A stretch of 64,000 nucleotides of DNA from Octopus sinensis (Eukaryota), in assembly GCF_006345805.1 (NCBI RefSeq), contig NC_043013.1, positions 22,568,001 to 22,632,000 on the forward strand, written 5' to 3'. Within the stretch, counting starts at the first letter, position 1; every line of letters starts with the position of its first letter. The translations under genes were made by a program, and so were the position numbers. Positions 1 through 64,000 of this stretch are shown here, piece after piece. The notes beneath the pieces were generated by a model. It searched no databases, was not told the DNA's origin, and saw only the letters and a program-made list of their open reading frames with translations.

Positions 1-904
1 AAGGTGTGTCGGGACATGACTGACTGATTGGTGATTCATCAGTTTCCAACGTGCTTTGTACAGGTCTCTTGGTGTGGGTTAGAGCAATACAATGAACTTA
101 TCTACCTTAATTACACAAGGCTTTGGTCGGCCCAAGGCTATAATAGAAAACATTTGTCCAAGGTGCCACGCTGTGGGACTGAACTCAGAACCATGTGGTT
201 GGTAAGCAAGCTACTTACCACACTGCCACTCCTGTAGTTTTTTCAGATAAACGAAGCCCTTAGACAAAATCAAAGATTCTTTTAAAAGCCTGATTTGGTA
301 ATTTTGCAGAATATTCATTGCGTGATATCTATTGACAGCTAAGTGGACTGAGCAGAGAAGTGTATTATTATTATTATTTTATTTTGCTTTCACACTGTAT
401 TACAATGGAAGTTCAGTTAACAGAATTGGAATAACCAAACCTGGTGCCAGTCTAAACTGTAATAAGCCTGCAACGTGTTCTTGGAGATTTGGGCACACAA
501 AAGATGTCTCAGAACCTGAAAGTGGGTTCAGAAAGGAACAACTGTTAGCTATTGAGAATGGAAAATGTAATGATGGTTGCTTTTGATGTGATCCTTTGGA
601 GGCACATGTACCATTATGACTCTCCCAGGAATTGTAGGTGAATATAGATGGACCTGCTTTTTTTTTTTTTTTTAGTCCATTTATTTGTCTTTTCCACTTG
701 CAGAAACTTCTATATTATTTCCATGTCAATGTTATAGTGCCACAAATAGTTAACTGACTATGTAAGGCACGTGTGTTCCAAGAAATCCTTCAGTTCTGTG
801 AAAAGTTTTAGGGTTCTGCAAAATAAGGTGTTTTTTAATTAAATTTTATTAGATTCAGACCATGCAACAACACATTAATTACATTTAGTTTATAAAATAA
901 TGCT

Positions 905-1103
905 ATTTCTTTTTTTACTTGTTTCAGTCATTTGACTGTGGCCATGCTGGAGCACTGCCTTTAGTGGAGCAAGTCGACCCCCATGGCTTATTCTTTGTAA
1001 ACCTAGTACCTATTCTATTGGTCTCTTTGGCCGAACCGCTAAGTTACGGGGACGTAAACACACCAGCATCGGTTGTCAAGCGATGTTGGGGGGAAAAAAA
1101 CAG

Positions 1104-1134
<31 letters not shown>

Positions 1135-1305
1135 CATATATATGACGGGCTTCTTTCAGTTTCCATCTACCAAATCCACTCACAAGGCTCTGGTCGGCCT
1201 GAGGCTATAGCAGAAGACACTTACCCAAGGTGCTACACAGTCGGACTGAACCCGGAACCATGTGGTTCGTAAGCAAGCTACTTACCACACAGCCACTCCT
1301 ACGCC
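905..1305 (-). mobile_element. tRNA-derived Octopus-type SINE (family A), near full length with internal (TA/CA)n
   Basis: Minus-strand head ggcgtaggagtggctgtgtggtaagtagcttgcttacgaaccacatggttccgggttcag; further copies or parts at ~40-235, 2110-2265, 5400-5642, 15165-15500, 28345-28560, 29360-29520, 32005-32390, 33110-33330, 40670-40870, 57670-57900, 61140-61310. Confidence 0.85.
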
Positions 1306-1804
1306 TATTGTTTATTACATGTATATATATATATATTATATATGAATAAACTCCCTTAAAAGCAATTACTCTTTCATTCCAGGTCCTATTCAAATTAGGG
1401 TAGCAAGAATTATTTGTAAAATAGATTTGGATTCTGTAAAGTTTTGTTAATTGTATAAGATTTGGGGGAACACCGATATAAGATGTTTAACTTCCTGGCT
1501 GCTGAGTCACGCAAGTAATTAATTTCTAAATTTGCAGAAGTAGCCAACCCATGATTAGCCTGAAAAATAAATTGTTTTAATCTTTTGCTAGTTTCAGTCA
1601 TTACTCTGAGACCAAATAGGGGCATCAACTTCAAGAATTTTTGTCAAAATTAGCAATTTCATGGCATGTTCCAGTTTTTTAATTTATTTTATCAATAGAG
1701 GCAAAGTGGCCAAGTTCCTTTTGAGTGTTGTGGTGGCAATGACCGAGATCTTTGGAATTATGTTGTGCTTGAGAAGAAGACCCATCAAGACAAGCAAAAT
1801 TGCA

Positions 1805-1998
1805 GTCATGGCAGATACTGGTGTCATGCAAATGGCACCTGTGCCAGTGGCACGTAAAAGCACTACACTCTGAGTGGTTGGCGTTAGGAAGGGCATGCAG
1901 CCATAGAAAACCATGCCAAATCGCACTTCCAGCTTACCAACCCTCGTCAAACTGTCCAACCCATTCCAGCATTGGCAGTGGATGCTAAATGATGAGGA
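1805..1998 (+). mobile_element. RTE LINE 3' UTR fragment (family C)
   Basis: gtgccagtggcacgtaaaagcac...gttaggaagggcat...ccaaccca...(GAT)n tail; same tail is attached to RTE coding sequence at 45925-46655; other copies ~3105-3240, 8660-8840, 24690-25027, 28945-29350, 32490-32838, 36790-37083, 38425-38662, 54170-54570, 59015-59310. Confidence 0.8.
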
Positions 1999-2512
1999 TC
2001 TGTTTATCAAACCACGTATTTACTGGATATAAAGGGATACAATATAAACAACATCAACCCTTGTTTTTAGACCTACATAAGCAAAGACTTCACACACATA
2101 TCTAAGTGTATTCTATATCTATGACAAGCTTCAGAACAGTTTCTGTCTGAGGTGTTGGTCAGCCTAAGGTTCATTAAAAGATTCTTTGCTCAAAGTGCTC
2201 TGCTGTGGAATTGAACCCAAACCCCTTTGGCTGTAAAGCAAACTGTTTAACCACACAGCCATGCTGATCCTCTATCCATCGGTCTGTCTCTTTCTATAGA
2301 AATATTTAAAAATTATATTTCGGTTTTGGATTTGGTTTGTAATATTCTTTATATGAGTTTGTGTGTTGAAGCATATTCTGTTGTGTCTGGGGAGAGTCAT
2401 TTTCTTTTTGTGCCTTATAATGTAACACACTCACTGGTAAAATTTCCACTTTTTTCTTATTTTTATTTTCCTAAAATTTTCGTTGCGTCTTGCAACCTTT
2501 TCTATAGTTTTG

Positions 2513-2566
<54 letters not shown>

Positions 2567-3317
2567 GATATAAGAAAAAGCAAGCTTTTATTTAAATTTA
2601 TTCTGTTGTGAATCATAAAAGAAAGAAAGAGCAAGAGAAATAGGTTATCTAAAAAGAAAAGGGTGTGTTTATTATAGATCCAGTTTCTAATGGCGTAACC
2701 TTACTTAATCTCAGCATATTTATTATTACCATGACACGAAACCAAATGAAAAGTTGCTTTCAGATGACATTGTTTTTGCAATATAAATCAATATATATTC
2801 TTTCTATGAAGCTGTTTCATATTCTGGCCTTTCTCTGCCCCCTGTAAACATTAAACACACACACATAAACAAACAAGGGCACATAAAAAAATGTAACAAA
2901 ATGTTTTGAACAGTTCACACAGTTTTCTTCCTAAAACATTAACTCACTTCCTGGTCCAGAGAGTTGGTGTAACTTTGACCTTATCCACCACTCCTTACAC
3001 ACTCACAAGCCACACACATATTATTCCTTTTTCATTTACAAATCTCTCATATTCTACTATTTTCTCAAGAGAACTGATACACGAATATCATGGGTTTGAG
3101 TCCCATACTGGCCAGCAATGTTCTTTTTACTACACTCTCGGAGTGGTCGGCATTAGGAAGGGCATCCAGCTGTAGAAAATCTGCCAGATCAAGATTGGAG
3201 TTTGGTGCAGCCATCTGGTTCGCCAGTCCTCAGTTGGTTGGTTTACAGTTGCCAATGTTTAGAACTCCAGGGACCTTGATCTCTCCTCATTTCTCATACC
3301 ATATTTGTAACCATTTC

Positions 3318-3636
3318 CCAACACGGCTTCGTGCCGAAGAGATCATGCTTGACCAACTTACTGGAAATGGAAGAATTGGTGACCGCCTATTACTTGTCAA
3401 GCTTCAAGCATATAGTTTCCATCCGGATATTGTATGATGGGTTGTTGCCCTCCTCTCAGATCGCTCCTTCCAAGTCCGAGTTAATGATTCGCGGTCCGAC
3501 ATCTCCAGTGCGAGCAGTGGCGTGCCTCAAGATTCAGTGCTTGGGCCCTTATTATTCTTAGTCTTCTTAAATGACTTGCCTGACGACCTCACGCAACACA
3601 CCCTTCTATTTGCTGACGATGTCAAACTGGTCTGAA
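3318..3636 (+). mobile_element. CR1-like LINE reverse transcriptase fragment (dead)
   Basis: QHGFVPKRSCLTNLLE ... GVPQDSVLGPLLFLVFLNDL ... LFADDVKL with internal deletion and stop. Confidence 0.9.
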
Positions 3637-4687
3637 CTCTTTACATGAACACCACCCTGTACATAACTCCATGTCCCCCTACATGGCCTTGCTTTCTGCT
3701 TTTTGAGCCAAAAAATTAACTAACTAACTAACATATATCGGAGAAGCTTTAATTGTGTTACCAACACATCCATTAAAATTACCAAATGTCATAATGAGAT
3801 TGTTGTCATTCATTATTAGGGAGTCTTCATCAAAGCAGTTCTTCCCTTAATGTAGTCATCTTGGTTGAGGTGTGTGTCTGTGTGTGCATTATTATTGCTG
3901 TCTTATTGTCCATGATTAATCTAAGCTAAGTTATTATTTTGTTACATTCAAACTACTTCATTTATTTTTTCTTACCATTTCTCTGCGAACACTATGCCTG
4001 TTCCATTCAATCCATCACTGTTTCCCATTGAAAAGAATTCAAGCTTTCATTTCTTGCCTGTGAGATGTCTGGCTGAGGCTCACCTCCATCTTACCACTTG
4101 CACACACCCACATCTACTTGCCTCCGCTTCAGTATCTCTTCAATCTCTCCCTTTCATTGTGCTAATGTGAATGGTAGCAGCTCTTTTGAGCATGACTAGA
4201 TTTCCAATGGTGGCTTGGTAGATTAGTATGTTTAATTTTTTCTTGAAATGAATAAATATTTGTACGATGTAAGGTTTTTAGTATTTTAGAAATAAATCAT
4301 TATACAATCTGATAGCTTCATTATTTGGTGTGGGTTTTTGTTTTTTCATTAATTAATTTTCCATCTCCTGCAGATGTTTTCCTCCTAATTAATATTTCAT
4401 AGAATAACTGGTTGCTTTCATTGTTCTTGTCATTGTTGACGACATTTCAAATGTTGTTGTGGATGTTTTAGTTGTTCCAGTGTTTTTGCCGATTTTTCTA
4501 TTTTAGTTGTTGTTTATAGTTGTTTCATCGGGAAAAACTGAAATGAAATAAATAAATGATGAAATGCATTTTAAAAAAGACCAGCCAAAACAGGATATGC
4601 ATTAGGATTACTTGAACTGAAACCTGGACGTGCGATATATTGGCAGAGGTGGATGGTTTCGGTTGGTTATCTTTAATGAAGAATTCA

Positions 4688-4916
4688 TTAACCCTTTCGT
4701 TACCAACCCGGCTGAAACCACCTCTGGCTCTCAGTACAAATGTCTTGTTTTCATAAGTTTTGAATTAAAATCTTCCACCAAACCTTACTCATAATTTATG
4801 TTCCTAACATTAGCTGAATGAAAACTAAGTTATTTTACTAAATTCTTTGTTATATTTAAAATTAACTGAAAGAAACACAGAACATCTCAACAGAAATATG
4901 GTAACAAAAGGGTTAA
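4688..4916. mobile_element. piggyBac-like MITE, copy 1
   Basis: TTAA-CCCTTTCGTTACCA ... TGGTAACAAAAGGG-TTAA termini. Confidence 0.8.
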
Positions 4917-4939
4917 AATATATAATAGAGAAACAATTC

Positions 4940-5167
4940 TTAACCTTTTTGATACCAACCCACCTGAAACCACCTCTGGCTCTCAGTACAAATGTCTTGT
5001 TTTCATAAGTTTTGAATTAAAACCTTCCACCAAACTTTAGTCACAATTTATGTTCCTAACACTAGCTTAATGATAACTAAGTTATTTTACTAAATTCTTT
5101 GATATATTTAAAGTAACTGAAAGAAGCTCAGAGCATCTCAACAGAAATATGGTAAAGAAAGGGTTAA
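4940..5167. mobile_element. piggyBac-like MITE, copy 2 (tandem with copy 1)
   Basis: TTAA-flanked, same body as 4688-4916, same orientation, 23 nt apart. Confidence 0.8.
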
Positions 5168-6315
5168 GTGATTAGAGCTGAGAGTGAATTTTAAAGAGTT
5201 TTGTAGAATTGAAAATGACAATAAGCTTCCATGCGAGTTTAATCTGTTTTTGTTTCTGATCCTTATCAGTGTTGTTTCTCTTCACTTATCACTTGTGGTA
5301 TTCCTTGTTGTTTAAGCCCAGATTATCCCTTCTCAGTCAGTCATTTATTTAAAAAGGCACGATACCCTTAACCGTTTTGTTCTTTTATTTGTTTCAGTGC
5401 ATGTCTTTGTGTGTGTGTGTGTGTGGTGTGTGTGTGTGTGTGTCTTTGTGTGTGTTTGTTCTCCATCACCACTCGACAACCAGTCTTGTTTTATGTGACT
5501 TAGCAGTTTGGCAAAAAGAAACCAATAGACTAAGTATGAAGCATTACAAAAAGAAAGAAGTCCTGGGGTTGATTTGCCCAACTACACCCGCCGATGTGGT
5601 GCCCCAGCATGGCCACAGTCTAATGACTGAAACAAAAGACAGGTGAATCTATGCAGGGATCCAGGCATGAGCCAGGTGTTTGACCCCCCTCCCCCTGGGC
5701 ATGGAGATCCCTTTCTTGGTTCATTGTTTATTGTTCAAGGTCAGTCAGTATTGCTCAAGCAAGACCATAGTCAAAAGACATTCCAGCCATAGCCATCAAG
5801 ACGTCCTTTTTTTTTTTTTTTTTCAGTCAGAGTGTACCTTTAGGGGTGTAAAAAAATCCCAAAATACTATCGAGTGTCCTGTTTTGAAACGGGGAGATTT
5901 AGTTGCTATTTCTAGCAGGTCAAGCAGCTGCATAAAGATTCTCTTGTTGCTTCTTTCTATGTAATTAATGGTGGCAATTATTGTAATGATAGTAATTTTG
6001 ACTGAAGACCATTTAACCTTACCCCGCTCCCGTGTCACCCCACCTCTTTCTTTCACCACTGCTTCTTTCTCTGGCTGTTCCTTTATCGACACACTCTCTC
6101 TCCCCCCTCCCCCTCTCTCTGTATCATGTATTCTGCCTTGTTTACATGTCACTGTTCGTGTCTTTGTACTTTTACTTAGACTTGTAAATTCAGTTTTATT
6201 CTCTGCATTATTTCGTCTCATTCTTGCTTTTTGTATCTTTATTGTCTTTATTTTCCTTATGTTTTATTCACATTATAATATCATGTTGCATATTTTTTTT
6301 TTCTTTCTTTTTTAG

Positions 6316-6465
6316 TTGACTTGAGGGAAGTGAAAGAAATACGACCAGGAAAGAACTCCAAAGATTTTGAGAAATGGGCTGATGAAGCTCGAAAAGCAGA
6401 CAAGAATTTGTGCTTTGTGATATTTCATGGATCAGAATTTAAACTCGCAACATTATCAATTGCTG
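6316..6465 (+). CDS. PLCG1: PLC-gamma exon (PH domain): [49 protein letters not shown]
   Basis: tttag acceptor, G|gtaaag donor, 150 nt phase 1-1; resembles PLCG1 IDIREIKEIRPGK...CFVILYGMEFRLKTLSL. Confidence 0.95.
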
Positions 6466-9400
6466 GTAAAGTATAACGAACTAACAACAACAATAATAAT
6501 AATAATAATAATAATTAATTCTTTTTATTGAAACACATGATTAGAAAACATAAAGGGACAAAACAGGACGAAAGGTTACAAAGGGTTTTGTCCATTTGTG
6601 AAAAAATCGTGTAAAAACAGTGTAACAATAAAATAATATAACAACGAAAAACTCCCAATAGGGGGAGGCGCTTCGAAAGGTTCCTGGTGGAAAAAACCCC
6701 ATAAAAGCCAACGGGAGCCTGGTCAAAAGGGGGATAGAGAGCCCCTTTCTCCTTTTATAAAACCTTTTTCAATCACAGGCGAAACCTGGCCATTCTCGCA
6801 CAATTCACCCACCTTATAATAATAGTAATAATAATAATAATCATAATTCTTCTTGCAATTTTTAAAATTCATTCAGTGTGAAATCTAGCAAAGGTTTCAT
6901 TTCTTACATGAAAAAGGAGTCGGAAAACCTCCGCAATTACGTCCCCGGGTAACAAACACTGTGTGAAGACATGCCCAAATAATATTTATAAATCCTCACA
7001 TATTTCTATTTTCTGGAATGTGCTGATGTCCGTCCTTATTGGTAATCTGTCTTTAAAAAGTGGTTGTGTATTCCATTTGTACTAATTACAAATGGAATGC
7101 TAGAGAACACATTCCTTAAGTGCCATAACGATTTCAATTTAACAATTAGGTCAGCAATTCCTTGGCTTTTCAGCTCATCTCTACACATTATAGTCATTTG
7201 GTATTGTCAGTTATTAATATACTTCATCATCATTTTTTGCATAATGGAAAATAATGCCCAATGTCTGTTGATATGTTGCTGTTCTATATTAGTTTCATAT
7301 TGTCATTTATTTTTAGATGTGGAGGTTCATAGGAGAACTGAAAAGAGCCTTTTCTTGAAGGCAAATTAAGCAAACACGAATCAGCTTTGCTATGGAATAA
7401 ACATTGTTTGCCAACATAATATGGCAGTCCTGGTTTAGGATGAATGTTGCTGTAATTCAGCCCCAGGAGACATCGTCTCCAGCTGGAGAGTTGGGGTGCT
7501 AGATTCCCTTGTTTGAAAATATAATGACACAGATCGTGTCGTATAGCCAGCTGGAGACGTTGTTTCCTGGGGCTAAATTACAGCAACGTTTGTCTTAAAC
7601 CAGGACTGCCATGTTATGTTGGCAAACAATCTTTACTCCAAAGTACTGTTGCTGAATATCTCTTGTTGTGAGATTTACAAATAGTAATTTTCCAGCTTTG
7701 CTATGTTATTCAATCTCCGAAAGTATATTTTGCTGAGTGAAAGTGTGTGTGGCCTAGTGGTTGGGGTATTCAACTCACAACTCAGTTGTTGTGAGTTCAA
7801 TTCCCAGTGGTTCATAGTGTCCTTGAGCAAGACACTTCATTTCACATTGCTCCATTCTTTGTCACATTCTGTGTCATGCGGAATCTTTCTGAGAGCTCTG
7901 TTAAGGGCATTATGTGTCTGTAGAACGCTCAGCTGCTTATATGTTCATTTCCTAAACCAGCAGTTCCATTGATCCGATCAGCTGGAACCTTGGTCCTCAT
8001 AACCAACAGCGTTCCAATTATGTTCCACATCTTCATAACAATGCACTGTAAATGTGTCTCCATTGGTTTCAGTCCTAATTATTCAGCTGCTTCCTCAGCT
8101 GAATTATCTGCTCTGGAATATTCAGCCACTCGTACACTAATTCAAGCAGACACTCTTAATCCTGGAGAGAATCAGCATGATGAGGCTGGACCTTTTAACA
8201 ATTCATCTGAGGGGCTTCCATACAGTTTCTGTTTATCCAGTGCCACTCACAAGGCTTAGGCCAACTCGGGGCTGTAGGAAAAGACACTTGGCCAAGATGA
8301 CAGGTTTACTGCTTCCCAAAATACACCTTAGGCAAGACACTTGTCTTCTATATTGTTGCAATTGTGTATATTCCTTTCAATAATGATGATGGCTTGTTCT
8401 TCAATGATGAATGTTGTTGCTTAAACTGTCATTCAGGCTGGATTTATTCTATCAAACCAGAATTTTGTTCATTTATGTGGAACAAGCTGAAGTTGTGGTC
8501 ATGTAAGAATATGTTTTTATAGCTGTTTACCATGGCTGTGTGATATGATGTGAAAAAACGAAGAGGGTTCCAGAACTGTTGATGTTCTGAAAAGGAAGAA
8601 CAAGGTGTAATGATTTAGTGCATAACCTGGCAGAGGAGACACACTCTGAGTTAGGAGAACAGAAAGCACTGGTGCTGGTGCCACATAAAAAGCAACGAGT
8701 ACTCTCTGTAAAGTGGTTGGCATTAGGAACTACATCAGGCTGTAGAAACCATGCCAAAACAGATAATTTTTGGACCTGGTGTGGCCTCTGGCTTTACCAG
8801 CTCCTGCCAAAACTGTCCAACCCATACCAGCATGAAAAGTCTTGTTAATTATATCTACCTTAACCCTTTAGCATTCAAACCGGCCATATCTGGCCAAAAT
8901 ATTTAACCTGTTTTATATTGAAACTGACCAGATCTCACCTCTAACCTCAGCCCTACCATATCATTCTAAAACTAAAAAATCACATCACTGAAATCTCTAA
9001 ATTACAAAATAATGCATGATTAATTCAAACCATTTTAAATAAACAAACATCACATTTGACAGAATAATCTGAACACTAAAGGGTTAATTGTTAATTATAT
9101 TCATTAATGACCTTGCTTTCACTTTTAATCACACACTCATTTACAGATAATTCTGCATCTTATTCCTCTTAAAGATTCTGTGTGTCATCTGTCACCCTCT
9201 CTCTCTCTCCCCCCCCTCTCTCTCTCTCTCTCAATTCATGTATTTGGGATGGTGCTCTGCTTATACACACACATGCACATCCTGTATTGCATGTAAAACC
9301 CTGATGAGCTGCATTGGGAAAGACTCAATCAACAACTGGTTCACAGGTCAACATGCTGTTCCCTGTATGTTGTTTCTTCTCTCTGGACCCTGACTCCTTT

Positions 9401-11255
9401 CGTGTAGCCATCTTGTCTGAACCCTAACCCCTTTCGTGTAGCCAGTTTGTCAGCCATACTTTGTCCCATTCTCTCAATCCTGCATTAAACAATTTACTTG
9501 ATCGTCCTCTAAAATTCTCTCTCTCGTCTCGGTTCTCTGAAATTCTCAAAAGCATCAGTCTTTAGGAGTTTAAGCAAAATAGGAACCACGTCAATCTGAC
9601 ACAGTCTGAGAGAGAGAGAGAGTCTAGGAGGCTGGAGGTGCTGTTCCACTTCTGACTAATTAATTAAAAACAACTGCACTGGAGCAATGACAGCAGAACA
9701 GTAAGATAAATAGGAATGGAAAGGAAAAAAAGGCATGAATATCGTGAAATCTCGTCTCTGAGACCTAAAAATCTGAGACCTTGTGCTTGTCTAAGAATTC
9801 ATTAATAAATTTTTTTTTTTTTTCCTTAACCAAAATGTTATTCTTACTCAATTAGAAACTATTTTAAGAGGTCTGTGTCTTTCCTTTCTTTTTGTTGTTT
9901 GTAATATTTTCTGGCAGTGTTGATGTTGGCAGTGGAAAGGAAAGTTTAAAAGAAAATATTCTTTGTTTGAAAGTGAAATTAGGTGAAGGGCAGAGTGAGC
10001 TGAAGAATTAAGTAATTGAATAAATAAATAAAGTATTTATGAAAATGTTTAACAACCATCCATAGTTCTAGATTATAAAGTTCAGGGTTGTTGATCCTTT
10101 TTGTTTATTCTTTGAATGTTGATGCTAATACACCATGGTTTTTTGGGGGTTTTTTTTCGGCAGCTGTAGTTGGGCAGTTCAGAATGAAATAACTTTGTTG
10201 ATGTTTTCTTTTAAAATAATCAAAAATATGCACTTATATAGGAAAGAGAAATAAAACTGTGTCTGAAGGAAAAAAATATGTATTTTTAGTACGAGTTAAA
10301 AAAAACCTAATTGTGGGCGATGTTGGTGAGGGTGATGTTGGAATGAATAATTTGACAAGAAGCTAAGAAAATGGATTATTTATTAAGGGTACACAGAATG
10401 GTTTCTTTGAAATTAAATCAAAGTGAAGAATTTTGTGTTTACTATGAGCAGAAAGCAACTTATAGATTAGTAATGTGTGGTCAATGAAGATCTTTTAAAA
10501 CAGGAAAGATTACCATTTTCAAATGTGGTTTGAGGGATTCTAAAATGCACCATGTCTTTAACAAGACATGGTGCATTTTAGAATCCCTCGGATGATGCTC
10601 TTAGCGCTCCACTGGCACAGGTGCCAGTCATCAAATTTGCCTGTGTAGAGTAGAATAGTTAGTGGACTGTTATGTAGATAGATATATGTGTGTGTATGCA
10701 CACGTATTAATTTTTTTTTGTATGTAAGCATATGGATATGAAAATAAACAGATCAACATACAGACGGGTAGGTACATAGATTATAAGAACAGACAAGCAC
10801 ACACACGCAAATGGAGACTGAAACACATGACCATATATACACACACACTTTACTCCACACAAGGACACATATGGAGACACGGGTCCACACATATAGAGAT
10901 GCATATCCATACATACAAACATGGTACATAGTTGCAAAACACACATACACACACAGACATGCACACACAAGGTGACAGAGGTGCATACATATACAAACAC
11001 ATGCTTACACACACACATGGGACCCGGTTGTGGCCTGCAGTCCAGTGGCTGGAGATATCTGCTCTATAGGATTGGACACTTATCAATAAGTACCACTGAC
11101 CATGAATAGTCAAATAATTGACTTTGTTGAATTAATTAATGCATGGCATAAAAATTTTGGATCGTTTATTACTGAAACTATTCACTTGCTAAAGAAGTAC
11201 CAGTTGACCAGCAAGCGATTTAAGTTTATAATTAAAAGCCATTATTAACCATTTA

Positions 11256-11294
<39 letters not shown>

Positions 11295-11761
11295 TACAAC
11301 AAAACATTCAACAAAATATTAAGGAAAGACCCTTACAGGTCATTCGACTCACTGTGAGTCGAATGACCTGTAAGGGTCTTTCCTTAATATTTTGTTGAAT
11401 ATATTATATAGTCTGTGACTATTTCTATTTTCTCACTTGACCGCTGGTTGCAGAAAATTTTTCTTGAATTTTTTCTTGAATTTTTTGCTACCCTATATTG
11501 ATAATATATATATATATATATACGAGAAAAAAGCAACAAGAATGGATTAGTTTTTCAGTACAATTGTTTCATACGAAGACAAGCTTTATTAAAAGCTCCA
11601 AATATTGCAGCAAATACAAGTGTGCAGTACTCATCAGCCAAAACACATATGAGTTCTCCAAGCATCCTAGTGGGTGAGGCTACACTCATGAAATATCGGA
11701 GATAGTTCTATAAAAAGCAAATTTAGGTTGTAAGCAGACTTCCAAAGTTCTTAATTGCTTT

Positions 11762-11801
<40 letters not shown>

Positions 11802-12888
11802 ATAAACCAACCGTATCTGACCACCAAACTATTCAATCTTTTATATGTTGAAACCAGTCAGATCTGGCCTCTCACACCCACCCTGCAATGTCATTGTCAA
11901 AATAAACAATCACATCACTGAAATCTAAAAGCTACCAGATTATGCATGATGAATTCAAAACAATCCAAATAAATAAACGAAAGAGAAGTAATCTGAACGC
12001 TACAGGGTTAAGAAGGTATCATTGCAACCTCTAGATTTCTCTCTCATTTAGTTTATATTACAAAGAGTTTTTTATAATATGTTCTCCCTCTTCTCAAGGG
12101 TAACACTATGATTTCCAATCCATAATGGAATCTTCTGGAGAATTTTGTAACTTCTATGACATTAGTTGATTTATTCTGGGTTAGGTTGTGTAATGGATTA
12201 TACACCCTCCTGCAGTCCTCCGTTCGCTCCACCCATTGCTTGTGTTAGCACCAGGCTTATTAAGTAACGAGTCCTTTGTTGATCTCAGAGCAATCATAAT
12301 AACACCAAGCTTTTCATTGTTCTGTCTGTCACTTCTGCCATTTTTTTTTTTCCTTTCCTTTTTTCTTTTTGCTTTTTAACCGAACTTAGTTTTAAATATA
12401 CTTTGCAAAACTCATAACATTACACACGTCTGAACTTACCCGGAGTGTGTGACTGTATGTGTTTCTCCGTCTCTATGACAAATGTAGATTTGAAAGTAGG
12501 TTCCATGCTGGCTGAGTTTCTGACTCAGTTTTGATTCCAAGTTGAATGTAGATTATTCCACGTCTCCAATGTACTTTGCAGCAGCATGAACACCTCAAGC
12601 CACATTCTTCTCTTTACATTACGACAATCTGCAGTTCTGCATTCCTTCCTGGAGAAGATGATGGCTAACCATTCCACTGCTATACCTTCTGTTTTAAACA
12701 TGCACAGAGGTAGTTGCAACATGCAGCACCTGAAGATGGCTGGAATTATTTGAAAGGCATCCCTCTCCCCACTTCTTTCATGTAACTCTCTCCCTCCTTC
12801 TCTCTCTCTCTCTCCCTCTCTCTCTCTCCCTCTCTCTCTCTCTCCCTCCCTCCCTCTTTCTCTCTCTCTCTCTCTCTCCCTCCCCCTC

Positions 12889-12939
<51 letters not shown>

Positions 12940-13303
12940 GATCCACTTTGTCATCATTTTGTGGCAATTTTCTATTTCAGGAAAACATGTGTTATATATT
13001 TATATATATGTGTGTAGTTTAAATTTACAGAAAAACAAAAGACAAAGACAGGTGTATGAACAACGAGCAGGTGTATCAGTTTGACATTTGGGAAAAATGA
13101 AAAAGTCATTTATGTTTTGAGCCTACGCTCTTCAACAGAAAGGAATAAGAGAAAATAAACAAAGAGAGAGTAAAAGAAAAACTTGTGGATTTAGTAGTCA
13201 AGCGTATATATATATATATTCACAGTATATATCTATTTATGTATATATGTTTGTATATCTGTATGTGTATATACATCTGTATGTATGTATATATGTATGT
13301 GGG

Positions 13304-13334
<31 letters not shown>

Positions 13335-16173
13335 ATATAATTTGGACCAAAAGAAGTGGTAATCTCAGAGTCACATATAGTGTGTGGTCTGGAGATGGAT
13401 ATGAGTAACGAAGCCTTGTTTCACATAAATATCACCAAAATGGTGGCAATGTTTTGGCAAATGGCCAGATGGATTTTGAGAACTTTGAGAACAAGGGACC
13501 ATGAAATTATGCTGGTTCTATTGAGGACATTAGTACTCAGCCGTCTGGACTACTTCCCTCAACTATGGTCACCCTCTAGCATCAAATTAATAACAGAACT
13601 TGTAGCAGTTCAGTGGTGTTACACCCAGAAAAGAGCATCAATGGAACAGCTGGGCTCTGGAAGAGACTGAAAGAGCTACGACTCTACTCTTTGGAATGAT
13701 GACAGAGGTGGCATGCAGTGATATATGTATGGAAGCTTCTGAAGGGACTGGTACTAAACTTTGGTACCGAGAGCTATACCAGTACCTAAACTGGATGTCA
13801 CTGCTCTGTTTCAAAGGTCCTAGTTATCCCGTCTAGACTGAGAACCATGTACAGCTAGGATTCAGGGACCACAGCTATTCAACACCTTGCAAAACATCTG
13901 AAGGATGTTCATGGAGTAAGGGGAGATGTTTTCAAGAAACAAATTGACCTCCTGCTATCCGAGGTCCCAGATGAGCCTATATCAAGGGCCAGGGCTGCTG
14001 TATTGAACTCCTTCACCAAAAGCGAATCACATAAGATTGGCCATTGTAAGGGTAATTACACTGGTGATGCTCCAGCATGGCCACAGCCTTAGGGCTAAAA
14101 TGTCTGAAGGAATAAAAGAATATATATACACACATGCATAGAAGATTTTTTGGGAGCTAACATTAAACTTTGGTTCTGAAACACATCATCATCTTTTACT
14201 TGTCTCAGTTTTGAACTTCAGCCATTCTGGGAAGCTGCCTTCAAGGGATTTTTCTCAAAGAAATCAACCCCACTAGTAGCAGCCCTTTAAATCTTATTGA
14301 TTCTAAGAGATTAGATTAAATGATAAGTAATCCTTACCCACTTCTATTTTCCAATCTTTCAAAGTCTGGAGGCTTCTTGTGTCTGCTAGACATATGACTC
14401 CTGCATTTATATAGGTGTAAACACACACACACACATGCATGATGTGTGCAAACACATCCCTCCACACACACACACACATACGTATGATATAATAATTTTG
14501 GCAAGCTGGCAGAATTGCTAGAGTGTCAGGAGAAAAGCTTTGCAGTATTTGTTGCAGGTTTCTATGTTCTGTGTTCAAATCCTGCCAAGGTCAACTTTAC
14601 TTTCCGTTCTTCAGGGTTCAATGAAATAAAGTACCAGTTAAATATTGGAGGGGTCAATGTTATCAACTAAGGCCCCACCCCACCTTCCCCCTTAAATTTC
14701 TGGTCTTGTTGGAAATGATCTCAACCATCCAGCATTTAATCTGGCCCAAATATCCTACCTGTTTTATGTTGGCCAGATCCAACCTCTCACACCTACCCTA
14801 CAATTGTCAGTCTAAAAATAAATAACCACATCATTGGAATCTCGAACTACAAGATGTTTCAGGATTAATCCAAAAGAATGTGAATTAATAAGAATTGCAT
14901 TTGACAAATTAATCTGAATGCTGAATGTTTAAATAAGAAAATATATTTCTGAGAAGTGACATTCAAAGACATTTTGTTTTTTTTTTTTCCATTTTCTTCT
15001 CTCACCTTTTTACTTTTGTCTTTCAGCCTCCAACAAAGATGAATTCCGGAAATGGTTGAAGGGTTTGAACCATCTGGTACAAGACACACAAAATGTTTCT
15101 TACCAACTCCAAGTGGAAAGGTCTCTCTCTCTCTCTATTCTTTTTTTGTTTCTTTATTATTTTCCATCTCTTGCTTGTTTCAGTCATTAGACTGTGGCCA
15201 TGCTGGAGCTCTGCCATAAGAAAATTGTAGTCAAACAAATCAGTACCAGCACTTTATTCTTGTATCAATCACTGTTTGTGACCCACTGAGTTAGAGGGAC
15301 ATAAACACACCAACACTGGTTGCCAAGCAGTGGTGGACACACACACACACACAACAGGCTTTCAGTTTCCATCCACCAAATCCACTCTCAAGGCTTTGCT
15401 TTGCCCCAAGGCTATAGTAGAAGATGCCTAAGGTGCCATGCAGTGGGACTGAACCCTGAACCATGTGGCTGCAGAAGCAAGCTTATCTCACCATCATGCC
15501 TGTACCTTTATTATTTGCTCTCCCTTCTCTTTCTCTCTCTTTTTCTCCTCTCCCTCTCGCTTTCCCTCTCTCTCTCTCTCCCTCTCACTTTCTCTCTTTC
15601 CACCCCTCTTTCTCTCTCTCTTCTCTCTCTTCTTCTCCCTCTCACCCCACTCTCTCTCACCCCCCTTCTTTATCATTAAAGCACATTTTCTTTGGTAGTT
15701 TTTATGCTTTTTACTTTCCCCCTTTTTTTGTGCAAAATACTTTTAACAGTTCCTGAAATCCCGCAGGAAGCCATTTATTCCAGAATTTCTAATTTTTATC
15801 TAGGAATGGTTTATCATGTCGCATTTCAATATATACATGCATACATACATACATGCATACATACATACATGCATACTTACAAATATACTTACATACATGC
15901 ATAATACATACATGTATACATACATACATATATACATGCATAATACACACATACATGCATAATACATACAATCACACATCCATACATACATACATGCATG
16001 CATACATGCATGCATACATACATACATGCATACATACAAATATACTTACATGCATACATATATACGTACATGCATACATTCATACATACATGCATGCATG
16101 TGTGTGTGTGTGTGTGTGGTGTGCATGCACAGCATCTGTCCTTCTACTTGTCACATATATACATGTATACATG

Positions 16174-16221
<48 letters not shown>

Positions 16222-19200
16222 TGTGTATAGTCTATGTGTACAGTGTGCGTGTGTGTGTGTGTATGACTTGGAACAGGTTTCTGTTTGCCAGGTTATGTTG
16301 ACTTTGATAGACAGAGGAAGAGAGCAAAGCTCTGCCGATGCCTCTTCCTCCCTACCTGGGGTTAGTTGTTCTGGCCACTGAGTCAGATATAACGATCATC
16401 AGGCACCAAGCTGAAACGAGTGACTGACTTCTTAATATATAATTAATATATTCTTTTGTCTGATTATTTTTTCTCAATAGCTTTACTTTCATCATCGTTG
16501 TCATCACCACCACTACCACCACCACCACCACCACTTCAGTAGTTTTTCTGCCTCTTACTCCTCCTTCCCCTCAACATCATCATCATTATCATCATCACTT
16601 CCACCACTTCCATCACCATCACAAGTTCATTGTCAGTACTTCTGCCTCCTCCTCCTCCTCTTCCTCTTTCTTTGCCTTCCTCATAACCAGGATCTTTCTT
16701 AGTTGCTGTATAACATTTGCAATGTGCCATCCTTTATAGGTCTCTTCACCTGCTAGAAATAGCACCCACATCCTCTTGAAATCATGCCCTACCATCTAAA
16801 AATAAAAAAAGAAAGGACAAATTGAATAATGTCACGCAAAATAGGAAAAGTCCAAGAGAGGATGCAGTGGTCATGGATGGAGCAGCTTTGATAAGTCTGC
16901 TCAATTAGGGTTGGCCTGGGGTTAAACAGCAGCAATAAATGTTGGATTAAATACGTCATACTTGCTTCCATTTCCCCAGTAATGTGGCCAACACTAACAA
17001 CTGGAAAGACATGGGTAAAGGAATCCATTCAGCTCCCCCCCCCACCACCACTATTCTTGGAGGTCATTGGGAACTTGGAACCATGTGGTTGGGAAGCAAG
17101 CTTCTTACCTCACAGCCACTTTTGTGTCCATCTGTGGATGAGCTGCATGGCCCAGCTTGTCCCTGATTGGTTCGATATTAATTATTTGCTTGAAAAAAAC
17201 AATGAAATCATTCCACACAAGAATAAATATAAAAATTGTGATAATTCATAATTTAATTTTTTTTTTTTTAATTTGGATTATTTTCCTTTCTTACAGATGG
17301 CTTCGAAAAGAATTCTACCTCATGGAAAAATTGGGTACATACGTGTGAGTATTCAGTTTATTGGCCTTGTCATTATCTTTTGTTTAATTAATTAATTATC
17401 ATTTAAACAAAGTAAATAGGGTCACCTTAAACCTTGGGACTATTTTTTGTAATTCAAGCCAAACTTGGTTTTGCTGATCAATCTTTGCTTACCAAAAACT
17501 CACATCAATTCATGCAAGAAGAAGTCACATTCTCTTTTCATCCTGTTGTTTTTATTTATTCCGTTGGTGCAATCATCATCATCATCGTTTAATGTCCGTT
17601 TTCCGTGCTAGCATGGGTTGGACGGTTCGACCGGAGTCTGGGAAACCGGAAGGCTGCACCAGGCTCCAGTCTGATCTTGCAGTGTTTCTACAGCTGGATG
17701 CCCTTCCTAATGCCAACCACTCCGTGAGTGTAGTGGGTGCTTTTTACCTGCCACCGGCACAGGGGCCAGAGGAGGCTGGCAAACGGCCACAATCGGTTGG
17801 TGCTTTTACATGTCACTGACACGGACACCAGTCAGGCGGCGCTGTCATCTGCCACGTTCGGACGGTGTTTTTAACGTGTCACCGGTGCGGGTAGCATAAC
17901 TACAATTTCCATTTGATTTTCCTTTTGATGTTGGTGTTAACATACTTAACTCAATAGGTCTCCTCAAGAACTGCGGGTCACTCTACGATCCAAGGTGAGC
18001 ACAGCAGGCCGTCCTGTGAGCCATGAACTCACTTCATTTGTCGGGTCTTCACAGTCACAGCATATCTCAGAGGTTTTGGTCTTCGTCATTTCTTCTGTGA
18101 GGCCCTACGTGTATCACAACTACAATATCCATACGATTTTATTTTGATGTTGATGTACTTGACTCAATTAGGTCTCCTCAAGAACAGCAGGTCACTCTAC
18201 AATCCAAGGTGAACACAGCAGGCCGTCCTGCGAGCCATGAACTCTCTTCATTTGTCGGGTCTTCAATGTTATTGATATTGCCAATTCTTTCATTCTTTTA
18301 CTCATTCCAGTCAGATGTTTGTGACCATGCTGAAAAGCCAGTGTCCAAATGATGACTTTTGTAAATGATAGCCTTGTCAGAAATATCACCGAGTCCCTCG
18401 CAATCACTTCACAAATCAGAAAAATCATTTAGATAATCTGCATGATCTATGTGGGTCTTTGAGAATTGTTGAGGAACTCTGTGAACTGGTCGGTGACACA
18501 TTCACAGTAATCCAGAGTACTTTTTAATACTTCTGCAGAATCATCATCATCATCATCATCATCTCCACTTTTCTATGCTCCTATGACTTGGACAGAATTT
18601 GTTGAGCCATATTTTTTTCTATAACTGGATGCTCTTCCTGTCACCAATCCTAACTAATTCCCAAGTAAGGCATTGGGCTGAAGCACAATACACTGCTCTA
18701 TTTGTCCCCAGTCATTGCCAAGGCACAATACACTGTTCCTAGGAGTAAAGATAATTTGCCATCATAACATGGCAGTCCTGGTTTAGGATGAATGTTGCTG
18801 TAATTTAGCCCCAGGAAACATCATCTCCAGCTGGCTATAGGACACGATAGAAAATATAAGGACACAGATCGTGTCATATAGCCAGCTGGAGACGATGTCT
18901 CCTGGGGCTAAATTGCAGCAACATTCATCCTAAACCAGGACTGCCATGTTATGTTGGCAAATAATCTTTACTCCAAAGTGCTCTGTGAGTGAATTTGGTA
19001 GACAGATGCACATGTGTGTGTATGTGTGTGCACACGTACTTGTCTCCTTGTCTTGATATCACAAGATTATTGTAAATGAGCATCCCTGTCATACAAGCAG
19101 TGCCACTTCCTATATATCGTGATAACCTGTCCAGCCAAAGGGAAATTTTATTTTGCTTCGAAACCGCTGAGGGTTGGTGACAGGAGGTGCGCCCCTGCCA

Positions 19201-20422
19201 TAAAAACGACTGTCCTAATAAATTCTGTCTGACCAATGTAAACATGGAAAAGTGGACAGCAAAACGATGATGATGATGCTGATGAATGTTGCTAACTCCT
19301 ACCACATTGCTGGTTATTCATTTTAAGAGATTAATTGAAATGTTTGCTAATGTACTTGACGACTGTCTCTGTTGTACTTTCAGAGTAACACAGAAACATC
19401 TAAAAGGATGGATGTTACGAATAAATTATAAAATTGCCAGCAACAAACTAAGAGACAAATTTCAAGTAAGTAACAATGGTTGAGTTTTTTTTAAAGTTTT
19501 TCTTTTCTTTTATGAATTAACTTTATTTAATCATTTGTTCGTATATTCGTTTTGTGTGATCTAATTAATTTTCTCCAGTATGCTAACGATTCTGCCTGCT
19601 CGCCATTTTGATGGTGATGATGATGATGATGATGAGTTGGCAGAACTGTAGAATGCCAGGTAAAATGCTTAGTGGCATTTTGTCCATCTTTACATTCTCA
19701 GTTCAAATTCCACCAAGGTGAACTTGGCCTTACATCCTTTGTGGGGGTTGATAAAATAAATAACAGTTGAGCACTGGGGTCAATGTAATTGACTTACACC
19801 CCTCCACCCCAGAATTGCTGGCCTTGTCCCAAATTTGAAACCAGTAGTAGTAGTAAAGAGAAAAGGTCAACGAGTAAGGAGTCCTGAAAATTGAGATTGC
19901 CAGCTGCAAGAGTCAAGCATAAGGGTTGTTCTTGTTGTCATTGGGGCATTGGGTTCAATGCCACCCAACCTGAGGAAACATCTGGAAACTTTAGAAATAC
20001 CCTACGATCTTGGCATATTGCAAAAAATTGGCTTCACTTGTCACTGCATGCACAATGCGAAAGTTGCTGTCTGTGTGAGGTCCTTGTTGTGACTTGACAG
20101 ACAGCATGCATTCCTTTTACACACAATTATCTTCAATCTAAAACATCATGATATTGGATGCTGTAATGATAATGATAATAATAATAATAATAATAATAAT
20201 AGTTTAGGTGTATTGCAAATGTCATTACTTGGAACTGAATGCATATTGCGTAAAGTAGTGTCTGTCTGAGGTCCTTGTTGTGATTTGACAAACAGTACAA
20301 ACCCCCCCAACAAATACAATATTTTCGATCAACAACCTCACGATACCGTATACTGTGCGACATCTATAATAATGATTATAATAATAATGATGATAATAAT
20401 AATGATGATAATGATAATGATG

Positions 20423-20460
<38 letters not shown>

Positions 20461-23400
20461 CCTCTCTACTGGAGGCTCAAGACCTCAAATTTATGAGGAG
20501 GGGACTAGTCAATTACATCGATCCCAGTGTTACACTGGTACTTAATTTAGTGACCCTGAAAGGGTGAAAGGCAAAGTCAACCTCAGCAGAATTTGAACTC
20601 AGAATGTAGTGATAGGCAAAATACTACTAAGCACTTCGTCCAGTGTGCTAACAGTTTTGCCGGCTCACCACCTTAATAATAATAATAATAATAATACAAA
20701 CAATTTTAAAAAATAATTAAAAAAAATAAATAAATAAGCTGAGCAAGTATAAAGATCTTGAAATAGAAATTAGAAAAATGTGGAACCTGAAGACTAAAAC
20801 AATACCTGTTGTCATAGGTGCCCTAGGAATGATAGCAAAAGGTGCTGATTGCTACCTAGTTCAGATACCAGGAAACACCAAAATGGCAGATATTCAAATG
20901 ATACTGCTCATTGGAACTGCCCATATCTTATGTAAAATACTTTCTACGTAATCTCAAATTTTAAAACAAGCACATATTTTTCTTATGGTTTCTTAAACAT
21001 TCTCTAGAACAATACTGCATACTAAACCAAATATATGGCACCCTGGGCATAACACCAACATGAACTTCTAAGTTCTTGTCTCTTGAGGTCTTTGGGTGAG
21101 ACTTAGAGTCAACTTGTACAAATGCAAAGTAAAAGTCAAACATAAAATAATAATAATGGTTTCAAATTTTTGGCTCAAGCCCAACAGTAGTAATAATAAG
21201 ATCATTATCTTATCAGGTGGCAAGCTGGCAGAATCGTTAGCACGCTGAGCAAAATGCTTAGTGGTATTTCGTCTGTTTACATTCTGAGTTCAAATTCTGC
21301 TGAGGTCAACTTTGCCTTTCATCCATTTGGAGTCTATCTAATCAACTGGCCCCCTTCCCTAAAAATGTTGGGCCTTGTGCCTAGAGTAGAGAGAAATAAT
21401 AAGCTTATGCTATTGCTAATTATTGTTATTATTATTAGTCAAGACGAAGAGCGTGATTTGATTGTAATAGTTATTTTTATTGGTTGAATGATATTTCAAC
21501 AGTAAGCTTGTCTTTGTCGAGTTCAATATCTATTACAATTGAATCGTGCTCTTTGTCTTGACTGTTTACCTTTGTGAAGAGTTACATCAATCCTTTTAAA
21601 ATACTATTATTATTGCAGCATGGAAGGTGTTTATAAGCCATTTAAATTTAATTTGCCAAAATATTTTCGTCACTTTGAGACTGCGACCTGTTCACTGACA
21701 AAATTCCATGCTGCATCTCTAACGGTTTTTGTGTGTTTTTAAATGGCTTATAAACACCTTCCACGCTGCAATTGTTTTCTTTCTAGCACGATCTCAGATC
21801 AGGTCACTTGCTATGCAAGTACATCTCTGTTATTATTATTATTATTATTGTAAAAGTGTGACTTCTTATTCTAATACTTATTATGATATCATTATGTACC
21901 TGTAAGTGTAGACTTCACAAAACATTGTTTTTTAATAGATACAGCTGCGTTATTTTGGCAAAACTGCATTGCATGTTTTGCGGATATCATTCTTTGAAGC
22001 AGTGCACCAAACAATTGTGAGGGGGTGGGAAAATGTCTTCTAAAACGTATTTTGTTGTTGGTGTCTCACCTTTGTGTTAATATAGAGAGGCGAACATTAG
22101 CTCTGTTCAATCCAGCAAGGTAAAAGCATTGTTCAAAAGAAGTTATTCATCTCGATGTAATCAACCTTTCTGAAAGCTATTTATGTCAGACATTCAAAGA
22201 ATACCTTTTTCCATTGTTTAGGGTTTTTGTCGAGTCATCACGATTTTGTGATTTTATTTGTTGTTAAGTCTGTGAAAGAGAGCAGTGCTCGTAGGCTGTG
22301 GTTCCTGAAGGCCTTCTTTGATGTGTGAGATCAACGTTGTAAGGAGAAACATAATCATGTAGAAAGTTTCTGATGAAATTTAATTCTGGAAAAGAAATGG
22401 TTGAGCGAAATGTTTAAAATGGTGTGGGGCATGGTAGGAATGATGGACAGGTGGGAGGTTGTTGTTACTGTCTAATCCTGATCAGCCCTAACCGAACAAA
22501 CCTTTGATGAAAAGTATTTCAGCTTTGATCCTCTCCCCTTTTTCATCATCATCATCATCTGTTTTTCCAGTGGGTCATCACATAAATTCCATCGGTCAGA
22601 CGGAATCTATTGAGGCATCACCACCACCACCAACAAGACTATTACAGTTGCTGGTGTCTAATTTATCCCATCCAGAGTTGCTGGTGTCTAACTTATCCCG
22701 TCAGACTTGCTGGTGGTCTAACTTATCTCGTCAGACTTGCTGGTGGTCTAACTTATCCTGTCAGACTTGCTGGTGGTCTAACTTGTCCTGTCAGACTTGC
22801 TGGTGGTCTAACTTGTCCTGTCAGACTTGCTGGTGGTCTAACTTATCCCATCAGACTTGCTGGTGGTCTAACTTATCCCGTCAGACTTGCTGGTGTCTAA
22901 CTTATCCCGTCAGACTTGCTGGTGGTCTAACTTAACCCGTCAGACTTGCTGGTGTCTAATTTATCCCGTCAGACTTGCTGGTGTCTAACTTATCCCGTCA
23001 GACTTGCTAGTGTCTAACTTATCCCATCAGACTTGCTGGTGTCTAACTTATCCCGTCAGACTTGCTGGTGTCTAACTTATCCTGTCAGACTTGCTGGTGG
23101 TCTAACTTATCCTGTCAGACTTGCTGGTGGTCTAACTTATCCTGTCAGACTTGCTGGTGGTCTAACTTGTCCTGTCAGACTTGCTGGTGGTCTAACTTAA
23201 CCCGTGTCAGACTTGCTGGTGTCTAACTTATCTCGTCAGACTTGCTGGTGTCTAACTTATCCTGTCAGACTTGCTGGTGTCTAACTTATCCTGTCAGACT
23301 TGCTGGTGTCTAACTTATCCTGTCAGACTTGCTGGTGTCTAACTTATCCCGTCAGACTTGCTGGTGGTCTAACTTATCCCATCAGACTTGCTGGTGTCTA

Positions 23401-26400
23401 ACTTATACAATCAAGATAACTCACCATTGCACTCTAACCATTACTCCAACCAAATAATGTGGTTTTCTAATTGGAAATATCTGGGACGATTGTATCTGTC
23501 AAAATAGAAATTTCAAGCAACAACACAATGACAACTCTCTGGTTGAAAAGAGAAACTTCTCTAATTATTTGTATTGCACTTTCCAAATTCTTTTTTCTTT
23601 TTTGTTACTTATGTACTTTAATATTTCATGGTTGGGTAATTCAATGTATTTTGTTAGAAAGATCTTATCAGTGCCACAACCAGGTTTATGACCCACTTCT
23701 GATTCTTGATTGTTGCCATTTCAAGTATTTTTTGTTGATAAAATATGAACTTGTGAAGAGGCATGCCCTAACGCAGTGGTTTCCAACAATGGTCCCCAAC
23801 CCTTTTATTTAAATGAGATTTCTCATCTATTTTCTTTCCCCCGCCTCACTCTCTATTGTGTATCACATCGAAACTAACTATCACTTAATTTTTCCTCTCA
23901 CACCGTCTTCGATGAAGGGATATTATTAATTAATATCCTAGAAACAGCTGTAAGACCTTCTATCTATAAATGCTCTAATATCTATACAGCCTTGGTTTTT
24001 TATCTTATTACGCAAAAAAATTTTTATATACACACGCTGATATAGAACCAACGTTGAACCCTTTATTCACAATATTACCGAATCTAGAACTTAACTATGG
24101 TCTGTCAATAGCACTTATTCAGCATTTCTTGACACCTTTGGGTCTCAATGACACCATTATCTCTTATATATGTATATGAAATTTTGAATTTAGTTCACAG
24201 ACCCCCAGTACTACCTTTCTGGACCACCAGAGGTCCACGGACCCCAAGTTGAAAACCACTGGTCTAGTGGTTAAGGTGTTCGGTTTGTGATCGTAAAGCC
24301 ACAGGTTCAGTTCCTAGATCAGGCAGCATGTTGTGTCCTTGAGTAAGACACTTAATTTCACATTCTTGTGTAGTCAGTTGTAAATGAATACCACCCTCAC
24401 GGTGGTGTAGCCCTTTCTGCCTTCAGCTGTCATATCTATGATGCTCCACTGGATCAAGAGTAGGAAGCCAACAAGGTGTCAATGTCTGCTCTTGATTCCA
24501 TAGACATCTCAGTATAATTACCAAAAGTATGGTACTGAGTGATGACTGGGGTGGTTTGGTTTTACTTGAGAAGTGCATGGACATCACACAGTCTCAGTTC
24601 AAACACCCTTGGAATTTTAAGGTTTTTGCTTTTGGATTAGTCAGAGGTAAAAGGTTTACATTTATGACCCTTTTTGTAAGTCATCCATCTTGTATACGAA
24701 AAAGTAAATTTGGTGGTGGCACGTAAAAGCACCATCCAAATGTGGTTGATGCCAGCTAGCCCTGAGTGACTCCTGTGCTGGTAGCACATAATAAGTGCCA
24801 TCCAAATGTGGCCGATGCCAGTGCCACCTGACTGGCTCCTTTGCCAGTGGCAAGTAAAAAGCACCCACTATGCTCTCAGAGTGGTTGTCATTAGGAAAGG
24901 CATCCAGCTGTAGAAACCTTGCCAGATCAGGTTGGAGCCTGGTGCAGCTTCCTGGCTTGCCAGTCCCCAATCAAACCGTCCAACACATGCCAGCATGGAA
25001 AACCAATGTTAAACGATAATGATGATGAAATATGGAATTAGTTTCAGCAAAGAAAGAAAAAAAATCCAATAATTCAGGTGCAGTTTTCAAAATTTGCAGA
25101 CCCATCAAACAAGCAGGTGAATTAGCAGTCATAGAAGTAGCATAGAGCAAAATGTCTTAGGATATTTGTTACAGATCTGTTCTCTGAGTTTAGATTCCGT
25201 TGATGCCAACTTTGCCTTTCATGATTGATAAAGTAACAGCTTATTGTGGTGTTGGATTGGTTAGATGAGATTCCATGCAATACTTGTTCCATTTTGTATT
25301 CTGTGTTCTTGGATGGGTGACATATCATCCCTTGCTTGGCTAAATACCTCCATCTGGTCCTTGGGTGGTTTTAGTGAAGCTCACTCTGTTGAAAGCACTC
25401 CGTTTGGATTTCTGGTTTAGAAGTATGTTCATCCCTTCTTTTCATCAGTCTTGGAGGCCCCAAAAGAGCAAAGGGTTATGGATGATGCTAGCCTTTATTC
25501 CTTATTTAAACATTAAAAAATATAGAAGGGGTAGGAAAGTGAGAAATTCTGTCATATTGGTTTCAAACTTTGGCACAAGGCCAGCAATTTTGGGGGAGGG
25601 GTAAGTTGATTAGAGCCACCCCAGTATGTGACTGGTACTAATTTTATCAACCCGAAAAGATGCAAAGCAAAGTCAACTTCAGCAGAATTTCAACTCGGAA
25701 TGTAAAGATGGGCAAAATTCTTCTAAACAGTCTGCCTGGCATCTTAATGATTCTACCAGCTTGCTACCTTGCAAAATTCAGTAATATTCTTTTGTACTCC
25801 AGGCACAAAGCCTGAAATTTTGGGGGAGAGGGCCAGTCGACTAGATCAACTCAAGTACACAACTGGTACTTAATTTATCGACCCCGAAAGAATGAAAGGC
25901 AAAGTCAATCACAGCAGAATTTGAACTCAGACCATAAAGACAGACGAAATACTGCCAAGCATTTCACCCGGTGTGCTAACGTTTCTGCCAGCTTGCCACG
26001 CTTTTCTCTAATATTGCCACCCATCTATTTCATAGTGAGGCAAAGTAATAAGAGTTTCAAGCTTTCAACTCGTGACATCTTAATTGTTCAAAAGATCAGC
26101 AGCTTCCTCATCAACTTCTTCACTTTCGTTCCTTTATCTCAATGACGTGATATGTGAAGTGTTCAAAACAGCTCTTCATATCTGAAGTGCTCAAAACAGC
26201 TCAAACAGCTGTGTCGTGTATTCTGGTAATGAATACATTAAGACTGATTCAATAAGTTGTTCATGTTGTCATTTATCTCCTGGTCAACCTCATAAAGCAA
26301 ACCTCAACTATGGCCATCCACTCTTTTATTTAGACGCAGTTTAACTTTGACTATCTAGTGTATCTCTCTTTCTTTTTCTAAATTATAAGGATGTTGTAAA

Positions 26401-29400
26401 GAAATTTGGCTTCTATTTCTAGCAGGATCAGTGTCTCTGTAGAGTCTCTCTTATTAGCTCATTAAGTGTTTTAAGTGAAGTGCGTTTTTGTGAAGGGATG
26501 GTTTTGTATTGCGATCATGCATTCAAGATTCTAGACTGCTGTTTTATACTCATCCACTGAGTCTGCAACCCGAAAGGACCTGAGTTCAATTCCTAGCTGC
26601 AATCTGCCGAAGTACAAATGTGTGAGGGGTTGTTGTTTAGCCCCAGGTCATCTCACTTTGAGTATTCTAACTCATCTTTTTAGAAAAGTATGAGAATATC
26701 TAATGTGCCCTTTCCATATTTAAGATGGGGGTTCATGAATTTTAGGGTAAGTTCATTATATTTAGCAGACTGAGCAAATGTATTGCAACTCTTTTATTGC
26801 CTGCTGGGGTGTGGAGATCAGTTTCAGCAATGAAACCTGTGATAAACATTTGATTCGTTGTTAAGCCATTTCATTTGGCCATTGGTCAAGAGAGTGACGG
26901 GTTCCAGCAGGTCCACATCTTTCTGGACTTGAAGATGAAGCCACTGTGATGCCCCGACAACTTATTCATGGAAGAGCTATTTACATTGTTAATTTGTTAG
27001 AGAAAATGTTGAAACACTCGCATATTATCATTTCTTTACTTTTCACTAGAAATCTAAGGAATCAAAATGGTCTGTGATATGTTCTGGTGAATATTGTCAT
27101 GGTTCCCTACACAGGAACATAGCCATTGAAATTCTAAGGGAGAAAAGAGTCAATTCTATGGATTCTAGTGCATGACCAATTATGTTTCTAAATGTTTGTC
27201 TTTTCCCTTTATTTCAGGAAGTCGATAAAAGTGGTACTGGTTCTATAGGATTTGAAGAATTTGCAGCCCTGTTCCGTAACTTAATTCATGTGCCATCTGT
27301 AAGTTTTCTTCTGTTTTATCTGCTATATCTGTTACATCTGTCACATCTCTATAGCTTTTGGCTGCTGCTGAAATTCCAGCCTACTCCTTGACTGGCCCCT
27401 CTATATCTGTTACATCTGTCACATCTCTATAGCTTTTGGCTGCTGCTGAAATTCCAGCCTACTCCTTGACTGGCCCCTCTCATCAGTAAATCCCGTGTTT
27501 CAGTGATGTCTACAGCATCTTCCATTCTACTACTGCCTCTGGTTCTATTATGTAGAGGTAGATACCGCCAGAGGGTTGCTGAGGCTCAGAAGAGCTTAAC
27601 ATTAAACAGACAAAGGATAAATTTCTGTCTTTGCATATGTAATTCTAAAATGTTTATTATTCACAGATATCTATAATTTCACCTTTTATGTTATTCCTGT
27701 AGACTTTGGGCGAAAGCCCATTAATCCAATTTGTTCATTACTGAATTTTTTATGTGTGGCACCAGCACTAGAGAGGTTACCAAGTCATGAGAAAAAAAAA
27801 ATAAAGAGTTCCCTTCACCTTACATTGTCTCTGATTATCTGCCAGCAACTTTACAGAGTGTATTGGGTGAAAGCTCTTTTGTCTTGTTAGGGACAAAGTA
27901 ATCTTACCAGGGCTGGCACTTCTATAAAATGCACCCAATACACTCTGTAAAGTTGTTGGCAGATAATCAGAGACAATGTAAGGTGAAGGGAACTCTTTAT
28001 TTTTTTTCTCATGACTTGGCAACCTCTCTAGTGCTGGTGCCACAGTTAAGGTGTACTCTGTACAATCTGTAAAGTAGTTGATGTTAGGAAGAGCATCCAG
28101 CTGTTGTAACTGGGTCAAAAAGTAGAAACTACAAGCAAGATATGGTCTCCCTGTCTATCTTGGAGGACAGCAACTACAAATACAAAGTGGCCTGGATCAT
28201 GGGAAGAAAATGTAAACCATAGACAATGACAGATAATCAGTGAGTGGGTGGGTCCCTTTGCCTGCTAACAAGAATCTCAAATTCATTTCTTCGAGAATTG
28301 TTGTAACATTTTTTTCTTTTTTTTCTTTAAGAGGGAAATTTCAGTTACCTTTTACTTGTTTCAGTCATTAGACTGTGGCCATGCTGGGGCACCACCTTGA
28401 AGAATTTTAATTGAATGAATTGAACTCAGTACTTTTTTTTTAAGCCTGATACTTGTTCTATCGGTCTCTTTTCCCAAACTGCTAAGTTACCACAATGCAA
28501 ACAAACCAACACCAGTTGTCAAGCAATGGTGGGTGTAACAAACATAGACACACATACATACATACATTCAACCCTATCCCTCATTCATGGCTGTTGAAGT
28601 GCCTACATCTGGTAAAAGTACCTACTACCTTAATTGCTGCTACAGAGAGACTCAGAAAGGCATGGAAAACAATACTTACCCTTACAACCGAGAACCGAAT
28701 ATTTGTTTCTGATAGTATAGGCATTACAAAGGGAATATTCCAGGGAGATAGTCTTTCTGTACTTCTTTTCATTTTGGCACTGAATCCATTATTGTTCCTA
28801 CTGCAAGACTTTTCTCAGGTTCCAAATGTGGATTTGTCTGTGTTAACTACATCCCAAACATGAAGCCTTGTATCTTTGTTGGAAACTGGTTCCTTCCTCA
28901 GTGGAAGATTTATAATAATTAAAAAATAGAAGAGACATGCATAAATTATCATCATCATCATATGTCCATTTTCCATGCTGGCATGGTTCAGACGGTTCAA
29001 CTGGTGTCTGGAAAGCCAGGAGGCTATACCAGGCACCAGTCTGATCTGGCAATGTTTTTACAGCTTGATGCCCTTCCTAATACCAACCACTCCGAGAGTG
29101 TAGAGGGTGCTTTTTACATGCTACTGGCACAGAGGCCAGAGGGCGCTGGCATCGGCCACGTTCGGATTGTGCTTTTTACATGCCACCAGCACAGGGACCA
29201 CAACTCCAATTTCCATTTTATTGTGATTTGATTTCATTTGATGTTGATGTACTTGACTCAGTAGGTCTCCTCAATCATGGCATGTTGCCCCACGACCCAA
29301 GGGTACTTTTTGAGTTGGCTGGTTATGCGACACTGGCATAGGTTACAGCTATGATCTCACTTTATGACAGGCTTCTTTCAGTTTCTGTCTACCAAATCCA

Positions 29401-31424
29401 TTCACAAAGCTTTGGTGAGCCTGAGGCTATAGTAGAAGACACTTGTTCAAGGTGCCATGCAGTGGGACTGAACCCAGAACCATGTTGTCAGGAAGCAAGC
29501 TTCTTAACCACACAGCCATACCTGTGCTTAATTGAGAAAATGTTTTTTGCAAGCATCTTTTAGTGCATCATACCTTGTCTTGCAAAAGGAGTGTAATCTG
29601 GGCAATTAGTGTATATAATTTGTGTATATATTAAAGCTAATGACAGAAACTAGATTAAACTATTTCACTGTAGCTTTTGATAAACTATTGTATTTTTATT
29701 ATATTATATTTATATATGTGTTTTTATTGTATTTTCAGATTATCACAGAAAGGTTCTCCAATTATTTTGAATTCAGTGGGAATATTAGGTAAGCATTGAT
29801 CTGTTTTGCATCCATTTCCATTATTTTACAAAAACATACCAAAACAGGCACTTATTATGTTACATTCTTTGATCAAACTCTGAATTGGTTTCGTGGCCTA
29901 GTGAAGGGCAATTGAGAAACCGAGTCACTTAGAGGTGGGCCAATAACATGAAGAAACTGCTTTTGTGTAGCTCAAAGCTCAGCTAAGTCCTTCAAATCTC
30001 AAATCTATTGGATTGGAAGCACTCCGTCGGTTACGACGATGAGGGTTTCGGTTGATCCGATCAACGGAACAGCCTGCTCATGAAATTAACGTGTAAGTGG
30101 CTGAGCACTCCACAGACACATGTACCCTTAACGTAGTTCTCGGGGATATTCAGCGTGACACAGAGAGTGACAAGGCCGGCCCTTTGAAATACAGGTACAA
30201 CAGAAACAGGAATTAAGAGTGAGAGAAAGTTGTGGTGAAAGAGTACAGCAGGGATCACCACCATGCCCGGTCTGGGAATCGAAACTGCGATCCTATGACC
30301 GCGAGTCTGCTGCCCTAACCACTGGGCCATTGCGCCTCCTTAAATCTATTAATAAAAAAATGACAGCATGTTCCTGCTTTTGAGGGAAAGTTTTTAAAGA
30401 ACTGAAGCTTTTCTTCTCTACAATCTTGTTCTATTGTTGTCTGTTCAACTGGATTAATGGGCAAGTCATGCTGACTTTGTATCTACAATGAATTTCACTT
30501 TCTGTGTGTGTTTGTGTGTGTGTGTGTATGAATGAAGTTAAATTCACTGCATGTGAAATGTATAACAAAGGGGTACTGAAAAAGTTCCTGTCTTTAAGAG
30601 TATCACAAAAGGCTTGTTTGGAGGCCCCCAACCTTTCAAGTCCTTTTACAGAGCTTAGGAGAATGGAAGGACCACAGCAATAAGTGTGTGAATGTGTTGA
30701 ATGAAATCCTGATTAACTGATCCTCCTGTATTTTCTTTTACCCAAAGCCAGGAACTTTCCAACGCCTCCTCGTATGTGTGTATGTGATTATTATCATTAT
30801 TTTAAGGTTCACTTTTCCGTGCTTGCATGGGTCAAACAGAATTTTTGAAAATTGCTATTTTTAAATCTCACAACAAGAGATACTCAACAACAGAATTTGT
30901 TGAAGTAAATTTTCTATGGCTGGATGCCTTTGCTTTCACCAACCCTCACATGTTTCCAAGCAAGGTATTATTTGAAACTCCTCTCCCCCACCATCATGGC
31001 TGAACAATGTTTTCACAGAAAGTTGAAAGTGAATAACATTCATTGACAGCAATCATGTGACGTCAAGTCAAGGAGAGACAAGCGCTGACGTATGTATACA
31101 CAGACACACACACATGCATCACTGCACGCACTGACATATGCTCGTACAATGAGACAGGGAGGGGAGGGCACGCAAAAGTTATGCCCTATTTATTTACTTC
31201 ATGAGCTGAGAATTAAAAAAATGTGTGTGTGTGTGTGTGTATATATAATGTATATATGTATATATGTGCAATTAGGAAAAAAGACAAAGATAATATATCA
31301 TTATAGACAGCCAGTGAACACATTGGATAGATTAGGCAAAGGTACACATGCACACAGATATATATGTGTATTTATATACATTTATTCTTTGTCTTCCCTT
31401 TCTCTCTCTCTCTCTCTCTGTATG

Positions 31425-31455
<31 letters not shown>

Positions 31456-31656
31456 GGAGAGAGAGAGACAGACAGACTCACACACACACACATATATATA
31501 CCTGTACATACATGCATAGATATATATAAATGTTTGTTTTATGTTCAGTGATAGGAAAAACAATTTCACATTAATGTGATGGATTACTCTGTACTTTTGT
31601 AGAGTCCAATGATAACTTAACTTCAAAGTCACTATCAACAACATTCTTGTATAAGA

Positions 31657-31699
<43 letters not shown>

Positions 31700-32404
31700 A
31701 ACACACGTACACGAACACATGGCCTAGTGGTTAAGGTGTTGCAGTCACAATCCACCAATCATGTTTCAATTCATAGACTGGGTGGTGTATTGGACACTTG
31801 AGCAAAACTCTTCATCTTGTGCTGCCCTGTGATCACGCCCCTGTTCAGGCAACGTCAATTTGATGGCAGGAGTCGGCTAAGGTCCAGCATGTACGTTAGA
31901 TCACCAGGGACAAAGCATTTGTGCAGCTCGTTCGGCAAAAGACGAACACTTGTACGTTGTCTTTGACAGGAGAACCCATCACACACACATATGTAAATAC
32001 TCGTTTGCTCTTTTCAGTCATTTGACTGTGGCCATGCTGGAGCATGGCCTTTAGTCAAGCAAATCGACCCCAGGACGTATTCTTTGTAAGCCTAGTACTT
32101 ATTCTATCGGCCTCTTTTGACGAACCGCTAAGTTACGGGGATGTAAACACACCAGCATCGGTTGTCAAGCGATGTTGAGGGGACAAACACAGACACACAT
32201 ACATATATATATATATACACATATATACAATGGGGTTTTTCAATTTCCGTCTACTAAATCCACTCACAAAGCTATGGTCAGCCTGAGGCTATAGTAGATG
32301 ACACTTGGCCAAGGTGCCGCACAGTGGGACTGAACCCAGAACTATGTGGTTGGTAAGCAAGCTACTTATCACACAACCACTCCTGCACATTAGACATGTA
32401 TGTG

Positions 32405-32463
<59 letters not shown>

Positions 32464-33815
32464 CAAAAGCAGATCAAGATAGAAATGTAAAAAGAAATTG
32501 TAGTTGTGGCCAATGCCAGTGGCACCCATGCTGGTGGCACATAAAAAGCACTATCTGAACATGGTCAAAGCCTATCCAACCCCAACTGGCTCCTGTGCAG
32601 GTAAAAAGCAGCATCCAAACATGGTTGATGCCAGTGCTGCCTGACTGGCTCTCGTGCCAGTGGCACATAAAACGCACATGCTACACTTTCGGATTGGTTG
32701 GCATTAGGAAAGGCATCCAGCTGTTGAAACCATGCCAGATCAGATTGGAGCCTGGCACAGCCTACTGGTTTGCCAGGCCCCAGTCAAACCGTACAACCCA
32801 TGCCAGCATGGAAAATGGACGTTAAATGATGATGATGATATATATATATATATATACATACACACACATAATCACACTCACACATACACACAATGTCTGA
32901 CATTTACACTTACTTTTGGCTTTTCTGTTCTCATTTTCAGAACCATGTCACCTGAAAATTTTCAACTATTTTTGCTACAAGAACAAAGAGTGAGTATTTC
33001 CACAAAGGTTTTCTATTAATAAAAAACAAAACAAAAGAGAGTTGTCAGAGTTTGAAATGGATTCATTCTGTGTGTGTGTGCCTCATGAGATTCTTTTATT
33101 CTTTCATTCTTATACTTGTTTCTGTCATTTGACTGTGGCCATGCTGGAGCATTGCCTCTAGTCAAACAAATTGACCCCCTGGACTTAATCTTTGTAAGCC
33201 TAGCACTTATTCTATTGGTCTCTTTTGCCGAACCGCTATTTCATGGGGACTTAAACACACCAACATCAGCTGTCAAATACATACGTACACATACATACGT
33301 ACACACACACACACACGCGCACACACACACACAACCAAATAAAAGAATGGTATTATTTCTAAAAATAACCACATTAGTGGCTGCAAGTATACAGCCTAGT
33401 TAGGGTACAACATGAGCACCAGCTTTGCTAAAAATAGGAGTCAAAATACTTCTAAGCCCCAGAAGAATCACTAAATTAATGCAGGTATGATTGAAAACAA
33501 ATTTTAATGAACAAGAATAGCATCTTCCCTCCGCCAAGGATGTACAAGGAATGTCAGTTAATTTGATATCATGATTTTGAATTTAGTTCCAAAGGTGCCC
33601 GATTCTCCTCAGTCAAATCGGCCAGGGACAGCTACTAGAATTTGCTAGCGTCATGCCTGTAAATTCATTTGAGTGGTTGAACACCACTGAAACAAATTAA
33701 CCTTGTGAAATGATTCATAGATATAAAAGAACGATATTATTTCTAAAAATAATATCATTAATGGCTGCAAGAATAAAGCCATAGAGGCAAAATTAATAAT
33801 TATATATAAATATAC

Positions 33816-33850
<35 letters not shown>

Positions 33851-34332
33851 CTGGGGGTACTACATGAGCACCGGCTTCGCTAAAAATAGCAGTCAAAATA
33901 CTTCTAATCCATGACATTCTAAGGACAGGACATCTTCTTTCCCTCTCTTTCCTCTTTTCAAAGAAAATATTTCTCCCAGAATTCACTATTTTCCTCTTGT
34001 TCTGGTTTAACAACCCTCCTTGTTTGTTTTCGTTTGGTTTCCTTGTATGTCTCCACTGTCCTAGTTTTGTTCCCAACTTTGACCGTCCATAAATCACTAA
34101 TTTTATTTTGGAATTTATGGGAGCAACTGTCTTCGAAGTTGCATATTGTTGTTTAATGTTCGAAATGAGGAGTAGATAGACAGCCGACAACTGATGAAGG
34201 GTCGTTCTTTGTGTTACTTATGCTGGGTTCAATCTCACTGTGCAGCACTTCGAACAGGTGTCTTTTACTATGGCCCCAGGCCTGCCAAAGCTTTTCGGGT
34301 AGAGTTGATTGATGGAAACTAAATGAAGCCTA

Positions 34333-34369
<37 letters not shown>

Positions 34370-36282
34370 ACAAAATACCTTGTGTTGTTCAATCCAGATT
34401 GTTACATTCTGAATTCAAATCCCATTCAAGAAATTTTTATTGTTTGCCTTCTGGGGTTAATAAATAATCTACTGGTCAGACTTGTTAGAATTGGAATGGC
34501 GAGTAGGATACCTTGAGGTATTTCTTTCAGTCCTTTGCTTTCTAAGTTCAGATCCTTCCATAGCCTTCTTTGATGGTTGATTTAATCTGTTGGTTAGCAA
34601 ACAGAAGTTCCTGGTCTTTGGGTAACTTTAGCAGAGTTTAACCTGTTGCAAAGCATTCTAGTCAGGTTGTTGGGAAGACAACTTTGTTCCTTCTGGCATT
34701 GTTGCAGGCCCCACAAAGACTGTTCAATACTGACCTTTCCCTTAGACTAAGTTTAATGTAAAAACATATTAACGTTCGATTGATTTTATTTTTGTTTCAA
34801 CTTTTAATGAAAAATTTATTTTTTAAACTTATTTTCAGGATTCAAGTGCCAATGATATCAATGTTGTGAAAGACATCATGAAAACTCACCTGGACGATGC
34901 AGTGAGAGCAGCTGCTGAGCCTTATTTTACTGAACAAGAGGTTAGTTGTAGAGTTTGCATGTACAAACGTGCAACACTGTTGTGACATAGCCAGGTATAA
35001 AGGAACAAAACATAAACATCAGGTCTTCCCATAAGTTCTGTCTGATTTTACCTTTTTTAAAATTGAATGAAATTTAAAAGTATTTTAGAATGTCTAATGG
35101 AATTAAGAATTATTTTTGTGCATTTATGAAGATTTAAACCAATTAAATATTATTTTACAGAATAATAGAATTAAAATTTCTTTGATTAAAACCTTTTTTA
35201 ACATGGATGTATCCAAAGAGCATTTGAGGTACTTTATGAGTACTAAAAAGGAAACTCTGCCAAAGAGACTCGAAAAATACACTCAGCTTATGGGAAAGAA
35301 TGCTTGAATGAAAGAACTTGCAGAAGATGGTTTGAAAAATTCAGAAGTGGAGATTTCAGCCTTGAAGATGAAGATCGAACAGGATATCCAGTTGAGTTTG
35401 ATAAGCTCCTTGAGGCATTATTTGAAGAAAATCCTGCATTATCAGTTGAAGAGTTGGCAATAAAGCTTAGTTCAAACTATACAACTGTTCATCGTCATCT
35501 TCAACAACTTGGAAAGATTCCTAAACTTGGAAAATGGGTGCCTCATGAATTGTCAGAAAGCAACTGCAAATCCCAAATTGACATCTACTCTTCTCTCCAT
35601 TCGCGCAAACTCATTTCACCTCTTTTGGATAAACGTGTGACTGGTGATGAAAAATGTATCTTCTATCGGAATGTTAAACGTCGTAAACAGTGGTTTGGTA
35701 AAAGGGAAAAAGCTCAACCACAACCGAGAATGGAACTTCATGGGGAAAAGGTTCTTCTCTCTATCTGATAGGATCGCAAAGGAGTAATTCACTTTGAATT
35801 GTTACCACCTAATGCAACAATCAATGCTCAAGTCTACTGTCAGCAATTTTAGCGTTTGAACCAAGTTTTGAAGAAAAAAAGACCCGCTCACTGGTAAAAT
35901 TTGATCACATGTTTTCTTTTTTAAAATTCGGACAGAACTTATGGGATAACCTGATATATATATATATATATAATCAGTGTGCATTCAAAGCCAGTGAACA
36001 GTAATTGACGATATCCAATGTGCATTTTCACTTTTTTCTTCTTACTTTCCCTATATCTTTTCTACGTGTAGTTTCTATTTTCTTTTTTGAAACATATTTC
36101 TATTATATATATGGCGGGGAGCTGGCAGAATCGTTAGCATGCCAGCCAAAATGCTTAGCAGTATTTTGTCTGCCGTTCATCCTTTCAGGGTCGATTAAAT
36201 AAGTACCAGTTATGCACTGGGGTCGATGTAATCAACATAATCACTTTGTCTGTCCTTGTTTAGCCCCCTGTGGGCAATAAAG

Positions 36283-36325
<43 letters not shown>

Positions 36326-36450
36326 GTAATACCTCAATATATGAGTTAATTCATTCCCAGAGAATGTTTGTAAAGTGAAAATTCGTAAACAGAAAATAAA
36401 ACTCTTAAAAACTCGTAAAACCAGGTCCTCGAAAAGTGAGATATTACTGT

Positions 36451-36512
<62 letters not shown>

Positions 36513-39500
36513 CACACACTTATACATACATACACACTTGCCACACTCGCATTTAATTTATTTTATTGTCGTTGTTTTCTTCACAGTTTGAAGATTATTT
36601 ATTTTCTAAACCAAATCAAGTTTGGGACACAAAATACGACAAAGTGACGCAAGACATGAACCACCCTTTGTCTCACTATTGGATTGCTTCTTCTCATAAC
36701 ACGTAAGTACACATTTCGATGCTTCTCTCTGACGACTGCCTTTCTGGGCACTCATATATGCACTTCTCTACTTACACATGTGTACGAGTGCGTTTGTTGA
36801 AAGCTCCCGTGCCGGTGCCACATATAGAGGCTCCTCTGCTGGTGCCATGCATAGAGCTTCCACTCTGGCACCACAGAAAAGGCTTCTGTGCTGGTGCCAT
36901 GTAAAAAAAAGCCCTTCAGTACACCCTGTTAAGTGGTTGATGTTAGGAAGGGCATCCAGCCGTTGAAACCATGCCTAAGCAGACGATTGGAACTTGGTTC
37001 AGTTCTTGCCCTTACCAATTCCTGTCAAACCATCCAACCCATTACAGCATAGAAAACAGATGTTAAATGATGATGATGATGATGGATTTAACTGTTGTTG
37101 ATGGTAATGATGTTGTTGTTATTGTTGCAGTTATTTAACCGGTTGTCAATTAAGGAGTGACTCATCTGTGGAAGCCTATGCCCGGTGCTTGAGAATGGGT
37201 TGTCGGTGTATTGAATGTAAGTAATGTTATTCTCTATCATTCCACTTATACCTTGTTGTTGTTTATCCTCAAATCTGTTTCGGATCAAGCAAACCCTTTG
37301 ACCACAGCTGTTCTGACCATAATAACTATTCCATGTTTTTTTTTTGGAGCTTCAGTGTATTGAGCACCACTTAATGCATTGAACTCCCTGTTTTAAAGCT
37401 AATAGTGTGGTTTCAGTGAGATTTGGCTGCTATTTCTAGCAAGTTAACCATGTAGAAGTTCCTTTTTAAGATGGACTGAAAGGGTCTGACATGACTGATC
37501 CCATTAAATACAAGCAGCATTTATTACAAACATTATTCAACTTCTGTCAGAACTAATCCACTACCATCATTTGACCCAGCTCCCTACTTCGTCTAGATTT
37601 AGCTCCCTATCACACCTTAGCTCAGTTCCCTACTGATGCTAGCCCTGCTCCCTTATTGTATGTTGGTCTTGTTCCTTACTGTATGGAATGGATGTTGAAG
37701 CTGATATTCATGTTTCTTATCTTCCAGTGGATTGTTGGGATGGCCCTGAAGGTTACCCACACATAACACATGGCCTTACATTAACCAGTAAAATAAAATT
37801 CCTTGATGTCCTCAAAACCATTGCTGAACATGCCTGGGTGACAACAGAGTAAGTAACTCCATTTCCATTTATTAATCTTTCTTCAAGTTGTTCTTGTTCT
37901 TCTTCTTTTTGGCAATATGTTGTTTAGTCTTGAGTCTGACCTCATCAAAGGTATTTCCACTGTGATCATCTAGCTTCATTTTCCAGATATAATACATTTA
38001 GGACTGGGTGCGATTTGAAGGGAACTCAGCTGTTTTTTCTAGCAGGTTGAGCAACCGTGTACAGGTTTCCTTGTTGACTCAGTGTTTGTCATGTGTTTCT
38101 GGTTTATGAAATCAATATGTGATGGATGTCAGCTTCGTGGCTGTTTATTATTGAGAGAGAAAAGACATCTTTTGTTGCTAGGTGAAGGGACGAAATCTTC
38201 AGGTTGTTCCAATATAAGTTCATTGTTGCAATTCTAGCCAAAATAGCAGAATGGGTTTTATCTCAAATGGATTTCTCATTTTAGACATCTGCAAAGAACA
38301 TAGCCATGAGGATTATCCCTGGGATTTGATGCTACAAAAATAGCTTCTCTGCAGTCACGAGTTGGAATATATGTATATGTATGTATGTATGTGTGTGTGT
38401 GTGTGTATGTATATATATATATATCTCCGTGCCGGTGGCATGTAAAAAGCACCAACCGATTGTGGCCGTTGCCAGCCTCACCTGGTACGTAAAAAGCACC
38501 CACTGCACTCACGGAGTGGTTGGCGTTAGGAAAGCCATCCAGCTGTAGAAATACTGCCAGATCAGACTGGAGCCTGGTGCGGCCTCCTGGCTTCCCAGAC
38601 CCCAGTCGAACCGTCCAACCCATGCCAGCATGGAAAAACGGACGTTAAACGATGATGATTGATGATGATGACATTAATGTCAGTAAAGTTATTTCTGTTC
38701 ATGTATTATTTTATTAACAGTATTGTTATTTTTTTTCCTTCCTTCCATTTCAGTTACCCCCTGATTTTATCAATAGAGAATCACTGTACACTCCCACAAC
38801 AGCGGAAGATGGCAATGGCTTTCAAAGACATGTTCCGGGGTGGGTTATTTAAAGCTTTCTAAGCTTCTTCATCTATTTTTTACTTGCCAGCATGGATTTT
38901 TGCTTATTTCTCTACATTTTTAAAATATCTTTAGACGCTGTTTAATATTCTACTCTCTGTTTTTTTGTTTTTCTTTTCCATATATTTCCAGATGACTTAC
39001 TTGTTGATTTTATTGACAAAGATGAAACGCAATTACCTTCCCCTAATCAACTACGTAAAAAGATCCTTTTGAAGGTTTGTCAAAATTATTATCTTTTCTC
39101 CCTTTGTGACAACAATTTCCTTTTAGACGTTTGCATTTACACTTTCAAAAGAGAAAAAGAAAACTTGTGTTGAGCTGTAGAGTAAACCTCTGATGACAAT
39201 TCTAGACGACACCATACAGTGTATGTTTTAATAAGCTTGGTAGCTATTAAGGATTTTATTCTAATGGAAGGACTTAATAAGTATTTGCAGCCAACTTAGA
39301 AAATATTCCTGGAATTAATCTCTACTGTCCAACCCATGCCAGCATGGAAAACGGACATTAAACAATGATGATGATGATGACTTGGCTGTTTTGTGTTCTT
39401 CTGTGTAGCGTGTGTTCTTTCTAACCTTCTGCCAAACTCTATTTTCAAATTTTTTTCTTGTTTTATATTTCTAGAACAAAAAATTGCAAAAAGGTGCCGA

Positions 39501-42500
39501 AGAATGTGTAGTTAACGCAGATGATAGTAAGTTGAAGTTTTTCCGTTTCCTTTTTTAAAGAAATTCTTTCTGATTGTAAAGTGTATTAGCCATTATCTTA
39601 AATGTTGTTTCTCGTTAGCTTTTTATAGTCTACGCTTGTGGTTCTCAACTAGCGTCCATCTAAGATTTTGTTGTTAAAGTTTATCTGTAATTCATGAAAT
39701 ATTTTAATATTTTTAATACAATTCCTAATAATATTTAAATTATAAAAATACAATAGTTCTTTTTCATCATACATAAAATGGCTGTGGAGGTCCAGGAGAG
39801 TGAAATAGAAACCAAAGGGATCCTTAGGCAAAAAAATGGTTAAGAACCATTACACGTTATATGGTCCCTATAAACTAGTATTTAATTGTAAATTTTCTTA
39901 TCAATAAAATAACTATTTTAATGTCCATTACTGCTGGGAATAACAACCTGAAAAATTGTTATTCCATCTAGAAATTGCAAGCCTCAGCACATTACTGGTA
40001 CTGGCAGTATTCGAACTCAAGAGATTTTTGTTGCCAGTGAGTGAATGCCTACATGGACAGAAATCAAAAGTAGAAACTTATGAATTGCAATCTGCCTTGA
40101 TAATTAATAATACTATATTGGATGGATCTTGCAGGCATGAAGGGGATTCGATCCACCATAGCCAAATTTCAAGTAACAGTTCAACAGAACTTTTCTCACG
40201 GTGGCACAATAGTTTTTCATTTGCCAGATTGCCTTAACTAGGCCGAAATAATGTCTTCACCACTTGACCTTTCTAACCTCTTATAATCCACCAAAAGCTA
40301 GAATTTAGATAACAAGACCACCAACTAAATCTATTGTTCTCAAAGATATGTCTATCCTTCTGGATAGTTATAAAAACTAGAACCCCCAAGCAAAAATCAG
40401 TTAGTCACTTGGCATTCAGTACATCCCCCTCTAACTTTAATCGTTTGCTGATGTATATCAATGAGGATAGAAACAAGGGCAAGGACAGTTGGAAAAAAAT
40501 GTTGCTTTACAAATGATGTTCCTTGACATATTTGCTTTGCATCAAGTTATAGACACTTCCTTGTCACTGTATCAGAAATATCATCACCCAGTGAGCGTCG
40601 CCGTGAAAATCTGTAATTAATCAAAGATTCTATTGTTTACCATTTCTGATATAAAAAATAACACACAGGTGTAAGTATGGCCGTGCAGTTAAGGAACTTG
40701 CTTGCCAACCACTTCATTCTGTGTTCAGTTCCACTGCATGTCACTTTGTGCATACTATTGCTCCAGGCTGACCACAGCCTTGTGACTGGATTTGATACAC
40801 GGAAACTGAAAGAAGCCCATCGCGTGTGTGTGTGTGAATTGGTGTCTCCTCGTCTTCGTCCCCATTGTATAAATGATGTCATTTCCAAACTTTCGTGGAA
40901 ACCTGCTGGCTATGGAGGGGTGGGGGGAATATCATCTTATTTGGAAACTGGGAGGGTTGGTGATAGGAAGGGCATTCGTCAAAAGGGAACCTATCTGAAC
41001 AAAATTGTTTTACCCAAGCAAGCGTGGAAAAGTGGCTGGTAAAACAATGATGAGGAGGAATAACACACACACAACTCTCTCCCTCCCTCTCTCACACCCA
41101 CCCACCCACACATATCTATACATATCCAAGTATGCACACGTGTAATTGTGCATGACTGTGTCTCTGATTGTTATCATTTCTGTTTTGAGCAAAAGTCTGT
41201 ACGTTCATGTTTTTATCCTCTTTGAACAATAAGTCCTGTAGCTTTGTGCTTTTGGACTAAAAAAACCTTTACTTGAAAATCTGATAAGGGTTGGCAACAG
41301 TAAAGGCATCAAGCCATAAGGTCTTTCCAACCCATGCTAGTACAGAAAAACAGACCAGGACATGAAGAGTCTCTCTCATTGGCTCCCTGTCATCCTAAAT
41401 GAGGTTGAAGTGTCTCAATTATTTAACACTGTTAAAACTAGAATAGTCTCTAATCTACTCTAATAACTTCCTGTAATTATAGTGGAGGACCAAATTATAA
41501 AAAAAAAGAATCTGTCAGCGTATGAAAGTAGGTTTCTGTATTATTTTATATCTTTGGTCAATTTACTGATAATATTACTTCCATTTTTTTGTGTGTTTCA
41601 CTTGTAGATAACATTGAGGCTGATCTGAGTAATTCTGTAAAGAATGGTATCATGTATCTTGAAGATTCCATAGATCATGTAAGTATCTTTATTATACACT
41701 CAGTATATTAGTCTATGATTGTGTGTGTGTGTGTTAAAACAGAATCAATAAAATGAGCACCAGATTCTACACTCGTCAATGTTTGAAACAAGTAAAAAAG
41801 AAACAGCAGAATGTCTTTCATATTTCTTGGAAATTTCTTGTGATTGACCATTCTATGTTGAATAAAATGTTCCTTCCAGTGACCAAGTTTCTCCATTTTC
41901 AGGTTTGGCATCCACATATATTTGTATTAACCACAGCCAAATTGCTCTACGCTGAAGATCCGTCTGCAGCAGAACAAGATGAAGACCAAGAGGATGAAGA
42001 GAACAGTTTATGTGCCGAGGTGAGATGCTTATAATTATATCCACCAAACGTATCATTCAGCTCCCTTTATTGGAATGCTAATCAGATTTAGAGATTTTGA
42101 AATAAAATTTTCGACAAAGTAAGACAGAGATAAAGATAGTGTTAAATTTCTCGTATTGGCACAAAATCTCACATTTGTTGGTTACAGTAGATTTTTTATC
42201 AACAAAGTGTTACATATGATCATGAGAAGACACAACAAAAGCATTGTGTGTGTGTGAGTGTCCATCATTCCATCCATCTACCTGTCTACCTGTTCATCTT
42301 GAGAGATAGGGGTAAAGTAACTCGGGGATGATAGAAATACAAAAGGGTATCAAAGATGGGTGAGGAGCAAAAGATGATGACTTTGCTGGTATAAATGGGA
42401 GAAAGATCTGAATGAATGCCATAGAATCTCATTCTCTGTCATGATCTCCACCCAATGCACAGTTAATTAGATTTGCATGTGTGGCCGAGTATTCCTCAGC

Positions 42501-43238
42501 ACCACATAGCCTCAATCAACATAGTCCATTGTCATCTCCCTGGGAGATCAGTCTACCACTTGGTTCCATGTCTTCAACTTCCATAGATTCCTTTGGGTGG
42601 TCAGCGCTTCCTTATTCTATTCCATGCAGATTATGTGAATGTTTATAGAAAATTCTTGCCAATTCTTTGTTGATTTGGAGCATTTCTTTGCATGTCTTCC
42701 ATGAGCCGGCTGCGTTTTGTGATATAAGAAAAGAAACATTTGAGGAAAATCCAAAATAATGAAAATAATAAAAAAGAAAAGAAAAATACAAGATATAATA
42801 ACAAAATAAAAAAAGTTTACCTGTAATTTTTGTGACCATTTTTTTTCTGCTTTTTTTTTTTTTTTTCACATCAGCAAAACTGTTCTAGTGATGAGCTTCA
42901 CTTTGGTGAAAAATGGTTCCATGGGAAACTGGAAGGTGGGCGGCACCGTGCTGAATGGCTACTACATCAATACAAGTCTTTAGGTGATGGCACATTTCTT
43001 GTTCGGGAAAGTGAAACCTTTATCGGAGATTTTTCCCTTTCATTTTTGTAAGTATTTCACTGCTGTATTATCTGGAGTTGTGCTTGAGAAAAAAAAATTG
43101 CAATATTTTGGAATCTTAATCTGTTAATCTCTGCTTTGGAGGCGACTTTTACAATATTCCCATCTACATTACCTTTCAGTTTGACAATTGCCATTAGTTT
43201 GGATCTTGTTGATTACTAGACACACAGGGACAGTATAC

Positions 43239-43272
<34 letters not shown>

Positions 43273-45003
43273 CTGTCTGTCTGTCTCTGCACATTGCTTT
43301 CTGTTCTGTTGTATTTCTCAGGAATGGTAAATGCAGCTGGTCTTTATTAAAGAAGCTTCCAGGCATGGCTGTGTGATTAAGAAATTTGCTTTGGCATTGG
43401 CCTCCGATGTTTGGCAAATCAGACGAGTGCTTGCATCTATGTCTTCATTTGGTCTCACATTCCCACCATCCAATAACAATGTTTTCGTGCCACTCAAAGA
43501 GCATTTCACATAAATAAAAAGTCTGGTGCCATGTTGGTTTGTGCAATGTCTTGAAATAAGTAAGAATTGACAAAACAAACAAGGATGGTGCTGCCAATGA
43601 CTTCCAGGAATGAGATACCAGACCATGACAGAGACAAAACCTACAAGAAATGTTCTGTAGAAGTGAATATTGAAGAACTTTTAATGTCAAATGATGTTTT
43701 CCCATTTCATAATATAATGTTATATTTCTGTTTGTTTTTGAGTTATTTTTCGATTTATTTAAATTTTTTATTAATAATCTCTGCTTAATTTTTGGTGGTC
43801 TCTTAGAAATGGTATGCCTTTATTGAAAGATTTAAATTCAGAATCTAGAGGAAGGGAGCTAAATATTTTGTGAAGTAAATACCAATTATATGTTGGAATT
43901 GATTCACCTGACCATACACTCTCCCTGCCCTCACCTATAAATCTGTATCAATGTTGGGAATTATTTCTTCACTTGGATGGAGTGTGGGGTGGATTGGAAG
44001 ACTGTCAAGCTTCTCACTAAATGCTTTATCATATTGAGTTATGTCCCTTGGTTTGTATTATATTTCTTGGGATTGGTAAAACACCAACGAAGAACTGAGG
44101 ATCTGTACAACAGACTTTTCTCCTCACTCCAAGAAATTCCCTTCCTTATGTAGATCTAACAAATCATTATTATTTCTTCCCATAAATTTTTATTTCTTTA
44201 TCTTATTGATTCTTTAGAAAAAGTATTCTTAAGAATCTCTACCAATTCTTTTTTAAGAAGTAATCACTCAGTTGCACTTTTATCTTCCTTTTGACTCCTT
44301 CTGGACCATTTTGGTCCCAACCCTTACCTCAGTCTTCATCTTACTGCTGCCAATATAACCTGATGTAGAATCTCTGTGAAATGACTTTCTCATTCCAATC
44401 ATTGACTACCATCCATTTCTACTGACCAATGTAGAACCCCGCTCCTGCTACAGTTCCTTCTACCATGAGCCGTTTGTCTCCAGACTCATTTACTCCTCTC
44501 ATAACCATGCAATATGCTTCTTTTTAACTTCCTCTTTTATCTTACCATATTCTTGTGAACAACAGCATCATTGGTTACCAACTGGTGACCCTCTTGGTCA
44601 CTGTATGTTTAAAAGGCAAGAGGGATAAGGGAGCATCTGGTATTTAAGCAACTGAGCTTGAACAAATACCACAAGGTATTTTTATTTGAAAGCACTGTCC
44701 ATTAATTAGTATCCTCATCTACATTTACATTTTAGGCCAATATACTTTGAAATAAGACATAGTGCTCGCGTGCACACACACACACACACCTATGATAGGA
44801 CATCCTCACAGTTGATGTTCATCAAATTTCCGTTTCAAGTTATGAACTTGAAGCCAGAGTAGAACCTATTTGCCCAGTGGGTTCCGGTCTGAACCCATTT
44901 TAGTTGTGAAGTAACATTCACCGTTTTAGTGCCCTCAGCATACAAGCAAGTGAATTTCTTTTACATAAGCCTGTTGGTTTGTTTCTTTTTGTGTGTGTGT
45001 ATA

Positions 45004-45037
<34 letters not shown>

Positions 45038-45322
45038 GTTTCTGATAAATCAATTGATCAAACCAAGTTCAATTCTCACATACAACCTGTTCTCTTAAGC
45101 TGATGTCATCTTGAGAAAATAACATGTTGCAGTTTCCATTACACTTTACAATACAGGGTGAAGAAATATATGGAGAGCCATTTCCATGTCTTTGATAAAG
45201 ATATAATTTAGTTTTGCCATGAAATTATGGTCAACATTGGTTAAAATGCCAGGATTTCATGAAATTAGAGTAAGGGTTGCACTGATGTGTTTCATCATTG
45301 TTACAACTCATCAGGAGTCACT

Positions 45323-45360
<38 letters not shown>

Positions 45361-48300
45361 GAGATGTTGACTGATAAATGGTGGGGAATTAACAGAGAGT
45401 TTGTTCTAGCATTGGTTACAATACTTTCTATCATTTGTTGTGATACTGTGTGCTCTGAGTTCAAATCCCTTCATGGTCAACTTCATGATTTCCCTGGGAA
45501 GTGAGCAGAGAAGTGGCAAATCAATAGTAAAGGTTTCCAATACAAGGTTGTGGAATGGATGGAATTCTTCGACTGACAGATGGAATGTCTTTTGGTATTT
45601 TTACTGACTGTGTAGTTTCTAAATTCTAATTCTTCTTCTTCTGTTTGTGACTGCATTCATGGAAATATTCTTTGGTTCTGTCAAAACATTGACTGTGATG
45701 CTACAAGTTCTTACAATATTACATACAAGTGTGTTCATACATATTTTATTTACATAATGGTAGATTATTGGCAGCCAACCGTTGTTACAGTGCCAATGCA
45801 GTGTTGCTGCATCATCATCATCATCAGTGTCATCGTTTTTACATTCTTTATTTCCATGCTACAGCCATTGGTTAAGTAAGATTTTCCAACCTGGGATCCA
45901 CACATACCTAGGGGGTCTATGATTTCATCATCATCATCGTTGTTTAACATCCATTTTCCATGCTAGCATGGGTTGGATGGTTTGACTGGGGGCTGGCAAG
46001 CCAGTAGGCTGCACCAGGCTCCATTCTGATCTGGCAAAGTTTCTACAGCTGGATGCCCTTCCTGATGCCAACCACTCCGAGAGTGTAGTGGATGCTTTTT
46101 ACGTGCCACCGGTATTGGAACCAGTATCCTGTCTCGGTCTCCTGTCATTGCCTCTGTGAAGCCCAACATTCGAAGGTCTTGCTTCACCACCTCATCCCAT
46201 GTCTTCCTGGGTCTTCCTCTTCCACAGGTTCCTTCCACTGTTTGGGAGTGACACTTTTTCACGCAACTTTCCTCATCCATCTGTACTACATGACCATACC
46301 AACACAAATGTCTCTCCTGCATGCCACATCCAATGCTTCTTACGTCCAACATTTCTCTCAGGGCGCTTACACTCTGTTGTGTGTGCACACTGACATTACA
46401 CATCCAGTGGATCATGCTAGCATCATTTCTTTCAAGCCTGCACATGTCCTCAACAGTCATGGCCCATGTTTCACTCCTGTGAAGCATAGCTGTTCGCACA
46501 CATGCATCGTACAGTCTACCTTTCACTCTGAACAAGAGGCTCTTTTTTGTTACCAGCAGAGGTAAGAACTTTCTGAACTTTGCCCAGGCTATTTTTATTC
46601 TAGTGGCAACCTTCTCAGAGCATCCACCCCAACTACAGACTTGGTCACCTAAGTAGCTATTCTACTGCTTTTCTACATGTTAAAAACTGACAGAAATCTT
46701 TACACTGAGAACTTCAAACACTTAGAGTAATGGCTCTCAACCATTTTTGGCTTAGTGACTCCTTTCAATAAACAGTATTCTACAAATGCCCTCTCCACGG
46801 ATTATTTCAATAAAACAAAAGCTAATATTATATATTAGTTTAACATTAGTCCTCTCTCTCTGCTCCCTGATGACATAATTGCCTACTTATATATTCTAAT
46901 CCCAAAGATGTTTTTAAATGAAAATACAGGAGGAAAAGAAAACTAAGGCTTTGGAAATTTGATGAAGACTTAAGGAGAAAGACTAAAGCTGAGAGAGCGA
47001 GAGAGATTAGGAAGTTACATATTGAAGAGACAATTTAAATAATTAATTTATGAAAGTACATATTAGTGATAATGTATGTTAGATCTATGAATGAATGAAG
47101 CAATCAAAAGATCAAGAGAATATCTTAGAAGTGCTTAAGGTGGGTGCCAATAGTAACCAAACACTGGAATGAGCTGCATGAAAGTCTGGGAGGGGAACAT
47201 GTGTGATAGGTATTTTATTTATATATATATATATATATATTTATATATAGGGAGAGTTTACGAAAAAAACAAAAGACGAAGACAGGTGGTGTACAAAACA
47301 AACAGATGTATATATATGGTATGGCCGGAAGTGGATATTATGAATGGGTATTTTGCCCTGGGCAGTAGAGATAGCAGTAAGAAGCCGTAATGGGTGTGTG
47401 ATTTGTGTTTAAAATTTTAAATGCTGCTGTATAAAAGTTATTTATAATTCTTCATTCGCATTTTACCTTTCGACTGAGAAATGAAACAAGTTTGTAGTTT
47501 GTTAATAAATTTAGCCTCTTGAGTTGAGAGGCATTTGACAAAGCTGGGATCCATAAGAAAATTAATATAGAAAATATGGGTTCATGGTATTGAAAAGGTT
47601 GTGAAGCACCTGTCTGCAACATTGCTGAGTGAATGAGCTACTCAAGATGCTGATTTAAAGTGGCTCAGAGCATTAATGGTGGGATTGCAGGGGAAGAGCC
47701 CAGTGATATCAAGAATATCTGCATCTCTAACTTCACTGTACGAATCACAGTCGTCATAGCAGCAATTAAGACAAGCCTAACTTTATGGATGTTAAAATTG
47801 AACCTGCACTTGGTGCTTGAGCAAGTCTTTCAACAGCTGTTATACTCACCACTAATTTATGAGACTGATAAGAGAATGGAATATGCAGTACATTTGTCAT
47901 TGTACCCAAAGAGTAAGACCAACTTATGTATTGAGAGTTGCTGATGATGATGACGACGACGATGATCAATTAAGATTTTTAATTGGCTTGTCATAATTTA
48001 ATTCCCTGAACCACCATTGAATGTTAAATTAATTACTTATAATTTAGTCCTGTTGCTTATCACCCAAATATTTGATTGGCTGCATTACCAAATGTCTTCT
48101 ATCTAATTTGGTTCCGAGTTATCACATGTTTGTTTCATTACTCATTTAATTTGATGAAGAAACTGTTGTAGCAACCATTATCCCCTGTTTGATTTGATTG
48201 CCTGAGTTGTCAAGTATTTGACTATTAGTGACATTGTTCTAAAGCAATGGTTCTTAGCCTTGGAGGGTACTGTGAGATTCCAAAGGGACAGCAAATGTCA

Positions 48301-50494
48301 AGGTGAAGGGGCTATGTGGGGCAGTGTGTGTTTAGAGGGGTTGTGACTTTTTTTGTCAGAAAGGAAGTACTGCATTTTCCAACATACCAGCATGTAATGT
48401 AAACATGTAGCGTAATCATTCAAACATTGTTATTATCTTTTGAAATCCTGTTGCACATTTCACATGGAATTTTTCGTTCTCCGAATTTGTCTTGGTGTGT
48501 GAGTTGAGCCACCTTTTTTTTTTTTTTGGCTGTCAATTTAGGTCTGAAAAATTCAATTTGTGTGCCAAAAATGCATTATTTAAATCAGATACAATACTTA
48601 CATTTAAAAACATCTTTGGGATTAGAATATATAAGTAGGCAATTATGTCATCAGGGAGCAGAGAGAGGACTGATGTTAAACTAATATATAATATTAGCTT
48701 TTGTTTTATTAAAATAATCCGTGGAGAGGGCATTTGTAGAATACTGTTTATTGAAAGGAGTCACTAAGCCAAAAATGGTTGAGAGCCATTACTATAAGTG
48801 TTTGAAGTTCTCAGTGTAAAGATTTCTGTCAATTTTTAACATGTAGAAAAGCAGTAGAATAGCAAAAACTGACACCAGGATAGATTTCTGTGTAATTTAA
48901 AGAATCAACAACAAACTCACAAGATATTCATGCATGTGTGTCAAGACCATCTACAGTTTGTACATGGACAGTCAAACTTGTGTGTTTTACTGTCCATGTA
49001 TAACTTATATCCACTCAGTATTCAGCTCTCTCCAAAGGGTCTGTTTATGTTCCCATGAAATACAAATCTACTGAAAGCATCTCTGTTGGGGACACACTGC
49101 TAATTAGATTACAAGATCTACTTCACTTTCTTCTTTGTATTAATTCTTTGAGAATGTTTCTTCTTTGTTACAAGAATTATAGTATTGAGTGTTATATTTC
49201 TACAATCTGATTTCAATTCACCTTTGAGGGTGAAATGAAACAACCAGTAATTCACTGTGGCCCACTTATACCTTTCCTCTGTGAAATTTATCTTTGCATT
49301 TAGTCATTTGTGTGTTGATCTATGATTGATGGGTCATTACGTCAATCAGATTCTTAGGATGGATCTTTTGTTTGTGAGCATCTCTACTGTCAACTTTGTA
49401 CATTAATTCTTTCTGTTATTGTGAAGGTAAAATGTAAGAGGAGGGGATGGATGCAAGTTGGCAGAGTTGTTGGCGCCTCAGGCAAGATGCTTCTGGCTTT
49501 TTACTTTCTGAGTTCCATTAATGCCAAAGTCAACTTTACCTTTCATCCTTTTGGGGTTAAGATAAAGTACCAGTCATGTACTGTGCCAGTGCCATTGACT
49601 TACTCCCCCTCCCCTCAAAAATGCTTGCCTTGTGCAAAAATTTGAAAGCATTATTATAGATGGAAATGAAGTTATGTAAAGAATATCAAATATTTTAAAC
49701 ACTAAATCATTGTTGTTTATTGGAAACCTTCATTCTATAAAGTTATGAAAAAAAAAAAAAGGAACTTTTACCAGACATCTTATTTTTAGGATTAAAATTT
49801 CACATTCTTACTTCAATTCTCATTTTGCATATTTAGGATTTACCAAGATTTTAGTTTTAAGCTGCAATTCCAAAAAGTCTGAGAACATTATTTTCCTGTT
49901 TTTGTTATTGATTTTTAATTGTCAATTTGAAATTTCTGTAAAATATTTGGCTAAACTGTTGTTGTTGTTTTTTTTTTTATTCTTAAAGATTTTTTTATTT
50001 TCTCTAAAACCCTGGTAAGTAAACCCATTTTACTGGCTGTTGTTAATGTCCCCATCTGGCTGCATCTGTGGCACCAGCAAACCCTGAAAAGCAAAATCCC
50101 CATAAAAACCCAACCCAAAACATACTTTCACCTTCACAGTGCTTCTTTGTTTATAAATTGGCTTCAAATTTCAATTCTAGACTGTTAGGAGAAAGAATTT
50201 GCAGGGGCGGGGATGCAAGGGAATAGAGTTTTGTTCGTTAGTTAATTGCTAATCCAGCTTTTCGCTTTTTTTGTTCTTTTATAAAAAAAAATGTTTAACT
50301 TCATCATCCAATCTCCCTTAGATTTTATTAAAATGTTTAGTAGTGATCTGTTTCCCTGCAAAAGGCACACAGTATGGCGCATGCATCGGAAGTGTGGTGT
50401 TGCATGAGAGAGAAACATGGGAATTATTTAATTAATTAATTAAACTGTAGAGAAATGAGTCACACAAGCTTCCCTGTTGGCTGTGTAATGTGAC

Positions 50495-50525
<31 letters not shown>

Positions 50526-51204
50526 AACACGTACAAATGAGGTGGATGATGAATGTAGGGTAGAAATGTGTGGCAAATATTGGGAATTCTGTGAATGCAG
50601 GGCAGAAGCAAATGTAAGGAGTTGTGATGTTCGATGGTGGGACTGCATAGATGAGATGACGAAAGACCAGGATTAGTAAGGATGTGCTGTATGGCATTTT
50701 CATCCAACCTCCCTCTGCTGGCATGATAAATGAACATGAAAAGGTTGCTGGTGATGATGATATAAACACTAGAAAGCTGCAAATAACAATTTTGGACCAT
50801 AAAAACGACATGAAATCCACTGAAGGGAATTGAACCATTCATCTGTTCTTTAGTGAGGAAATATACTTTGATTTACACAACAAGGAGTTTGAGGTTTTTC
50901 CTCTCCCCTATAAAAATATAAATGTCAATCTGCTTCATTTGGAATTCATTAATTAACGAGATGAACAATTTGATTGACTTCAGTGAGTTTGCTGTTATTA
51001 TGGATCCCAGATTGTATTAAAATCTCAGTTGTTAGCTTATAACTTATTCATATATGCCAACATATATATACTTGCATGTGACTCTGTATGGATGTGGGTT
51101 TATTTGTTTGGAGAGACAAGAAAAAGATGGAATATTTCAACAAAACAGCTGTGTTTAGAATAGCACAAAAATATTGTTGTTTGCAAAATTATCTCAGACG
51201 AATT

Positions 51205-51245
<41 letters not shown>

Positions 51246-54200
51246 TCATATCCACAGTTGATGTTGTTAAGTGACAGGAAGAGCACCCAGCCGTAACAAA
51301 AGACATAAAACCAGCAATGACCTGCACGACAGCAAAATTGTCCAGTTTTTTTTCTTCTCAGATTATTGAACGATTTTTATGAGTGTAAAGAAGAAATGGG
51401 ATCTTTGCAAATCCTGCCAACCCTGAGAAAAATGCATACCCATAGAAATTATGATGGTTATTACTTATGCATGCATACATACCTGTGATCAGACACCACT
51501 ACAAGGGACACAGTAAGGTCTCTGGTAACGTTCTACATTATAGCATATAAGGATTTCTTAAATCATTTTAGGGATTAAGGAAAACACAATCCTAACTTTC
51601 ATGTTTAACTCAAGAAAATGAGATAGAGTAATATTTGGGCATGAAAACAGGTGTGTGGGTTTAATTATGAAGAACCCCAAGGTAGTCTTGGATCAACGGA
51701 TGTTCCAGCCATGACCATTCTTTATGGTTTTGTTTTGTTCCAGACATGTTTTAAGTACGTTTATATTATCCATTGTTTTCTTTCTATTCTTAAATGAGAG
51801 AAGATAATTTGAGGGAAATGTGACTGTTATTTCTGGAAGGTTTAGTATCCACATGCAGAAACTCTTCTCATTGGTTCTTAGACTGACATTAAAATGTGTT
51901 ATGATGTAGATGACAGAACAATTTTCTATAATTCTTGCTTTGAATGTGTCCCTTTCTTCTGTGACTCAGAAGAAAGTCTTAGAATTGTTATTAGGATTTG
52001 GCAATAGAAATGGATGGCAGAATTCATCTGAGGCAAGATTATCAGCTGAAGGATCTTAGTATTCAAAGACAATAGAAAATTCTTTGTGAATTTAAGCAAA
52101 TGCATATTAGATTCTGTGGTATACGTCTCCCAACTACTGACATTTGGTACCTGTAAATGTTAGTTGTTATATGCTGGTGACCTATCCAGGGAAAATTTAT
52201 TCTGCATACACTGCCATTGAACTGAAACAAAGCAGCAATCCTTGCAGAATTCCAAAGTGCAAAAGGAAGAATTTGAATTATTTGTTCATTATTAAAAACC
52301 TGAAACAAAGGGAACTCATTAGAGCAGGGGTTCTCAACAAAGGTTCGTATGACCCGGTGGGGATCCATACAAGCTTCTGTTGTTAAAATTTAACTGCAAT
52401 AAATTGGTTATTCTTGTTCAGTACACAGAACATTTAAACAATCTTTTAAATACAATTCCTAAAATCTAATTATAAAAATCTAATGGGATTTTTTTTTAAA
52501 CATTGAATGGCTATGAGGGTCCAGTAGAATAAAAAAAAAGGAATCTAAGAGGGGCATTAGTAAAATAAAAAGAAAGGTGGGGGAGGTAGACATTGGCATC
52601 ATCCGTATATCATTCGCTATATGCCTTGAATAATAAAAAAATATTATAATAATGAGAAATACCTTAGGAATTAGAACCTAGGTTCAAAATTTCCCCAAGA
52701 CACCTGATGAAGGCTGGTGGGTATATCAGCCGAAACATTGTGTTAACAACAAACAAGATGAGGACAAATATCCGTCAAATGTAAATAATACAGGGATTTT
52801 GTTGTGTGTGTGTTTGAAGTATTGAAGAATTAGAAGCAAACTGGGTAGAAAATATGGTAGTTTTATTATCTACAGGAGTGTCACTTACAGAAGCATTTTG
52901 GTTGTAGAATGGTAAAAAAAAAAAATAGGGTTTCTGCAGCATTAGAAAATCTCTCGGTAAGCAATCCACTGCAATTAAAGAAATATGTGATCTTTTGGGC
53001 TCTGTGGTCCCTGAAGACATTTGTTGTTCCTTTGAAGGTAATCTCTGTAGTTTTTATATGAATAGGTAAATAGCATTTGGTGGATGAAGCTACAGCACCG
53101 TTTGGATGTGTTGTAACTAGCACTGCTGTACTGCAAGGGGTCTACTTGGGGCTTTAATTTGTGTGTGTGTGTGGAGGGAGGTGTTTCAAGCAGGATGTTT
53201 GTGTATGAACCATTTGCTTTGGGATGAAATCCTTTTAGTAATGGAAATCTGTCAGTGGATCCCACCATGACCACCTCCACCTTCACATGATGTTTTCTCT
53301 CAAAGAATCTTCCCCATCCAATATTGATTACCTTTTCAGTTTATGTTTTGGAATTCTTTTAAGAAACCATGCATTTGTTTGTTGTTGCCGTTTTAGCCCC
53401 AGGTCAGCCCTGATCAAGCAGACCTATCATCCTATCTTTTCCAGGCCAGTATATCATTGTGTCCTTCCTCACTTAGAGCAATTTTTTTTATGATGTGAGA
53501 AAGATTTGACTGCTATTTTTAACATGTCACACCAACATGTAGCAGCTCCCTTCGTCTCTTTTTCATACATTTATGAGTAATTTTGAAGGAAAGTATGTAA
53601 TTACATTTGCTATCACTTGGAATTTTGTTGTGTTTTATTGCAATTATTATTCTCAGCTTTGTTCTTTCCTGTAGCTAATTATCATTAATTGCTAAGCTAA
53701 TTGTAAATTGAGAGAAAACTTTGAACTTGTTGCATCAAATTCTTTTTTTTTTTTTATTATCTTCTTTTTTATTATCATTATTATTATTATTTTCTCATTT
53801 TTTTCTTTCTGTTTTTTCATCTCCCGTCTTGCATTTGTTTCATTCTAGACGGAAATCCAATGTAAATCATTGTCGTATCAAGTCCAAGCAGGATCGTGGT
53901 CAGCTGAAGTATTACTTGATCGACACATTGTTGTTTGACAGTTTGTACTCACTAATAACCTATTACAGACAGAATCCACTCCGCAGCTCTGACTTTGAGC
54001 TCACTCTAAAAGAACCCATTCCACAGCCACAGTGCCATGAGGGCAAAGAGTAAGTCCTCCAACTTTCCCTTTTATTCTTTTTTAATTGCTTTTTATGTCT
54101 TTTTTTTATGATTTACAGGAAGATCAGTTGTACTCAAGATCTTCGCTAGTTTTTCAAGATTTGAGCATGATCATTGCCAGGGCCACAGATTGGCTCCCAT

Positions 54201-57200
54201 GCCAGTGGCATGTGAAAAGCACCATTCGAGCGTTATCTTTGCCTGCATCGCCATACTGGCACATGTGCCGGTGGCATGTGAAAAACAACATTCGAGCGTG
54301 GTTGTTGCTAGTGCCGCCAGACTGGCTCCCATGCAGGTAGCATGTAAAAAAACCTTTTGAGCGTGGTCGTTGCCAGAACTGCCTGAATGGCCTTCGTTCC
54401 AGTGGCATGTAAAAGCACCTACTACACTCTCAGAGTGCTTGGCATTAGGAAGGGCATCCAGCTTTAGAAACTTTGCCAGATCAGATTGGAACCTGGTGCA
54501 ACCTTCTGTTACACCATGCAACCCATGCCAGCATGGAAAGCAGATGTTAAGCGATAACATTGATGATGATGATATACATAAGGTTATCAACCACCTCACC
54601 AACAACAACACTGAACACCTTTTTGATCTCCATGTGTCTAACACACGTGGACATGCCTACAAAGTCAGAAAACAATACAGCTCCCATGACTTTCGGAAAC
54701 ATTTTTTCACGCTCAGAGTTGCTGAAGCATGGAATAAACTGCCTGCGTCAGTTGTTGACTGCCATGACACTGCATCTTTTAAGGCCCTCATACTTTCCGA
54801 AATCCGCCGAAACTACACCTGATTATATATACACTTTAGATGAGTTGTAGTGCACCTGAGCACTGTACACAATTATTATTATTATTATTATTATTCATAA
54901 AGTTCACATTATTAGAATAATCAGCATTTAATCAACGAACGGCCAAGAAGTGATGGAAACTATTCACTGGATTGTACTGACATGATGTGACACTCCAGTT
55001 GTATAGTTCTGACAAAGATCCTGCTGTTTCATTGTTCTCTTCTGGTTTGTCAAAGGAAGATTAATTTTATGAATTACTGGATGAAAACAACAATTCTGGC
55101 AGGATTACACACAATCATTTTATCAGCAAGTTGCACCGAATTCAAATCCAAGTTACTTCAGGGTAGGTCACAGACCCCAGCCACCCTGCTCATCTCAGTC
55201 AACATTGTCATTGAATCTAAACTCGGGTTCTGATTGCAAATTGGACCTTATGGCTCTTGTACATCATCCATTCCTTATTTAAATTTATCATACACGTATG
55301 CCATTTACCATGTATTTTTCTTGAGGGTTTCCCCTAATTATGTATTTCTTTCATCAGGTGGTTTTATGGTGATATTGATCGAGTTACTGCTGAAGATAAA
55401 TTGAAAAGAATTCCACGTGATGGTGCCTTTTTGGTGAGGAGAAGTGAAACAGACCAGTATGCATTTGTGATATCCTTCAGGTAAGAAGAGGAAAGGACAA
55501 GATTTCTTTATTAAAACCATATTTGTGAAGTGTACATATATGTATACTAGCAGTATCGCCCGGCGTTGCTCGGGTTTGTTTCGACCCTTTAGAATTGGAA
55601 TTTTTGAAAAGTAAAAATTTTGCATTACGTAGCTTGTTATTCTCTTTAAGTGAACATTTTTCTGGTTGAAATACACCGAAAAATGGCAACACAGCAGTCA
55701 CAAAATCGTAAAAAATAGGGATTTTCATAGAAAAAAAAAAGCACCTTTTTGATGTAAATAATTTTTGGTCTTAACATGGTCTGATTTGAATTCTTTCTTC
55801 TACAGAAGGAAGAGCAAGCCTTCTGTCATACTTTCAATTTTGGTCAACTTGCACCACAGGGTCTCGGAGGAGATAGTGTTAGTTGAAGGCTACTAAACCT
55901 GCCATACACAGACAACTTCAGCTTAATATATATATAGAGAGATGAGTGTATGGGTAAATAGGGAGAACCCTCTTCATTTAGGGTTTTTATGCATGTATAA
56001 AATTTAAATGTGGCCGACAATAGGTGAGATATGACAATAATAACAATAGGGGAGATATGATAATAATAACAACAATAATAATAAGAAATTAACTGAGATG
56101 TGAATAATTTAATTGCTTTTTGTAAATTAAAATTGTGTTTTTTTTTTCCCCCATCTAAATTCTTCAGGTGTGAAGGTAAAATAAAGCACTGCCGAATTAA
56201 ACAAGAGGGTCGCCTCTTCACGATCGGTACTGCACAGTTTGAGAGTTTACTCAACCTGATAAAATATCATGAAAAGAATCCTCTCTACAAGAAAATGAGG
56301 CTTAGGTACCCAGTCACGGACCAGTTAATCATGAGAATGGGTATTGTAAGTAGAACTTTTGCTTTCAGTTCTTAGAATTCTGGTTATTTTCTCCCCTGCC
56401 ATAGAGACCAGCCCAATCATTACCACAACCCCCACAACCACTCCATGCATTTCCTATACTGTCCACTCCTGTGAATTAGTGATGATTAGATGCTATTTAG
56501 ACACTCCTGGCGCCGTACAATGTACATACACACACGTTATATATATCTAATACAAATAAGAAAATAGAGAAACAATTTAGTTGGTTCATCAGCTTTAGAT
56601 ATTAGAATGTTGACTTACTTATTTATTTATTTAACAAAAACGAGAACCTTAATAACATACATATTGAATTTTAATGTATGTATGTATGTTATTAAGGTCC
56701 CGTTTTTGTTAAATAAATAAATAAGTCAACATTCTAATATCTAAAGCTGATGAACCAACTAAATTGTTTCTCCATTCTCTTATTTGTATTATAAATTAAT
56801 GGTAAAATATTTCTTAACCTTCACCCATTTAATACAATAAATAAGTTAATTATTGCAATTAAAAACAGTTGTGTATTTAATAATTTGGGTATTATACCAA
56901 CACTATATTGGATAAGTATTATCCCTTAGTGGGTTGGATCCACAACCCCTAACTTACTTGGTGTGTATGTATATATATATATATATATATATCTCCTGGT
57001 ATCGACCAGACCATTCAGTGTTGATATACATCACTGGCCACAGTGCACTTCACATTGTTTGTTTTAGCTTTCAGATAATGCTACCCATCTGGTGAGGTGA
57101 GCAGGCCAAACAACCCCCTGCCCCACTGATTGGAAAACTGTTTCAATTCAGGGTTATATATTTACAGCGGAATGGAGCTGTGTGAAAATGAAGTGTCTTG

Positions 57201-57594
57201 CTCAAGAACACAACATGCTGCTCTGTTCAGGAATTGAACACACAATCTGAACATTGTGAGCACAACAATCATAACCACTAGGCCATTGCACCTTCACACA
57301 CAAACACACCCATATACATATATATATACTTATATATATATATATAAATATAATTTAGGGTATCTAAGAGACACCACCACACTGGAAATAGCAGTCCAAA
57401 TAGCAGCACCTGGTGTTGTATGAGCATTTAATTTAGTTTTAGAGTCAAGTTTTGACTGCTATTTCCAGCGTGGTGGTGTCTCTTAGTTACCCTAAATTAT
57501 AATTTTCAATAATTATTACCTTTGAAAGGTTTTTATTCCCATGCTGGCCACCTGATAGGATCAGTATTTTAAATATCGATCTTATCCTTATTGA

Positions 57595-57672
<78 letters not shown>

Positions 57673-60218
57673 CTTGGCTGTGTGCTCAAGTTCATTCCTC
57701 CATCCTGTGACTTTTGGTTCAGTTCTGTTGTGAAGTGTTTTCTACTGAACTTGGGAAACAAAGCCATGCAAATGGATTTGGTTGAGGAAACTGAAAGAAG
57801 CCTACTATGTGTGTGAGTGTGCATGTTTGTTTGTGTGTCCATGTGTTCACCGTCATACTCCTCCATGTATCACTGAGCGACAAGTAGTGATGTCGTCGTC
57901 ATTTCTCTTCTCAACAAATCGTTTGTTGATTTTGTGTGTTCAAAGACATGGAATTTGAACACATGTTGACCTTTTATTTTAAAAATAGTTAACGGTTGGC
58001 AACAGGAAGAGCACCCAGCTGTGAAGCAGTGCCTTTTGAATACATTTGTGTAACCCATGGCAATGTAGGACACACACAAAACAAATGAATCCTGACTGGA
58101 AGGAAATGTGTGTAGGGCCTGACAGAAATCCAACTGTGCTGCTGCTGCTCAACTGTAGTTTAGTTTGGGGACCGTGACACCACGGAGGCATCTCCTGTGT
58201 TCATGCTGGAAATTAAACTTATGTTTATGTACAGTATTGTCAACCTTACATCATTATTTGGAAATTGTTCAACCACACCTTTCATACATATTTAGGATTG
58301 AGACCCCCTTCGGTCATGAATGACCATGGGATTGCACCTAGAAAGTCTGGGCAAGGTTGTTTATGGAAGACCAGCAGTCCCCCATGCATACCAGCCTCTC
58401 CTCCTCTCCATGCCACCGATGTTATCCAAGGGAAAAGCAAAGGGGCCAATACAGCTTGGTGCCAGTAACATCACAACTCATTTCTACAGCTGAGTGAACT
58501 GGAGCAACATGAAATAAAGTGTCTTGCTCAAGAACACAACACACAGCCCAATCTGGGAATCGAACTCACGATCGTAAGCTCGACACTCTAACCACTGAGC
58601 CATGTGCCTTCACATATAGTTAGGATAATTACAATCAATATCCAATGTGGCAATGCATTCTATTTCTGCCCATCGAAACCGAATGCCTTTTTGTTCTGTG
58701 TATGTTGTTTTTGGGGTTTTTTTGTTTCCAGAACTAAGTTTTTCATCTGATGACATTTTACCAATTTCTCAGTAAGACACTAGTTTCTTTAAAAGTATCA
58801 GCGACTCATGTTGTTGGATGTTTCTCTAATTGTAGGAAAAGAGTTCAATCCTGCTCTGATACATACAATATGCACAAGTTTAGTTTGTACTTTATACTTA
58901 AAGTATTGTTTTGTAATTTGATAATTTAATCAAAAACTGGACTTCTACTTCTGCTTCAGACAGAATTTCCCAGTGACCTGTTGGTAGATGACTAGATGGT
59001 CAAAGGGATAAATGAATCGTGGCCAATGCCAGCGCCACCTCGACTGGCTTCCGTGCAGGTGGCACGTAAAATGCACCAATCCGACCGTGGGCGATGCCAG
59101 CCTCGCCTGGCACCAGTGCAGTTGGCACGTAAAAAGCACCCACTACACTCACGGAGTGGTTGGCATTAGGAAGGGCATCCAGCTGTAGAAACATTGCCAG
59201 ATGAGACCGGAGCCTGGTGCAGCCTTCTGGCTTCCCAGATCCCCGGTCGAACCGTCCAACCCATGCTAGCATGGAGAACGAACGTTAAACGATGATGATG
59301 ATGATGATGAGCATAAGTTTTAAACTGCCATCAGATGTACTGGTCACATGACCTCTCTCTGTCAATCAGTTTTTAATTTGCTGACCATTACTGAGTTATG
59401 ATGATTATAGGATGTAGTTCGTTAATGTGCAGCAATCACTACTTATTAAGGTGCCTTGGCTCCCTACAAACAGAACAGTGCAACCTTCAAGGTTTGCTGA
59501 CATCTGTTTTACATCCATTTTGTCCCTGTTGCTGATATCAACTGCAAACAGGGATTAAGTGGGCCCAAATGAAAAACTGTCGTTTTAAATTCTTTTGGAT
59601 TAACTGAAGGTGATGCTTGGCCTCCCAGTCACTTAATTAATTTGTTCAATGTAACAACTTAATGTCCTTTAAACTGACCCCTGATCTACTATTATTGATC
59701 CTAAATCAGGTCAAATGGCAGACGAGTTTCTGGAACCACGAGTATGGTGACCTGAAAACTGATGTTTGGTTGATTTTAATTTTGTTCAGCTTTCATGCAG
59801 CCATGTTAACCTGTTTGTTGTGGGTCTGTTATTACACTAGTTGGCATGTTTGTGGTCCTTATTGCTTGACTGTAGTTCCAGAACACACCTTGCCACTTTC
59901 AAAACCAAATGCTTAGAGTTTGTCTAATGTCATTTCAAGTTGATTCTTCCTTTGTAGGCACCAAATGCTGGTTCAATGCATCAAGAGCTCTATGTTAATC
60001 CCAATGATTTTACTTCAAAGGTAACCCTAAGTATTTGTAGAATGCTGCCAGTAGTCGTCTCTAATTTCATTTGTCCTCTGACTCTGTGTTTTTTGTGTGT
60101 ATGTCCGCCCGTCCATGGGGCAGCATGACCCTTCTTCATCATATAAAATGTATTTGTTTATTATTTGCACTATGCATATGTATTTAATGTGGTAGCTGTA
60201 GTAATGACCAGTGTGTGT

Positions 60219-60259
<41 letters not shown>

Positions 60260-62831
60260 ATATGTAAACGTGCATTTCTGAAAAACCAAAAACTTTGTTG
60301 TTGTTGTTCTTATTCAGGTTTCCTGTTTCTCGACATAAAAAAAAAATATTCCTAATTTCCATTTGTGTTTCTAATCCAATGCAAGCTACATGTGAAGTAT
60401 CCAAACTCCCACATTAATATATTATATTAACTTGTAGTAATTGTTTAATAACTACTACAATATAATAACTAACTTATAATTTACTTGTAGTGTAGGTATT
60501 TTTGACAAAAGCCATGGGACCGTTAGAGTGTGTGGGGTGGATGGATATCGTATTAGCAGCAGTTTTTCTAACGAAACATCTTCCACTGAAGTCTTTCCCT
60601 GAAATGTAAACCCTGTATTAAGTAACAATGATGGGGGCTGAGGTTAAGGGTTGCCCATGCAGTAGATTCTCCTACTCACTACATTATCTGTTTAAGTACA
60701 GGGGGTTGGGTTAGGGGTTTTAGGGCTTTCATAGGGGTTCTGGTATTATTCAGATTGATGCCATTAACAGTTTGCTTAAAATGTTGCAAGTCAATAGTTT
60801 CCTGGAAGATAAATGCAGGGAGACAATTCCAGAGGAACGATGTTCTGGAAAGGTCCTAACTCTCAGAAGAGAGACTAATAAGGGTTATATCACAGCCAAG
60901 GGTGACTCTGTATCTTGGCAGTTGTGGGCATTTGAGCCTGCAATTTCTGGACAACATCAACCATGATGTTTCTGAGAAAGTTTCTTGCATTAACTAGCAC
61001 CTTGTCCAGTGGCTTATTAGTTTCTCATCCATTTAACTGGAGTTGGATTTTAATTGGTTATAGCTTGTGATAGTGTTAATCTAATAAATGTCCAGAAATT
61101 CTCTACCTTCGTGTGTGTGTGTGTGTGTGTGTGTGAACATAGTATGGTTGAATGGTCAAGAAGTTGACTTTACCCTCATAAGGTGTTGGTTCAATCCCGT
61201 TGGTAGCAAGTGTCTTTTACCTTAGTCTTGAGTTCAGCCCAAGCCTTGTGGTTTCGACTGAATGACAGAAACTGTACAATCTGTTCGTCTGAATGGCTTG
61301 GCTACCTGTGATACAAAAGGTGTAGTCAAACCACATCACACTGTGGGCCACATGATGATTCTTCTTGAAAATTACATTAAGGGTAGATATGTCTGTGGAA
61401 TACTTAGCCTGAGCAACTGAGTACTCCCCCATCAAAACTGACTGAAATACATTTATTCTACTCTGTGTATGAGGGAGAGAGAGAAAGACAAAGAAAAAGA
61501 TTTTCTTCAGTCACATGTGAGTGATACTCCATTGTTGGTAAGAAAGGTAGTGATGTATATTTTTGGTTCTTTTAACTCCATTCTGTAATTTTGTGAAGAC
61601 ACCAACCCATATACATGTACACACATGTGCGTGCAGTTTACAATTGATTAAATTTTGTTTCTTAAAATCGTTCCATAATATGTCTAAGAACTTGAGAACC
61701 AAATTCACAAATATTCTTTCAGGAATATTCTCCGTATGACAAACAATCATCTTTATGGGTGTTTTTCTTTTTTTTTTCTTTTAAATTGATGCCATATTTT
61801 TAAGGTGTTTATTTGATTAGCTTCAACCTATCCAAACTAGAAACAAAGTTTACCACTGAAGAATTTATTCCATTATTGCAATGAACACAAACTTTAAACG
61901 ATTCCTTCCAATTTTTCCTTTACATTCCATCTTGTTTGTTTCAATTCTTGAAAATATTTTTTATAATTTAAAAAGGGAAAAAAGATCTTTGTTTTTTATC
62001 TTTTTTTTCTCTGTGAAATAGAATTTCAAGAGTGATATTTTTTTTCTTTTATGTCAATATTTTATAAAATTATATTCTTTTTTTTTCTACTTGGAAACAT
62101 TAATAATGATAGTGATTATAATAGTAATAATAAACTAAAATATTACGAGGATGAGTAAAAAGGTAATGCCATTTTGTTTAGGACAGGTATAATTACCAAT
62201 ACAGGACCATGTATCATACATCAAAATGAAGCTGGTTCTCTGAGGATCACATCCTTACTCCTCAACATAGTCACCGTTTCTCTCAATAGTAATGTTCCAC
62301 CTTTGAATGAGAACATATATCCCTGCCCTGTAAAATTCTGTTGACTGTTCTTTGAGCCACTTCTTCACTACAGTTTTCACTTCCTTGTCACTGGAATAAT
62401 GTTTGCCTCCCAAACCCTCTTTCATGGGACTGAAGAAATGATAGTCCAGTGATGAGGAAGTGAAAACAGTAGTGAAGAAGTGGCTCAAAGAACAATCAAC
62501 AGGATTTTACAGGGCAGGGATACATGCTCTCATTTGAAGGGGGAACATTGTTATTGAGGGAAACAGAGACTATGTTGAGAAGTAGTGATGTGATCCACAG
62601 AGGACCAGCTTCATTTTGATGTATGATACATGTTACTGTGTCGGTAATTATATTTGTCCTAAACAAAATGGCATTACTTTTTGACTCACCCTCGTAATTA
62701 GTATATATAATTAGTATAACGCATCTGATTCTTAACCTGCGTCCGTTTTACCACATGTGGCTTTATAGGAACCTGATGATGGCAATATCCATGGCGATGA
62801 GATCTATTACATGCCCAAGTACACCTCCAAG
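6316..62831 (+). CDS. PLCG1: Phospholipase C-gamma (PI(4,5)P2 phosphodiesterase gamma), partial multi-exon gene lacking first exon and SH3/Y/C2 exons
   Basis: 20 GT-AG exons (sum 2063 nt) join in one frame without stops, then either of two 63-nt linker exons; domain order PH, EF, X box (SSHNT, IELDCWDG, THG, SIENH), split PH, SH2 (FLVRES), SH2 (FLVRRS) is diagnostic of PLC-gamma. Symbol denotes co-orthology to vertebrate PLCG1/PLCG2. Confidence 0.97.
7394..7639. mobile_element. Long-TIR MITE (~93-bp arms)
   Basis: 7394-7486 is the near-perfect reverse complement of 7547-7639; second copy at 18742-18974. Confidence 0.8.
7742..8005 (+). mobile_element. tRNA-derived SINE with tgtccttgagcaagacactt core (degenerate)
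   Basis: A/B-box-like head ggcctagtggtt...gagttcaattccc; body similar to 30015-30339. Confidence 0.6.
8860..9087. mobile_element. piggyBac-like MITE, second family
   Basis: TTAA-CCCTTTAG ... CTAAAGGG-TTAA; relatives at 11245-12011 (interrupted) and ~14728-14923. Confidence 0.8.
10532..10589. repeat. Perfect 27-bp palindrome, 4-nt spacer
   Basis: gagggattctaaaatgcaccatgtctt-taac-aagacatggtgcattttagaatccctc. Confidence 0.97.
11306..11400. repeat. Perfect 47-bp palindrome, 1-nt spacer
   Basis: 11306-11352 is the exact reverse complement of 11354-11400. Confidence 0.97.
11551..11646 (-). ncRNA. Penelope-type minimal type I hammerhead ribozyme (near intact) within a PLE fragment ~11521-11765
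   Basis: Minus strand ttttgg-CUGAUGA-GUAC-(52 nt)-GUAU-GAAAC-aauu-GUA/cugaaa; palindromic stem III ACAAUUGU. Confidence 0.7.
12790..12935. repeat. (CT)n/(CCT) polypyrimidine microsatellite
   Basis: Direct reading; similar tracts at ~15520-15670 and ~62870-62930. Confidence 0.95.
13020..13200 (-). mobile_element. Penelope-like element terminal fragment with decayed hammerhead (13105-13143)
   Basis: Minus strand cttt-CUGUUGA-A-GAGC-guag-GCUC-aAAAC-aua; truncated relative at ~47230-47330. Confidence 0.55.
13375..14030 (+). mobile_element. CR1-like LINE ORF2 C-terminal fragment (dead)
   Basis: [35 protein letters not shown] ... [11 protein letters not shown] with frameshift and stops. Confidence 0.85.
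14500..14710 (+). mobile_element. tRNA-derived Octopus-type SINE (family B)
   Basis: ggcaagctggcagaa...gttcaaatcctgccaaggtcaactttac...aaagtaccag; other copies ~19636-19845, 20455-20672(-), 21215-21395, 25555-25752(-), 25785-26003(-), 36112-36287, 49455-49650. Confidence 0.8.
15027..15120 (+). CDS. PLCG1: PLC-gamma exon (PH C-terminal helix): [31 protein letters not shown]
   Basis: tttcag acceptor, AG|gtctct donor, 94 nt phase 1-2. Confidence 0.92.
15830..16265. repeat. Compound (CATA/TGCA/TG/TA)n microsatellite
   Basis: Direct reading; source of the spurious MYVC/HTYI ORFs. Confidence 0.95.
17297..17344 (+). CDS. PLCG1: PLC-gamma exon: [16 protein letters not shown]
   Basis: ttacag acceptor, GT|gtgagt donor, 48 nt phase 2-2; WLRKEFY matches PLCG1 WLRKQFY. 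Confidence 0.93.
17575..18265 (-). mobile_element. RTE LINE 3' end with diverged ~150-bp internal duplication
   Basis: Minus strand GLTEEMT-like ORF end, 3' UTR and (GAT)n tail; 17927-18050 repeated at 18146-18265. Confidence 0.8.
18742..18974. mobile_element. Long-TIR MITE (~107-bp arms, 19-nt spacer), same family as 7394-7639
   Basis: 18742-18848 is the near-perfect reverse complement of 18868-18974. Confidence 0.85.
19384..19465 (+). CDS. PLCG1: PLC-gamma exon (EF region): [27 protein letters not shown]
   Basis: tttcag acceptor, CAA|gtaagt donor, 82 nt phase 2-0. Confidence 0.9.
20738..21156 (+). mobile_element. R4/Dong-like non-LTR retrotransposon 3' end
   Basis: [32 protein letters not shown]...[10 protein letters not shown] (restriction-like endonuclease end), then 3' UTR and (TAA)n tail. 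Confidence 0.8.
21613..21771. repeat. 34-bp inverted repeat, MITE-like
   Basis: 21613-21646 vs 21738-21771, one mismatch. Confidence 0.85.
22645..23406. repeat. 29/30-bp minisatellite, ~26 units (gtcagacttgctggt[g]gtctaacttatcc[c/t])
   Basis: 24 occurrences of tcagacttg counted plus two degenerate leading units; no spacers. Confidence 0.97.
23774..24261. mobile_element. hAT-like non-autonomous element containing a Penelope-derived insert
   Basis: Termini cagtggtttccaac / gttgaaaaccactg; no clean 8-bp TSD seen; related ends at ~39625-39860 and ~52320-52560. Confidence 0.55.
23905..23956 (+). ncRNA. Penelope-type hammerhead relic, sense to PLC-gamma
   Basis: gucu-ucGAUGA-ag-GGAUAUU-(7 nt)-AAUAUCC-ua-GAAAC-agcu-GUA/agac; core positions 3-4 deviate from CU. 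Confidence 0.55.
27218..27298 (+). CDS. PLCG1: PLC-gamma exon (EF hand): [27 protein letters not shown]
   Basis: tttcag acceptor, TCT|gtaagt donor, 81 nt phase 0-0; EF-hand-like [12 protein letters not shown] loop. Confidence 0.93.
27323..27480. repeat. Perfect 78-bp tandem duplication
   Basis: 27323-27400 is identical to 27401-27478. Confidence 0.95.
27755..28044. repeat. ~114-bp inverted duplication with 62-nt spacer
   Basis: 27755-27869 vs 27932-28044; only two substitutions and a poly-A length difference seen. Confidence 0.93.
28572..28805 (+). mobile_element. R4/Dong-like reverse transcriptase fragment
   Basis: [12 protein letters not shown] ... [21 protein letters not shown]. Confidence 0.8.
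29739..29788 (+). CDS. PLCG1: PLC-gamma exon: [17 protein letters not shown]
   Basis: tttcag acceptor, AG|gtaagc donor, 50 nt phase 0-2; needed to keep frame between flanking exons. Confidence 0.85.
30015..30339 (-). mobile_element. tRNA-derived SINE, well preserved
   Basis: Head ggaggcgcaatggcccagtggttagggcagcagactcgcggtcataggatcgcagtttcgattccc with A and B boxes, followed by non-tRNA body. Confidence 0.85.
30563..30774. mobile_element. mariner-derived MITE
   Basis: Degenerate TIRs ggggtactgaaaaagttcctgtcttt / aaagccaggaactttccaacgcctcctcgta. Confidence 0.6.
32941..32989 (+). CDS. PLCG1: PLC-gamma exon: [16 protein letters not shown]
   Basis: tttcag acceptor, AGA|gtgagt donor, 49 nt phase 2-0; FQLFLLQEQ matches PLC EF-region FxxFLxxEQ. 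Confidence 0.92.
34839..34940 (+). CDS. PLCG1: PLC-gamma exon: [34 protein letters not shown]
   Basis: tttcag acceptor, GAG|gttagt donor, 102 nt phase 0-0; EPYF motif. Confidence 0.93.
35019..35954 (+). mobile_element. mariner DNA transposon, internally deleted, transposase pseudogene
   Basis: ~31-bp TIRs tcaggtcttcccataagttctgtctga / tcggacagaacttatgggataacctga+TA; [33 protein letters not shown]; frameshift, stops, C-terminal catalytic part missing. Confidence 0.93.
36587..36702 (+). CDS. PLCG1: PLC-gamma exon (X-box start): [39 protein letters not shown]
   Basis: tcacag acceptor, AC|gtaagt donor, 116 nt phase 0-2; [17 protein letters not shown] with first catalytic His. Confidence 0.97.
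37131..37216 (+). CDS. PLCG1: PLC-gamma exon (X box): [29 protein letters not shown]
   Basis: ttgcag acceptor, T|gtaagt donor, 86 nt phase 2-1; [15 protein letters not shown] as in vertebrate PLCG1. Confidence 0.97.
37728..37848 (+). CDS. PLCG1: PLC-gamma exon (X box): [40 protein letters not shown]
   Basis: ttccag acceptor, GA|gtaagt donor, 121 nt phase 1-2; DCWDG and second catalytic His (THG). Confidence 0.97.
38754..38839 (+). CDS. PLCG1: PLC-gamma exon (X box): [29 protein letters not shown]
   Basis: tttcag acceptor, G|gtgggt donor, 86 nt phase 2-1; [11 protein letters not shown] motif. Confidence 0.96.
38992..39074 (+). CDS. PLCG1: PLC-gamma exon (X-box end): [27 protein letters not shown]
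   Basis: ttccag acceptor, AAG|gtttgt donor, 83 nt phase 1-0; LPSPNQLxxKILxK. Confidence 0.96.
39475..39526 (+). CDS. PLCG1: PLC-gamma exon (X-linker): [18 protein letters not shown]
   Basis: ttctag acceptor, A|gtaagt donor, 52 nt phase 0-1. Confidence 0.9.
41608..41678 (+). CDS. PLCG1: PLC-gamma exon (split PH N-half): [23 protein letters not shown]
   Basis: ttgtag acceptor, CAT|gtaagt donor, 71 nt phase 1-0; matches PLCG1 DISNSIKNGILYLED. Confidence 0.95.
41903..42019 (+). CDS. PLCG1: PLC-gamma exon (split PH N-half, acidic linker): [39 protein letters not shown]
   Basis: tttcag acceptor, GAG|gtgaga donor, 117 nt phase 0-0; WxPHxFVLT motif. Confidence 0.95.
42875..43047 (+). CDS. PLCG1: PLC-gamma exon (nSH2 first half): [58 protein letters not shown]
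   Basis: poly-T/tcag acceptor, TT|gtaagt donor, 173 nt phase 0-2; [11 protein letters not shown] and [12 protein letters not shown]. Confidence 0.97.
45925..46655 (-). mobile_element. 5'-truncated RTE LINE (ORF C-terminus fused to 3' UTR tail)
   Basis: YLGDQV...RIKIAWAKF...[16 protein letters not shown]...WYGHVVQM...[17 protein letters not shown], then family C tail and (GAT)n. Confidence 0.92.
46656..48863. repeat. ~265-bp inverted duplication (46656-46920 / 48601-48863) around a 1680-bp spacer
   Basis: Arms compared by eye differ at about five sites; no TSD. Confidence 0.93.
50204..50462. promoter_or_regulatory. Candidate intronic promoter/enhancer motif cluster
   Basis: GGGGCGGGG 50204, CCAAT 50308, GCGCATGCA 50377, CGGAAGTG 50387, TGAGTCA 50456 in non-repetitive intron sequence; motif evidence only. 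Confidence 0.3.
52632..52790 (+). mobile_element. Penelope-like terminal repeat fragment with hammerhead (52700-52743)
   Basis: acac-CUGAUGA-A-GGCUG-(10 nt)-CAGCC-GAAAC-auu/gugu. Confidence 0.7.
53849..54049 (+). CDS. PLCG1: PLC-gamma exon (nSH2 second half): [67 protein letters not shown]
   Basis: ttctag acceptor, GA|gtaagt donor, 201 nt phase 2-2. Confidence 0.97.
54572..54895 (+). mobile_element. CR1-like LINE 3' end with (ATT)n tail
   Basis: [39 protein letters not shown]. Confidence 0.88.
55358..55480 (+). CDS. PLCG1: PLC-gamma exon (cSH2 first half): [41 protein letters not shown]
   Basis: catcag acceptor, AG|gtaaga donor, 123 nt phase 2-2; PRDGAFLVR. Confidence 0.97.
55546..55943 (-). 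mobile_element. Non-autonomous Helitron/Helentron-like element
   Basis: Minus-strand 3' end cccgagcaacgccggg hairpin followed by ctagt; other end tctctatatatatattaagctgaag. Confidence 0.55.
56168..56345 (+). CDS. PLCG1: PLC-gamma exon (cSH2 second half): [59 protein letters not shown]
   Basis: cttcag acceptor, ATT|gtaagt donor, 178 nt phase 2-0; EGKIKHCR and PLYxKMxLRYP. Confidence 0.97.
56548..56791. repeat. ~110-bp fold-back inverted repeat, ~19-nt spacer
   Basis: 56548-56662 vs 56682-56791. Confidence 0.92.
57349..57501. repeat. 52-bp inverted repeat (MITE-like), 49-nt spacer
   Basis: 57349-57400 vs 57450-57501, three mismatches. Confidence 0.88.
58290..58615 (-). mobile_element. tRNA-derived SINE with tgtgttcttgagcaagacacttt core
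   Basis: Minus-strand head ggcacatggctcagtggttagagtgtcgagc...gagttcgattccc; relative at ~56995-57298. Confidence 0.75.
59958..60020 (+). CDS. PLCG1: PLC-gamma cSH2-SH3 linker exon, copy A: [21 protein letters not shown]
   Basis: ttcttcctttgtag acceptor, AAG|gtaacc donor, 63 nt phase 0-0; LYVNP resembles PLCG2 MYVDP (Y759) and PLCG1 FYVEA (Y783). Confidence 0.9.
62146..62694. mobile_element. Fold-back mariner derivative made of two transposon 3' ends in inverted orientation
   Basis: TA-cgagg ... cctcg-TA; arms 62146-62394 and 62446-62694 (249 bp each), 51-nt spacer; encodes mariner C-terminus [39 protein letters not shown]. Confidence 0.92.
62769..62831 (+). CDS. PLCG1: PLC-gamma cSH2-SH3 linker exon, copy B: [21 protein letters not shown]
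   Basis: ctttatag acceptor, AAG|gtaatg donor, 63 nt phase 0-0; starts EPD like the PLCG1 linker exon (EPDYG) and ends TSK like copy A. Confidence 0.85.
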
Positions 62832-62896
62832 GTAATGTGGTCACCTGCAATTGTCACACATACTACAGCTTCTCTCTCTCTCACTCTCTCTCTCTC

Positions 62897-62932
<36 letters not shown>

Positions 62933-64000
62933 AGCTCAGCTTTTTTCATTTACTCTTTTTTTTCCTTTCACTTATTCTCATGCCCTCTCACTCAGTCTTT
63001 CTTTCTGAAATTGTGTAACATCAGCTTCTCCCTCTCTTAGCTTACTCCTCCTCATTCATTTATCGTTCTCTCTCTCTCTCTCTCTCTCTCACTCTCAGTA
63101 CATCCAGGGTAATTTGCTCATCTGGAATTCTTGTCCATACTACAGCAAGATTCTTTCTCCCTTGCTCTCCCTCCCTCTCTCTCTTCTCGCTTTCTTTCCT
63201 CCATTCTCTCTCTCTTTCACCCAGTCTTCCTCTCTTGCTCTTTCTTCCCCAAATATGTCTTCTGTTAGATGTGTATATATTACTTGAAGACTTCCATTAG
63301 CTGTGTATGTGTGTGTGTTTGTGTGTATACATATATATATATATGTGTGTTTGTGTGTATACATACATATATATATATGTGTGTGTGTGTGTGTGAGTAT
63401 ATAAATATATATGCGTCTGACCCATGCAAGCACGGAAAACAGATGTTAAACGATGATGATGATGGTGTGTGTGTATATGTATGTATATGTGTATATATAT
63501 ATGTGTATATATATATGTGTGTGTGTGTGTGTATATATGAAGATCTTAATTAGTTGAGGACCTTTCTTGTTTTTCCAATATCACCCTTATCTCTCTCTCT
63601 CTCCCCCTCTCACCTCTTTCTTTTCCTTCTCTCTGTCTCTGATTTCAACCCATAACACTTGTTACTCTTCTTTTCAAAGCCTCCTTTTTTTCCACAGACT
63701 TCCCCTCTCTCTCTCTCCCTCTCCACATACCTACCTAACCTACACCCCCACCCCTTCTATGTCTCTAATATCATCCTTTGGTCTGCATTAATCTTCTTTC
63801 TCGTTATCTTCATTATCTCCAAATTGTCCGTTTAGTCTTCGATTTTAATCCTGCCGCTCTCTTCGCTCCACCTGTGCATATTTAAACACCACCTTCACCG
63901 CCGCCAACAGCAATTCCTAATGATACCACAACTACTACCAAGACTATCAGACTTTGGCCAATGGCACCAAATATTCTTTATCATTGCTCATGGCTAACTT

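What the first reader, a model, noticed from the sequence alone, without database searches (positions are those of the whole stretch)
59958..62831. Tandem-duplicated activation-tyrosine exon in PLC-gamma: candidate mutually exclusive exons that swap the phospho-switch
Seen: after the last cSH2 exon come two exons of identical length (63 nt) and phase (0-0), each with AG/GT sites and a donor AAG|GTAA. They align as [21 protein letters not shown] / [21 protein letters not shown] (shared P2, G5, H8, E-[LI]-Y, P, [FY]TSK). Established: this cSH2-SH3 linker carries PLCG1 Y783 / PLCG2 Y759, whose phosphorylation engages cSH2 in cis and releases autoinhibition; vertebrates encode it in a single exon. 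Inference: an old exon duplication, diverged but with both copies kept open and spliceable, gives two isoforms with different activation switches (or a tandem double linker if both are included). The 2748-nt intron between them is too long for steric exclusion, so any exclusivity needs RNA structure or splicing factors. I know of no description of this in PLC-gamma but could not search.
Basis: partly seen in the sequence, partly recalled or inferred. Interest (0 to 1): 0.9.

Follow-up and report, generated by a model that had tools for sequence, protein, structure and literature searches.

The report
Two alternative PLC-gamma activation-switch exons
In this (probably molluscan) phospholipase C-gamma gene, the short exon that carries the activating tyrosine is present twice in tandem, and related species' annotated isoforms use one copy or the other but never both, so the enzyme probably comes in two versions with different on-switches.

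Summary
Exon A (59958-60020) and exon B (62769-62831) are each 63 nt, phase 0-0, with AG/GT sites, and lie downstream of the last cSH2 exon of a PLC-gamma gene.

Both are homologues of the cSH2-SH3 linker exon. Against a profile built only from other species, A is the best and B the next independent candidate among 1508 exon-like intervals in the window.

Six other invertebrate loci have the same two-exon layout. The first exon is conservative (pY+1 = V/I/M) and the second is divergent (pY+1 = T/H/Y).

Corals, oligochaetes, arthropods, a tunicate and vertebrates have one copy.

The decisive evidence comes from the closest full-length relative, a RefSeq species grouping with the clam Tegillarca. 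Its isoform X4 equals X1 except that one linker module replaces the other. Three RNA-seq transcripts and the Tegillarca gene model carry only the B-like module. None of 39 spliced PLC-gamma sequences carries two.

Mutually exclusive use is therefore well supported by homology, but it was not tested in the window's own species. The mechanism of exclusion is unknown: steric, frame/NMD and U12 routes are excluded, and no competing RNA structure was found.

I found no description in the literature.

The parts
55358..55480 (+). First cSH2 exon ([40 protein letters not shown], then a split R codon). Boundaries were read by eye from the AG/GT sites.
56168..56345 (+). Last cSH2 exon ([17 protein letters not shown]...[15 protein letters not shown]). 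Its donor ATT|gtaagt is the shared upstream donor for exons A and B.
   Evidence: The exon boundary after the cSH2 domain is conserved in more than 60 invertebrate genomic fragments.
59958..60020 (+). Linker exon A, 63 nt, phase 0-0, encoding [21 protein letters not shown]. It is the conservative 'type 1' switch module (Y-V-N-P).
   Evidence: It is rank 1 of 1508 candidates against the foreign profile. It is closest to L022 ELYINPNDFSSK and L095 exon 1 [11 protein letters not shown] (0 of 20000 shuffles reach the score).
60021..62768 (+). Intron between A and B, 2748 nt.
62142..62698 (.). Large inverted repeat with 257-nt arms, 88% complementary, and a 43-nt loop. It ends 70 nt upstream of exon B's acceptor. 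It is probably a foldback or MITE-type insertion, and any effect on splicing is untested.
62769..62831 (+). Linker exon B, 63 nt, phase 0-0, encoding [21 protein letters not shown]. It is the divergent 'type 2' switch module (Y-Y-M-P).
   Evidence: Its best match is the Tegillarca granosa linker EPVGDDDIYGEDIYHSPNDLVSK (1 of 20000 shuffles).
63097..63145 (+). Decayed partial third copy: the last ~14 nt of exon B, its donor and ~35 nt of intron (76% identity over 51 nt). The exon body is replaced by a (CT)n repeat, so it is not a usable exon.
   Evidence: family D7; E 7e-6 within the window

Best explanation
Exons A and B are tandem duplicates of the single exon that encodes the cSH2-SH3 linker of PLC-gamma. 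This is the segment whose phosphotyrosine (human PLCG1 Y783, motif GFpYVEANPM) binds the cSH2 domain in cis and lifts autoinhibition.

Most likely each mRNA takes one of the two. That would give two isoforms that are identical except for about 21 residues forming the intramolecular cSH2 ligand.
- Exon A keeps the conservative ligand, Y-V-N-P, with an aliphatic residue at pY+1.
- Exon B carries a divergent one, Y-Y-M-P.
- The same contrast holds in every two-exon species seen: V/I/M at pY+1 in the first exon and T/H/Y in the second. Pro at +3 is kept in both.

Inference: the isoforms differ in which kinase phosphorylates the switch and/or in how tightly the phosphorylated linker competes with the catalytic core for cSH2. 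That would change the activation threshold or its duration.

Shown:
- the duplication
- conservation of both copies across species
- swap-type isoforms in a relative

Inferred:
- that this species also splices them exclusively
- the functional difference between the isoforms
- how exclusion is enforced, which is probably trans-acting splicing factors, since no cis mechanism is evident
For: 1. Anatomy: both exons are 63 nt, phase 0-0, with AG/GT sites, and follow the cSH2 exon.

2. Homology beyond chance.

3. The same layout occurs elsewhere.
- L095: [25 protein letters not shown], then VPSTSWRSSKGVYHNPNPFTTK about 2.8 kb downstream.
- L001-3, L004, L005, L016 and L036 also have two exons.
- A profile search finds exactly two copies in these loci and exactly one in L006, L007, coral-type and oligochaete-type loci.

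4. Purifying selection.
- Between L016 and L036 only the exons align.
- Their first linker exon has 8 nucleotide differences in 69 nt, all synonymous.
- Their second exon keeps its frame, splice sites and the Y-T-x-P-N core despite an indel.
- First exons of different species are much closer to each other (normalised score 0.61-0.77) than to the second exon of their own gene (0.21-0.54). The duplication therefore predates those species.

5. Splicing evidence in relatives.
- P0068's 90% cluster holds RefSeq XP_069111995 to XP_069112000. X4 equals X1 except that EAAEPGADYIYPNEFHK replaces VAEMDENRGAEGIYHQPNEFITK.
- The Logan RNA-seq transcripts L093 and L094 and three transcript proteins carry the second type only.
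- The Tegillarca granosa model KAJ8303617.1 carries a B-like module only.

6. All 39 spliced PLC-gamma sequences in which I could read from cSH2 to SH3 have one module. Three metatranscriptome mRNAs also have one.

7. The cSH2 ligand role of this segment is established (PMC3532599).
Against: - There is no transcript or junction evidence for the window's own species. Its ORFs are not on record and no close relative was retrievable.
- Exon B is the most diverged copy seen. It scores only 6.4 bits (E 0.58) against a profile of foreign linker exons. It has lost the PN[DE]F tail and the upstream Tyr.
- Orthology of A and B to the pairs in other lineages rests on about 20-residue alignments.
- RefSeq isoforms are automated models. 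I could not see the genome of that species to confirm that the X4 module is the neighbouring exon.
- Both exon lengths are multiples of three, so double inclusion or double skipping would stay in frame. Nothing in cis forbids them.
Confidence: 0.7

Rival explanations
1. One copy, most likely B, is an unused, slowly decaying duplicate in this species, and only the other is spliced into mRNA.
For: - B is the most divergent linker module found and has a weak leave-out profile score.
- A truncated third copy right behind it shows that duplicates do decay at this locus.
- A 557-nt hairpin element sits 70 nt upstream of B's acceptor.
Against: - B's 63-nt frame is open, and its AG acceptor and AAG|gtaatg donor are intact.
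- The Tyr and the Pro at +3 are kept.
- B specifically resembles the module used in the Tegillarca gene model (1 of 20000 shuffles).
- In the bivalve-type relatives, the second-type exon is the one seen in transcripts.
Confidence: 0.15
2. Both exons are included together, constitutively or as A versus A+B. The result would be a double linker with two cSH2-binding tyrosines in tandem.
For: - Both lengths are multiples of three in every species seen: 63/63, 75/66, 69/72, 69/66, 69/84 nt. Joint inclusion therefore keeps the frame.
- The intron between the two exons is long enough for ordinary splicing.
- No competing RNA structure was found.
Against: - No spliced PLC-gamma among 39 carries two modules.
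- The RefSeq relative shows substitution, not addition.
- A single linker module lies between cSH2 and SH3 from cnidarians to vertebrates.
- Both copies keep the N-terminal xPD and the C-terminal [TS]K that abut cSH2 and SH3.
Confidence: 0.1
3. The resemblance of B to a linker exon is chance, and B is not an exon.
For: B's score against the foreign-only profile is not significant on its own (E 0.58).
Against: - B is the best non-A candidate of 1508 by three different scores, with a clear gap to the next.
- It lies on the right strand in the roughly 4 kb directly after A.
- It has the same length and phase as A.
- It matches the Tegillarca linker.
- Six other loci have a second exon at the same place.
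Confidence: 0.03

Closest known systems
Vertebrate PLCG1/PLCG2 phospho-switch (Y783 / Y759 in the cSH2-SH3 linker)
   Same: Same gene family and same position: directly after cSH2 and ending ...[TS/F]K before the SH3 domain. It has the same Y-x-x-P type motif. In PLCG1 this motif, 781-GFpYVEANPM-790, binds cSH2 in cis and releases autoinhibition (PMC3532599).
   Different: Vertebrates have one copy per gene and two genes with different linkers. Here one gene carries two alternative copies. In the window, both copies have His where other lineages have the upstream Tyr (the ALY motif, Y775 in PLCG1).
RefSeq isoforms X1-X5 (XP_069111995 to XP_069112000) of PLC-gamma-1-like in an unnamed species close to the clam Tegillarca granosa
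   Same: The same linker block is swapped between isoforms: VAEMDENRGAEGIYHQPNEFITK in X1 and EAAEPGADYIYPNEFHK in X4. At pY+1 the contrast is H versus I, parallel to Y versus V in the window's B and A.
   Different: These are automated annotations, not a described finding. The species name was cut off in the tool output. The sequences are about 60% identical to the window's protein over nSH2-cSH2.
Tandem-duplicated mutually exclusive exons (for example PKM 9/10, FGFR2 IIIb/IIIc, SCN exon 5a/5b, ATE1 7a/7b, insect Dscam and 14-3-3zeta)
   Same: Adjacent homologous exons of the same phase and nearly the same length that substitute a functional module. This class is reviewed in PMC9013439, PMC9741552 and PMC6071210.
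   Different: None of the usual enforcing features was found here.
- The intron is long, so there is no steric block.
- Exon lengths are multiples of three, so there is no frame or NMD policing.
- Both donors are U2-type.
- No docking/selector complementarity of 12 nt or more was found.

Membership tests
PLC-gamma | X-box catalytic half followed by an nSH2-cSH2 tandem inserted in a split PH domain | tested here: met
   Window exons match X-box, split-PH, nSH2 and cSH2 pieces of other PLC-gamma loci. The spliced nSH2-cSH2 peptide hits full-length PLC-gamma proteins at E 1e-92. Those proteins carry PI-PLC-X, SH2, SH3, PI-PLC-Y and C2 domains.
PLC-gamma | SH3 domain, Y-box and C2 domain downstream of the linker | not testable with these tools
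   The window ends at 64000, and no SH3-like frame lies in 62832-64000. A look-up of a window ORF, meant to extend the locus, found nothing.
Tandem exon duplication | Adjacent exons with the same phase, similar length and significant sequence similarity | tested here: met
   Both are 63 nt and phase 0-0. A versus B is reached by 4 of 20000 shuffles. B is the best non-A candidate of 1508. Other species show the same pairs.
Tandem exon duplication | Both copies maintained by selection rather than one decaying | tested here: met
   This was shown in other species. Only exons are conserved between L016 and L036, and the 8 differences in the first exon are all synonymous. First exons are orthologous across four lineages. 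For the window's own B the evidence is indirect.
Mutually exclusive exons | Exactly one exon of the pair is present in each mature mRNA | tested here: inconclusive
   Met in a relative: X1 and X4 differ by substitution, three transcripts carry one module, and no member carries both. It also holds across 39 spliced PLC-gamma sequences. No transcript data could be reached for the window's species.
Mutually exclusive exons | A cis mechanism of exclusion: steric hindrance (intron under about 60 nt), U2/U12 incompatibility, or a frame shift with NMD on double inclusion | tested here: not met
   The intron is 2748 nt. Both donors are GTAA-type, not the /ATATCC or /GTATCC of U12 introns. Both exons are 63 nt, so the frame is kept on double inclusion.
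Mutually exclusive exons | Competing RNA structures (docking site and selector sequences) | tested here: inconclusive
   Flank-to-flank duplex energies are not below shuffled controls. No non-repetitive complementarity of 12 nt or more links different introns, apart from one chance-level 12-mer. No close relative was available to test conservation.

The most novel reading that the evidence does not exclude
The pair is an ancient, position-conserved alternative-switch system of lophotrochozoan PLC-gamma.
- The first exon keeps an optimal cSH2 ligand, with an aliphatic residue at pY+1.
- The second is a fast-evolving variant, with T, H or Y at pY+1.
- One gene would thus produce two enzymes with different kinase inputs or activation thresholds.
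- This would be the splicing counterpart of the vertebrate PLCG1/PLCG2 gene duplication. It would have been lost or replaced by gene duplication in other lineages, for example the several single-linker loci in gutless oligochaetes.
Probability: 0.3. Interest if true: 0.75.

Novelty: new member of a known kind. Interest (0 to 1): 0.6.

Why it matters
PLC-gamma activation hinges on one phosphotyrosine segment that competes with the catalytic core for the cSH2 domain. A gene that swaps exactly this segment by splicing is a natural experiment on how the sequence around the tyrosine sets kinase choice, switch strength and signal duration. It is also a clear case of alternative exons doing in invertebrates what duplicated genes (PLCG1 and PLCG2) do in vertebrates.

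The two modules can be compared directly with peptides and with isoform rescue. The swap already sits unremarked in automated RefSeq isoforms. Three literature searches found no description of it.

Tried and rejected
- **First protein search.** It returned only ORF-style read-throughs of the cSH2 exon from genomic contigs. It gave no isoform information by itself, but the contigs behind the hits supplied the comparative loci.
- **Extending the window.** An exact look-up of the exon-A ORF, meant to extend the window or identify the species, found nothing on record.
- **Identifying assemblies and runs.** I searched papers for GCA_022702875, the JAAUXT/JAAUYG/JACCDP/JAKGB prefixes, ERZ accessions, SRR19746226/7 and XP_069111998. 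There were no hits. L004's 'GNASFESL' signature resembles Capitella (P0157), but that is only a hint.
- **Competing RNA structure.** RNAduplex on 200-nt exon flanks against shuffles, and a search for exact complementarity of 12 nt or more between introns, found nothing beyond local hairpins and microsatellites.
- **Third protein search.** A profile of spliced constructs from all two-exon loci again returned mostly genomic fragments. No transcripts of those taxa turned up, but it did lead to L095.
- **Simple a/b signature.** I considered 'YM' versus 'YT' as a marker of orthology across all lineages and rejected it as too simple. Single-exon oligochaetes have YT and corals have YH.
- **Structure prediction.** I did not run it. 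Unphosphorylated linkers would be modelled with low confidence and would not discriminate between the hypotheses.

Full report
**1. The observation**

- The last cSH2 exon (56168-56345) ends ...[15 protein letters not shown]|gtaagt.
- After a 3612-nt intron comes exon A (59958-60020), tttgtag|GCA...AAG|gtaacc, encoding [21 protein letters not shown].
- After a further 2748 nt comes exon B (62769-62831), tttatag|GAA...AAG|gtaatg, encoding [21 protein letters not shown].
- Both exons are 63 nt and phase 0-0.

The gene is a PLC-gamma on the + strand. PH, X-box, split-PH, nSH2 and cSH2 exons lie upstream. The spliced nSH2-cSH2 peptide finds full-length PLC-gamma proteins at E about 1e-92. The SH3 exon lies beyond the window.

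**2. Is it more than chance?**

A and B align with a score that 4 of 20000 shuffles reach.

As a stricter test, I listed all 1508 'AG - open frame, 51-78 nt, phase 0 - GT' intervals on both strands of the window. I scored them against a profile built only from linker exons of other species.
- A ranks first (E 6e-6).
- B is the next independent candidate, but weakly (6.4 bits, E 0.58).
- B leads all remaining candidates by a clear margin in global alignment to foreign linker exons (27.8 versus 19.1) and to A (34 versus 20).
- B also matches the linker of the clam Tegillarca granosa's PLC-gamma (1 of 20000 shuffles).

B is therefore a real but strongly diverged copy.

**3. The same layout elsewhere**

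The cSH2 exon boundary is conserved in invertebrates. I fetched genomic contigs around homologous cSH2 exons and scanned downstream.

Loci with two tandem linker exons, always phase 0-0 with AG/GT sites:

| Locus | First exon | Second exon |
|---|---|---|
| L001-3 | TPDDNAVYGGAGLYMSPNDISSK | LPDCSAFDSDVYTNPNDLEHPPSQ |
| L004 | DPDDAAIYGSPDLYMNPNDFTTK | APDDNAIYSEQIYTNPNEFVSK |
| L005 | APDDTAIYGAPDLYMNPNDIAAK | EPDEEAIYSGDSYTEPNEWMSK (SH3 follows) |
| L016 and L036 | MPDESAIYGLPGLYMSPNEFTSE | NPNT...YT[ND]PN[ED]F... |
| L095 | [25 protein letters not shown] | VPSTSWRSSKGVYHNPNPFTTK, 2.8 kb apart |

Loci with exactly one linker exon between cSH2 and SH3:
- L006, L007 and L012
- coral-type loci (L011, L084-90)
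- many gutless-oligochaete metagenome contigs
- arthropod-type loci

Intron-free metatranscriptome mRNAs (L027, L073, L082) also carry one module.

In vertebrates there is also one copy. It is fused to the cSH2 exon in human-type PLCG1 (P0370). It is a separate exon in a PLCG2-type locus (P0056).

**4. Both copies are maintained**

- Between the related species L016 and L036, only the exons align and the introns do not.
- Their first linker exon differs at 8 of 69 nucleotides, all synonymous.
- Their second exon has diverged, with an indel, but keeps its frame, splice sites and the Y-T-x-P-N core.
- First exons of different species resemble each other (0.61-0.77 normalised score) far more than they resemble the second exon of their own gene (0.21-0.54). 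The duplication is therefore older than those species.

A consistent pattern emerges.
- The first exon is conservative and looks like the single exon of L006 and L007.
- The second evolves fast.
- The residue after the tyrosine is aliphatic in the first exon: V in the window, I in L022, L095 and RefSeq X4, and M in L001, L004, L005 and L016.
- It is T, H or Y in the second exon: Y in the window, H in Tegillarca, RefSeq X1 and L095, and T in L001, L004, L005, L016 and L036.
- Pro at +3 is kept in both.
- The window's A groups with the first exons of L022 and L095. B groups with the Tegillarca linker.

These groupings rest on about 20 residues and are suggestive only.

**5. Splicing evidence**

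No transcript of the window's species could be reached. An exhaustive HMMER search found the nearest full-length relatives.
- P0067 is Tegillarca granosa KAJ8303617.1.
- P0068 is a 1273-aa product of assembled RNA-seq transcripts (L093 and L094).

P0068's 90% cluster contains RefSeq isoforms X1-X5, XP_069111995 to XP_069112000. Aligning them gives the key result.
- X4 is identical to X1 except that EAAEPGADYIYPNEFHK stands in place of VAEMDENRGAEGIYHQPNEFITK, between ...LVEERGA and VKVKALYDY.
- This is a substitution of one homologous module for the other, the signature of a mutually exclusive pair.
- No member carries both modules.
- The three RNA-seq products and four of the five RefSeq isoforms carry the second-type module. 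So does the Tegillarca model, whose module EPVGDDDIYGEDIYHSPNDLVSK is B-like.
- All 39 spliced PLC-gamma sequences that I could read from cSH2 to SH3 have a single module.
- Isoforms from a tunicate, a mite and another RefSeq species do not vary in the linker.

**6. Mechanism**

The linker segment 781-GFpYVEANPM-790 of PLCG1 binds the cSH2 pocket in cis. It competes with the catalytic core, which releases autoinhibition (PMC3532599). A and B differ exactly in these contact positions, ELYVNPNDF versus EIYYMPKYT.

I infer two isoforms with different switch sequences. They would differ in kinase preference and/or in the affinity of the phosphorylated linker for cSH2.

How exclusion is enforced is open.
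- The intron is too long for steric hindrance.
- Both donors are U2-type.
- Exon lengths are multiples of three in every species, so frame or NMD policing is unavailable.
- I found no docking/selector complementarity.
- Regulation by trans-acting factors is the default guess.
- Leaky double inclusion cannot be excluded.

**7. Other features of the locus**

- A truncated third copy lies at 63097-63145. It holds the last ~14 nt of B, its donor and ~35 nt of intron, at 76% identity (E 7e-6). Its body is replaced by a CT repeat.
- A 257-nt-arm inverted repeat ends 70 nt upstream of B.
- Both A and B have His (codon CAT) where nearly all other lineages have the upstream Tyr.

**8. Novelty and verdict**

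Tandem-duplicated mutually exclusive exons are a known kind. This instance swaps the activation switch of PLC-gamma. It appears only in automated RefSeq isoforms. Three literature searches found no description.

- The main gap is direct junction evidence in this species.
- The claim that the organism is a cephalopod was not tested. The nearest full-length relatives are bivalve-type at about 60% identity.

Noticed in passing
window 63097-63145: Partial third copy of exon B's 3' end, donor and about 35 nt of intron (76% over 51 nt, E 7e-6). The rest of the exon is replaced by a (CT)n microsatellite. It is a relic of a further local duplication.
   Followed up: yes
window 62142-62398 / 62442-62698: A 257-nt inverted repeat, 88% complementary, ending 70 nt before exon B's acceptor. 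It is likely a foldback or MITE-type element and could affect use of B's 3' splice site.
   Followed up: partly
window 56543-56629 / 56710-56796 and 57334-57400 / 57450-57516: Two more local hairpin-forming inverted repeats in the intron after the cSH2 exon: 87 nt at 94% with a 51-nt perfect core, and 67 nt at 87%.
   Followed up: no
window 59979-59981 and 62790-62792: Both A and B have His (codon CAT in both) at the position where almost all other lineages have Tyr (the ALY motif, Y775 in PLCG1). This could be a parallel change or gene conversion between the copies.
   Followed up: no
window 45966-46661 (- strand), 28486-28860, 54361-54819: Open frames that look like reverse-transcriptase or retroelement fragments sit inside PLC-gamma introns. 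SINE-like repeats and abundant TA, CT and GT microsatellites occur throughout.
   Followed up: no
L017-L081 (JGI gutless-oligochaete metagenome contigs): There are at least three distinct PLC-gamma-type loci, each with a single but different linker exon: VPDAEALYTGELYTNPNDFSSK, DDTAIYTETLYTTPNEFLSN and DDDAIYDEAYYSTPNEFYSK. This may be gene duplication where other lineages use alternative exons, or it may simply reflect different host species.
   Followed up: partly
P0066 (578 aa): This protein carries two consecutive nSH2-cSH2 units of PLC-gamma type. It is either an unusual duplication or an assembly or gene-model artefact.
   Followed up: no
P0068 cluster, alignment columns 467-469, 534-539 and the C-terminus: The same RefSeq and transcript set shows other small alternative events: +/-TMP, +/-KPKGSQ before the nSH2 domain, and an alternative C-terminus in X5.
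   Followed up: no
window 56169-56171: The cSH2 strand motif FRAEGKIKHC, nearly invariant in other animals, reads [10 protein letters not shown] here (Ala replaced by Cys).
   Followed up: no
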